The notes under the pieces: generated by a model | Told to the model about the DNA's origin: nothing | Database searches by the model: none | The model's input: the letters and a program-made list of their open reading frames with translations, nothing else | NCBI GenBank assembly: GCA_000934665.2 | Contig: KZ538323.1 | Coordinates: 1-64,000 of the forward strand | Origin: Catajapyx aquilonaris | Taxonomy: Eukaryota | Direction: 5' to 3' | Length of the DNA stretch: 64,000 bases | Shown: piece after piece, positions 1-64,000 of the stretch | Layout: each line of letters opens with the position of its first letter | Position numbering within the stretch: the stretch's first letter is position 1 | Program-made: the position numbers and the translations under genes

Positions 1-815
1 GTCACTTGCTGTATGCAGATGATTCTGCCCTTCTGGCGGAGAGTGAGGCTGATTTACAGTTGATCCTATGCAAGTTAGATAATGTTTGTGAAAAGAGAGG
101 TATGAGGATTAACGTAGATATGACTAAGGTGTTGGTATTTGAGAGGGGCCAGCAGGTTTCTCCTTGTACGTTGCAGGTACGAGGAAAACTGGTTGAGCAG
201 GTCAGCCAGTTTGTATACCTGGGTAGTGTCCTTGAGAGTAATGGTAGAATGGATGGGGAGATTGACAGGAGAGTTAGTTCTGGGTTGAAAGTGATAGGTG
301 CCACAAGTAAGTTTGCTAGAAATAAGGACTTATCTTCTGCCTGTAGGTTGTCTGTCTATTCTCACGTTATTGTTCCTTCACTTAAGTACGGTAGTGAAGC
401 GTGGGTCTGGTCAGATAGGCATAAGAGTAGGGTTTTGGCTACAGAAATGCGTTATCTCCGGGCTGTTTGTGGGGTTACCAAGTTTGATAGGATTAGGAAT
501 GAGGAGATTTTGGAGAGGTGTAATGTTAAGGAGACTGTTAAAGATAAGGTGTGTAGGTCTACTCTAAGGTGGTTTGGTCATGTGGAGAGGATGAAGGAGG
601 AGGAGATTGTGAAGAAGGTTTATTTGGGTGGAGTAGATGGTAAGAGGGGCAAGGGTAGGCCTAGGAAGACATGGTTGGACCAGGTGGGTCAGTGTCTTAA
701 GGGTGTTGCTAGTGTTAAGCCGAGACGTTGTTGTGTCAATAGGACCATGGACGTGGCTGAGGCTAGGGTTGTTTGTTTGGATAGGTGTAATTGGCGTAGG
801 TTAATTAATGGGTAA
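1..815 (+). mobile_element. RTE-clade non-LTR retrotransposon (LINE), C-terminal part of the reverse transcriptase ORF, truncated by the window edge
   Basis: ORF 6..815 has the YADD catalytic motif, FVYLGS, YGSEAW and LRWFGHVERM...GKRGKGRPRKTW, all typical of RTE/BovB-like ORFs. An RTE-like 3' tail (ctacccc...gggaaat...cgtgat then (gtt)n) lies at ~2040-2100, beyond a nested insertion. Confidence 0.93.
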
Positions 816-915
816 ATAGGTAAATATGTCTGAGGATAAGGTGATGTCTGAGGTGGGCAGGGGTGCGGGTGGGACAGGTTGTTTTTAGGTTTATTCTCAT
901 GAGTTTTATTAGTTC

Positions 916-2027
916 ACTAGCAGGATACCCGGCGTTGCTCGGGTTATGAAATACTTTTCCATGTAGGTGTAAGTCATTGATTTGGTAGTAACCTTTGAAA
1001 TAATTATGGCTACACAATGTTGGCATACCTGTAACATGGAGCATATTGCATGTGCATGAAGTCCAAACACCACAAACGTTACAAAGTGAAAAAACAAACA
1101 AATGCAAAAATATTGAAAACTACATGACACAGTAGGCCTACCTACGTAGACCACATTATGCCACACCTTAAACATGTTAAACCGCATCCCATAACGACTT
1201 TTGAATATACATTGAGAATGTGGAGGTCCAAATTTTACAAAGGGGGAAAAAACAAATAAAAGCAAAACGATTGAAAACTACATGACGCAGAACGTAACAC
1301 AGTTCGGAAGAAGGGAATTCCGACAAAAAGCACATGACACAGTACGTAGAGGAAAAGGTATGGCAGAAAAAGTACGCCAAGAAAATTCTGACAGGCTGCC
1401 TGAGCAAACAATAAACCACAACCGCCATTAGTCTACTATTCTTACACACAGCGCATTTGTATACCACCAGCTCGAACCCTGGGCCTGCCCCGAGGCCGTA
1501 GGTGGACCGTGCCACCGTGTCTAGGATAAAAATGGAATAAGATACCAGTATATCAAGATATGGAACTTATGAACAAAACGTGATGATTACCTATAATTAC
1601 ACCAACATTCTCGTAACCAAGGTAACAGTGTGTAAGGACTTGAAAATGGAACAACGTATGCAACCAATGTGAGTACAAAACACTGACCAAAGTACAGCCA
1701 CCGTGTAGAAATGTAATGACACTGCTGATGAGCTGCTGGAGGAGGTGGCAGCAGGGGAGGGGGAGGGGGGGGAGGGAAGGACATGGTTTCCAGGGCAATT
1801 GAACAGCATTATTAGAACACAGGGGGCCAACATCCAAAGTTCTTTTCGCCTCCTGTGGCCAAGGATGACCTCGGAGGTCAATTCCAATGCGCTAAGAACC
1901 TTCCCGATAAAAAAAACTACCCCTAGTGATACCCCTGGGGCATATGTGGAAGCCTCCGTATGGATCTGTTTAGGTCACAGAAAGACAGAAAGACAGACAG
2001 ATATACGTCGAGAAATATGTATTAGAT
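916..2027 (+). mobile_element. Non-autonomous Helitron/Helentron-like (Lep1/HINE-type) element inserted in the LINE 3' UTR
   Basis: Starts actagcaggatacccggcgttgctcggg (short stem-loop). Ends with an (acag)-type microsatellite at ~1977-2001 and ...gtattagat. Internal ~45-bp direct repeats at ~1090 and ~1247. The LINE 3' UTR appears to resume after 2027. Confidence 0.65.
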
Positions 2028-2250
2028 ATGTTGGGTTAGCTTGCGTCTCCCTTCATCGCTGACTACCCCTCATAGGGAAATGTCGTGATGTTGTTGTTGT
2101 ATTATTACAGCCTACTCTTGACCATGTAATTTTGCAACACCGTAAAAGATTAGCAGTTGTTCCACATGTTAGTTTTTTTAGTATTATTTGTCGGCGATGC
2201 CTATGTGACAGTACGACTTTATACGCTGAAATGTTTTTTTTGTTTTTTTT

Positions 2251-2768
2251 TTAATCCTCCTCTCCTGGGGACCTCCTAGATAGGGTGTGGACATGGTCAG
2301 GTCCAGTAACAGATGATCTGTCTAAGGCATATCTGTTGTAGTATCTCTGCAAAATATGTTTGATGAAGAGTTCCACTTGGAGGGCATTGTCCAGGTCACT
2401 CCATGAGATTTCATATTTTCGGTATGTCATCAAGTATTGCCAGATATCAGACTTGGTTGCTGCTCGGCCGTTTTCATAGTGATGTATGGCTTCCCTGAAG
2501 AGGAAGATGTTTTCGTAAATTGTGCTTGGCAATTCGGCACTACGTTTGGTGTTTTCCGTGAACCAGCCAGCCTCTTACCCTTGCTGGTAAATCGGTAAGT
2601 TTATCCCAGCCGAGTATAAAGCCCACTCTTCGTGACTCGATTGGTGAGGGCCATCCTTATGCCTGCTCCTCTTTGGTGTTTTGACATACGATGATAGTAT
2701 GTCTTTGCATGTGTCCGGATATCGACAATAGTTGCAGACACATACCTCAAGATGGCCTGTATTTCATT
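2251..2768 (-). pseudogene. Degraded ORFs with possible linker-histone H15/winged-helix-like patterns
   Basis: 2251..2532 reads ...FREAIHHYENGRAATKSDIWQYL...LDNALQVEL...RYAL. 2601..2768 reads NEIQAILRYVSATIVDIRTHAKTYY...IRMALTNRVTKSGLYTRLG* after a tcacAG acceptor. An A-rich tract follows the final stop. Similarity judged by eye only. Confidence 0.3.
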
Positions 2769-3879
2769 CTGTGATAATAATTGAACCCATTGGTAGGCAT
2801 AATGGGTGGTGGAGGAAAGGATGGAAGGAGGGGTGGAGGGGGGGGGGATGTTTTCTCTAATAAAAGAGTAGTATTGAATGACATTTCAATGTCTCACAAA
2901 GCAACTGGATGATTCTTGAAAAGGTTAATGTCTTGTACAGCCAGTTCATCCGGCATGTTTATAGGCTACAGCTTATTCGCTATTCACAGGTTGAAGCGGG
3001 AGGGATGACTTGAACGGAAAACAAGTAAAAAGGACCGAAAATATTACACAATTGCGTCAAAAAGGTGCTAATAGGCCATTTTAGGTTCTATAAAACTACA
3101 ATTTGTGAGCTCCTTGTGTTATGACACGGTTAGATATTTTGGTTCTGATGTTCTGCCTACAAAAGAAAAAGTAGGTAAAAACCTAGATATCCGTTCTTTG
3201 GTCATGACTAATGCCTTGCATTTTTATGGTTAGTAAAATAATTATTTCCTGTTGAAATGTTCTGACCACTGAATTGTAATGTAATGACTTTGTGGAAATA
3301 TGGTTACCATTATTTACCTTTAATGATTGTGTGAGTAGGTGGTCCACTGAAAGGCGGGCCACTGACCCATATGGTAGTAGGCCTAGTAATAATAATGATG
3401 ATGATAATAAAGTCTTAACTCAGATATTGTGTTGTTCATTTTCCATTTTCAGAGGGAACATGTTTGATTAAATTTAATCTTAATTGAAGTTGTACCGGTA
3501 TACAAAGTACAATCCTGGAATTTTTGGTGAACATTGTAAATTTTCCAGAGAAAACCATTGGACCTGGTTAATTACATGTGTTTTGTAAGGCCCTAACTTG
3601 GAGTCTTCCTGTGGTAACCCTTGAACACTGTCATGGCATACAATATACACTATACATAATTATATAAAAATTGCTAGCAGAATACATCTCCGTCGTGTCA
3701 GACTGGGTGAACTTGGCCGTGCATAATACCTACTCATACTGATCCTATTGACGCAGTGTAGAGAGGATGTCTCTTGCATGTTACAAGATGATGCGGTACA
3801 TCTCCAATCTACTCCTGTTATGATTTGGGACAATAACAGATTATCGGGCCAGTAGATGTGACCATGTAGTCCTGCAGTA

Positions 3880-4690
3880 CAATAACAAGAGAAGGTCAAG
3901 CATTGTACATGGAGTTGCTGAATGGAAATTAGCACAATAATATAGAGGGAAGTAAGTTATTCACCAAAATACAAACCATTCCAGGGGAGTGCTACAAGGT
4001 CAAAGGTTATGACCTCTCCATGTCAGCCTGAACAACTTATCTTATGAGCGAAGTTTCTGATATCGCACACAGAAAAGCAGACATTTTATTACATAATTGA
4101 AAAGGGCTAATAATTACTCTGATTACAACGAGCTATGCAAAAACTGCTAGATCACAGCCATTTCTTAGAAAATCCCTTCTGAAGTTTTTGGAAAAAAAAA
4201 ATCATTTCTCTCAAATTACGTGCTCGATTGGTATCAAATCCAGCTTGTAGCCTACTGTTGGAAATTTTAGAAAGTCAGTTTTCCTAATGTGTCGTAAGCG
4301 GGAAGTGTCAAGCACTTGCAGATTAACAGAAGCATCATACTTGGAAAACATATCTTGTTCCAAACGCCTCCTGAATTCTGCTTTGACTCGACTAGTATAG
4401 TGCAAGTGATACGTGTCTGCAATGCTCATTGATGTTTTGTTTTGAACACACTATCAAAAACATTCATAAGTGCTAATTTGCTATGCTTATTTTTCATCTG
4501 CAACTGCTTTACCCTTCCCCGCTTAGGTAAGCTGTCCAGGCTGAATTTGAGAGGTAATAACTTTTGACCTTGTAGAGCTCCCCTGAAAGAGTTCACATCT
4601 TGGTCAATAACTTATCTGCCTGTATTATTGTGCCAAGATTCATTCAGCAACTCCCATGTGCAATGCTGCATGATCTTCCCTTGTAAGTAC
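3880..4690. mobile_element. Old MITE-like element with long diverged inverted repeats
   Basis: ~3880-4050 (cattgtacatggagttgctgaatg...ctacaaggtcaaaggttatgacctctc) is the diverged reverse complement of ~4520-4690. Outer ends not resolved. Confidence 0.6.
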
Positions 4691-4796
4691 CGGAAACGAA
4701 TCAATATTTTTACCCAGGTCACTATCCTAGCAATGGGTTTCCATTGTATCAACAATGGTTGATTGTTGTTAATTGCATTACTGTGGAAACAGGCTG

Positions 4797-4961
4797 GGTT
4801 CAGTGCTGGGGCTTAACGCCGGCCTATTTCTGCCTCTAAGGCTCAACACCGACGCCAGGGGGTGGTCCTCCTCCTGGAAATTTGGCCACTCTGGGGATCT
4901 TTAACGTGCACTCGCGCAATGTCACAAGCACACGGGACCGACGGCTTTACTTCCCCTCCGC
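4797..4961 (-). mobile_element. 5'-truncated SINE (Ruka/Meta-domain-like)
   Basis: Flanked by a perfect 14-bp TSD gtggaaacaggctg (4783-4796 and 4962-4975). The minus strand reads ggggaagtaaagccgtcggtcccgtg...gtgcacgttaaagatcccc, which resembles from memory the Meta domain and tick Ruka SINEs. Confidence 0.75.
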
Positions 4962-5214
4962 GTGGAAACAGGCTGTAAGAAGAACGAGTTCTGCTGCTAG
5001 TGCAGAATGAATACACTGGTGCGGTGGGGTGGACTTGGCCATAACATCGTAAATTATCCTACGCAGAGTGTTATTGTGCCTGGAAAATTTATTTCTACTC
5101 GTCCAACATAAAAAATATATTTCGCAGTTGTGGGTTAATGTCTTCGTACTTATTTGTAAAACATTTTTTTGGATCAGTTCACCTTGCTTGATGGTATATT
5201 AATTGAATCAGTAT

Positions 5215-5514
5215 ACCGAAGCAGTAGTGGTGGAGTGGATAAGGTATTCGACTGCTAATCGAGAGGTCCTGGGTTCGAGTCCCGGGGCCGGCAATCCTAA
5301 CCGTGGTTTTCTGTGGTTTCCCACGGTCCCCCCAGGAGAATTCCGGGATTGCTTCCTAAATAATAGACCACAGCCGCTTCCTTCCGTCCCTATATCCTAT
5401 CCCAAAAAGCAAAAGTAAAAATGAAAGCAAAGAGTTCCAGTCAAAACAAAATTGGGATGAACTCCCCCCGACTCCCCCCCCCCTAAAGAGTAGCCAGCTG
5501 ATAACGGGGTATGA

Positions 5515-5580
<66 letters not shown>
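5215..5580 (+). mobile_element. tRNA-derived SINE, family A, copy 1
   Basis: A box (tggtggagtgg) and B box (ggttcgagtccc). Central block ggttttctgtggtttccc...ccacagccgcttccttcc resembles the Deu/Nin domain. (att)n tail. 17-bp TSD attaattgaatcaRtat (5198-5214 / 5581-5597). Confidence 0.9.
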
Positions 5581-5586
<6 letters not shown>

Positions 5587-5757
5587 TGAATCAATATAAG
5601 CATGTTGGTGTTGACCCCAATTTTAAACAATTTTTAGAATATCAATCAATATTTATTTCACCTCAATGATAAGCTTCACTGAGGGACACTACTCCATACA
5701 CTACACAGTCCTTAATAATTAGACATCTAGTATCAAATTGTAGGTACTAACAAACAA

Positions 5758-6011
5758 ATGGTAGGGAGGGGGAGTACTATACAATCAGATTTAACTTCTA
5801 AATCCAAAGTGGAGGAAGAGTCAATTTATACTCTTGCCATGCCATTTGGCCGCGTAAGTGAGAAAAAAAGAACATCTGGTTCAGGGTTATCTGTTGTTTG
5901 ATGTAGGACATGCTGACTCCATGTATACATAAGGGCATTCAAAAGAAGTGTGGAACCAATAATTGTCATCGGAATCCATATTACACGAAGTGCAACTTTC
6001 ATTTGGGTTAA
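5758..6011 (+). other. Putative small two-exon orphan ORF (5758..5853, 5907..6011; 66 aa), paralogous to a decayed copy at ~9275-9750 (-)
   Basis: ATG at 5758, GTAAGT donor at 5854, atgtAG acceptor at 5906; the frame stays open across the splice. The 53-nt intron is closely similar to the 54-nt minus-strand intron at 9622-9675. Confidence 0.3.
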
Positions 6012-6057
6012 CCTTAACACTCCTTTCATCGCCCAATGGTATCCAAATGGAGTTTAT

Positions 6058-6060
<3 letters not shown>

Positions 6061-6147
<87 letters not shown>

Positions 6148-6336
6148 CCTGGGGTAGTGCTTTCACCCCCCTATGGGGGTATATCACATGAACCTTTATT
6201 GAACTATTGATACATTGGAACCTATTAATTGAAGCGCCCACGTGCAGGATGACAGGAGGGGATGTGCAAAGTGCAGTGCAATGTCGTTACTGTGGTCATT
6301 TTGTGAAGTCCCCCGGGTGGTTTGTCTGACGGAGAT
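6061..6336 (-). mobile_element. Truncated SINE sharing its body with family B but carrying a different 3' tail
   Basis: ~6246-6336 is the reverse complement of ~8750-8835. 6147-6240 is an unrelated tail, followed on the minus strand by (att)n at 6061-6146. Confidence 0.7.
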
Positions 6337-7896
6337 AGTACAGTTAATCCCCAAGTCGGAGAGGCGTAGTTAGCTGATGTTTTAACTGTAGAGTCAATAT
6401 ATTTCAGGGTGGATGTTAATGTGGGACAATTTTTAGAATAGGAGTTTGTCAAAATTATATTGAATCAAAGGCTATGGTTAGATTTATAAACACAGCATAA
6501 ACTTTTTCTTCTGGTTTGGGAATATACACACTATAATAATGTAATACTCGTATGTACAAAATACACATAAGGAAATTTTAGGACTCGAGTCTGTAAGAAT
6601 CACCCTGTATTTATGTGTCAATATGTGAAGCATGGTCAGAGTTGCTGTGGCCCAGAGATCGTAAGGAGTATTCAGAATTAGGTGTGCATATCTCTGAGTT
6701 CAAGTTTTTGTTTGGTAGAACCACCAACAGTCACAATCGATATTAGGCTACTAGTGGGCATTTGGGGGATTCAGAGTAATGTCGTCTTTTTTTGGGAGAA
6801 ACATATATCTGGCTAATTCCACCGTAACTGACGCAACATATGGAAAGCATTCATGCTGTACTTAGATTTATTGCAAATATGGAAAATATGGAAATGGAAT
6901 TTAAAATTATTCCCATGGTGGCTGCCTCCTTGTAGCTTATTGCCATATGTTTAGAATTTCGCAACAGTAATTTGAATGGACTCTGTAAAATATTTATATA
7001 ATGTAACTGATGCAGCATGAAAAAGACAAGCTCTTTGGGCAGTGCTGTAGTGACATGATACCCTGTGCGCTGAATTAGTTGAGAAGTAATGTTACAACTG
7101 ATATGTGATGAACACTCGAGGAGCAATTTTGTGATTATTTTAGACCAAGCCTGTTCATGTACCGGTATATGTTCTCAGGAGAAATTAGGACTGAAGCAAC
7201 AAACAATGGAAAGTTGCGTCAGTATTGATATTGGATCCGCCCTTAGTGATCTTGTATAGTAATTAGTTGATGATTAGTTTGTCCACTTTAATATGCATTG
7301 TTGAGGTGATGGCACTTGATAAGGGAGGCAATTTAGTGGTCCATATTGCTTCTAAATCAACAATAGCTTAGTTGAACGAGATTTCAAGGACTATTTCAGT
7401 TGGACTTTACCAAGTCGCTTATCTAAGGAGTGCTGCGATTTTCTGGGCACTTTCCATCCTGGGTAAGATGAGATATGTGTATATTGATTCTGTATCGGCA
7501 ACGACAGAGCTGAAAAGGGGTGTCCACCTCTCTTGGGTGTTGGCGTGCCGGGATTACGACTACATTGCTCCAAAAGATTGCAAAACAGTTTCTATCAAAT
7601 TCGGTCATGTGTATAGTGGGACAAAATAAGGAACAATGACAACTTCCTACTATGGCTCTTGGTTCGCGCTGACAAGTGGCAAGATGATGTCGCTAGTTTT
7701 CAACATTATAAGCTGAAATAAAGCAATAAATTGGGGCACCTTATGGAACGAATCCATCAGGAGTTCAGCTGAGTCTTTGGTGTTGATTCACCAGGACAGA
7801 CCTGCATGCAGCCAGATACATTTCCAGGCTGTCAATAGGTAATTGGGTAATGCCCCATTATTACGGTACGTACTGTACATGTACTCAACGTAGATA

Positions 7897-8192
7897 ACCG
7901 AAGCGGTTTGGAGTAGGGGATACGGTGTCTGACTGCTAATGGGGAGGTCCTGGGATCAAATCCCGGGGCCGGCACGGCAACTCTGACCGTGGTTTTCTGT
8001 GGTTTCCCACAGTCCTTCCAGGAAAATTCCGGAGTCGTTTCCGTAATTAATAGCCCACAGCCGCTTCCTTCCGTCCCTATCCTATCCCAATAAGCGCAGT
8101 AAAATGAAAGCAAAGAGTTCCAGGCAAAACATAAAAAAAACTTCCCCCCTAAAGAGCCGATAGACTGATAACGGGGTATGAATTATGAATTA
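7897..8192 (+). mobile_element. tRNA-derived SINE, family A, copy 2
   Basis: Colinear with 5215-5515. 14-bp TSD tactcaaYgtagat (7882-7895 / 8193-8206). Short gaattat tail. Confidence 0.9.
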
Positions 8193-8391
8193 TACTCAAT
8201 GTAGATATCATACTTTCACTAGTAATATTTCTTTCATAGTACTGCAGATAAGTAACAATCTTTATCGATGATTGATATGATCTGATATGATCTATAGCTC
8301 TCAGAAATCTTAGTTTAGTCTGATGTCAACCACTAGAATGGACACCTTGATCTCCGGATCTGCTTTCCAAGCAAACTAGCATTTATCTTAC

Positions 8392-8433
<42 letters not shown>

Positions 8434-8607
8434 CAAGGAGGAGTAGTAGTAGTAGTAGTAGTAGTACAAGGAGGAGTAGTAGTAGTAGTAGTAGTAGTAC
8501 AAGGAGGAGTAGTAGTAGTAGTAGTAGTAGTACAAGTAGCAACAGTAGTAGTAGTAGTAGTAGTAGTACAAGTAGCAACAGTAGTAGTAGTAGTAGTAGT
8601 AGTAGTA
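8392..8607. repeat. Compound (gta)n microsatellite with higher-order caaggagga / caagtagcaaca interruptions
   Basis: Directly visible; continues as (agt)n at ~9035-9094 on the far side of SINE B. Confidence 0.95.
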
Positions 8608-9096
<489 letters not shown>

Positions 9097-9274
9097 CTCC
9101 AGACTATATTTCTTCATTACACTAATGAGTGAGAATAAATATAACTTCACAATAATTAAGACAAATTTGTACGAGTTAATATGCAGACCTCTGTTACTTA
9201 ACAATTGTATTTGTATCTAATACAGGTTCAATGGAAGAGAAGGGGACCATGAACAAGCTTATACGGCCACAAGA

Positions 9275-9750
9275 TTTATTGAATGTCCTGCTGCACCTCA
9301 TCGGCCGACTGCCACCGGAGGAACAGGTCCAATGGATCATGGTCTTGAGCATCGTTATAGGAGGGATGATCGTCTTCATCTTCATCTGGTACTACCTTCT
9401 GGCTTGAGCCTGACCCCATCGGCCCATCCTAGATATCATTGCAACATCTGTAACCAGCTTGGTGTGCAATGATGGCCATCTTGAACAATCTCAGCCTCAG
9501 TGGGATTTTTTTTCCATCTATATTTGATCTTCCATGTCTATTAGTTTGAACTTTGGGGGGGCCGCCAAATTTGTTATATATGCCTTTTATCAACTCCTCC
9601 CTGGTCAGGTTTTTGTCCATCCTACATCAACCAACAGATAACCAATTGAACCAGATGTTCTTTTTTCTCACCTACATGGCCAAGTGCACAGCAATATAAT
9701 AATTATAAGTTGACTCATCTGACATCTGGGGGAATTTAACTTCCTACCGT
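9275..9750 (-). pseudogene. Decayed orphan gene fragment containing a GT-AG intron (9675..9622)
   Basis: The intron and exon flanks match the segment at ~5800-5950 (+). The downstream exon (MDKNLTREELIKGIYNKFGG...) is interrupted by stops. Confidence 0.35.
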
Positions 9751-9771
9751 CCCAGGGGGTATGTGATAGTG

Positions 9772-10014
9772 CAGTGGTTATTCCCAACCTGGGGGTCGCG
9801 AAGGCTTTTCCGGGGCGTCGTGCGTGGCCATGTTATTTTTCTAAATTAAAAAATAACAAATTTAAAAAGTAATAAAATAAATTGTGTAGGAAATAATTAT
9901 CATCACGAAGGTTTTTTTCAACACCTACTAATAACACACAGGGAGGGGGGAGTTAAAGGTTACTTGACTATCACAAAAGGGGGGTCACGACCCGAAAAAG
10001 GTTGGGAACCACTG
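9772..10014. mobile_element. hAT (Charlie-like) MITE
   Basis: TIRs cagtggtt(at)tcccaacct / aggttgggaaccactg with subterminal ggggtcRcga motifs. The 8-bp flanks match only partly. Confidence 0.8.
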
Positions 10015-10264
10015 TGCTAGATGCGTCTAAAAAAACAACAAAAAAACAGAGTTTATCTTTTATCCATAGTTTGAATAAATAGCATGAACTTGATTGAATG
10101 GTGTGGATGATTGCTCACATGAAATTGCAGCAGGTTTAAATATAGGAGCAAGACGATGATTGGCTGTTTCCTCACATTGCACATTCTTCTCTATCATCTC
10201 AAAAGTTTCAAAAGTCGAGATAATTTTTAGCTCCAATCAACCCTTCTGTTTACCCATAATGGTA

Positions 10265-10560
10265 CAATGCTGGACATTAATTCCGTCGTACTGCTAGCAA
10301 CATTTTCCAAGGCAGCAGAAGAGAACGTCGATCGAAGTGATGGATTGCAATCTTAGTAAGAAATGGTAGGGCAGGTAGGCCTAGGGTGAGGCTGACATCA
10401 CTGGCTGGGGGCAATGGGAAAAAGGCTTGCCCACAGCTGGTGAAATCACCCAGGCCCACATTTTCTTACTCGCATGGCTTGCACTCCATTACTTCGGCGT
10501 TCTCTTCTGCCACCTCGTTAAATGTGGCTGTCAGTGTGATGGAATTAATGTCCAGCCCTG
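10265..10560. mobile_element. Tc1/mariner-type MITE (same family as 31425-31585)
   Basis: TA-flanked TIRs caatgctggacattaattcc / ggaattaatgtccagccctg. The left ~65 bp match the copy at 31425. Confidence 0.8.
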
Positions 10561-10665
10561 TATGGTACATTACACTAACAGTACCGGTACTAGAAGAAAA
10601 TTATAATGCAATTCAAAACCAGCCTATTGCCTTTAACGAGTCTCGCAAACAACAGCATCATTACA

Positions 10666-11008
10666 TTTCATGGCTTTATCGTACGGTACAAAAACAAAAC
10701 AAAAAACAGACAAACAAACAAAAAACAAAAGGCGGCTGAAAAATGCCAAATCATAATAATCACCTCTTCCCTCATTCCTCTAATCCCAAAGCTTGATGAC
10801 TCCGTCCCATCCAGCCGAGACAACTTTGGAAGTTTCATGTGGATATGCCACAGAACCCCAGCTAGCGCAGACACCATAAATGCTTGCCATCATGGCATCA
10901 TGCGCCTTCCACTTGCAGTACAATTTTGTGGTCTTCCAGTCCCACACGTAGCACTTCCCACCTGCATCTCCAGACACCAGGTACCTGCAAAAGGTGTTTG
11001 ATGATGTT
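10666..11008 (-). pseudogene. Duplicated terminal exon of CDC40 (coding part 10984..10780) with 3' UTR and the end of the preceding intron
   Basis: Aligns to ~18840-19110. The acceptor ttttgcAG is kept in the same phase. The frame is open: [29 protein letters not shown]...[20 protein letters not shown], net +27 nt. Confidence 0.85.
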
Positions 11009-11088
11009 TGTATAGTGTACTGTCCCAAAGAGAGTGTGGGTCCACCTCCCGCAAGTGGAGCAATGGTGGTGGTAGAACAACGGGAGTA

Positions 11089-11358
11089 CCCCCCGATGGT
11101 ATCTCCACCTTATCGTGGTGGTGGGGTTTGCGTTTCTCCCGTGACCCCAAGAGCTATGCCGGCGGTAGCTTCGTCTACTGGTAGGGCCTCCCAAGCCGGA
11201 CAGGTCTTTGGGATAGGAGACAGACTAAGAGAGATGCCAGTCTTTCCTCTCTTCTTTTCCCTCTTCGTTTCTCTCTCCATCTGTCCCACCTTTTCTTCTT
11301 CTTATAGCCAGATAGCCATAGTTGCTTTGGCTTCTTCCAAATAAACCAAACCAAACCA
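11089..11358 (+). mobile_element. Short non-autonomous RTE-derived (5'UTR + 3' tail bipartite) retroposon
   Basis: Perfect 13-bp TSD aacaacgggagta (11076-11088 / 11359-11371). aataaa plus (ccaaa)n tail. Head motifs ccttatcgtgg, ggggtttgcgt, gagctatgcc and agggcctcccaag..ggacaggtc are recalled from BovB/Expander RTE 5' ends. Confidence 0.8.
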
Positions 11359-11528
11359 AACAACGGGAGTAAATTCTAAATGGCCCGGGAAGAGGAAGTG
11401 AGGCTTCCGCCGGAAGCGGATGGAGCGCAGCAGTCGACCCAAAATTGTTAATTCAAAATTATTTAATAAATATTGGTATCATCACTTCACCTGCAGGATT
11501 ATTACACAGTTACAGTACGCCCAGGCAC

Positions 11529-11586
11529 TATTTATAATGCACGGGAAAGAGCTTCTAGAACATTCGAGAACGTTGGAGAACGTTCT
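11529..11586 (-). promoter_or_regulatory. Heat-shock element array plus TATA box
   Basis: 11552-11586 = cTTCt aGAAc aTTCg aGAAc gTTGg aGAAc gTTCt (6 of 7 alternating nGAAn units perfect). TATAAATA lies on the minus strand at 11536-11529, 15 nt downstream. Confidence 0.6.
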
Positions 11587-12605
11587 GGTTGTGTGTTTCC
11601 CTTCCCCGTTCCCCCTCCTCAGTTTGCTTTGTGAACTTCATCGGTTCATCCTTCCGAAGCAAACCAAGCATTTACGAAGCTGTTGAGTGTGTATTGTCCA
11701 GTTTTTGGTTCAGTTTTTCACATTTCAAGTGATAAAACTACTGTGCAACTGGTGCGTCAACAGTGATTCTGGTGACTTTTTCCCCAATGACTCCTTACAG
11801 GGAAAATGTGATGACTGTGTCACGTTTGTAGTAAAGAAAAGAGAGAAGATAAAGAGAATAACTCACTGTGTGAAACAAGTGCCAACTTTTTGGGGGTTGC
11901 AGTCATACCAAGGGTGAACTCTTTCCTTTCCTGCATTCCGTTACAATTGGAAGGAATCACAAAGTATACCATTCTGCATGCTTACCATTGGGCGATCATA
12001 ATGCTTATTGAGCCAACTCTTAATCACCAACCATAGTTCACATGTCCTGCACATTTGCAATGCTAAGAGTGGCTTACCTTTGCTTCTTTAAGCATGCACT
12101 TAGGGTACAAGTTTGGAAAATGATGCATGTGCAGCATGTGCAGATCTCGCTAGTAATATCAAAGCCACATCTCCTCCTTTCTTTTCTGGACGCCACTAGT
12201 GGACCACATATCTTCCGGCACAAACCCACAACTAGCAACTGACCAAATCCCTCCTACAGGCTTCTGTGGCTTCCTGCACAGCTTCCTTTGTTCCTAGTGT
12301 GGTGTTACCAGCTGGTATGTAACATGCTGACGGCAAGCCTTGTTAGTTGACTGGGTATTAGAGGAGGGATGGTTTGGATGGCAAAGGTTGGGCTTGGCTA
12401 GGGTACGTATAGGTGGGAGGAGAACCAGCTCTAGCTGAGGCCAACCCAAGGAGGGCGTTACTGTACCTGTAAGGCCCTGAAATGTGAGTTGGGTCTGAGG
12501 TCGACCACGCCAGTGGACACACTGATCTCCCCAGCCTATTTCCAGGCAAGCTAGCGTTTAACAAGATGTAATAGTTATAACAATAGAGTACCATCCTGTA
12601 ATTAA

Positions 12606-13203
12606 CACTTAATCACCAACTTGAATCTGCCATACATAGACTACGACGTGGGGTCTTTAAGGACCCCAGGCAGTTTTCATTATAGCACTAAAGCCATTCT
12701 GCAGCGCTAAATTCGGCCTGTATTCTCATATGTATGTGTAAAAAAAATCGATCTCCTGTGACCATTGGTTGAGTCATAAGGGACTTGACACTCCGTTATT
12801 GCAGCTTCGTAGCCTTCCAGCTCGATGCCGTAAGTAATGGCTTATAACGTGAACATTCCCAGCTGCAGGGTCTGCAAGATTTTAGTTCCAAGCAATATTT
12901 ATTGCTGAATAACAACACTCACACTTTGTAAAATGCAATGTGCTGTGATGTGTTCTCTAAAAAATTATGTACATTGGCTACGACGTGGGGTATATCTGGA
13001 CCGCACAGTGACGCTTAGCAGCATAAAAGTACCGGTAACTCGGCAAAAAGAAATTCAATTGATGTCAATATTTTTCATTGGATCGAAGAAAGTATGGCTG
13101 AGGAATATAGACTAGCCATTTTTCATTTCATACTAAATTATTAATTGCGATGGTATTAACTACATTGTGGGGTCCAAAAAGATCCCACATTGGTGATTAA
13201 GTG
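12606..13203. mobile_element. piggyBac-type MITE
   Basis: TTAA on both sides (12602-12605, 13204-13207). Perfect 14-bp TIR cacttaatcaccaa / ttggtgattaagtg. Repeated internal motif ctacgacgtgggg. Confidence 0.85.
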
Positions 13204-13511
13204 TTAAAATGCGTGTTTCCAACCCTCTTAAGTTCTCCGCTACTGATCACCTTAGACAACATAAATGTGAGTTTTCTAGGATGTCTGACCTGGCCTTAAC
13301 TGCTTTATTTTTAGTTGAATATATTTATTTCATATTTCAACTGTTGGTAACTGAAACCTCAGGTAATGGGGAACATTATATATTTATTTCTCTTCAGTTT
13401 CATGACATGATGGAAACATCATACAAGGTGACTCTAAACTCTAAAGTTAGGATACATACAGTGCAGAAAACTATCTGAGGACATCATGTTCCATGACGCA
13501 TATGCCAAATA

Positions 13512-14239
13512 CGAGGTAGGTTTAAAAAGTTTTGCCTCCTATGCGATATAATTTCAATAATATGCAAGATACACACATAAACATACTGTATGTCTGGTGA
13601 AAGCTGGGAACGTCCTCTACCAAAGGGGGTCATAAGTTTTCCACGAAGTCACCATCCCTAGTCACATGCATGCGCCAATGTCGGAGCAGTTGTCCCGTCA
13701 GAGAAGACATCAGGCGTTTTCTCCTGGCACCAGCAATGCACATCTGCTTGCACCTCCACATCACTGGTGTAGTGGTGTCCCTTCAGGTGTACATGAAGCT
13801 TCTTGAAAAGGAAAAAGTCGCAAGGTTAGAGATACAGGCTGTATGGCGTCTGATGCTGCAATGTATCCTTTGTTTGTCGACTTGCGTATAGACAGGCATT
13901 GTCATGGTGTACAATTGCCATGCAGCCTGTATCTCTCACTGTGATTTTTTTCCTTTTCAAGTACGGTAGCTTAAAGAACACCTGAAGGGACACCACTACA
14001 CCAGTGATTCGGAGATGCAAGCAGATGTGCAACGCTGGTGACAGGAGAAGACGCTTGATGGCTTCTCCGACACTGGTCAGACATTGGTGCATGTGTATGA
14101 CTAGGGTTGGTGACATTGTGGAAAAACAACCCTTTTGTAGAGGACATTCCAAGCTTTCACCAGACATACAGTCTATGTGTGTATCTTGCATATTATTGAA
14201 ATTATTCCATAGGAGGCAAAACTTGTCAAACTGACCTCG
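13512..14239. mobile_element. Palindromic mariner derivative made of two inverted transposase 3' ends
   Basis: TA flanks and ~340-bp inverted arms. The right arm translates (with frameshifts) to PCSLYLS..CDFFLF...LKGHHYTSDSEMQADVQRW...LVRHWCMCMTRVGDIVEK, homologous to the mariner YSPDL...GDYVEK C-terminus. Confidence 0.88.
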
Positions 14240-14879
14240 TATTTTTCTAAATATTTGGCAACATATTGTGCAAGTGGAAACTGGCTATAAGCGGTAGAGT
14301 CCGGAGCAAGTGATCCTTGCTTGCACTTTGTGGCTTTTGCCCAAGTTTTGTGATTTCCCATCAGTTTATTATCATTGTCATTCAGTTTTTGCTATCGTTT
14401 GGGACCTTATATTTATACTTTAGGTCTATAAAATTATTTCGGCTTTTTTTAATTTTCTGTAGTAACATTATCCTCCATATGGCCGAAAAAGTAACATTTT
14501 TGTGCCCGTTTGAGAGTTGTTTCATGCCTATTTAAGGGTTTATTTGTGCCTAAAAATCCAGACTAGGAGAATACTGTATAGCATTCTGCATGTCTATATG
14601 AAGATTGATGATGACTTCCAATAATAAGCAGAGGGTTAGTTTTATGGATGAGTGAAGTAAGAGGTTTTTAAATTCATAAGTCATGCCCATAAATAAAACA
14701 AAAACCTGCATGTGCATCTGTAAAAGCTCCCATATGTGCCCATTCACCGTATTCAGAGATACCACGTGAACGGTAGACGACACCCCCCACCCCCGACAAA
14801 CAGTGGTATATCAGCAGACCCCATCCCCCCAAAACTGTCACACAGTATTTGCAACGTTTGCATTTCTATCCAAGGCAGT

Positions 14880-15041
14880 ATGGAGTGGACAATCATGGGA
14901 TGTTTCGTTGCTGGTTTTATGCTAATCATCTTGGGAGTAATGATGATGATGCACCCCCCGGGACCAAAGACGGAGGAGCGGCTCCGCAAATTCTTCAAGA
15001 CCGTCGTGATCAGCTCATTCACAGGCCTTCTGGCTGAATGA
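14880..15041 (+). CDS. Putative 53-aa single-pass membrane micropeptide
   Basis: agtATGg context just after a pyrimidine-rich acceptor-like tract (tttctatccaAG). MEWTIMGCFVAGFMLIILGVMMMMHPPGPKTEERLRKFFKTVVISSFTGLLAE*, with locally raised GC. No homology recognised. Confidence 0.3.
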   Translation: MEWTIMGCFVAGFMLIILGVMMMMHPPGPKTEERLRKFFKTVVISSFTGLLAE

Positions 15042-15264
15042 GAAGGTAATGAGAATATACGAGTCAATTTGTACGCATGTTGTGACACTTGTTACCAAAA
15101 GCTCTCAGTCCAAGATGGGGGTAAGTGAAAAAGTTCACCATTTTGTATGTGTGGTTTTTTTGAGAGTTCTCAGGAGGTGGAGCCACCTTTCTGGATTCAC
15201 TAAACATGAAATGATTTCAGCCACTGCAGCCACTAATCTGTTGCTTAGAATTGCATTGTAGTGT

Positions 15265-17641
15265 TAGTCCGGGCCCTAAGCGCAAAAATCAGGCCTAACC
15301 TTGCACTTTGTGAGAAAAAGGTGCCACTTGGCACATATGTTCCTTAGGCCTATAGGAGCAATTCCAGAGTTGCAGGCAACTGATCGGCCCCTTAGGTCAC
15401 GAGTTATGCGGTGTTGCCAACATGGCAGGGGATGACCTGAGCGTTTTTTAACGTTGCATTTTGTGATAAGAAGGTACCGCTTGGCACATATGTTCCCTAG
15501 GCCTGTAGCAGTCGTTTGAGACATGGCGGCACTTGATCGGCTCCTTAGGTCAGGAGTTATGCGGTGTTGCCAACCTGGTCCTGGACCTAAGCGTTTTGAG
15601 CCATTTTTAACTTTGCATTTTGGGATAAGAAGGTGCCACTTGGCACATATGTTCCTTAGGCCTATATGAGCAATTTCAGAGTTGCAGGCAACTGATCGGC
15701 CCTTAGGTAACGAGTTATGCGGTGTTGCCAACATGGCAGGGGATGACCTGAGCGTTTTTAATGTTGCATTTTGTGATAAGAAGGTACCGCTTGGCACATA
15801 TTATGTTCCCTAGGTCTGTAGGAGTCGTTTGAGAGATGGCTTAAAGTCATTCTGATGGCACAAACAGACACTGGAACATTTCTTAGAACTCTACTGCAAC
15901 TTCTCGAATGTTGTAAATAAGGAAACAAACGAACAAACAACTGTACTTTATACATTATACGTGTAACATACATTAACTCATATCCCATTGACAACGGCCA
16001 CCGCACTGGCCAAGTTCTGTGCACGGCAAATTAGCTTTTTTACACTTGCACTCCACCATGCACAATTTCTTGCATCCGCATTTTATTATTATCATTTTAT
16101 TATTATTTATCCGCATACTTTATTATTTTACTGCTGGCGTTTGAAGTTGAAATTCTGGAGAGGGTACTGTTCTATGTAGCAGGACCATTGCAGAAAATAC
16201 ACTTTGCCTTATCAAAAGCACCACTAGAACGTCGAGTTATATTTTATTTAGTAACAACCAAACACCATTATAATTCACACAAATGTACTACTACCCACCT
16301 TTTATACTATTTTGAGGCATTCTTGGAGTTCGTGGATCTAAAAATAACATGACGAAGGTCTTCGGTGAATATTATGCGATTCACGAGTCCTGGCCTGTTA
16401 GGCTCCTCCCCCGTCCTCTGCCCTCTGAAAGCGACGTTGCCACGTCCGCGTCCGCGTCCTCCATGGCCTCACACGCCTGCCAGGAGGATGGGGGAGAGCA
16501 CTTTTTACACTTCTTTTTCACTCGTTGTCTATTTCGGCCAATCAGAGACGTAGCGTTAGATAGTACTAGGCTAGATATTCCCCCATGCCAAAAATCATTT
16601 CTTAAATCAAAGTCGTTTGGGCGTGGTGATTTTTTGAAGGCTAGATCACGTGACCGGCCTACAAGCCTAACCGCGGCCAATCGAGGCCGCTCCTTTTGCA
16701 CACGGGGCCTACTCGCCACCCCCAACAACATATCCGAAGCAGAAGAAATCAATTTTGGGATCCTTTTTAGTACTATGCTTAATGCATGAGGTCCTTTAGG
16801 TTTATACTTCATACCCGCCAAAAAGGATGAAAAATACCATTGAATGCCATCCACATACACTAGTTTCCAGAAAATTACGCAAGTGACACATTTTCGCTAT
16901 ATTCAGGGTGCTTTGTGGATAGGTGTCACCTCATTACCTTGTAATACTTAGGCAGAGGGGATCTGTATCATTCTATGCCATTTTAATGAGGTTTTATCCG
17001 ACATTTACGAGGTTTCCATGTTTTGAGCCTGACCAGGTTGGCAACACCACATAACTCCTGACCTAAGGAGCCGATCAAGTGCCTCCATCTCTCAAACGAC
17101 TTCTACAGACCTAGGGAAGATGTCTGCCAAGTGGCACCTTCTTATCACAAAGTGCCGAGTTAAAACGCTTAGTTCCCTGATCAGGTTGGCAACACCGCAT
17201 AACTCGTGACCTAAGGGGCCGATCAGTTGCCTGCAACTCTGAAATTGCTCCTATAGGCCTAAGGAACATATGTGCCAAGTGCCACCTTCTTATCCCAAAA
17301 TGCAAAGTTAAAAATGGTACAAAACGCTAAGGTCCAGGACCAGGTTGGCAACACCGCATAACTCCTGACCTAAGGACCCGATCAAGTGCCGCCATCTCTC
17401 AAACGACTCCTACAGACCTAGGGAACATATGTGCCAAGCGGTACCTTCTTATCACAAAATGCAACGTTAAATCGCTCTGGTCATCCCAGGCCATGTTGGC
17501 AACACCGCATAACTCGCGACCTAAGGGGCCGATCAGTTGCCTGCAACTCTGGAATTGCTCCTATAGGCCTAAGGAACATATGTGCCAAGTGGCACCTTCT
17601 TATCACAAAGTGCAAGGTTCAGGCGCTTAGGGCCCGGACTA
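15265..17641. mobile_element. Foldback-type non-autonomous DNA transposon with ~600-bp modular inverted arms (possibly Academ-like)
   Basis: Termini tagtccgggccctaagcgc / gcgcttagggcccggacta, with tgt on both flanks (3-bp TSD candidate). Arms 15265-15840 and ~17020-17641 are each built of about four 150-160-bp subrepeats of two alternating types. Confidence 0.85.
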
Positions 17642-17649
17642 TGTTGATC

Positions 17650-18275
17650 GTGCCTTACAATTCAGAACAGCCCCCAGCAACTCCTATCATACGGCAGCGG
17701 ACTTAGTCTCCGCCATCCTGGATTTGACTTCAACCAGAGGCTGGAAAACCTTTGAAAATGCATGCTCATTCTGTTCAGGCATGTAATTATTATTAACCTG
17801 CATACACTTTTGTTGTTGCTGGTGCTGTCATTGGTGTTGCCAGTAATTACATGGCAGGTGTGGGTGCTTAGTGTTTCATTTTCTAATTTTCTTACTTGGA
17901 GGCTGCCTTATTTTTGAACTAATTTACAGGGGGCATCATTTCAACTTAGCACATATGTAATCTGCAGAAAGCGATAGAAGTTAAATAATGTGATAAACAT
18001 AGCAATAGCATATCTTTCCCCACTAGCACAGTCATAAATGGAAATATATTGCCTGAAAGCTACGCTGAGCACATCATCTGGCCCTTTCCCGCTCATTGCT
18101 AGGAGGGGCATGAGAACCCCAAACATGGTGACCAAAACGTCACTTTTCCAGCCTCTGCTTCAAAGGTAACCCTTTGCAGTGCCAAATCCGGGGTTGCGAC
18201 TGGCAGAGACTCTCTAAGTCCTTAACCATAAGCCTAGGATAGGAGTTGAAGGAGGTTGATCCAGAATAACAGGCA
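17650..18275. mobile_element. Old MITE-like element with degraded inverted repeats
   Basis: caactcctatc...cctggatttg...cagaggctggaaaa (~17678-17748) is mirrored by ttttccagcctctg...caaatccggg...gataggagttg (~18144-18248). Confidence 0.55.
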
Positions 18276-18330
18276 TTCCCAACTAAATGCTTTTTCTTTT
18301 TTTCTCAACAGCTGACGGTGTTGGAGGAAA

Positions 18331-18535
18331 GTTTCCCGTTTTCGACTTTGTAGTGGCGACTGACTGCTGTGTGAAGGAGCTCAATAATTGAGCTCCTTCA
18401 CACAGCAGTCAGTCGCCACTACAAAGTCGACTTTGCAGAGGTTACTACCTGCGATGCGTCTTCCCAGTCAAACGCAAATTTGACTGGGAAGACCCACCGC
18501 AGGTAGTAACCTCTGCGAAGTCGACAATGGGAAAC
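18331..18535. repeat. T/Y-shaped double palindrome
   Basis: Perfect 44-bp inverted repeat 18342-18385 / 18387-18430. Second, near-perfect hairpin at 18426-18525. Closing arms gtttcccgtt / aatgggaaac. Confidence 0.95.
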
Positions 18536-18910
18536 AAATGAAGCGGCCACCGGATGGCAATACTGTATCAGCCATCTGGGCAAGAATTAAATCAGCCGCA
18601 GTAGAAACTAAAAGTGCCAGACTTGTTGTTTATTCCTTGCTCCCTAACCCCGTTGTAGTATGAGATACACGAGACTGTTCACTGTGCACTTCACCTCACA
18701 CAATGTCCAGATGCAATCTCAAGTGTTGCAACTAGCCTGGTATTCACAGGCTTGCTAAACTTTTGGACTATTTTAGGGGCGATAGCGACATGCTGCTTTA
18801 TGTGAGGTAATAATTAGGTATAACAACAGAACTATTTAATTTCATGGCTTTATTGTACAAAAAAAGGCGGCTGAAAAATGCCAAGTCATATCTGTTCTCG
18901 TCTCACTCCT

Positions 18911-21013
18911 CTAATCCCAAAGCTTGATGACTCCGTCCCATCCAGCCGAGGCAACTTTGGAAGTTTCATGCGGATGCCACAGTATCCCAGAGCAGACGCC
19001 ATCATGCGCCTTCCACTTGCTGTACAATTTTGTGGTCTTCCAGTCCCACACGTAGCACTTCCCGTCAGCATCACCCGACACCAGGTAACTGCAAAAGGTT
19101 TGATGATGTTACAGAGCATTGTCACGTACGGCTAGATGCAATTTTGGCACGTGTCAACGGCCGTTTAAATGAAGGAATCTGTCACAAAGAGAGACCAACC
19201 TCATGTCCGGTGAGAAGTCAAGCATGCAGGCGTATCCTGCAACCATGTGTCCGGTGAAGGTCTTCTTCCTGTTCATCTTGAATCGGTTGAGGGCAGAGAA
19301 GATGACAATCTTGTTGTCCATGCTCTGACAGGCCAGCCACTTCTGGTTGGGTGAAGCTGTGACTGCAGGCATCGAGTGCATACTTGGGTCCGCTATGTAC
19401 TTCATGTCGACTGGGATGTCCCTATTCAAGAGAAGTATGTGAGGAACATTTAGGCTTGAGTTGGACGACTACTTACCATTCCCAGACGCGCAAACTCTTG
19501 TCATCAGAGGTGGTGACAAAGCGACGGTTGTCGTCGACAAACGTGATCGTGTTGACAGCGCCCAGATGGCGATCGTACTCCTGTACTATCTCACCTGAAC
19601 GAATGTCCCACTGCAGAGAGGTACATGTACTTAGTAACCCATCAAGTGTCAGTAATTTTCAAAATACTCACGCATATGATCTTCTTGTCGGATGTCCCTG
19701 CGACAAACAAGTGTTGCTTGTCCTCATCCGGATTGAACTTGACGCAATAGGCAATCTTCCTGCAGGTAAACCGTGACACGCAAGTCCCCTTCTCCGTGTC
19801 CCACAGCTTGATGTACCTGTCGTACGCCGCCGAGAGGAACTGCTTTCCATTGTTGCTGAAGCACACATCCCTGACGCTCTGCCGATGCCCAATGTAGGTC
19901 CTCACGCACCTCCTGTCCTTGTACACCTCCCACAGCTTGACCCTGCAGTCCATACTTGAGGACAGGAGAAGGTGGGCTGTGCGTGGGAACCAACGTATTG
20001 CAGACACCCCCTTCTTGTGTCCCTGCCAGGTGTGCACGAGCTTCTTCGGAATGAAGCACTTCTCTGGTGGGTCGTCGGTGTGCAGGTTGACATCCACATC
20101 GTGAGGAGCGTGAAGGAACGACCGTCCCTGGTAATCCGTGGCTTCTTTGACTGCAAGAGAGACTCATTGAACATACTGCTCAACCACACAAATGGGTTGA
20201 ACTTACTGTGCAAGATAGACTTCTCCTCGATGGGTTTGTCGTCTGTGAACTTCCCCTTCTTCTGCCTCTTGGCCAGTATTTCCTCCAACTCGGCAGCCTC
20301 CTCCTCCGTCGGCCGCACTACTCTCTGCTCATCCACAAACCCGGCCCACGGACCCAAAAACCCATCAATGTCCCCTGGATTGTTATTCTTCTTCTTCCGC
20401 CTCTTATCCAAAGGCCGATTCCCTGTGCTTTCAAATATAGTTTTCCCATCCATTTCCTTCGCCGCTTCCGACTGACCCACCAGCTTGGTTCCCTCGCTCG
20501 TACTGACATCCACCGTGGGATCCAAAGCGTATCCGAAGCTCGCAAAAGTCCTCCGCTGCACCTCAAACTGGAAGTCATTAATATGCGCCGGTTCCACATA
20601 CCCCGCAATCATATTCTTAGGCGCCTTTTGCTGCGTACTCTTAAACGGATTAGTCGGCCCAACTTCAGGTGCGAACAGCTCCTCATACCTTGGGTTGAAT
20701 GTCAACTCCTTACAATTCGGATCCACAGGCTTCACCGGATCAAGCTCATTCTGTAATTATTATTAATTATTAATTATTCTGCACCAATTTTTTTCCTTGT
20801 TGTTCTTACGTTGTGTGTTACTTCAGGCGCGGCGCAAACCTGCAGCTTGTTCTGCAGCGCCGCGATGCTCCCTCCTCCTTCCAACGGCAGAAGATGCTGC
20901 GCCACCGTCTCCCCCATCGACGACGATCCTCCAGTCCTAAGATACTCATCTTCAGACTCACTTTCCTCGCTACTTGTCCCGTAATTACTTCGCAACGCAA
21001 GAATTCCGGCCAT
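18911..21013 (-). CDS. CDC40: Pre-mRNA-processing factor 17 (CDC40/PRP17), WD40 splicing factor, ~586 aa; exons 21013-20810, 20750-20207, 20150-19672, 19610-19477, 19421-19200, 19088-18911
   Basis: Diagnostic motifs [76 protein letters not shown] and [21 protein letters not shown]. All introns are GT-AG with consistent phases. AATAAA on the minus strand near 18850. Confidence 0.97.
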
Positions 21014-21500
21014 CTTTGATTCTAAAAAAATAAAATAATGGAGGACACAAATCACATCGCGGTGAAAAATAACCGCTACTTCGAACGACCACTGTGCACA
21101 TTTTTAGCCCAATTAATGCATAGTAATGACAAATTAAAAATTGATATTAATTACGTAACAGTGCATGTTTACAACCGGAACAATCCGGTGTGTTAAACAG
21201 GCCGGTTTCGTCCAGTGCGTAAGTCGCAGTTAATGTGGTCGTATAGTCCGTGACGTCATTCAGACGCTGACATCTGGCGGCAGCTATCAGAACCACACCG
21301 TTTGAAAGCAGCCCTTGAAGCAGCCGCACGAATGCGCCCACAATTATTCTTAAATTTAAACCTCAATTTTGCCAGTATTTTTTAATTACCCACAGTAAAT
21401 TAGCGTTAATCCGATTATTAATTGCTGATTAGGGATATGTGTAGATGAGGCAGATCCCGAGCGGTGTCACCACCTGCCGGCTTGATCCGGAAGCTTCAAC
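21014..21500. promoter_or_regulatory. Putative bidirectional promoter between CDC40 and SCAR/WAVE
   Basis: CpG-rich interval between the CDC40 ATG and a + strand exon ending at the donor GTGAGT (21640). CRE-like TGACGTCA at 21251. YY1-like cgccatttt near 21506. Confidence 0.6.
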
Positions 21501-22052
21501 CGCGACGCCATTTTGGGTTTTGGAACGTTCGACTGCGGCCTCTTTGGAAGTTTTTTTTTTCCCTCAGTGTTCCGCCCCGGGTCTCTGCCCCTGGTTCGGC
21601 CCCTTGGTGCAGACTGGCAGTATGGTTCGACCTGCAATGGTGAGTGTTTCAGCCCCGGCAAAGGGCCGAATAAAAGAAAGGGTGTGTGTAGGGGGCCCCA
21701 CCCCTCCCCCCCAGCCGCCTTGCCCCCTCACTCCCCCCCCTCATCCACTTAATGAGGTGAGGTCATGGCACTGACCTGTCTTGTAAGTTAATTACTTGCG
21801 GGTGACATTAAGGACACTGCTGAGGTTCTAGTAGGAGGGGGGTTAACAGGGTGCTTCCTCTGGCAAAGGTTCAGTGGTGACGTGAAGTAACGGATCGTAC
21901 GGTTATGTCATGTTTGGTAATTGGTTGGGTGGAACGGAACACTGACAGTTCTGATGGTCGCTGTACGTAACTCATAAGGAGCGATGCATGGTGAAACATA
22001 CAACCAACAGCATGGTTGTGAGTTTTAGTTAGAAACTTTTCCGCAAAATCTA

Positions 22053-22107
22053 CAGGGTGATCCAAAAATTTGGACACATAAGGTGTCCAGACTCTATGAT
22101 CACCCTG
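22053..22107. mobile_element. 55-bp miniature Tc1/mariner MITE
   Basis: TA-flanked cagggtgatc...gatcaccctg with an inner ggacac/gtgtcc pairing. Confidence 0.7.
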
Positions 22108-24679
22108 TACGCTTAGTGGTACTAAACTGCTGCTATTAAAGTTGCTTGAATCATCAGTTTTTCCTAACAGAAGTTGACTGCGCCTTCGTGTGATTAGTCA
22201 TTGCAGAAGTTCTGCCCATATTTCCACTGCCGTCTTGGAGCTGGCTGTTTGATCATAATTTTAAATGAATTTCTTACCAGAAAGTGCGTATTAGAGCAAT
22301 GTTAATAATTTAAACCATCGCATGAGGTAATGCACAAATGTACCAACGAAATTACTGATTCGATAGCTCTAACAGCTTGTTAGCGCACGTTAAAAGGGCT
22401 CCTAACGATCCATTAGGAGCTATCGGATCGGTAATTTCAGTTGGTGCAATCGGGCATCATTCTCTTTAACATCTGCTGGAGAGTCTATCCTGCAAAAACA
22501 AATTCTGACATTGTTTCATGTCAATTCTTCTAAAAAAGTTCGCATCATAATCTTACCTCTAAAAGTAATTTATCAAGTGATGGTTTAAAATAAGCAACTT
22601 GCTGCAAAAATATTGCTGTCTGAAACACACTACGTAACAGTACTTGGGATGCAAGTGAGACTTTCAAATGTACTTTTATTGCGTATATATGAAATCTGTT
22701 TTACCCAAGTAATATTTTGCAGAATAGTGTGGCTCTACTATAGGCAAGTTTCACAGTAATTCGAGTACCAAATTTAAGTGCACAGAGCAACATGCCGGTA
22801 AAGAGCATGAGCAACTATCCAGACACTGTAAAATAAATTAATTTATGTTGATTTCCTACTTGCTTTTTATAATGTTGGAAAATTTTTACTATATTTTGCT
22901 ATTGATGTTTGCATGGAGAGGCAAACCAAATGGCAGGGTGTTACTTAATTACAAATGTGAGCTCATGATTATTAATGATAATTAAGCCTTGCAGTGTAAA
23001 AAGTCTGAAATTATTTACAAGAGCTTGTGTTACTAGTAGCTTGTACATTACTTGGCAAGTTATAAGCCCTGAAGGACCCTCTCAAGTATTTGACAAATTG
23101 CAGTTGGCACTTAGCATTAATTGGTAATGACAGTAATGGAAGAGTATGCTCCAGATTTTCACAACTGCCCAGCCCTTTTGATCCACTCGAGGGAGCTTTA
23201 GCAAAGATCCAGTCTGAGCACTCCTTAATGCTGGTGTTGAACCTATATTCAATGGGTCAGACTAATCTTAGGTGTCCTAATTAAGGAATGCTTCTCAACA
23301 CAGTCGTGCTTTTGGGTCCATTTAATAATGAGTAGCTCCGGTCTTGCAGTTCACTAAGGAAACTGATTAACTCAGATGTACGCACGTGCCCCTGACGATT
23401 CTTTTTATGGATGTGGATGTAAGGTACTCGGCTGCATGACATATGCTTACCTTTCAAACCACAGCTGGCTGCATCACTCCTCCTAAAGTTTGTTTACATG
23501 CCATAAGGTCATTGCTTGGGAGATATTGTGAGCACTGCCTGTGCAACTACCTTGAAAGCTGGTTGCACAAAATGTCTATTTCTGGAAGCTTTTGAGAGAC
23601 AGAATCAACAAGATTAAGCAAATAGTTGATGCATTTTTTTTTCGTGAAAGACTTGCGATTTGCCTCTGAATGTATGAAGAGTATTCTGTAGTAGTAACTG
23701 TTGGCTTCTGGAGTAATTACGGTTATTACTTTTTTTTATATAATTTCCTTCCTGTTAGGAAGTGCTAGCTTACGCTTGTAATGCAATAGTAGGAAACTCA
23801 TCTCCGATTACATCAGTAACACATCCTGTACGCAAAACTGTTGTGCCTGCAGTTCCTGCTCACACGTCAGTTACGTTGATGTGTCAAGGCCATAAAAACA
23901 CTGCATATGAAGAAATTACAATGTGGGCACGCAGCAGTTTAGTGCTTTTCTTATCCAGTAACAAATTACTATAGGACTAGGGCGTGCACATATCTCAGGA
24001 TGTGGTTTCATTCAGTTAGTGCTGTCAAGATAATGGGTTGTTTTTTTTGCTGTTGTTTATGGAAATGTCAAGTAAAAAATTGTGTAAATGAAATCATCGT
24101 ACGTTGGGAGTTACATTCAGCAAAGCTATTTTACAAATGAACGTTTTCATCGGCTTTCCTTAATTTCTTTCGGCGTAATTTCACTGTAATTTTCCCCTTG
24201 TTGTTTGCAATCGTTTGACGACCAACACTAAATGGGTTTGGCATGTAAGATTTTGTGTGCCTTATTTTATTATTGACCGTTGTCATCTTGGATTTTGATG
24301 ACAACAGTGCAAGTCACGCCATATTTCAGTGTCCGAATTCCAGGAGACTGGCAATTTTATTGGCAATCTAATTTGTTGGAAGATGCTCAGAAATAATGAA
24401 ATTGAAGTGCCTCTATAAAAAGCAAAATCTATGAGGTGCCTTAGGTGAAAAGGTGGGGTGCAGAATAATCAATAGCCAGATTTTCTTTGATCGTGTGCCC
24501 ACACTGTGAGTGGAGAGGAAAAGCTTGAAAATTCTATTTGTTTTTATAATGCCAAAGGTGGAAGACTTCAGCCCCTTAGTTTGCCCTCTAAAACGTGGCG
24601 CTTTGTGTCGAGTGCTCGGCAGTAGAACATGCATAATTGAGTCACATAAAATGCTAATGATAGTGACATAGATTTATGA

Positions 24680-25608
24680 CGCTCCCATTTTTAAAAAATT
24701 GTTGGATTTTACGATTTGCTTGTGTTTATGGGCTTAAGTTATTGGAGGCGAGAATCCATTATAAATTGAGCAGTTTGAAGCCTTACAAACGACTGACAGG
24801 ATGCTTCCGTTGCACACTGCATTAAGCTGACACCTGGTGTAAGTGGTTCCGGCTCAATAATAGGATTGTCAATATTGTGGGAGCCTGCAGTAGGCTCATC
24901 TTTTAACCAGCAATGCAGCCACAGGAATCCTAGCTTGTGTTGCAACCTGACACTCGTATGTGTTGCTTTGAAATTGAGAAAATTCAATGGGACGTAAGTT
25001 TTTATTTCATTTTGCAGCATGTGATTGTTATATATTTATTTTGTAGTTGGGGAGCGTAGACAGGATGATACTGCCGACTGTTATCTAGTTATCTAGTTAT
25101 CAGCCATATCAATATTTTTTCAGTCGTGGTTCAAAGGACTTTTCACCTAANCGCTCCCATTTTAAAAAAAGTTGTTGGATTTTACGATTTGCTTGTGTTT
25201 ATGAGCGAGAATCCATTATAAATTGAGCAGTTTGGAGCCTTACAAACGACTGACAGGATGCTTCCGTTGCACACTGCATTAAGCTGACACCTGGTGTAAG
25301 TGGTTCCGGCTCAATAATAGGATTGTCAATATTGTGGGAGCCTGCAGTAGGCTCATCTTTTAACCAGCAATGCAGCCACAGGAATCCTAGCTTGTGTTGC
25401 AACCTGACACTCGTATGTGTTGCTTTGAAATTGAGAAAATTCAATGGGACGTAAGTTTTTATTTCATTTTGCAGCATGTGATTGTTATATATTTATTTTG
25501 TAGTTGGGGAGCGTAGACAGGATGATACTGCCGACTGTTATCTAGTTATCTAGTTATCAGCCATATCAATATTTTTTCAGTCGTGGTTCAAAGGACTTTT
25601 CACCTAAT
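24680..25608. repeat. Near-identical ~460-bp tandem duplication split by a single N (probable assembly artefact)
   Basis: 24680-25150 and 25152-25608 differ only by a few indels or substitutions near the start. The N at 25151 is exactly at the junction. Confidence 0.85.
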
Positions 25609-25956
25609 TGACATCATTGCGGAATTTGGCTGTGTTCGCACCTTTCCTAATTGAGTACACCTGTAATCTAAATCATGTCACTGTGCGTTAACCCATCATC
25701 GTAATATAAGTATTTTTTAGCTTGGGTGGTGCTGCTGTGAGAAATCCATAAAGGCAATTTAGCACAGGTCTATAGTGTGAAATGGGAACTCGTGAGGATG
25801 GGCCATTGCAGTGGGTTCACTTTAATAAGGACATCCTGCCTGCCACCAATTCACAAAAACCTGCCCCTCCTTTTCTTTTTTTATTTTCAGAGAGAGGTGA
25901 TCGGCTGAAAGAGCAGTGGTAACTTTCCAAAGTTGGTCGGATAACCCCCGGAGAAG

Positions 25957-28900
25957 ATGCCGCTCCCAAAGCGTGTTGTGGAACCCGTGCATGTGTCCCG
26001 CGGGACTATTCCGGACCACTTCCCGCTACCAAACGACCTGGAAGCAGTGACCAACGGGAGCCTGGCAAACATAGTTCGTCAGCTTTCCAGTCTGAGCAAA
26101 CATGCAGAAGAAATGTTTGGCGAACTTTCCCGGGAAGCCGAGGGGCTTGCAGTCAGGAGTAACAGTCTCCAGGCTCGAATTGACAGGCTCGCAATCAAGG
26201 TCACGCAACTGGACAGCAACGTCGAGGAGGGTCAGTCATTAGTACTACTGTTTCGCCTGATCAAATTGGAAGATGCCAGTTCAAAGGCCTGCTAATAAAA
26301 ATATCCCAACTCTAATTAATGTCGACTGCATCATGTTATTTGTGTTGAAATTTCTGAAATTAGTAAAGAAAAGAAGTGGGTCAATTTTTTAATAATAATT
26401 ATTGTCCATTTTTTTTAATGCCTGAAAGTTATGAAGGAGAAATTATCCAATCAGCACTTGTCATATTCGAAACCAATTTGACGAGTAGCTCATAATTTTG
26501 TGCTTCAAATTTTGTTAAGCATAATAATTGAAAAACGGCGTAATCATGAAGCTAGTGACTGTGAGTAACTGACATTCAAAACGAGGAAATGACAAATGCA
26601 GGAAATGGATATGTTCAGCCGCTTGATAACGAGAGTATTTTGAGTAATCATCTGCCTCATAATCCCTATGGTTATGTTGTTTTTTTTCCTGGAGTCTAAT
26701 GAATGTTTTTAATCCTTCTCAACAGTGTCACTTCAAGATATTCACATGAGGAAGGCGTTCAAGAGCACGGTTGTGTTTGACCAGCAAGTGTTTTCAAGGG
26801 ACACAATGCCTCTGTCAATGCTCGAAACATACAGGTTATGCGACAAACCTCCGCCGTTGGATAAGCTCAACCCATACAGGTTACTATTCACATTACGCCA
26901 TAAATGGATCAATTGATTTTAACATGAGTTTCTCGCTTTAGGGAGGATGGAAAGGATGGACTGAAATTCTACACTGATCCAGACTACTTCTTCGAGCTGT
27001 GGAAGCAGGAGATGATCAAGGACACCGAACGTATGATGCATGACAGAGGAAAGAAGGTACGGTTTTCGCTTGAGTTTGTCGCTGTTAAACACCTCGCGAC
27101 CGCAATGAGAATTGACAAAATGTTCTTTCTTCCACCGATAGCACTCGCAATTAGGAGAGCCTACTCATGAGGCAAGTGTCATACGCAATTACGCATGTAG
27201 CTTTAGTCTCATTTTGTTGTTCCCCCCCCCCCCCCCCCCNNNNNNNNNNNNNNNNNNNNNNNNNNNNNNNNNNNNNNNNNCCCCCCCCCCCCCCCCCTCA
27301 TGTCCCTGTAGAGTTTTTGCACTGCATGTTGTACGCCTTGGCAGGCGCAAATGATAGCAACAGGCATTTTTGATAAGTGCATGAAATCTGTCGCCATTAT
27401 TTGCACCCGTTTCCATCTGAGTTGAAAATTGCATAGCTTTTGGTAACCCTTTGTTCAAGTGTGACAGAGACATAACGGGTTAGAGAGCTTACCGTAACAC
27501 GTAATAAGGCTGACAAAAAAAGGACCTCTTTCCACATTGTTGCCTTTATTGTCTGCTAAAAAGAAGGTCAGGTCAAAACTTTTGGAGACAAAGGATCACA
27601 GGTTTAATGTAGTGGAACATATTTGCATAACAAGGCAAGGGGGAAGAGTATTTTTTTTCAATGTTGCGTAAAAAGTCCAGTGGAAAGGTTGGTAGCTTAG
27701 ATTCCTCGTAGTTTGCACTGTTTTTTTTTTGTTTTTTTTGGTGACTGAGCTTGGTGTGTTTTGCTGCTGTAATACTTTTTTTTTTTACTGATTGCAAGAG
27801 AGTGTATGTAACAGCTGGTGTTCTTTCCGCTTGGTTTGTTGCCCCAGCCACACAAACCGAGGGCAGAAGGCGGTGGGAGGCACAAGAAGCGGGTTAGGCA
27901 GCCGCACAACACACGGGAGAGGCAACGGCAGATTGCCGTGGGGCATGGCGAATACATCATGCCTCAGAATTCACACTACCATGCATCACAAGTAAGCCTT
28001 GCCATTTTTGTGCGAAAAAACTAAACGATTTTTGCCAGTTGAATGCCCCTTATTTTTTGTGCCGAATGCAGGCAGCGAATGGAAAGTGTGCTGTGCAGTG
28101 TGGGTTCAGTGGAAAACTGGTGTTAACTAGGCCCCCTTTTGATTTCTTCCCTACTAAATGCCGCTTCGTTTATCTTTTAAACATGTGTGAGGATTATTAT
28201 AAAATGTATTTGCTATTGACAATTACGGTACAGTGACACCTGCTTGTGGGAGATCCTAAATCGAGCAGAAACTTGTCCAATTATTGTCTCGACAGATTAC
28301 AGAGACTTTTCATCATGTATATTGGATATGTGCTACAGGCAGGTTTCACCGTGTATTGAAGCTGCATAAATCGTTGATGCGATTCAAGTGTCTCTAAAAT
28401 ACATTTAACTGAAAATGAAATGGCTGCATAATCATACCAGGAATATTTAATTTGCAGATATTACTGTTGTAATGTCTGACTCAAATATCCACTGAACTTG
28501 TAGATATTGCATGGTACATCAAATTAGTCAAAAAAAAAAAACAAGTTCATGGGGTCAATTTGAAGCCGGCCTGTTAGTTATAACATTTTTGACCAAGTTC
28601 ATTGTGGGTAGAATCTGGAAATTGACCTCCGTTGAGAAAGTGATCTGTCAGTGTAATATAAGTTGTAGCAAATACTTTTTTTTCTCCGTAGATTAGACTT
28701 ATTCTGTACACAGGTTGACAACTGAAATTAATATTGGTAGAACTTTAGGATTTTCAGGGACTCATTGCATGTCATAATAGCGTAGAGCTAGTCGCAAGAG
28801 GGACAGATGTACTCGAGACATTACTTGTACATTAGACTCGACTGGGAGGTATGCCTGGATCATTCCTATGTCATTGTGACTCCAAATTGTGTGTCTCTGT

Positions 28901-31900
28901 CCCTCCAGTGTTGTTGTAGCTTAATGTAAGCGCACAATATCTTGGACTGTAGCTGGGTGCACATGTAAAAATTGCGCCAATCACCTAGATGCACATAATG
29001 TTGACCCTGATGTTCATTTGCCTGTAGGCTTATTGGGAGAACAGGAAAATACGTCAGTTGCGTATTGAAATTTTCAGATTTGTGCTACTGGAAATGTGAA
29101 AGCTTAGTGCTTGTTACTTATACTGCAATATGTTGTGATCAACATAAGGTAAAAATGTCATATGACTTAGGAAGCACCAGGAATGTTTAAAATGTGTGTA
29201 GCTTTATATCTATGAGAGATTAGGATACCAGAAAATATGTGAATCGTATCAGTATTATAATTAGTCTAGAGTATTGTCATCGTTACACTACTGTGAAATC
29301 TATATTCTGAATGGATTTTTGTTAAAGTGCGACAGATCTATTGCATATCCCATGTAACTATCACAAAAAAATTATTTGCTGCGTCCATTGCAGACAGATT
29401 TCACAGCAGATGGAAGACTTCTGACGTTCATTTTTCATTTTGTTTTTTAGTCACATGATTTTCATTTCAAGAGCATTTCTGTCCTAGAAGTTTTCTAACT
29501 GTTCCCCCTTTCACCCAGCCCATGCAGCAGCACATAGAGGAGACGATCTCGATCCAGGAGCAGAAGCCGTCCCGCCCGAACAGCATTGAGATCAAGAAGA
29601 ACTATCCGCCGCATGTGTCGGAGGACGGTCCATACAGTCCTCGACATCTCAGGAGTCCCGTCTCTGCTGCATCTACTGCCACCTCCACCGACCCACCGCA
29701 GTATAGGCAGAGTTCTCCGAGACCCTATGACGAAATGTACCAGTACAACACCTCCCAGTATGCGCTTGATCTCTACAACAGTGCTGCTGCATCAGTTCAA
29801 ACACCAACAAGGGCAGTGTCACGGGCTTCATCTCAGAGGCCATCTCAGCCACCTCCTGCTCCACCACCTGTACAAGCAGGGTCAGGTGCTTCAACGCCAA
29901 CTCCCTCTTCAACATCAACACCTACAAGGATGCGCAGCATGAGTGGTCGTGAGAGCCTACCGCCTCCACCACTGCCTCCAGTCGACACCATTCCAGTCAA
30001 TGGCACATCGCCAGCAGTAGCCCGTGTCAATCACGTGTCTGCAACATCATCTGCGCACTCGACACCAACACATGGACAATATCCTAGGGCGGTACCAGTT
30101 GCACCTCTGGTTGCAGCGGCAGTAGAAGCATTTGGAAACCACATTGACGAAGCTGGTGACTTGCCGCCGCCGCCACCTACACCTGACCAACAAGCAAGGG
30201 CATCGTCGGAGGACAGGATGATGCCCCCACCATCTCCGCCACCTCCACCACCAACCGTGGCACCAATAGAGAGCGTAGTACATCCAACCCCGCCACCTCC
30301 ACCTCCTCCTCCACCGTTGCCCGAGATCATGTCAAATGGACCTACGACTGCACCTCTTGTCAATGGAGACATGAAGAGTATGGTGAAACAGGTGCGTTTA
30401 GGAAAGGCTACATGCTCTAACCATGTGCAAGTTACTGGTTAGACTGTGACTTCCAGATGATTTTAAAACGAAATTAATAATTATTTCCTTCATGTAGAAT
30501 TCTGGCTCTCCGCCTCCAAAGTCATCATCCCCTCCGAAACAGCAGACGGAAGTGTCTGCGGCCAACTCACCCAAGAACAAGAACCTTCCTGATGCACCTT
30601 GCGAGGCCAGGTCAGATCTACTCAAGGCAATCCGCGATGGTAGGCATTCACATGAAATTATTAATTCTTTGACTCACACTCTCTCACAAGATTTCTTGAA
30701 ATAGTGTTTTTTGCTATCTGCTCTAAAGAGGAAGGCTAAGGTGGTCAATGTCAAGTAAAATTACATGTTGATCTTGTTGTCGATTTGTAAGCCCTCGTTG
30801 CAAAATTTGTGTCGAAGTTATTCTGCATAAATGCAGCAAATGGTCAGTGTTGATTTTCTTCCCAAGGCTGCAGATGTACGACAAAAGTGCAATTGCTCGA
30901 TGTTTGTACTTGTGTGGGGGTTGTTGCATTGACTAGTTGCAGCCTTGAACACCCACAGTTCGTTTCATTTATTGGTCACTGAACTCGGAGATCCATTGCA
31001 TACAAGGAAGTCTCCGTTCAGAGAAAATCATATTAAAATATAATTTGGAATTTGACAGATCACTATCATGACAATCTACAAATTGCAGAAGGATAATTGG
31101 CACGTGAAAGTTTTCCTTCCCAATGTCAGTAATGCATATTCATAATCCGTAGATTTGACCTTGATCCAATTCTGGCTGCAAAATAAAAAGGTGCTGCAGT
31201 TACTAATTTCGCTGTCAGGTATTGCAAAATTTTAGAGAAGGTTCTTCCTCAATTGATGTTAATTGGGAGTGGCCTGAACCAAGGTCCAATAATTGTATGA
31301 ATGATAATTAAGGTCAAATCTCAGATTATTACCTGCAACTAATGGTCAATAAGATGAAAACATTCCATCACGTCTCAACAACTTTGCTGAAATTCCAGTG
31401 GTATTGTGCTCTAATCGTACTGTACAGTGTTGGACATGAATCGCGTCGTACTGCTAGCGACATTTTCCGAAGCGGCAGAAGAACGAATCTTGCTCGTACG
31501 GCTTGCACTATCCATTGCTTCAATTCGTTCTTCTGCCGCTTCGGAAAATGTTGCTAGCAGTATGAGGGATTAATGTCCAACACTGTACGGTATGTGAAGA
31601 TTACGCTATTCGCTACTACATATTCACGTTGCTGGAATTTCTCTAAAGCCGGAGACATTCGTGATAGAGTGTTGCCACTTTTTGGCCGTAATACATATAA
31701 TGTGTAAAGATGATTTATCCCTCAGTGTATTTGCTTGTTTTTGCAGGTGGCAATTTTAAAATTATGATGCGGTACTCTTGCAGGCAAAAAGTGGGCGTGT
31801 GGCAGTTCATGTTGATCACATCATTTCAAAACAAAGCAACATATCTCTTGCTGATAACTATTTTTATGGGGGTTTAGAAACAGCTGTCATGTGGCTCTTG

Positions 31901-32637
31901 TTTGCTCGCATTGGTTACGCAATTTATGGTGTTATTTGGCTTCCAAAAGCTACTGACAACAAATTTCATGCAATTAGAGCACTGACCACAATTTGAAGGG
32001 TTTAAGCACACAAGGTCATAACATTTCAAGCAGATTTTGTTGCGAGCCCTTGACATTGATTATGGCCGCCTTCCACAGCTGCTCATAAAAACTTGCAAAA
32101 GGTGTTGTTTTTCAAGGCATTTGGAAGGTCTAAATTACCGTAATGTCTTTGTTTATTCCTGCTACTCCTTAGTGCTCCTCAGTGGAAAAGAAACAAGTAT
32201 GCTGATTTCCATTTTGACGTTGGGTAATCTTCAGAAAGTATTAATGTGGCATCCCACAAACACTGTGCATCATGTTGGCCATGTTATGGCGAAATGTTAA
32301 TTTTTTCTTTTTGTGCCTTCTATGCATGCATAGTTTTGTTAACTAATCAGAGTGTCCTTTTGGTGGCAAAAGTTTCAAAATTAGTCTTTTAGCTGTTGTC
32401 ATGTGGCGACGTCTGCCCTTTTTTTCTTACGATTCACCACTTTGTGTTTTTTTTTCTCCAGGCATCAAACTTCGCAAGGTGGAGAAGATCGAAGCAAAGG
32501 AGGTTGAGAGGAGCTCGGCATTGCACGACGTGGCGTCTATCTTGGCCAGGCGGGTTGCCGTTGAGATGTCTGATACTGACTCTGCGTCTGAGAGCGAGTA
32601 CGACAGCGACGGTTGGGAGGACGAGTGTAGTGCCTGA
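25957..32637 (+). CDS. SCAR: SCAR/WAVE (WASF family) Arp2/3 activator, ~625 aa; exons 25957-26230, 26726-26879, 26942-27056, 27848-27991, 29519-30391, 30498-30639, 32462-32637
   Basis: WHD ([15 protein letters not shown]...[19 protein letters not shown]...[13 protein letters not shown]), basic region, proline-rich region, WH2 ([17 protein letters not shown]), C helix ([13 protein letters not shown]) and an acidic tail with W. Phases are consistent. Confidence 0.97.
28231..28353. mobile_element. pogo/Tigger-like MITE in a SCAR intron
   Basis: ta-cagtgacacctgc...gcaggtttcaccgtg-ta inverted ends. Confidence 0.55.
31425..31585. mobile_element. Palindromic Tc1/mariner-type MITE in a SCAR intron
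   Basis: TA flanks and ~65-bp inverted arms cagtgttggacat...gcggcagaagaacgaat. Related to 10265-10560. Confidence 0.85.
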
Positions 32638-35600
32638 GGGCAGGGGAACGGGGGGGAGGAGGACCAAGGGGGAGGCGGGGGCCGGGATGAAGGAGAGAAG
32701 CCCCAGTGTAAGGAGCCTCAAGCGGTGTGAGTTCCCTCGACCTCCCACCCAAAGTGACATGGCCAGAGTCAAAAACATGCAAACTGCTGGGGGGCGTAAC
32801 TTATGACTGAATTTGTCGCAAGCAGCATTATCGTTGAACAGGAATGCCCTTTTTACTCGGGTTTAATGCAACTCATGGTGTATTTTCAGGTATGAGAGCA
32901 ACGGGTAGTCACTTGGTGCAATTGTGGCCATTTGGGCAATAGACGCACCTATTGGTTGATTTCACTGCGGATATTTGTGGAATAAGCAAGCGAAAAGATG
33001 CGGACGTCTCGTTGCGGATTTACCGGAGGAGCCGAAGCAACTATAGGCTGCGAGACACTTGGTCTCCAGCTGTGACAATGCTGCACGATAGCGTCCGTAT
33101 TTTTTTGCTTGCGATTGTACGTAGTACATGTAAAGGCGTAAATTATTCTCGATGCAAAATTGAATCGGACTGGACCTAAAATGCAGTTGGCATGGTTTTG
33201 CCTCCAGCTGAACTCTTTTTTTTTTTTTTCTTTCGTAAGCGGTTGTGCTGATTGACAAAAAAAGAACCTAACATTAAGAAAATGTAGTTGCAGGAGGGTG
33301 AAACCGGTAATTCCGACCCCCAAAAAAATGACAATACTGACCAATCATTTTTTTTTTTCAATTACCTTGTCTGTTTTTTCAACTGTTTGGTGTAAATGAG
33401 TACCCCTTCCCTAAACAAGCACTTGTAAAAATTCGTAGCTCAACCTGCGAGTATTTTTTTTTTGTTGGATTTCAATCACATTCCCTGTTCTGTGTCTATC
33501 CAAATGGTGCTTCCATTCAGTTGGGACATTTCAAGTTTCTACCGGGGGACTATGCTCAACTTAGGGCCGCTTGCATTTTCCCACAAATTGATTTTTTATT
33601 TTTTTTGTAGCCGGAAAAAAATAAAAATGAACTTTGTACTGGCAAGGCTCAAAGTGTGCCAGATCCAGTGAGGGGGTCAGTTCGCTGAAGGGGGGTGGAA
33701 ACAGAAAACGCATCTTGTTGTGGCCAAAGACTGTAGGTTAGCATAGGTTATAATGAAGCAAGATTTGAATGGCGATTAGGTCCATATTAACCACCTCCAA
33801 ACCCTCCCTTTTCCTCCTGCAGCCCCCCCAAGTAATGTAATTCCAGATGTAAATAATTGCCGAGTGTAACTGTTTTTGTACTCTTCTTTTTTTTTGTTGT
33901 TGGTTGTTCCTCCTTCCAGTCGCAAATGGAAAAATGCTTTGGCTTGAGGAAATTTGCAAATTAGTTTTGTGCCTTGGGGAAAAAATGGCGGTGTGAAGCT
34001 TTGTATATAAGAGACAGGTTTTGGAATCGGGTCAATGCGAGTTAACTCCTTATTGCGTAGGAACTAAAAAAAACTGAAGGGGGACAAAAAATAATAATAA
34101 ACCGCAGTAGAGGTGTAACATAGTAACCCTGTTCCTCTGCCCTTCCAAAAAAATAATAATAATCATAATGAAAAGTATAATATCCCCGAGTCCTTGTAAA
34201 GAAGCTTATATGTATGGAAGTTGCAAATTCTAGTTGTCCCCTACCCATACTCATTATATGTATTTATTACCTTCGTCTTAGAGTTGGACTGGGATATTGT
34301 TACTATTTCCAGGCCATTCTTTGACACATATTCCGAGAATTTAAACAAAACAAAAACAAGTAAAATGATATATATATAGTGAATGGAAGCAAAATGACGG
34401 AGATGGATGGTCGCTTCCGCTTGCAAATTTTATACCCAAACTTTGCTGCTGGATGATCTTGCATGCAAGTGACGAAAAAAAAAAAGGAGAAAAAAAAAAT
34501 TTGTAAAGTTCCCTAAAATTATGAATGGTGATAATGACTTTCTAGCAAATAAAACGGTGCGAGAGAGTACATAAATAAAACTGGTACACAACTTTTTCTG
34601 CCATTTCCATTTTCAGCACAAGACTATTGACCTGTATGTTCAACAGTGGGTTTCATCATACTTTTTTTTTTTTTTTTTAATGTTGCATTGTTAAAATTAC
34701 ACCCTTTCTCCAAAACTGATCTCAGCCGTGAAACTCATTGCATCAGAAACCTGTGGCCGCCAAACCTAGACCGGACCTTTATTTTTTTTTCCAGGTGTAA
34801 TTATTACGTCGCGTCCTTGCAACTGCAATAACCATGTAATTACAGGCTCGGACTTTACAAATTGCGGCTTTGCCATTAACCGATGCATGAAACGCGTAAC
34901 ATAATTTCCACCTTATCGACATAGTCCAAACGGTCATAAATAATGGCGTATGTCCAACTTTTTTTTCCGCGACCTTGTTTACATATTTGCTGTCCTACGC
35001 ATTTAATGCCCCATTGATATTTTTACATGTGGTAATCCGCAAGTATCTTGATGGAATTTTGAGGGATTTTTTTTTTTTTGTGGCGGTTTCCCCGACCCAT
35101 CCAGGCGCCAATTGTGTCATTTGATGACATGAAAAACAAGTTACTATCTTGAACGCTCTTTACGTCACTCGTTAAACGCCTGATTATTAATGCGCTTTTG
35201 TAGTTTCAGAAGGACAAATTTATTAAATCACGATTTAGCAATATTATAGTAGCTTCACTTTCTATCCTCGTGATTATTTTTTTTACCGGTTGTTATGCAA
35301 CATGTAATGCATGGAAAATGTCATCAGGACAAGATTAATTTTAACAGCCTGCCACCTTTTTTCCTGTTGACTTTGCAATTGCGCCTTTGGACATTTTTAA
35401 CACTAGTTAAAAAAAAACAACAACGTAAACAAGCAATGTTTGTGAACGACTCAAGGTTTTCGCCAGCAAGACCAGACTACTTTTTTTGTAAGCAAATCAT
35501 TTCGCAGCTTGTCGATCATTGTGTTGAACCAATATGTACAGAGGTCATATGTAGTTGTGTTTCGTGAGATAAAAGGTCAGTACGCAGCATACACAAACAA

Positions 35601-35764
35601 CTATGCGCTGGCATGACCTCAGATCAAAAGGATGCCGCACCGTATGTTTTGAAACAAGGTTGTTAGACGCCAGTTACCCAACCTCACACTTATTCTTTAG
35701 GCGCCTGACTGACCTCTCAGGGTCATAGGTCAGGTCATTGTGGAGCCAAGAATTCTGCCGATAT

Positions 35765-36360
35765 TTGTAGGCCCATTTTTTTGCTTCCATTGCTAAGCCC
35801 CACAATTATATAGCAATTTCCAATACAAATTAGTGCGATAGGTCAATCACCTGTGGGTGCCGCCATTTTTGGTCCATACCATATTTTTGTGAAATTTGCT
35901 TACTTTTTTCCCTCACTTAACCCATTTTTTGCTTCCATTGCTAAGCCCCACAATTACATTGCAATTTCCAATATAAATTACTGCAATAGGTCAATCACAT
36001 GTGGGTTCCGCCATTTTTGGTCCATACCATATTTTGGTGAAATTTTCTTACTTTTTCCCATCATTTTGCCCATTTGTTTGCTTCCATTATTTCTAGCCCC
36101 ACAATTATGTTGCAATTTCCAATACAAATTAGTGCGATATGTCACGTACCTGTGGATGCCGCCATTTTTGGTCCATATATTTTGGCGAAATTTGCTTACT
36201 TTTTCTCTCACTTTGCCATATTTGTTGGCCCTTATTTTGCTTCCATTATTTGTAAGCCCCACAATTATATTGCAATTTCCAATACAAATTAGTGCGGTAG
36301 GGCAATCACCTGTGGGTGCCGCCATTTTTGGTCCATATATATTTTGCCAAATTTCATACC
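35765..36360. repeat. Tandem repeat, about 4 units of ~150-160 bp
   Basis: gcttccatt...agccccacaatta...gcaatttccaatacaaattagtgcg...tgtgggtgccgccatttttggtccata recurs at ~35772, 35921, 36069 and 36230. Confidence 0.9.
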
Positions 36361-36931
36361 GCGTCCTTTTTTTTTCTTTACCTGACCACATTACGCCATT
36401 AGCAAAAACCGATTGCATTGAATATGCCAATAACAAATGGTGTCATGTACTTTCTATAGGAAGCATCATTTACTATTTCATGTGTACATGTCACCATCAC
36501 ATCACTTTCGATTATGAAGGTTTGAATATGTTGACTAGTTATGTAATGTACAGGAAGTGTTGTTGTCGCAATTTTTCTTCCTGTACAACATCATATCAGT
36601 TACCTTGAGCTCACCAACAACATTGCATCATCCCAAAACTAGGCTCTATTTTGACCATTGCACATGGCCACCCCACCCATATAAACCTGCTCTCTCTCCA
36701 GCCGACGTCCTGAGTGGGTGGTTGGGATGGAGAGAGAAAGAGAGAGAGAAAAAGGGGGTCCTTGTGACGTAGCTAGTCCAACGCGCAACCGCATGGCTCT
36801 CACCCACCCCCCTTTTTCAATCTAGAGAAGCCATCGAGCCCTGCCTCAACTCAGTTCCAGACCAACCAGCATCCAAGAAGGACACACACCAAAAAAAGAG
36901 TAACCAAGACAACAAAAAAGTGTTAGAAAAG

Positions 36932-39349
36932 ATGACCTCGCTTTTCCGGGCACTCCGGAAGGGCAGCATTGGACACTCCAAGCATCAGAGTGAGTACAAT
37001 TTGACTTGTTTCATTGTCAATCAAACATATAATATGTGGGTGGCAGGTGTGTTGACGTAATGATGTCAATGATATTTTTGTACAGATAACACTGTTTGTG
37101 GTACATGCGATTGTACGCTTCAATTGCAGAACTAATTATTATTGAACAGTACGGCATTGCCATTACTGTAATTAAAGTACAATGCTAATTAACAGGAAAA
37201 CATGTATACCACAAACCACAAAAGCCACATTTTTTTCCTCCATTGCACAATACAATTAGTGCTGCACAATTAGTGTAGTGAACATAGCTACAAAATTTTC
37301 ATCCTAAAAAAATAATCTCCGGGTATGACCTGTCTGTTCGAGTTCAAAAGGTCAGTTGATACCCTTACCCTTTTTGAGAAAAAGGACATACTGTGTATCC
37401 ACACCCACATGTTATAGGGATCAAAGTCCGCCCTTTTTTTGTGTGTGTACTTATGCTGGTTATGCTTGTTGCCAAGGACATAGGGCATAAGATTTTGTTG
37501 TTAGCCAGATTTTATGTCTAGTTAGGTCATAACTCATGTGTGACATGTTACAGACCAATGACGTTTTTTGATGAAGAGGTCATCTGAATTTATCAGAAGG
37601 GGGAGAGAGAAAAAAGGTCGCGACTAATTAGATGAAGGCACCAAGCATAAATTACTGTCTGTTGGCAAAACCTGGTTTTATGTACTGAACAGTGCGCAAT
37701 TCTGCAATATGCAAATCGCTGAATCTAATTAGAGTAGGCTATTGTTTTTGCATTGTTTTGAAACTTGAGCGATTTAGCGAGGCCACTTTTTGCACTCCAC
37801 TTTATAAATATGCAGTGTTTACAATCAGTGCGAAAAAAAATCGCCAACTTTTGAACGCAATAGATTTTGACACTCAAGCAAAAAAATGTATTGAGTGATT
37901 TTTTTGAGTCAATTTTCACTCAATCTTATAGTTATACAGTTGGAGTGATTTCTACCTGATATTTTCGAGTGATTTTGTGAATCAATTTTCACTCAATCTC
38001 ATTACAATTGGAGTGATTTCTACCTGATATTTTCGAGTGATTTTTCGAATCAATTTATACTCAATCTCATTACAATTGGAGTGATTTCTACCTGTTTTTC
38101 TTGAGCGATTTTTCGAATCAATTTTCACTCAATCATATACATCTTTACTTGATATTTTTGAGTTCTATTCACTCTAGTTGAGTGGAATTTTTTTACTTAT
38201 CAATTCTTGTTACAAGCAATGCACGTCCAAAAATTAGACTTGGCCCTATCTCAACTATGAACCCTTCAAGTTACCGCACAGGACATGCACGATATTCAAA
38301 TGTGATACTGACGCAACAACGACATCTCAAAGGTTATACCGAAAATTTGGCACTAGAAGCTCAAGAACATATTTTTTAAAATAGAGAACATATATGTGTA
38401 ACTAGTGCTTCCGTCATTTTGTCCCCAATTTTTTTAAAAAAGTAAATAACCGGTGTTATCACGCGTAGTACTGCTGATATCCAAACTTCTTTTTTTTAAA
38501 TGTCCCAAGGCAAAGTAATTCAATGTTGGAATCATGCCAAAAACTAGGACCAGACATGACCGGTTAGCATTATTCTCACCTGTCTGTGGGTGGGTTAGGA
38601 CCACACTTTTTTTTTTTCGAGCAAGGTTTAAGGAGATCAGGTGGGCGGCCTAGGGCAACCCACGGTCACACGTGGGTTAAATCATCTGGAAATATTGCAA
38701 AAACCAGTACTCTGGAGGTCATCAAAAAATCAGTACTACCAACCAATTGTTTGTAAATTAATTAAATAATAATTATACCACAAGTATCCAGTTGACTGAG
38801 TAAAACCAAGCAGGTTTTACCAGGAAGTAACCACTTCCTATTAATGATGCAATAATTTATGTCACTTTTTCCTGGTGACATTTGCACCATTTGTCCTCAT
38901 GTAAGCGTAAGGTGCAAAATTTATTAATATTTAAAACGGAAAATATGTGCAACAAGGATCATAAATCGTATGATCTGAATTTACAGGCCTCTTGAACCGG
39001 GGTTTAAAGTGCAGCCCGTCATTTCTATGCAAATTCAAACATTGTGGAGGGTTTTTTTTTTTAATGTTTATGACCCTTTCGAAATTGGTCTCCCTTTTTT
39101 TTTTAAAGGCACGCAATTTTAGACCTAAGAAAAGTTTGCACCGTGCCAACTGCCGGATTATTTCCCTGATCTAAAAATAAATTTGTTTGGGTTTTAGTGT
39201 GTTCACGTGTGCACGGCGTGTGTGTACCGGGTGTCCTTTTAAAGCCCAAGGTACTTTTCATCCTTTACTTGCCTTGCTCCCAATTTTTGACTCCTGGCCA
39301 ATAGTCGACACGAGCCAGCCATTTCGTAGGTACCAGTCCTCCATTTTGT

Positions 39350-39435
<86 letters not shown>

Positions 39436-42400
39436 TGGAGGTCTTCAACAACAACAAAAACAAAAAAAGAGCAGTTTGTGCGGTGGGGCGAGTGATGGGT
39501 GCCCCCTCGCATCCTCGCCTCCGAAAAGCCCTTATCGATCAGACTCCGGAGAGAAGCAGCCTCCCGGATTTTAACCCCCCCATCCCGGATATATCCCAGC
39601 ATCCAGGGGAATACCAGCTGAATAGATAAAAAGCCAACCATTGTTGCATCATTTCCCTTACTTTTTTAAAAAAAAAAGTCAGGTTATGACACACCCTGTA
39701 GTAGTAGTTCCTGAATATTGATCCGCTTGAGACTAAGGGAGGAAAATATGCCACACCCAGTTGCTGGCCAATTTTTGGGCGATTGACCATTTTGCAAGCT
39801 AGGCGTCATTATATTGGACAAATATAATTGCATGGGGGGAAAAGGGTTAATCCTATTGAGAGACCGCACCGTTAATTCCTGGTGGTTTTTGAACCCCCTC
39901 GATTCATTAATGGTTTCGCTTAAAAAAAGATTGGTGGAATTTTTTTAGCGTTTAATCAGCAGCAATATCCGGATGCTCGTAAAAGTTGTTGAAATTGATC
40001 TGCAAATAGAGTGATTGGCATGGAGTGTGCTAAAAGAGCATATTCCCTCCAGCAATCACGTGTGCAGCTTCTCTCTCCGCTAATTATTGAACGTGCTAAA
40101 TTATGGGAGACCTGTTGAACTATATGTGTGTACTGGCCGCCGACTAATTGACGATGCGTGTGATTATGTGATGCATTTTTCATGCGCGTTATTATCGTTG
40201 TTGTGTGTTGTTGCTGTTGTTACAGAGCTGTCTGAAGACTGGGCTCTGAACAAGGAGCCTGTGATTGATGGAGTCACGTTTTACGTCAAATACCTGGGCA
40301 GCACTCTGGTTGACGAGAGCAAAGAGGAAGCCACAACAGAGGCCATCAAAACAGTCATTAGCATGGTTAGTTGGAACCCGCCTACAGGGTGCTCCTATTA
40401 TTCAAATAGCCCCTGTCAGCAATAATCCTACGTTGGGACATATTGGGTGGAATTTCACGACTGCTATAGTTATACTGCTAACTTAGCAGTAACAATGCCG
40501 GGGATGGTTACTACTATAAGCACCACTAAGTTAGCAAGTAACTAGCAGTGAGACGAAAATTAGGCCGGAGCCAAGAATTTAACCTAATATTAGCAACTAT
40601 CATTGCTTCTAATGTCAGCTATTATACTGTAGCTAATGTCAGCTATTATTGTAGTTAATAGCAGATATTATGGGTAACTGATAATTGGTAGGTGATATTG
40701 TAACTAATCATTGTTGTTATATTAGAAACTATTATTTCAGCTAATATTAGAAACCACTATTTCAGCTAATATTAGAAACCACTATTTCAGGTAACATTAA
40801 AAAAACAAGATTTCAGATAATAGCAGCTATTATTGTCGACTATAATGTCAGCTATTATGGGTAACTGATATATTGGAGCTAATGTAACTAATTATGATAG
40901 CTAATATTGTAACTTAATAGGAGCTAATATGTTTGGAAATTTTATTTCAACTAATATTAGTAGTTTATTTCAGCTAATATTAGTAACTATTATTTCAGCT
41001 AATAGCAGCTATTATTGTAGAATCTAACATTATCAGCTCTTACGGGTAGCTGATATTGGTAGCTAATGTAACTAATTATGGAAGCTAATATTGTAACTAA
41101 TTATGATAGCTAATATCAGTAACTATTATTTGAGCTAGTATTGTAACTATTATTTGAGCTAGTATTGTAACTAATTATGATAGCTAGTATTGTAACTAAT
41201 TATGATAGCTAGTATTGTAACTAATTATGATAGCTAGTATTGTAACTAATGTAGTAGCTAATGTTAGGAAATATTATTTGAGCTAATATTATCAACCATT
41301 ATTTGAGCTAATATTAGCAACTATTATTCCAGCTATATTATGTAAGAAACCATTATTTCAGCTATTAGCAAATTATTGTAGATTATACCGGTATTATATC
41401 AGCTATTGTGAGTAACTGATATTAGTAGCTGATGTTAATAGTCGTTAAGGTGTTAGTTATGAACTGATTAAATATTCATTGCCAACCATTACGGACACTT
41501 TTAAGTGGGTCCGACTGTGGGAGAATTGACGACAACAATATGTATGTATTGTTTGTATTGTTGCAGGCAAAGGCCAGCGGAAAGAAGCTGCAGAGGGTTG
41601 GATTGACGGTCAGCTTGAGGGGAATCAAAATGGTGGACATGACCACCGACGAGACCTACCTGGAGTCATCCATATACAGGTATTGTTTATTTGCAACAGC
41701 AGACGAACGACCGCATGTAATACGTGTGTGAACCCATTTTCCGTGTGGCTTGGGTTTTTTTTTTAAAAAAATTATTTTTATCGCGTGAGTCGACCCCCAT
41801 CACCCCCTCGAGGCGTTGTTCGAGCGGAAACAAATTGAAATGGACGTTCCATTCACACGGAAAAGGGCAGGGCTAGGAAGGAAAAGGGGGGAAATAGAGG
41901 AAATCTGATTTTCCGTCTCTCTCTCTCTTAAGGAAATCGATGGGGACAGACTATATAGTTGACGCCCTTTGATGGAAGGAAATGTTGCGCAGAACTATGG
42001 AAAAAAAATGTGCCCACTTCATTATAATTATAGACACGATTTTTGGCCCATCCACTGAAAGTTGAATGGTTCATCTCTGGTTTTCCAGCTGGAGTTGCTC
42101 TAATACCGCTTTGTAATTAGAGGCGTTGCCATCAAAGGAGCACACAGTTCGCTAATTTCCTCCAAGGACTCTGGAATTCTCAGAGACGTTCAATCTCACC
42201 GGTAATTAAACGCTAAATTATTACCTGAGGTTTGGGTTAATATTCTGGTGCAACTCCGTCCAAACAGACGATGAAACATACTGCGTGGTTCCCAATTTTC
42301 TGTCCAATCACTTCCAGAGTCACCATTTTAGGTGAAGCACAAGGTTTATCTTGATATAAACTTTTTTTTTCCTTGCAGGATATCCAATTGCTTTGTGGAG

Positions 42401-43422
42401 GCCAGTTACAGCCACGTGTTTTCCTTCATCGCAACAAACAATAACGAGACGATGGAGTGCCACTGCTTCCTCTGCCCAAAGAAGAAGATGGTGAGTGTCA
42501 TTTCAAGGTGATCTCCATAGTATGTGGGTAGTGAGATATGCCTATAAACATTGCATATAGTATTGCAACAGTTAAAAACACTTAAGCTATTATATATTAA
42601 TTATGTTGATTTTTACCTGAAGGCCCAAGCTGCAACACTGACCATTGCGCAGTCATTCAAAGTCGCATACGAGTGTTGGCAAGTAGAAAATGGAGATGAT
42701 CAATCTTCCAGCATCCCTGCAAGAAAACCAGACAAGTCAGGTAAGGGCACAAGACATAAAATCTGTAGGGGGTCAAACTTTAAAATTCTGTACTAATTTC
42801 AGAAGCAGTTCAGAGGTGCGATGACGAGAAGGGTACTTCAGATACGGCCATACTCATAAATTTTGCAATGGACTGTGAAGCTCCTTCCAGCAATGAAAAG
42901 TCATGGGTATGTCGACTCCCTATTTATTTTTTTATTTATTTTTACGAGTGCGTGGGTGTCTTTTAGTTCCGCCCAATTTGAGACTTAATGAAGTAGGATG
43001 TTCGGTCAGGCTGACAGAATCGGTTTTTTTGTGAGCAGTTAGGATTTCATTTTACGAGCTGGAGATCAAGGATGCTGCACACAGAGGTGTAAAAAGACCA
43101 TTCATAAATGATGATTGAATTTTTTTTTTTTCAACAGGTATGCTTTGAGGATAACGACCTGGAGAATCTCAACAACTCTTTTTCACAGTAAGTATATGAT
43201 TCCTCTTTTTATGGAAATTTTGTTTAAATTTTTCCACATTTTAAAGTGAAACCATCCGCATGTGTACTAATACACTCTGTTTACAGCTCTGAAGAAAATG
43301 CTTCACAATTTTTCTTGGACTTTGAGGACCTGCAGCACAACCCTGACCGTCGACGCAGCTCAGCTTTCGACGAAGAAGCTTACAGTGAGCGACAACCAAT
43401 CATCGATCTCCTGTGTGCGTGA
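36932..43422 (+). CDS. LDLRAP1: LDL receptor adaptor protein 1 (ARH)-like PTB-domain clathrin adaptor, ~276 aa; exons 36932-36989, 40226-40365, 41567-41679, 42379-42490, 42623-42740, 42803-42906, 43138-43187, 43287-43422
   Basis: KLSEDW...[10 protein letters not shown]...[20 protein letters not shown]...SIYRIS...[33 protein letters not shown] closely follows the ARH PTB domain. All introns are GT-AG and in frame. The first and last three exons are less certain. Confidence 0.88.
37893..38170. repeat. Minisatellite, ~62-bp unit, about 4.5 copies (intronic)
   Basis: gagtgattttt.gaatcaattttcactcaatctcattacaattggagtgatttctacctgatattttc repeated. Confidence 0.9.
39353..39432. repeat. (AT)n microsatellite
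   Basis: Directly visible. Confidence 0.97.
40580..41450. repeat. Degenerate AT-rich minisatellite (agctaatatt / aactattatt units)
   Basis: Dozens of short agcta/aacta-anchored units, with near-perfect 25-bp repeats at ~41140-41250. Confidence 0.9.
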
Positions 43423-45314
43423 TGAACTTGACGACAAAAAAAACAAACTCTCCTAATTTTTAGTCTATATTCCTAAACTTTGTGCTGAATGAGGGATCCA
43501 CTTAACATGCGGTTTCCTCCGTCCCTAAGTGTATTATGGTGTAGTTGTACATGTTTTATCACTACTGACTACCATTTTTCTGTTGCAATATCCCACAACA
43601 AGGGCAGAGTTTCAAAAAAAATATATATTGAATTTATTGTTGGAGGATTGCTAAGTAAACGCTTTAAAAAAAAAAATCACTAGTTAATAGTTGAATTCAC
43701 GTGATGTTGAGCAATGCAACAAAAAAATATCCTTGCATAAGAAATGGATAAAAATAATGGTGCAGGTGTGAATAATAAATATGTGACCTTGTTGATATCA
43801 GGACAGGATATTTTATAGCTTCAGTTTTCGTATTGTTAAGACTTTAAATTGCTAGTGCCAATCTCAATGCTGTAAATATTTGTTAGCTGAATTTAGCTTG
43901 ATTAAGTTATATGCATTATTGTAGTACTATATTATTTTGTACAGAGTTGTTGTACAGCAGCCATTTTCATTCATAACTGTAGCGTGTGCATTTCAGTTTA
44001 TTTAACTTTGAACAAAAGGCTGTCAGTTCATTCATTTGTCTTCAAGCAATATTTTGTTACATACGTACATAGATCTTTTGCGAAGGAGTATATCTGTGCA
44101 GAGTTTAGTAATTTAAGCATATGTAGTTGCAATTTTACCTTTAATGAAAGGTTTGCATCCAAAGCCATAGTGGAAGCGATTGGAAGTCGTATTTATTTTT
44201 TGTGACAAAATACTATTGCATGTTGGCAAAAACTATTCAGAATATTATGGTGTTTTTGGTCTGTTATGAGGAATGGGAAGCTTTCTTAAAGCGTGATGGG
44301 ATCAAATTTTTTTCTTATATGATTTCTACTATAACTTGATTTTTTTTTTCTTCCACTGACGCAGCAGATAAAACAGAATCACTGTAAATAGATCAGTAAA
44401 AAAGCGCTGTTGCATAGAGCATATTTTCACCAAAACTGTGACTGACTTTTTTATGTTTGTATTTGTTGGTAAAAAAATAACTCTTTTGATTTACTCGATG
44501 TTTGTCAATGTTGGTATGTATATTAAGTTTTTTTTTGCAATGCATAATAATGCACTAGTACATAATATGCTTTACTGTGAAGCACTCTTTTTGTTTACTT
44601 GAACGCATTTCTTATAGATAAACCAAACAGTTACCAAACAGAAATACATGTTTACTATAATGATGGTTATACGCTGCATTTAAATATTTTTTTCTGATAT
44701 CCTGCGTTGAACCTAACATTTGTTCCAATATTCCTTGTTGCATAAATCCAACTTTAGCACACCTTTCCCCTTGCCATGACCTTTAGATCATCTTAGCAGA
44801 TTGCTGCAGTATGCAAGTAGTTATATAACAAGGCAAGTCCCGAAAAATCACCTGTCCTAACGGGGGGCCCATTAAGCCACACCCTGCCATGTCTGATAAC
44901 TGGAAAGGGTCAAGGTCACTTGGGCAAAGTCAGCCCCGGTAGATTTATATCCGGTTAGGAAATGACGAATTGCACACGATTTGTCGCCGAATTTGTCTTT
45001 GGGCACAGGAAACTTAGCGAACTTACCAGTACCTGACAGTGACAGCCTCATTTACAAAAAAAATTTGTTCTTAATTATTATTGTAAGATTAGGGTTTATT
45101 TATGGTAAAGTCAGTAGTAAGCTGGTAATAAACACACATTGCCGCAGAGTGGTCCAACCAGTGACTTATTGGTGATAGGTGACTCATGTGACTGGTGTGA
45201 CAGGCCGAGATGATTGGACATATGACTGGCGATGATTTCATGAGTGACTGGGTCTCATGCTGCCAGCAGTCTGTCGTCTGAAACCGACATTGTTGTGCAT
45301 AACCAAAGACTGTC

Positions 45315-46585
45315 ATGTTGTTGCAAGATTTGCTTGAAGGCGCTCAGAAAAGGAGGTAAGTTAATTGCAAACCATATTTGCACAAACTCACATACTGTAG
45401 TACTTGGCAAAACAGCAATGTACAGGGTGTGTTCCTTTTTTTGCTGCCTGCCTGGACAGACTCGTATCATTCCAGTTTATTTCCAGACGCGACACTACGA
45501 TTCCGGCTTCCTTCTCCAGTCTGCCCCCCGAGGTCAAGCTGAAGATCTTGGCCTACCTGTCCCCGAGTGACCGTCTCCTGAGAGCATCCCTGGTCTGCTC
45601 AGAGTGGAAGACACTCTGTGAGGATCCCCATCTGTGGAAGGAGGACCTGACCATCACCCGGATCTTTGTGTCCCATAATGATGGAACCCTGTTCCGGATA
45701 CTGACCAAGTTCCCCTTGCTGAAGAAATTGGTGTTCTTCTACTTGGCCAGAAGTGACAATCCCGGACTGGACATTTGTCACGGAGGTCTGGAAGTGACAG
45801 AGACGGTCGTGGTTCAAAGCAGTGATGCAGTCTCTACCAGATTTGCTAGTGGAAAAAGCAGTATCCGTCTCCAAGAGATGACCCACTGGGAAGGTAACAC
45901 TGTCCAAGTGTACGGACTAGGACTTGCTTCTGATCACCTGGACATCAGTGTTCCTCGCTTCTTCGATTCCAACGTCTATCTATTCGCTGATAGCCGAATC
46001 TGCTCAACGGACTCTGAGGTACAAATGTTGTTGAGTGTCTTGGACAAGAGGTATATTAAAGGCGTGGTAGCTTACGGGATGCTGCAGGATCACTCCTACG
46101 ATCTGCTGGCAGGCTGCTGTAACATGGTGAGTGTTGAGCTGTGTTTGTCTCAAGAGGGAATATCAGAGAGGAACCTGGTGAATGGGTTAGGAGCACTCAG
46201 GAACCTGACGTATCTCACATTGTCTTTTGACTCTTGTGATTCAAGCCCAAGTTCTGAAGCATTCCAGGCCTTCTTTTCCGGACCTGTCTTTCCGAACCTT
46301 CTTACCCTTTCAATAACGAAAGCTCCAGGGTTGGACGACACCTGTTCAAGTCTGATTGTGTCCAGCTGCCCCTCCCTACGTGATCTGTACCTTAATCACA
46401 CAAATGTGACTGCCATCGGCTTACGAACCATAGTCAGTGGGTGCGACAATCTGAAAAAAGTGTACGTCAAGCCACTATGCGACGAGCAAAATTTTCCATC
46501 GGACATACTGATGATCTCTCTGATGCGACCAAACCTTGTCGTTGTCTTCTGGTACCGTGGCAGGCATGAATCTGTTATAATCTGA
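45315..46585 (+). CDS. F-box/LRR-repeat protein, paralog 1, ~379 aa; exons 45315-45355, 45487-46585
   Basis: F-box FSSLPPEVKLKILAYLSPSDRLLRASLVCSEWKTLCEDPHLW and C-terminal LRRs (CPSLRDLYLNHTNVTAIGLRTIVSGCDNLKKV). The upstream exon MLLQDLLEGAQKR splices in frame (GTAAGT / ttccAG). AATAAA at 46621. Confidence 0.88.
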
Positions 46586-47493
46586 CATTTGTTAAGAAAA
46601 GGGACACACAGCTAGTAGAAAATAAATGTTCATCCTCATTCAACTGATGTGTTTATTTCCTAAACCCATACTTATGTGGGAGCCATTTGGAAGGGGTCTA
46701 ATTGTCCACCATATTTCGGGGATGGAAGGGGCGGAGCTGGAACGAGAGATTTTGGGCAACCAGGCAACCAGTGAATTGGTCACACAAGTTGAGGAAGGCT
46801 AGGACGAGAAGGATCGTTTTTAAAACCCCCTAGTTGCTTGTTTGGACCTGCTTTTGCATTTGGAAGGATCCCCACTCAGCAATTAGACGTCCCAGTGCCT
46901 CGTCCAGTGGTGTCCAGCAGAGGACTGTCCTGTGAAAGCGTACACTTCATCTATGTGTACGGAAGGTAATTATTATTATTTATCTGTTGGAAAAGTTGAC
47001 TGAAGGCGGTCAAATGCAGCTGGAGGGTGTGCCCAGCAGGAAATGCAGCCATAGTAGTTAACCAGGAGCCGTGTTTGATAGTGGATACTACAGTTAATGA
47101 ATTATTGGAAAATATTTTTAATCCATGATGTAGGGCAATAATTACAATAATTTTCCAAGTTTAAATTGGACGCAGTTCAAATCCTGAAATAATATTTATC
47201 CTAAATTTGCATGGTATTGGCAGTATGATCAATATTTTTGAGCGATAAATACAGTATTATCATAATGAGTAGAAATTTTTATGCAATATTTGAAATTTTG
47301 TGCCTATAATACGTGTCACCCTTCAGCAACACGGTTGGAAGGCGAAATCTTTTATGAACTCATTTCTTGAGCTCCCCACTTTGACGAATTAAAAGTCATT
47401 TTGACAAATGGTTGTCATTGGATGGGCCTGTTTCTCCCAATGTCACCAACCTGATTACATGGGTTACATTTCTATCTCCAGGAAGGAATTACG

Positions 47494-48540
47494 ATGCAGC
47501 CAGCTACCTTCTCCGACCTGCCCTCCGAGCTGAAGCTGAAGATCTTCAGGTACCTGTCCATTAGAGACCTTCTTCTGGGAGCAGCCCTGGTCTGCCAGGA
47601 ATGGAAGGCACTTGCTGAGGATCCCCATCTGTGGAAGGAGGACCTGACCATCAACCGCATCTTTGCTGATGCTGATGGAACCTTGTCTCGGATCCTGACC
47701 AAGTTCTTCTTGATGAAGAAGTTGGTGTTCTTCTACTTGACAGGATGTGGTGACGAACCCATATTTAATGTGGGTGGTCTGCTGGAGATGGTGTCGAAGC
47801 TGAGTCTGAGAAGCCGTGTGGAAGTCACGACAAGCTGTAAGGTAGTTGGAGATTTTCTTGTCAAAGAGATCACCCGCTGGACCTGCTCCCATCCAGGAGG
47901 GATCACCACCAACGTGTACGGTCTAGGTGTTAGTGTTACCCCTAAGTTTGTTTCCAAATCGTTGCGAAACTTTATGCAACGTTTTAGACCTCCCATCATA
48001 GACTGCTTCAGAATCAATGGAAACAGTGGAGGATCTGGCTCATATGACTCTGAGATACAGGCATTGTTGACTGTTCTTGACCCGAAGCACTTCAGTCAGG
48101 TAAATACATATGGTGTGTGGGAAGATCGCTCGTTTGAACTGATGGCAGGTTGCAAGAACATACAGATTCTCGAACTGAATGTTTACCCCTGTGGAATATC
48201 GGAGCCAAATCTGCTGAATGTTGTTGGAGGGTTCAACAACCTGGCGGAGCTGGTTCTAGCATTTGAAAACTTGGATGATCTGAAGGGTATGGCGGCAAGT
48301 CCCAGTACTGAAACCTTCAAAGAATTTTTCGCAGAACTGAGGTTTCCGGTTCTGACGAATCTCGAAATCGTGCATGCTCCAGGGTTGGACGACAACTGCG
48401 CGGGTCTTATACCATCTTGCTGCCCCTCCCTGCGAGAGCTCTTCCTTACTCTGACCAATGTGACAGTCATCGGCGCAGGAAAGATCGTGGCTGAATGTGA
48501 CAATCTGCATACTTTGTGCATTGCAACTCTCAGTCAGTGA
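47494..48540 (+). CDS. F-box/LRR-repeat protein, paralog 2, 348 aa, C-terminally truncated
   Basis: F-box FSDLPSELKLKIFRYLSIRDLLLGAALVCQEWKALAEDPHLW. Shares EDPHLWKEDLTI and APGLDD...CPSLR with paralog 1. Acceptor ctccAG just upstream; AATAAA near 48892. Confidence 0.85.
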   Translation: MQPATFSDLPSELKLKIFRYLSIRDLLLGAALVCQEWKALAEDPHLWKEDLTINRIFADADGTLSRILTKFFLMKKLVFFYLTGCGDEPIFNVGGLLEMVSKLSLRSRVEVTTSCKVVGDFLVKEITRWTCSHPGGITTNVYGLGVSVTPKFVSKSLRNFMQRFRPPIIDCFRINGNSGGSGSYDSEIQALLTVLDPKHFSQVNTYGVWEDRSFELMAGCKNIQILELNVYPCGISEPNLLNVVGGFNNLAELVLAFENLDDLKGMAASPSTETFKEFFAELRFPVLTNLEIVHAPGLDDNCAGLIPSCCPSLRELFLTLTNVTVIGAGKIVAECDNLHTLCIATLSQ

Positions 48541-49099
48541 TGATCAACTTTCCCCATCCGGACTCACTGATGATCTTGTAGATGCGAGAAAACCTATAGT
48601 GATTACCAGTCTGTACAATCATGGGATATCTAATTGTTTGTAATGGGGTGGTGTTGATGGAGCAATTTTAATTTCAAACCTCCAATGAAATCCCTATCCC
48701 CACTTTCCTAAAATTAATTATTGCCATTGCTGAACATTCACAGCACATTGCACATTTTTAGTTGCATTATTTATTTATTTAGATTAGGATGTGTTTGAAC
48801 ATTTATTCGGATGATCTGGAATTTTTATTGGAATGTAATAAACATTATTTAATATGAATAACTGGTTTTCCTTTCCGGCTGCAGACAATACAATAAAGAG
48901 TGAATTTTTTCAGGTTAAAATCATCCTCATTTTCAACTGATGCCTTGATTTCCTTTTCCCCCACCATAATCCCAGCCATATCCCACTGTTTCCCCGGGAA
49001 TATGTATCCATGGAAACATTGTTGTCTTTCGTACATTTTAGGATATAAAAATTAATTTGTGTCAACCAAAGAGGGGGGTAAGCTTTTCAAGAACACAGC

Positions 49100-50958
49100 A
49101 TGGCTAACCAGGAGGAGGCCACAAGTATTAATAGCCAATCGGCCATGAAGATGATCAGAGTTGTTGAAACGCCACAGATAGACTGTATTAAGGTATCGGA
49201 TATCAAGGAGGCTATAAATGACAGCAGGAAAGCCAGAAAGATGCTCCTCAGGAAATTAAGGTCACCATCGCCTTGTAACACGATGGTCAAGAGTGGGATT
49301 GTGGCCAGATGCGTCTCCTATCTGTCCAGAAAAGACATGTGAGTATGTATGGTTATGTGTTCTCGTGACGAGTAAATTTTTTGGGCTGTCCTGTGTATAG
49401 CCCTGCACTTCAGTTTGAGGCAGCGTATGTGTCAAACATCCTTGCATCCAAGTCGCCAGATCAAATCGAATCAGTGATGGTGACCGCAGGTGTCGTACCA
49501 CATCTTGTGACACTTGTAAGCTCACACAATGTGCACCTAGCAAAGCACGCTCTCCACACACTCCAAAATAGTCAACCGGACCAAACTTCCATGAAGACAG
49601 ACATTGTCCCTAACCTTTTGACCCTTATGAGATCGACCCATCCTCATGTGGCGAGGCTAGCAGTCAGAGCACTGGGAAACATCGCCTGTGAATCGCCACA
49701 ACACAACGAAATTGTTGTAAAGAAAGGTGCAGTAACCCATCTTGCGAGTCTGATAATGAGTTCAAGCCATTTGAAAGTGGTGGACCAAGCTGCCAGGACG
49801 CTAAGTCGCATCACACATCGTGCTGGACCAAACGTTACGGTCAACATCGCAAAAGTTTTGAAGCTAATCAATCCCGGCAATGCTGTAAGTCTGCGCATTG
49901 GGAATACTTGATTTGGTATTAAGAGTTGAATGTTTGCAGTATGAAGCACTACGCAGCATCATCAGACCTGCGATCATGCACTGTCTCTACAAGAACCCGT
50001 CGCCTTCCATCAAGGTCTTACGACATATTGTTCCAACTCTTTGTGAGCTTCTCAGCTCTTGTGACATGGAAGTTGTTGGTATGCACCGCGACCTGCGCAG
50101 TCCGCAGGCCTAGAAAAATGAGATCGAATAATGTTCGTCTCTATTTATGTTTCCAGCATGTGCTTGCAGAGCTTTGTTGTACATAACTGATGCCAAACAC
50201 GGATTGGTACAGAAGGTGGTGGATTCTGGTGCTGTGCATCTTCTTGTGCAGGTCTTGGAATTAGACGATGAGACGTCAGCTGTGGTTCCCATTCTGACTT
50301 CAGTGAGCCACCTGATGAAGTGCAATTGTAGTCATATGGAAGCGGTGCTCAAATGCGGTGTCCTGCACATCATCCGGAACTTGCTGGACTATCCAGAGGA
50401 CATCATAATCAAGGAAGTTGCAATGGCCATTGCGAACACAGTCAAGGATGGAAGCACGGACCAGATTCGAGCTGTCATCAGTGCTGATCTGCTCTACCCT
50501 CTAACAAAGTTCATAGCGAAGGTCAGCCTCATCATATTTAATAATTTTAAAATGTGTCAGATGATTTCAATTTTTGTACGTCCATCAATCAGTACAAAGA
50601 AAACTTTCGCATCGAGGTCTTCAACTGCAGCTACGGAAGAACTGAAGATCAAGTCCTGTACATATTTCAGCACTACATCGTACAGGCATTTTGCGACCAT
50701 CTGAGATCAAAAGACTGCGAGAGGGTTACGGTGTCTCTGGATGGAATTGCGAGCATACTAAAGGGGGCTGCGAAGGTCGGGAGAGTTGAGGAGGTGGCTC
50801 AGGTCATCAGGATTTGCAGAGGGCTGCATAGGATGATGGGGATCGTCAAGTTTCATAAGGAGCAGTGCGAATATAAGGTGTGCTGGAAGGCAGGAGACAT
50901 TATCCAACTCTACTTCAGTTCGAGCCTAAGTGCGACTGTAAGTTGTGTTGTGTTATGA
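49100..50958 (+). CDS. Divergent importin-alpha (karyopherin alpha)-like ARM-repeat protein, ~530 aa; exons 49100-49338, 49401-49884, 49940-50078, 50157-50521, 50593-50958
   Basis: PALQFEAA, AVRALGNIAC, CLYKNPSP, ACRALLYITD, VVDSGAV, KEVAMAIAN, QIRAVISADL, LDGIASIL and IIQLYFS correspond to importin-alpha ARM1-10 landmarks. Four GT-AG introns keep the frame open. AATAAA near 50982. Confidence 0.85.
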
Positions 50959-53900
50959 GAGGTGTAGACCAATTTTAAAAAAATAAATTCCATATCTAAG
51001 TGTCAACAATTTTTAAAGCACTGGTTTTTTTAAAGGGCAAAATTTCTGAAGCAGAGGACCTATTAGAATGCTGTTCTGATCACCACCCCTCCTGGCCTCC
51101 ATGTCATTTACAGGTACGTCTAATTTGCTCATGATCTGCAGCGCTAATTTTCACTGAAGCTTTAGTGTTGGGGATTCAAATCATCAGGCCAGTATAATAA
51201 TTATTATATACCAACCTGTCTTTCTAGACACATGATGAATTGGCGTCTCTTCTCCGTGACGTATTACCTTCTTCGCATGTAAGTTACATCAATTTGTTTT
51301 CTATATTTCATATACAGTGAAAAATTGGACTGTTGCTTTGTTCATTAATTAATTGGGAGGTGGATTTCGACTATTGTTGACACCACTTGTAGAGATAAGG
51401 CATTTGTATACAAAAATAACCGGCTTTGTTTTTTCCCATTCATTGTAGCCATCATGGTGTTAATTTTTTTAAACAAAATTATTGCAGAGAAGACGATTGA
51501 AACAAGAGATTATCATGACATTTTGAGCTTCTCTTCCCAACGATGACCTTCACAAACTTATGACGACAAATCATAGAGCAAGATGGAAATTCATATACAT
51601 AAATCTGTATACGCAAATAAAATTATACAATGCCATTTTTTAAATGTCTCATTATACTCGCAGAATGTTCCTATATAAATAATCCAACTCTACAGGGTAC
51701 TTCCCCGCTATAAAAAAATTTTCCTGCCGGATATTTAATTCACTTCCTGTACTATCTGACTGGATCCTCTCGCCATCTCTGGTACTCTCCATGCAACATG
51801 CACCCCCCTCTAGAGTTTTGGTCGATCAAGAGAAGTATATACAAGCCTCCCCCTGCATCGGAAAACTCTGATCCTGTGCGCTCGTCTCCATGGTCGGGTC
51901 CAGCAGCATCAGCTCCTACTGTCTCCCGAAAACATGGAGCGCAGGTGACCCACCACCACCACACAAGCGGAGGGTCAAAGGTCACCTGGTGCACATCCAT
52001 TCCAAAAATGTAGCCTCAGGATCAACTCTTGCGGTGATTTTTTCCAACAATGGTAAGTTGCAGATTTTATTGGTACTGCTTTTTTTAAAAATTGATTTAA
52101 TAGGGTTTTTTTTTTAAATAAAATATTGCGGTCCTTCCGTTTTGTATATCCGCACCCTGGAGAGGAAGTATCGATTTAGTATTTTAATGTTGGGCTTGAT
52201 CGGACTGGGAAGGGATGCTGCGCTTCAATGTCACGGACCTTCTGTAAAATGGGCAAAATGTAAACAGCATCTGGGCTTATTCATGCTTGATGTCTCCGCT
52301 TGTTCAACTGATTAAAATGGGCAAATTATGTGGCTCTAATTATTGATGTTACTTATATGATGGTCGGCAAAGCAGAGTTGGAGCATAATAATATTATTGC
52401 CGAATATGCGTCGTTTTATTCCGTTTAGTGCACACAAAAAAAAAATATGCTGAATCGTCACTTTTAAATACCTAAAATTATGTTCGGTGTGATGTAGCCT
52501 GCAAATGCCAATAATTAAATCACAAATTTTCTAGAAATATTGTAATTTAAAAAAATCGCAAAATGTAGGATTAAGTAATTGCGCCAGAAAATAATACTTT
52601 TAATTAAGCTGATATTTAGTCCTGCGATGTAATTGAAATGCGAGCTCTTTGATCTCATTATGTCAAAAAAATGGCAATAAGAATCAAATTTCCGTTTCAA
52701 ATGTAATATTTCCAGTCGTTCGGGCAATTCATTTCCTCTTTCATGTGTATCCAACTAAATAAAAAGTCAATTTAAAAAAACTGCAGCTCATTGTTTGCGC
52801 GATTTTAAAAAAATTTATTGCAATAGGATTTTAATAGCTACTAAATTGTGCGTCGGCTTGGGTGTACTGTAAAAGGGATATGTTAGGAAATAATTTTATT
52901 CAAATGTATTCCGCGTTGTCAACGTTCGTTAAAAATTACGAGAGCAATATCCTCCATGTGCGACGGAATTTCTCATTTCGCATTTTTGCTGGCACAAAAA
53001 TCAATGGTTCTGCTCTTTTTTATACAAAAAAAAATCTGGCCGGTATTTTATTGAACTTGCTATAAAATGAAAAAAGCGGATACTTTATCCCCTTGTTGCG
53101 ATACCTTTAAAAAAAGCGCTTTATAGGACTATTTACGCACATACACATACACCGAGACTTCACTTTGAAGGTTTCGATAATTAGCGAAATGAACACACTG
53201 AAAAATTTACCAGCTCCAAACTGGGAATAATCAAACAGCATATTTAAATATGTATTGCCCAGTGTGCAGTAACATAATTACCCTCTTTTATTGATTGCTT
53301 TTTTTTGTGCACAATGATACACATTTTGTTGCACTTGCAATGAAAAAAAAGCTGGCTAATTAGTGCAAAAATACAGCTGCAACACCTCATTTCCTGAAAA
53401 GTGTTGGCATAGAACGATTGTTATGTACACTGAGAGAGTCATTCACTGATTATAAACCTGTCCGGCCCTCCATTTATATTATTGACAATTCAGTGGGATC
53501 CGGTTTTGCATGACTTTGTGATTTGTGTGATTTTGGAATGCTAATTAATACTGGGATGGCTTCACAATTTAATGCCATTTTGTAGCTTATCCAGATCAAT
53601 CACCCATCGTAGAATGTCCCTATAGGGTTGTTATACTTATCGCTACATGGTAACAATGCAGTACCATTATTGTCACAAATTTTTCCAACCCCTGAATGGT
53701 CCATATGTTGTCTCATGTTTTTCCATAAAATTATTTCCCACAGCTTCTATATAGTACGATGGAAAATTGCTTTGACGTCCCAGAGAAAGTTAGACCCTTA
53801 ATGGCTTTCACTGATAATGTAATTTCCTCACTGCCTTTCTGAAACTCTCCTCCTCTCATCTATATACCCTTCAGCATGTACACACAGAAAATCGCACCCA

Positions 53901-56726
53901 AATGTAAACAAAAAAGTGTGTGTACATACCCACGTTTGCAGCTGAAAGATAACGTCTGATGGAAACACATTTTTTTTGTGGATGGAAAAATATTCACTCT
54001 CTGAGAGAGAGAGCCCTGGGTTTTACTGATGGATGTTTGCAGAAGTGAGTGAAAGAGGTTGGTTGCTATGGGGAAGCGTGAATAATAAGGCTTGCAAAAA
54101 TTGGGATGCAAAAATTTTTTTTGCAAAGATTTTTTTGGGGAAGAAGTATAAGAGGGTGTGTGCAGCAGCCGAGAGAATGTGGGAAATAGAGCAGGTGCGA
54201 CCGGCCTGTTTCGGTCGATAGCTAGCCCCTTCTATAGAAGCAGGAGTCCAAATAGATTGTGTGATTGCCAGCTTCCTTTTTGGTTGCAACCATCTTTGGT
54301 GCGGTCACACCAACGCCATACACAAATGGCGGAAAATGGTGTGGAAAAAAAGAGCAAAATTTAAATTTAAAATGCAGTCACGAAGTTTTTGTCAGAAATA
54401 GTGTTGTACACAATCGCCGTACTCTGTCTGCAACTACATAATGCATCGCACGTTTAGCTTAAATAATTTATATTTCAAGCGTAAAAATACGCTGCAACTA
54501 GCACGGCCAGTTTCACCGAGAAAGTATCAGTCGAAAAAATTTCACATTTCAATGTTATCAACGAAGACAATTTTATTTTTTGTTATAACCGAGATTTAAG
54601 TTGTTAACCAGGTTGGTGCAACCCGACCTTAACCTGAAAACAATTTGAGCCAAAAAAAAAAGTGTGTGAAGCCAGAACCACCCTGCAGTTTCAATCCTCG
54701 GTAAATTCCACTATAAGAGGCGTGTAAACACGTCAAGTTAAATTCAATATCGGGACTTCACGTAATATTACATCAGGAAAGCAAGGATTAATCAAGAGGA
54801 TCCCAATCCCCTCAAGCAGCTAACAATGCTGTATTAATTAACGCGGGATCGCGTTTTGCATACCCGTGCATGTAAATGTCCCCCCACAAGTTCAATGAGC
54901 GAAAATGCAATCACACTGTGTAATCAACATTCCCGTGAAATTCTCTCTCCCCCAAAAAATGGCAAAAATGTAGATGTCCTCTTGAGTGTTACTAATCTGA
55001 CTCAAAAAAATGTCAACGTGGATTCCCTCAGCTCTCGTAGATATTCGGAAAAAATTGCAGTGAAAACGAGCTTCGTATTTTTATCATGCTCTGTGTACAG
55101 AAGGTCTATTCCACAAGGTGTGATTCATTTTTAGTAGGTGCAGGAGTCAAGAACCGATTTTTTTTTTTCAAAAAAAAGGTCCTATACACTGCGACTAGTA
55201 CGACTGGAACATGAAGTGTAAATTTTCATATTAAAAAATTGAGCCAAAAATTGTGTAAGTATGTGCCAACATATTTGATCGTAAAGTACTGTACGTCCTA
55301 TTAACTTTAGTAAGAGAATTTAGGTCTTGACACGACATCAAAGCTGAAGGCTTGTCGAATATTTTTCGAGCGCAAATTACTGCAGGAAAATGGACTGATC
55401 TGTATTGATTTTCGATTATCGGGATTGTTACTGTCAGTATAACGTATCGCTGTGCTTTTTTTTATTGTCTGCACTTTAGCGTAATTTTTCTGCTCTAATC
55501 GTGCTGAAAGTTCGGATAAGGTCCGACAATTTTTGTTTAATGGCGCAAAAATGCACTTACGATCATATTTTATTAAGTGTGCATCTGCATAATGAGGCAA
55601 TGTCTTTAAAATTATGGTACCACACTTGAACCAAATATTATTCTCTCACTACGCTGGCTGGGTTGCCAGTTTGTTGCTAAAACCAGGCCAGAAAATAGTT
55701 GCTAAAACCAACCCAGCATTAGATCGGGGGAAAAAAAACCCGGTCTCTTTTTAGTACCCAGGTGCAATCTACATACACTTTTGATCTCCCCCAATGCAGT
55801 GCAGCTCATAAAGGAACCTCCCCTACAATTCGTTTATCTCTCCAAACAGGGAGCGGCCTATAAATTCCCTGAAACTGCAATCATAAAGGTAGGAATCGTC
55901 CTGGAGAGCAACTGCTGCATTTACGGGCATCTAAAATCCTCCTTAACGACTGCACGAACTTACTTTCTGCTCTCACTCGGACATGTTATTTTATTCACAA
56001 GCAGTGCACACCAACAGTCATCGCCAAAAGCAAATTGCAAAAAAAAATATTCAGACCCAAATTTGTATCCTTTCCTAATTTTTGTAATATTTTTTTGGAC
56101 CACCCTGTGATTCTAGCTGAATGTGCAGTTTTCTTTCCCAGGTTTTAGTTCAATAAGAGAAAATATTGCACACACTTCATATTTCAAACCTTCCATAATG
56201 TAATTGCATGCGGCTCCGTTCATAATTACGAGTCAGCAAAGTTGGTCGAATTTTGTGTAACACCCGGTTGGAGCGAAATCCTGAATAATTTCCTTTTTCG
56301 ACTTCAGTGCTGGGTTATTTCCTTCCTGAATGCCTCGAATTACCAGGGCCAGAGTTATCTGGTCGGAGACTGTTGCAACCGGGAATGGATATATACATAA
56401 ACTCGTTTCAGAGAGCAAAAGCAGCATCCACAGCCCAGCTCTTTCCCATGGTGGACATTTCTCTTTCTGACTGCGTTAATCAATCTCCAGGGAAGCATTA
56501 ATTCGCCTACTGCAGCCCCCTCTTTTTTTTGTCACTACGATTTGCTAGCCTTTCGTGCATGCTGAAGGGTAGGGGGGGGGGGGCAAAACGTGTAGATGTT
56601 GCAGTGCATTACAAGTAACCTGACTGGGCTTGTTTGCAATTTGTTCATATCATCAGACTTTACAGATCAATACTGCATTATTTATTAGTACATTATTATT
56701 GTATTATTTATTATTACCCTACAGGG

Positions 56727-56963
56727 GATCTGGACTTCTGGCCCCCGCCGTTTCGTCCCCGGTCTTCTGGCCCCCGGCATATTGGCCCCCGTGACCATTT
56801 CGTCCCCCGGCGTATTCGGCCCCGTGACATATTCCGCTTTGAAGCAATCTACTGGGCATTTCTAGAAAAGTGACAATATGCCGGGGGGCGAAATGGTCAC
56901 GGGGGCCAATATGCCGCGGGCCAGACGACCGGGGGCGAAACGGCGGGGGCGAAAAGTCCGATC
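56727..56963. mobile_element. GC-rich palindromic MITE with tandem subterminal motifs (possibly MuDR-like)
   Basis: ~95-bp arms of repeated ttcggcccc-like units, mirrored as ggggcgaaa units, in AT-rich flanks. Confidence 0.8.
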
Positions 56964-57613
56964 TATTTTACTATTATAATTATTAACTTCATATTACAAT
57001 GCTATTTATTAACTTTATTTTGTAATTATGTCATTTTTATTTATACGTTGGCTTTTATTCATTATTTAGGATAATTTGCCCACATGCAGTACAATATTTA
57101 ACGTAGCGGCAAATAAAGGTTTTTGGCAGTTACTTTTTGATATGAAAGTATGGTTAAATCTAAGCAGATCAGCTGCTGCAATTTGCATACGTTGCATTTT
57201 AGCGTGAACTGTAACATCCCCCGCACTTTGTTCAACAACAGTTGATTAGAAATAACCACTCGTCATCCTGACAGTGCAAAAAAAGGGCTCCCCAGTTTTT
57301 GCCATTTGGCGAACACCAGCTCGCATTAATTTTTAGCGCGGCCTCCTCTCACATCTAGCAAACTAAGCCTCTCCCCGATGTATACAAGCCCCTCTCTAGA
57401 ATTTTAACTAGTCCGTTTCCGTGACCTCCTCCATTGGATGCTGCTGGGGGAAAGGGGAGGCAAACTCCGCATTAGTAAATTTATTTGGTCGGAAGAGCCT
57501 CGAGACACGACAGGTATCGTGGAAGCACCTTTCGCAAACACTTTCGCACATACATAAATTACTCTCCCTCTCTGCCTGCGATTACGAGCCCTCAAGCATT
57601 CCCTTCTTATATA

Positions 57614-58057
57614 CAGGGTGCCTCGTAATCATGCAGGCTAACTTCTACGTAAATGTGGGTTCATTTGGCCTCAGAAATTTGGTTGCCAAGAGCTCTCCAA
57701 GCGACTTGTTTATTCAAAATGTGGAGACGATAGAAGTGTCACAGACTGTATCTGCAATGTTTAGAGATGTCACAATCGTATACCGTATAGAATTGGCTAG
57801 GTGAGACTGTCTGCACACTATGACTCATCACCAACGTGCATTTTGACTCATCACCAACGTGCATGCTGGCTCATCACCAACGTTTCCCCTGAGAACGGCA
57901 GTAGTGTGCTAGAGAGGTAGGCATGCCATCTGTGAGTGCCATATCGTACTAAGTCCAAATGGTGCGCGGGCCGGGCAGTGTTGCTAAGCTTATTTTCAAT
58001 GTCTACGAACATTGTTCCCTATATAATAAATTGTCTGAATTGTGATGAAGCACCCTG
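57614..58057. mobile_element. Tc1/mariner-type MITE with an internal triple 23-bp repeat
   Basis: ta-cagggtgcctcgt...atgaagcaccctg-ta. Internal (g)actcatcaccaacgt x3 at ~57822-57885. Confidence 0.65.
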
Positions 58058-60632
58058 TAAGAAGCTCTCCTCCTTCTAGATATCAGCGAGAGAGAGAGAG
58101 ATTGGTCGTACAATAATTATCGTCAGACAAGTCATTCATTCGCGACCTGGCATTGTGCTCAAATGGGAAGTAATGGCGCTAATAGAAATCGATCCTATCG
58201 GCTTCAGTGTTCAGCTGCGAAAAGCCCGAAAGTCCTCTTTTGTTCCCGATTTCCTCTCTCGAAAAATTCCAACGCGATTTTTCGACTGTAAATACAGTTG
58301 GGTTGTTTTTTTTAAAAAAAAAATCCAGGTCAGATCAATGTTTATTTTGGATGACGTTTGATTCATCTCCCGGAGCTTAATTATTGGCGACTGATGCTGG
58401 ATTAGCGGGAAAGGGATGCATCACGTTAATTCGGATTTTTTTTTTTGCGGGTAAAGAGGTTTTTGCAGGGTTAGTTTCGTACACATTGTTAGAGCCGCCT
58501 AATTGGTTTGATTAGGATTAGTTGACGCCGCGTTTTTTTTTTTGAGACAAAATTTTGCTGAAGTACGTAAAAAGGGCAGTTTTAAGCAATATTTAGGTCA
58601 AAGTTGACAGTATGTAGAAGCAAATATTAATTATGTTACAAGCTCGTATATATGGAATATCCTTCAGGGTACGTCACCCGTCAATCAGGATTGCTAGACG
58701 TGTAGTGCAGTGCACAGGATAATTCATATACAGTCCATCAACATAATTAGAACTTAATTACCTGAAGCGTCGTTTGCAAAAAATATCTTTTTTCATATAC
58801 AGATAAGGCTTATTTGGATCGTAACAAGAAAAATTAACATTAAAAAAAATGCACTGTAACATGCTGCCGGTAGCAGTAATGCGAATAACACGCCAAAAGT
58901 GAGTTTACACAGTCTGCGTACCCGAAGCAATCTCTGGCGTCTGTCAATATTGCCTCAAAAAATTACCAATGCAAATTAAATTGACTCCCCCCCCCCCTCA
59001 CCCGCTCGAATTCTCTTTGGACACACATTCTCTCAAAATCGACAAAAGTTTGATGCCAAGAACATGCTGATTCAACTCAACATTTTGTTCAATTGAAATA
59101 ATTGTTGCCTATTTGCATACAATACATTATTGGAAAATTGAGACCATCTAAGGCAAGCAGCCTTCAAGCTCAAAAACTGATAACAAATTCATGCAACATA
59201 GCGATTGGTAAACCTGTAAAAACCGGTCCGTTTGAACAAGACCATATCAGTTGTCAAAAGCCAGATAACGACACATTTTTATCTCTCCTGTCTTCTTCAT
59301 TCGGAGGTCAGGACACGGAATAAAACTCACCTTTTCGTCAACGTGGAACTTAGGTAGGAAAATTACATCTTAATAACACATCAACGCAATATGAAAAAAA
59401 AAAATCTGTGATTATGTGTCAGACTCGTAATTTTTTTAAATCTGATTATATTTTTCGAACCAGTGACGTCATTCTTATCTAGCTAATCAGCTAATGCAGC
59501 CCGTTTTCACACACACATACAAAATGGAAGGTGCCAGTAGGGTCTGGTTATAGCAACAAAAAAAATATATTGGGGTGTGAGGCCTTTTAAGTGGATCAGT
59601 ATTCTCTCGAGAAGCTCATCCACAACTGGATTGCGTTGAAGGTGAGTCTCGGAATTTCTAACATCGAATCGATGCCTTTTTTCGCACTGGATGCTGCGGA
59701 TCTACTGTAGTATACCACCGGGTATAGCCACCCCCTTTCCACAGAAAAGTTTCTGCAGCCCAGAAGGTGCAAGGATGAAAAGAGGAATTGGGGTTAACCA
59801 CCTCCACCCTCCGAAAGTGTAAGGAAAGTAGATTCATGTCTAATTAGCTCATAATTCAAAGGGGGCGGCCTGAATTTATTCGCGAATAAAGCCTATGCGA
59901 AACACCTGAGTAGTTCTAAAATGCCCGGAAGCAAATTTTTTTTTGCAGGAAACTAATATAGGCCATAAGACATCTCAGACAACAAGGAAAACATCTGTCG
60001 CATCAATTGCCAGCTGACAATAATGAAGGAAAATACATTACCACATGCGCTAAAGTATTTTCCACGTAGTAATACACTGAAGAGCCGAAACTCTTCAATT
60101 TGCATCCAAGTGTTGTGGAAGAAAGTTTGGCGAATTTCATGTGTTGTTTACTGATTCTGTCGTGAATGTTTCAACATTTTTGGGCGTGTTTTTGTGGGGA
60201 TTTGCATGTCTCTGACGTCTTTGTTGGAGCATTGTATGTATCGGCATAGTTGATCATAACATGTTTGTTCAACTGAACAACGTTCAGTGAAGCAAAAATA
60301 AGGCAAGAGTGTTAACTGTGGGTTTGTGAGTACGTTTGAAACCCCATATATAGGCATGGAAATGTGTGCCACCAATACGTCCACGTCTAATTACGAATAA
60401 TTAGCGGCCCGTAAAATGCGATAACGATTATTGCAAGCTTGTGGAAACATACCCCTGGACACACAAACTGGGGTGGACTAATTAACCTGTATGATTTTTG
60501 TCTGTTTGCAGGTCGATCCGGTACATCGCTGATCCTTCATCAGGAACAGTGATCTTGTTTTTTTTGTTTGGGAGAACGATGCGATCATGTGAGAGTTGAC
60601 ACCTGTCCTCCAGCAATGGAGACAGTGGGACC

Positions 60633-62572
60633 ATGGCTTTTTTCTTCTCTTTCTGCCGCTGCCAGCATTGCTCCAAAATTTTGCTGGTGGCTGTGTTGCT
60701 CTTCCTCTTCATCCAGTACTCCTTCAATGTCTATTACGAGAGGCAGAACGAGCCTGCAGTCTTTTCCCTGCACAACAGCACATTCTGGAGGAAGCTGGTT
60801 CCGTTCAGATTGACCACACTCACAGACAATAGTTACAAATATGGAGGAGGAGGAGGAGGAGGAACCACTTCTGCCAACATGCTCTTGGAGGCTACAACAA
60901 GAAGCGACATTTCATATCAGGTACCACCAGTATGATGCATGAATTTTTTTACGAGCGCAACCGAGTGCGCACCCACACTTGCGCAAAAACAACGTTGCCA
61001 GAGTTATTCCTCTAGGGAGCCTCTAGAGAGCCTCTAGGGAGAGATTCGCCAACTTTTGACGTCATGTCGTCTCCGATTGGCTGCAGCCATCTGGACTACT
61101 CCAGCCAATCGAAGTCGACCGTGACGTCAGAACCGGCCACTGTTTCCATAGCAAGGCAAGATGGCGGCCTCCATAGGACACGTAAACAGTTCAGCCAATC
61201 AGAGACGACGGGACGTCAGAAGTTGGCGAATCATCTCCTTAGAGCCTCCAAATAGTTGGTAGCCTCTAAGGTTCGTTTCAGAACCTTGGCAACGTCGCAA
61301 AAGTCGGCCATATTGTTACCCCATCAAACGTAGTGTTGGAAATAGTTTGCTCGAACTGTGTTTTTATATAGAAATTGCGATTGTTTGTGCCCCACAGGAG
61401 GACAACGTGACAGACATGTGGATGAGCAGCACATCGATGGAGAGTACGACCGACACATCAGTGACTGTTGGTACGACACAACTGCCACCTTGTCCTCCTG
61501 TACCGCCACTTCTAGGTAAGTTTCCAGTTCAGTTGCACCGTAGAGTGAAATTTTTTGTTCGTAGTGTATATGAGAGCAATGTCTTCTCGTTTTTTTTCTG
61601 TCGCACAGTTGGACCCCTGAGGGTGATCAAAGAAGCGCCTTCGATGGAAGAGCTGGAGAAACGCCATCCCCATCTGGAACCAGGTGGTCGGTTTAGGCCC
61701 AAAGACTGCCTATCAAGTCACAAAGTTGCCATCATCATTCCGTACAGAGACAGAGGCGAACACCTGCGCATCTTCCTCCACAACATTCATCCAATGTTGC
61801 AGAGACAGCAAATTGACTACGGAATTTACGTCGTCGAGCAACAAGGTAATTGAAAATGATCCGGAGTGGGTGGCCATAATGATTGTCTTTATTTTTTCTC
61901 TCCATATAGGAACTTCGGTGTTCAACAGGGCCATGCTGATGAACATTGGGTTTGTAGAAGCTGCGAAGGACTACGATTGGCAGTGCTTTATTTTTCATGA
62001 CGTGGATTTGATTCCGGAGGATGACAGGAACTTATATACCTGCCCGGAACAGCCTCGACATATGTCTGTTGCTATAGACAAGTTCAAGTATAGGTAGGTT
62101 TGCCAAAATTATTATTTTTTTGGACAAATATTTATAATGAAGATTTTTTTTTTGCAGGCTTCCATATGCAGACTTGTTTGGAGGAGTCAGCGCCTTGACC
62201 AAAGAGCAGTTTGAGACTGTTAATGGATTCAGCAACATGTTTTGGGGCTGGGGAGCTGAGGATGATGACATGTCCAATCGAGTTAGAAGTGCCAAATACA
62301 AAATATCTAGATATCCAGCCAATGTGGCTCGATATCAGATGTTGGGTCATAATCCTGATAAGCCAAATCCAAAGAGGTTGGTCAACTTTTGTAACACACA
62401 AAACTATATGAACATGCACTAAATTTTAATTATTTTCAGGTATGACTACTTGTACTCGGGTCGTAAGAGGTTCAAAACGGATGGGATCAACAGCGTGGAG
62501 TATGAGCGAGTGGACTTCCTTTTGAAAAGACTGTACACGTGGGTGTATGTGAAATTACCTGAACGCAGCTGA
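60633..62572 (+). CDS. Beta-1,4-N-acetylgalactosaminyltransferase (bre-4 / beta4GalNAcT-like, GT7), ~392 aa; exons 60633-60920, 61398-61515, 61609-61845, 61910-62093, 62158-62376, 62440-62572
   Basis: Type II TM anchor and motifs KVAIIIPYRDR, FNRAMLMNIGF, FHDVDLIP (DxD), QPRHMSVA and FWGWGAEDDD. LPYADLFGGV has Leu at the position equivalent to beta4GalT1 Tyr289, which indicates a UDP-GalNAc donor. Confidence 0.95.
60992..61295. mobile_element. Intronic MITE-like inverted-repeat element rich in CCAAT/CRE motifs
   Basis: Ends acgttgcca / tggcaacgt. Inner inverted pair gattcgccaacttttgacgtc / gacgtcagaagttggcgaatc. Confidence 0.7.
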
Positions 62573-64000
62573 CCAAGGATGTTTCTCCTCTGCTGTTGGA
62601 CTGACCCTAGTCTGATGGATCAGATTTTGCTAATCAATTTTTATACCGAGGTTCTATAGCCTCTGTTGTAGACTTATAGCCAGTCAGCCCCCCCTCCCGA
62701 TACGACCAAAAATCTCCAACACTGCTGTGAAAAAAAAATTAAAATAAAATAAAATATTTAAAAAAAAGTCAGACGTGACTGTGATAACAGCATTCCAATA
62801 TTTAGGTGGTGACTGGCCAGTTTTAATGAAGTAAAGGTATTAATAGGAAGTTGTTTGTATAGGAAAAAAAATGATTTCTGCTGCCAAATATTGTATAGGC
62901 TCTGCTGGAATTTTTTAAAAAAAGGTCGAGATGTGCTTCCCATGTAGATATTGCAATTTTTTTTTTTTAAAGAGTTGTTGGGAATTTATAGCGTTATGTA
63001 ATTTTAATTAGCCTTTTACATATCATTTTTGTGTGTTAAGTTTCGTTCCATTCAAAGTGCAAAACAATGCAGCAATGGTAAAATGCTTTGGTATATGAAA
63101 ACGCATTACCTGATCTTCCACTAGACACTGTATAGTGCATAACCGCAATTGGTAATTAACTCGCATTTGCAACAATGACAACTAATAGATGCATTTTGAT
63201 GCTGATCGATAGCGTTCATTAATTATAGCTGATTGCACAAATTATGTCAGTTAATAATGTGCATATGATTTGCATAAAATATTCTGGACCTGTCAGAATA
63301 ATATATCTTGTATATGCTTCATACTTTTCTAAAACCAAGATATTGATTGCATGTGTTTGGTATGTAAATTTTACTGTGCATTTTCATGGTGGAGATGACA
63401 AATTATTATGTAAGCAAACTGCCTAAATTCACGATAGTTAATGCAGTTTAAGTAATTACGAATTCCACACGAACACTTTCATTTTCATTCATGTCAAAAA
63501 TGTATGTAATGTTTTTGTGGTGATGCGTAAGGTCTGTTTTTTTTCATCTCATTACGTTAAGTAGGCTTATGTCCTGTAAAGATTTATTTTTTTAAAATTA
63601 TGACAGAATTGGATTCGCACATTTAATTACAAATTATTCGCACTTTCAGCTGTGTTTGAAATATTACCAGGGTAATTTATCGAACTCATTGTACACAATT
63701 TGCAAATAATTTAATATGTGATTTTGCGCTTTATGTATTTGCTTATTATAATATATAATAATCATCATGGAGCATTTATTATATGGTTGTAACGTTGAAC
63801 ACGAGCAGTATGTTCAGTTGCTGCAGACAATCAGAAATGAGTTGTAGAAATTTTGTGTGCGTCTTGTTAATAACTGTCATTATATTTTGAAGGGTTGACT
63901 TATGATGCGTTTTATTTATTACGAATCAAAAGTAACCCGCAGAATTATGTAAGTACCTGTGTACATAAACATAAATGTTACAATTACTTTCGTTTCACCT

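Follow-up and report, generated by a model that had tools for sequence, protein, structure and literature searches.

An intron-bearing importin-alpha-like gene of Catajapyx aquilonaris without an IBB domain or the conserved groove tryptophans

An open frame of five exons (49100-50958, forward strand; 530 codons plus stop, with four GT-AG introns and all junctions in frame) was examined in a 64-kb window, the window being the whole stretch of Catajapyx aquilonaris DNA that was analysed (64,000 nucleotides). Judged by its sequence, this frame is genuine and importin-alpha-derived. It probably encodes a lineage-restricted descendant of importin-alpha, intron-bearing and rebuilt as an ARM scaffold, which would no longer be a classical import adaptor. 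The first-pass annotation had likewise proposed a repurposed ARM scaffold that no longer imports cargo with a classical nuclear localization signal (NLS), which is reasonable from the sequence, but the membrane tether that it proposed in addition rests on a C-terminal CVVL motif that may be an intron read-through.

Gene structure and ancestry

The Pfam Arm family was matched by exon 2 with an E-value of 7e-16 and by exon 4 with one of 1.4e-6, and solved importin-alpha chains (e.g., 5tbk and 1ejl) were matched by exons 2, 4, and 5 in the expected order. Exon 5 matched no Pfam family; it aligned with an importin alpha-3 chain of 521 residues over positions 393-487 of that chain, corresponding to ARM9-10 (E 2e-10), and its best match had an E-value of 1.3e-10. 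When the exons were joined by script, the resulting protein matched a canonical importin-alpha with an E-value of 1.9e-59. The in-order alignment of ARM repeats that characterizes the importin-alpha family was found as well, though with 12 ARM-like units instead of 10. These results uphold the importin-alpha-like frame described in the first-pass annotation.

Junctions 1/2, 3/4, and 4/5 lie inside an unbroken alignment to canonical proteins, whereas the exon 2/3 junction has no homology check because it falls within the inserted unit A4b. The accepted introns measure 55-78 nt (intron 2, 49885-49939). Base composition is coding-like, with a GC content of 0.517, 0.376, and 0.540 at the first, second, and third codon positions, respectively, and of 0.478 in exons versus 0.391 in introns. 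The features of the locus are collected in Table 1. The TATAAA motif is the only one within 48900-49100 and counts as weak evidence for a promoter in this AT-rich flank (GC 0.354).

Table 1. Accepted and candidate features of the importin-alpha-like gene (positions within the window)
Feature	Position	Strand	Description
TATAAA motif	49044..49049	+	56 nt 5' of ATG; possible core promoter; motif scan
In-frame stop TAA	49079..49081	+	18 nt before ATG
Exon 1	49100..49338	+	ATG, short N-terminus, ARM1; without IBB; donor GTGAGT
Exon 2	49401..49884	+	ARM2 helix 3 to unit A4a; Trp positions occupied by Y89, H132, R169, R212
Unit A3a	49492..49602	+	Residues 111-147; inserted; tandem copy of ARM3
Unit A4b	49855..50026	+	Residues 232-270; inserted at ARM4; split by intron 2
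Exon 3	49940..50078	+	Last part of A4b (R250), then the beginning of ARM5
Exon 4	50157..50521	+	ARM5 to start of ARM8; Trp positions occupied by R292, M377
Exon 5	50593..50958	+	ARM8-ARM10; 50593..50937 is the part before the candidate donor
Candidate donor GTAAGT	50938..50943	+	Phase 0; six codons before stop; use would remove the CVVL codons
C527-V-V-L530 and TGA	50944..50958	+	CaaX-like end of the unspliced frame
AATAAA	50982..50987	+	24 nt after stop; possible poly(A) signal of the CVVL form
Candidate exon 6	51036..51113	+	26 codons; starts and ends in phase 0; acceptor T-rich, donor GTACGT
Candidate exon 7	51228..51278	+	17 codons; starts and ends in phase 0; acceptor pyrimidine-rich, donor GTAAGT

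The N-terminus had been described as devoid of an IBB domain, with the reservation that an unseen upstream exon might supply one. In exon 1, residues from about position 27 align with the canonical pre-ARM1/ARM1 region, and approximately 70 residues of IBB and linker are missing; no match to the IBB family was found in this exon. A profile HMM of the IBB and linker, built from nine canonical proteins, was run against the ORFs of the whole window in all six frames (n = 3249) and retrieved nothing (best E 4.2), so that the window yielded no upstream IBB exon and the original description holds. As the in-frame TAA closes the frame upstream, a coding exon further 5' could be joined only through an acceptor located after this TAA and before the region of exon 1 that shows homology. 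From what is established for the family, an importin-alpha without an IBB would be neither coupled to importin-beta nor subject to autoinhibition.

No second copy was found within the window, as a tblastn search with the joined protein retrieved only its own exons (next match E 0.054), and an Rfam search over 44000-53000 returned nothing. The 1.2 kb downstream of the frame is not repeated elsewhere in the 64-kb window. Three alternative gene models were considered, and the first two were rejected. Use of another acceptor for exon 5 results in a frame without homology. Fusion with the upstream F-box ORF is contradicted by the sole acceptor-like AG before the ATG, which is out of frame with the donor-like site that ends that ORF. 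A weak in-frame donor, GTGGTG, follows residue 205 in exon 2 and could skip A4a, which is unlikely given that the skipped part is open and forms a confidently predicted helix. Directly 5' of the importin-alpha-like gene lie two fast-diverging F-box genes.

ARM units and the ligand groove

The two ARM-like units in excess of the canonical 10 are insertions of approximately 38 residues each, and both lie within the region that forms the major NLS site of canonical proteins. A3a is not present in the nine canonical proteins and, paired with A3b, gives the best-scoring unit pair (score 55, equalled by 0 of 1000 shuffles). A4b, also not present in canonical proteins, has no likeness to A4a (score 16, equalled by 819 of 1000 shuffles). 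In an AF2 model of exon 2 only (mean pLDDT 77.3), eleven helices follow a regular H1-H2-H3 pattern and A3a is predicted as a separate three-helix unit. A Foldseek search with this model returned designed ARM proteins as the best matches (TMq up to 0.73). The alignment used as folding input (A1) was one repeat out of register for exon 2 and was not used for residue mapping. The two inserted units, along with a 4-residue deletion at the Trp of ARM8, had gone unmentioned in the first-pass annotation.

Conserved columns were defined from 22 canonical importin-alphas (n = 108), and 51 of these are kept in the present protein, including 12/15 Leu, 6/7 Pro, and 7/11 Ala columns. Not one of the six conserved Trp columns is retained (replaced by Y, R, R, R, M, and a gap), and all five Trp replacements named beforehand were confirmed. 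Three of the six conserved Asn columns are kept. Over the whole array, the Trp positions are occupied by Y89, H132, R169, R212, R250, R292, T335, M377, and I416, and the protein contains a single Trp in 530 residues versus three to nine in the 45 relatives listed. As read from these columns, core residues are retained and the ligand-contact Trp residues are lost.

Arginine occupies the Trp position in four consecutive units (A3b, A4a, A4b, and A5), of which A4b is inserted. From the alignment to helix 3, the side chains of R169, R212, R250, and R292 would line one and the same groove. In canonical importin-alphas, the groove clamps Lys and Arg side chains between Trp rings. With Arg in place of Trp, the groove of the present protein would itself be basic, and classical basic NLSs should therefore not bind. 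Most likely, other extended ligands would be bound instead, plausibly acidic or phosphorylated ones as with beta-catenin, this ligand class being speculation. In that case, the role of the protein would be that of an adaptor or sink outside the importin-beta cycle.

In ARM proteins of the beta-catenin type, a basic helix-3 groove binds extended acidic peptides. The likeness to the present protein consists in an ARM solenoid with a basic groove, which is how the Arg ladder would work, whereas the sequence relationship to beta-catenin is limited to the ARM repeat and the present gene is clearly importin-alpha-derived. Should the gene be expressed, it would show an importin-alpha groove that has been re-aimed in nature at a different class of ligand, which is relevant to specificity change in ARM scaffolds and to designed ARM binders.

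It is improbable that the protein is still an NLS receptor working independently of importin-beta, in the manner of the IBB-less, testis-enriched copies of Drosophila. In canonical proteins the NLS-binding groove is formed by a Trp/Asn array on helix 3 of ARM2-4 and ARM7-8. From what is established on this array, classical NLS binding should be abolished by the absence of all six conserved Trp residues, together with four groove arginines and two units inserted into the major site. The three retained Asn residues imply that some peptide-backbone binding of the canonical type could remain, and the ARM9-10 region is retained as well. Furthermore, IBB-less importin-alphas exist and have been proposed to take part in importin-beta-independent transport (PMC8645118).

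The C-terminus

The open frame does end in C-V-V-L-stop as previously annotated, but the C-terminus of the real protein is not established by this, owing to the GTAAGT donor at 50938. The CVVL prenylation signal would exist only where the transcript escapes splicing at this donor, and we give the unspliced form, possibly as one of two isoforms, somewhat less than an even chance.

That CVVL is an intron read-through, with at least two further small exons (51036-51113 and 51228-51278), a different C-terminus, and no lipid anchor, has about an even chance of being correct. The candidate donor is a perfect phase-0 GTAAGT that shares an identical CT/GTAAGT core with the donor of exon 2; the hexamer occurs only three times within 49000-51700, each time at an accepted or candidate donor. 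Downstream lie two segments that are open, in phase, and exon-like, each with a pyrimidine-rich acceptor and a strong donor. Among 1000 Markov resamples, one matched the depth of this chain of a donor and two in-phase segments, and none of the 24 other GTAAGT sites of the window did, under criteria that were set post hoc. Base composition points in the same direction, as the 21 bases from 50938 to 50958 are intron-like (GC 0.333) and candidate exons 6 and 7 have a GC content of 0.474 and 0.451, respectively, compared to 0.276 and 0.368 in the candidate introns flanking exon 6. The candidate introns (98, 114, and approximately 209 nt) are compatible in size with the accepted ones. Moreover, canonical importin-alphas have a tail of approximately 35-45 residues beyond ARM10, whereas only 13 residues remain in the CVVL model.

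Other observations do not favor additional exons. The residues encoded by candidate exons 6 and 7 have no Pfam match and no likeness to the canonical tail, and GC3 (0.385 and 0.294) is below the 0.540 of the gene, in small samples of 26 and 17 codons. The last exon cannot be fixed, since there are several options for continuation after candidate exon 7, the neatest of which has a poor pyrimidine tract. The AATAAA at 50982 would, in addition, permit cleavage before the acceptor is reached. The 1.2 kb downstream of the frame is not repeated elsewhere in the 64-kb window.

The same AATAAA fits a compact 3' end just past the CVVL stop, the next such hexamer being found at 51616. Given the protein's own composition, the chance of an end of the C-aliphatic-aliphatic-X type is only about 0.3-0.6%. 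It is nevertheless doubtful that the protein ends in CVVL and is geranylgeranylated to form a membrane-tethered ARM scaffold or sink, given the donor, the exon-like segments, and the intron-like bases at 50938, and also because the Cys has no adjacent polybasic stretch or second lipid signal. The canonical acidic tail ending in F, which together with the ARM10 region serves the binding of the export factor and Nup50, is missing from the CVVL model. A precedent for a lipid-anchored importin-alpha is provided by palmitoylation, where the modified protein is reported to be held at the membrane and to act outside nuclear import (PMC12238373, PMC13252003, and PMC8325321). As presented in these sources, palmitate is added to an otherwise canonical NLS-binding protein, whereas the present gene would combine a candidate C-terminal prenyl group, on a doubtful motif, with an NLS-blind derivative.

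Both ends could also be in use. In a composite terminal exon, polyadenylation at 50982 would give a geranylgeranylated membrane form, whereas splicing at 50938 would exchange the CVVL end for a different tail and leave the protein soluble. Combined with the two upstream F-box genes, the two forms might make up a system restricted to this lineage, and perhaps to the germline, in which ligands of a non-classical (acidic) kind are captured at membranes or passed to ubiquitin ligases. We consider this reading as a whole very unlikely; if true, the importin-alpha fold would have been put to a new use beyond the retrogene turnover of the Drosophila type. A practical warning is that a striking C-terminal motif can arise from reading past an unrecognised splice donor.

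Divergence and comparison with known importin-alphas

Identity to the 22 canonical proteins ranges from 23.8 to 33.9%, whereas these proteins, from animals, fungi, and protists, are at least 34.3% identical among themselves. The phylogeny that had been suggested as a check was obtained in the form of a maximum-likelihood tree of 25 rows, but the query could not be placed in it and is, by path, nearest to an animal-type group. Its end branch amounts to 4.14 changes per column versus a median of 0.7, i.e., approximately six times as long. The clade signal is mixed, as PDB E-values favor alpha-3 for exons 4 and 5 and an alpha-1/2-type chain for exon 2. Amino-acid composition also deviates from that of the importin-alpha family.

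A word-indexed search with exon 2 revealed no ortholog; among 596 candidates it gave 13 matches, all of the canonical type and with at best 37% identity. Nor did an ortholog emerge when the same exon was searched exhaustively with HMMER against 1.84 billion representatives: no match fell below 1e-30, and none of the 150 matches listed exceeded 36% identity, the top ones being long multi-ARM proteins. In two metagenome scans, exon 2 and exon 5 gave pattern matches at 147 and 382 stretches, respectively, none of which was confirmed by tblastn. The absence of orthologs says little either way because the nearest annotated relatives of this animal are distant: a conserved PRP17 fragment is only 66% identical to its counterparts in many insect orders.

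The missing orthologs, the extremely long branch with its deviant composition, and the loss of the function-defining residues would fit a dying or recently dead, unexpressed duplicate whose open frame is a remnant. Such an origin is unlikely, as 530 open codons, four GT-AG introns, and their phases are intact, hydrophobic core columns are far better retained than Trp, exon 2 is modelled as confident ARM units, and the GC content by codon position is of the coding type. Neutral decay to such a distance would be expected to leave many stops and frameshifts; none are seen, and divergence on this scale would hardly have spared the frame without selection acting on it. An intact frame despite the approximately six-fold branch thus makes a long-dead pseudogene unlikely. 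Recent gene death, with no stop acquired yet, could fit too.

Compared to canonical importin-alphas, the solenoid of the scaffold proposed here is colinear over ARM1-ARM10 with about half of the conserved columns kept (51/108), and it differs in the missing IBB, the Trp (0/6) and Asn (3/6) columns, the two inserted units, and the 4-residue deletion in ARM8. A literature search for Trp-less or CaaX-bearing relatives of importin-alpha revealed nothing relevant.

The closest known counterparts are the IBB-less importin-alpha copies of Drosophila (alphaKap4, alphaKap5, alphaKap6, and alphaKap2A-H), extra copies beside the canonical genes that are described as retrogenes or, where processing was partial, as retroduplicates in which one parental intron at most survives (PMC8645118). 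Testis expression is known for these copies, and IBB-less copies have so far been described as specific to Drosophila, made by retroposition, and tied to male-germline conflict. A survey of 29 non-Drosophila insects reports no extra importin-alpha duplicate (PMC8645118). The resemblance to fast-evolving insect duplicates put forward in the first-pass annotation thus extends to an importin-alpha-derived ARM array without IBB, but not to retroposition, since the present gene has four introns of the GT-AG type. The Drosophila copies are not known from PMC8645118 to have lost the Trp array or gained ARM units, both of which are seen in the present gene. While IBB-less paralogs are already known in Drosophila, the 12 units, Arg in place of Trp, the introns, and the occurrence in a non-Drosophila arthropod are new here.

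Gene structure and divergence

The five joined exons of the importin-like gene form one frame of 530 codons plus a stop, and all four introns (62, 55, 78, and 71 nt) have GT-AG ends. Pfam detected Armadillo (ARM) repeats in two exons, exon 2 at E 7e-16 and exon 4 at E 1.4e-6. In a search of solved structures exons 2, 4, and 5 matched importin-alpha chains in the order expected along the protein, with exon 5 aligned over residues 393-487 in an importin alpha-3 chain of 521 residues. The script-joined protein matched canonical importin-alphas at E 1.9e-59. Exon junctions 1/2, 3/4, and 4/5 fall within unbroken alignment to these proteins; junction 2/3 lies inside an insertion, where the support consists of splice signals and the open frame. 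Judged by its sequence, the gene is real and unusual, an IBB-less importin-alpha paralog, and the sequence observations made on it in the first-pass annotation hold.

Features of the importin-like gene and its surroundings in the window
Feature	Position	Strand	Basis or remark
Putative C-terminal part of retrotransposon reverse transcriptase	3-815	+	Open frame past window start; by eye
Long simple repeats coding Ser, Ile, Leu	8337-9220	both	Give spurious ORFs
PRP17/CDC40 splicing-factor exons	19642-20756	-	Best matches ~66% identical, many insect orders, none closer
N runs (assembly gaps)	25151; 27240-27280		42 N in total
Pro/Ser-rich open frame	29459-30442	+	327 codons, poly-Pro runs; possibly formin-, WASP-like or other proline-rich exon
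F-box gene, apparently intronless	45401-46585	+	F-box-like, E 2.8e-14; weak LRR_4 match (E 1.9e-4) that misses Pfam's cut-off
F-box gene, apparently intronless	47455-48540	+	F-box-like, E 3.2e-13
Importin-like gene, exon 1	49100-49338	+	In-frame join
Exon 2	49401-49884	+	In-frame join
Exon 3	49940-50078	+	In-frame join
Exon 4	50157-50521	+	In-frame join
Exon 5	50593-50958	+	In-frame join
Candidate intron from pre-stop GTAAGT		+	Chain building; 98 nt, to T-rich acceptor
Candidate exon	51036-51113	+	Chain building; open, 78 nt, ends in GTACGT
Candidate intron between candidate exons		+	Chain building; 114 nt, to pyrimidine-rich acceptor
Candidate exon	51228-51278	+	Chain building; open, 51 nt, ends in GTAAGT
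Possible further small exon-like segment	51488-51526	+	Downstream of stop
Exon(s) of beta-1,4-galactosyltransferase-type gene	61263-62097	+	Glyco_transf_7N, E 6.3e-30

Identity of the protein to 22 canonical importin-alphas is 23.8-33.9%; these 22, although drawn from animals, fungi, and protists, share at least 34.3% identity in every pairwise comparison. A maximum-likelihood phylogeny gave the query a very long end branch (4.14 changes per column versus a median of 0.7), with no settled placement. Had the sequence diverged to this degree by drift, with nothing selecting for an open frame, many stops and frameshifts would be expected. The frame has none, its splice sites and phases remain unbroken, conserved columns are retained preferentially at core residues, and codon-position GC is coding-like (0.517/0.376/0.540, with 0.478 in exons versus 0.391 in introns), which argues for a maintained, folded protein; alternatively, the gene may have died recently. 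Searches of protein collections and metagenome scans yielded no ortholog, which is weak evidence because close annotated relatives of the source animal are absent from those collections, as indicated by a PRP17 fragment from the window that matches many insect orders at no more than 66% identity.

IBB, groove residues, and ARM units

The claimed absence of the IBB was borne out: exon 1 has no IBB match in Pfam, and in alignment with canonical importin-alphas the protein lacks roughly 70 residues at its N-terminus (IBB plus linker). An in-frame TAA lies 18 nt upstream of the ATG. An unseen upstream exon supplying the IBB, named earlier as a refuting observation, is unlikely, because six-frame translation of the 64-kb window gave 3249 ORFs, none of which was matched by an HMM of the IBB-plus-linker region from nine canonical importin-alphas (best E 4.2), with nothing upstream on the plus strand.

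In the 22 canonical proteins, 108 columns reach 90% conservation or more, and the query retains 51 of them. None of the six Trp columns is kept (Y89, R169, R212, R292, M377, and one gap instead), and the five replacements reported previously are all correct. Retention is 3/6 for Asn and, elsewhere, 12/15 for Leu, 6/7 for Pro, and 7/11 for Ala. The protein contains one Trp, versus three to nine in the 45 relatives listed. Unit by unit, the helix-3 Trp position holds Y, H, R, R, R, R, T, M, and I, so that four consecutive central units carry Arg.

Not noted in the first-pass annotation are two stretches of about 38 residues each that are inserted relative to canonical proteins, and a loss of four residues at the ARM8 Trp. 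Cut by residue number, the protein comprises 12 ARM-like units. The inserted unit A3a (111-147) is closest to its neighbor A3b, with the highest score of all pairs (55, reached in 0/1000 shuffles), which makes it a tandem duplicate of ARM3 within the protein. The other, A4b (232-270), cannot be recognized as copied from A4a (score 16, attained in 819/1000 shuffles). Exon 2 was modeled by itself with AlphaFold2 (mean pLDDT 77.3; above 87 at residues 71-140). A3a is a separate three-helix unit there, and regular ARM solenoids match the model with TMq up to 0.73.

Possible alternative C-termini

CaaL is a signal for geranylgeranylation. The unspliced frame does end in C-V-V-L-stop (by chance, an arbitrary end would carry a motif of this type with a probability of about 0.3-0.6%, given the protein's own composition), but the CaaX claim, the most striking one made for this gene, is doubtful, as a GTAAGT on a codon boundary lies six codons upstream of the stop and exon-like segments follow. 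Splicing there would remove CVVL, and we consider this an even call. The phase-0 site shares the CT|GTAAGT core with the exon 2 donor, and the three GTAAGT in 49000-51700 are each at an accepted or candidate donor. Under fixed criteria chosen after the locus had been seen, a two-segment chain was reached in 1/1000 Markov resamples of the 700 nt that follow (depth one in 20, none in 979), and at other GTAAGT sites in the window depth two was reached in 0/24 and depth one in 1/24. GC content is consistent with splicing (candidate exons 0.474 and 0.451; candidate introns 0.276-0.368; 21 bases after the donor 0.333). However, the candidate exons have low GC3 and no homology to anything, the final exon is undefined, and an AATAAA precedes the acceptor. 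Together with the CVVL end, this AATAAA, 24 nt past the stop, would be in keeping with a geranylgeranylation signal at the end of a compact gene, and a product ending in CVVL is given slightly less than an even chance. Both forms may exist. The downstream segments, which have good splice signals, may be a continuation of the gene or part of a different transcript.

Predicted role, relatives, and neighborhood

The IBB binds importin-beta and autoinhibits importin-alpha, and the Trp/Asn array clamps Lys/Arg side chains of the NLS. On the sequence evidence, the protein is an importin-alpha-derived ARM solenoid with no IBB, no Trp ladder, and additional units inside what was the major site. Given these family roles, loss of both features means that it could not serve as a classical import adaptor. 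The Arg ladder would make the groove basic, so that it would be predicted to repel basic NLSs and favor acidic or phosphorylated extended peptides, and the protein would function apart from the importin-beta cycle, as an adaptor or a sink. Tethering to a membrane would be confined to the unspliced form.

Divergent importin-alpha-like proteins occur in ciliates; our literature search returned nothing on these, nor on Trp-less or CaaX-bearing importin-alpha relatives. As in the Drosophila duplicates alphaKap4, 5, 6, and 2A-H, the query is importin-alpha-derived and IBB-less. In PMC8645118, those duplicates are described as testis-enriched and as retrogenes or partly processed retroduplicates, and 29 non-Drosophila insects surveyed had alpha1-3 and no further duplicates. 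Compared with the Drosophila genes as portrayed there, the query has four introns, has lost the whole Trp ladder, has gained two ARM-like units, and sits on an extreme branch. A lipid anchor is known for importin-alpha, as palmitoylation of canonical proteins is reported (PMC12238373, PMC13252003, PMC8325321).

Directly upstream of the importin-like gene, at 45.4-48.5 kb on the same strand, are two complete F-box genes in tandem, 44% identical to each other. Together with the importin-like gene, they may constitute a lineage-specific cluster.
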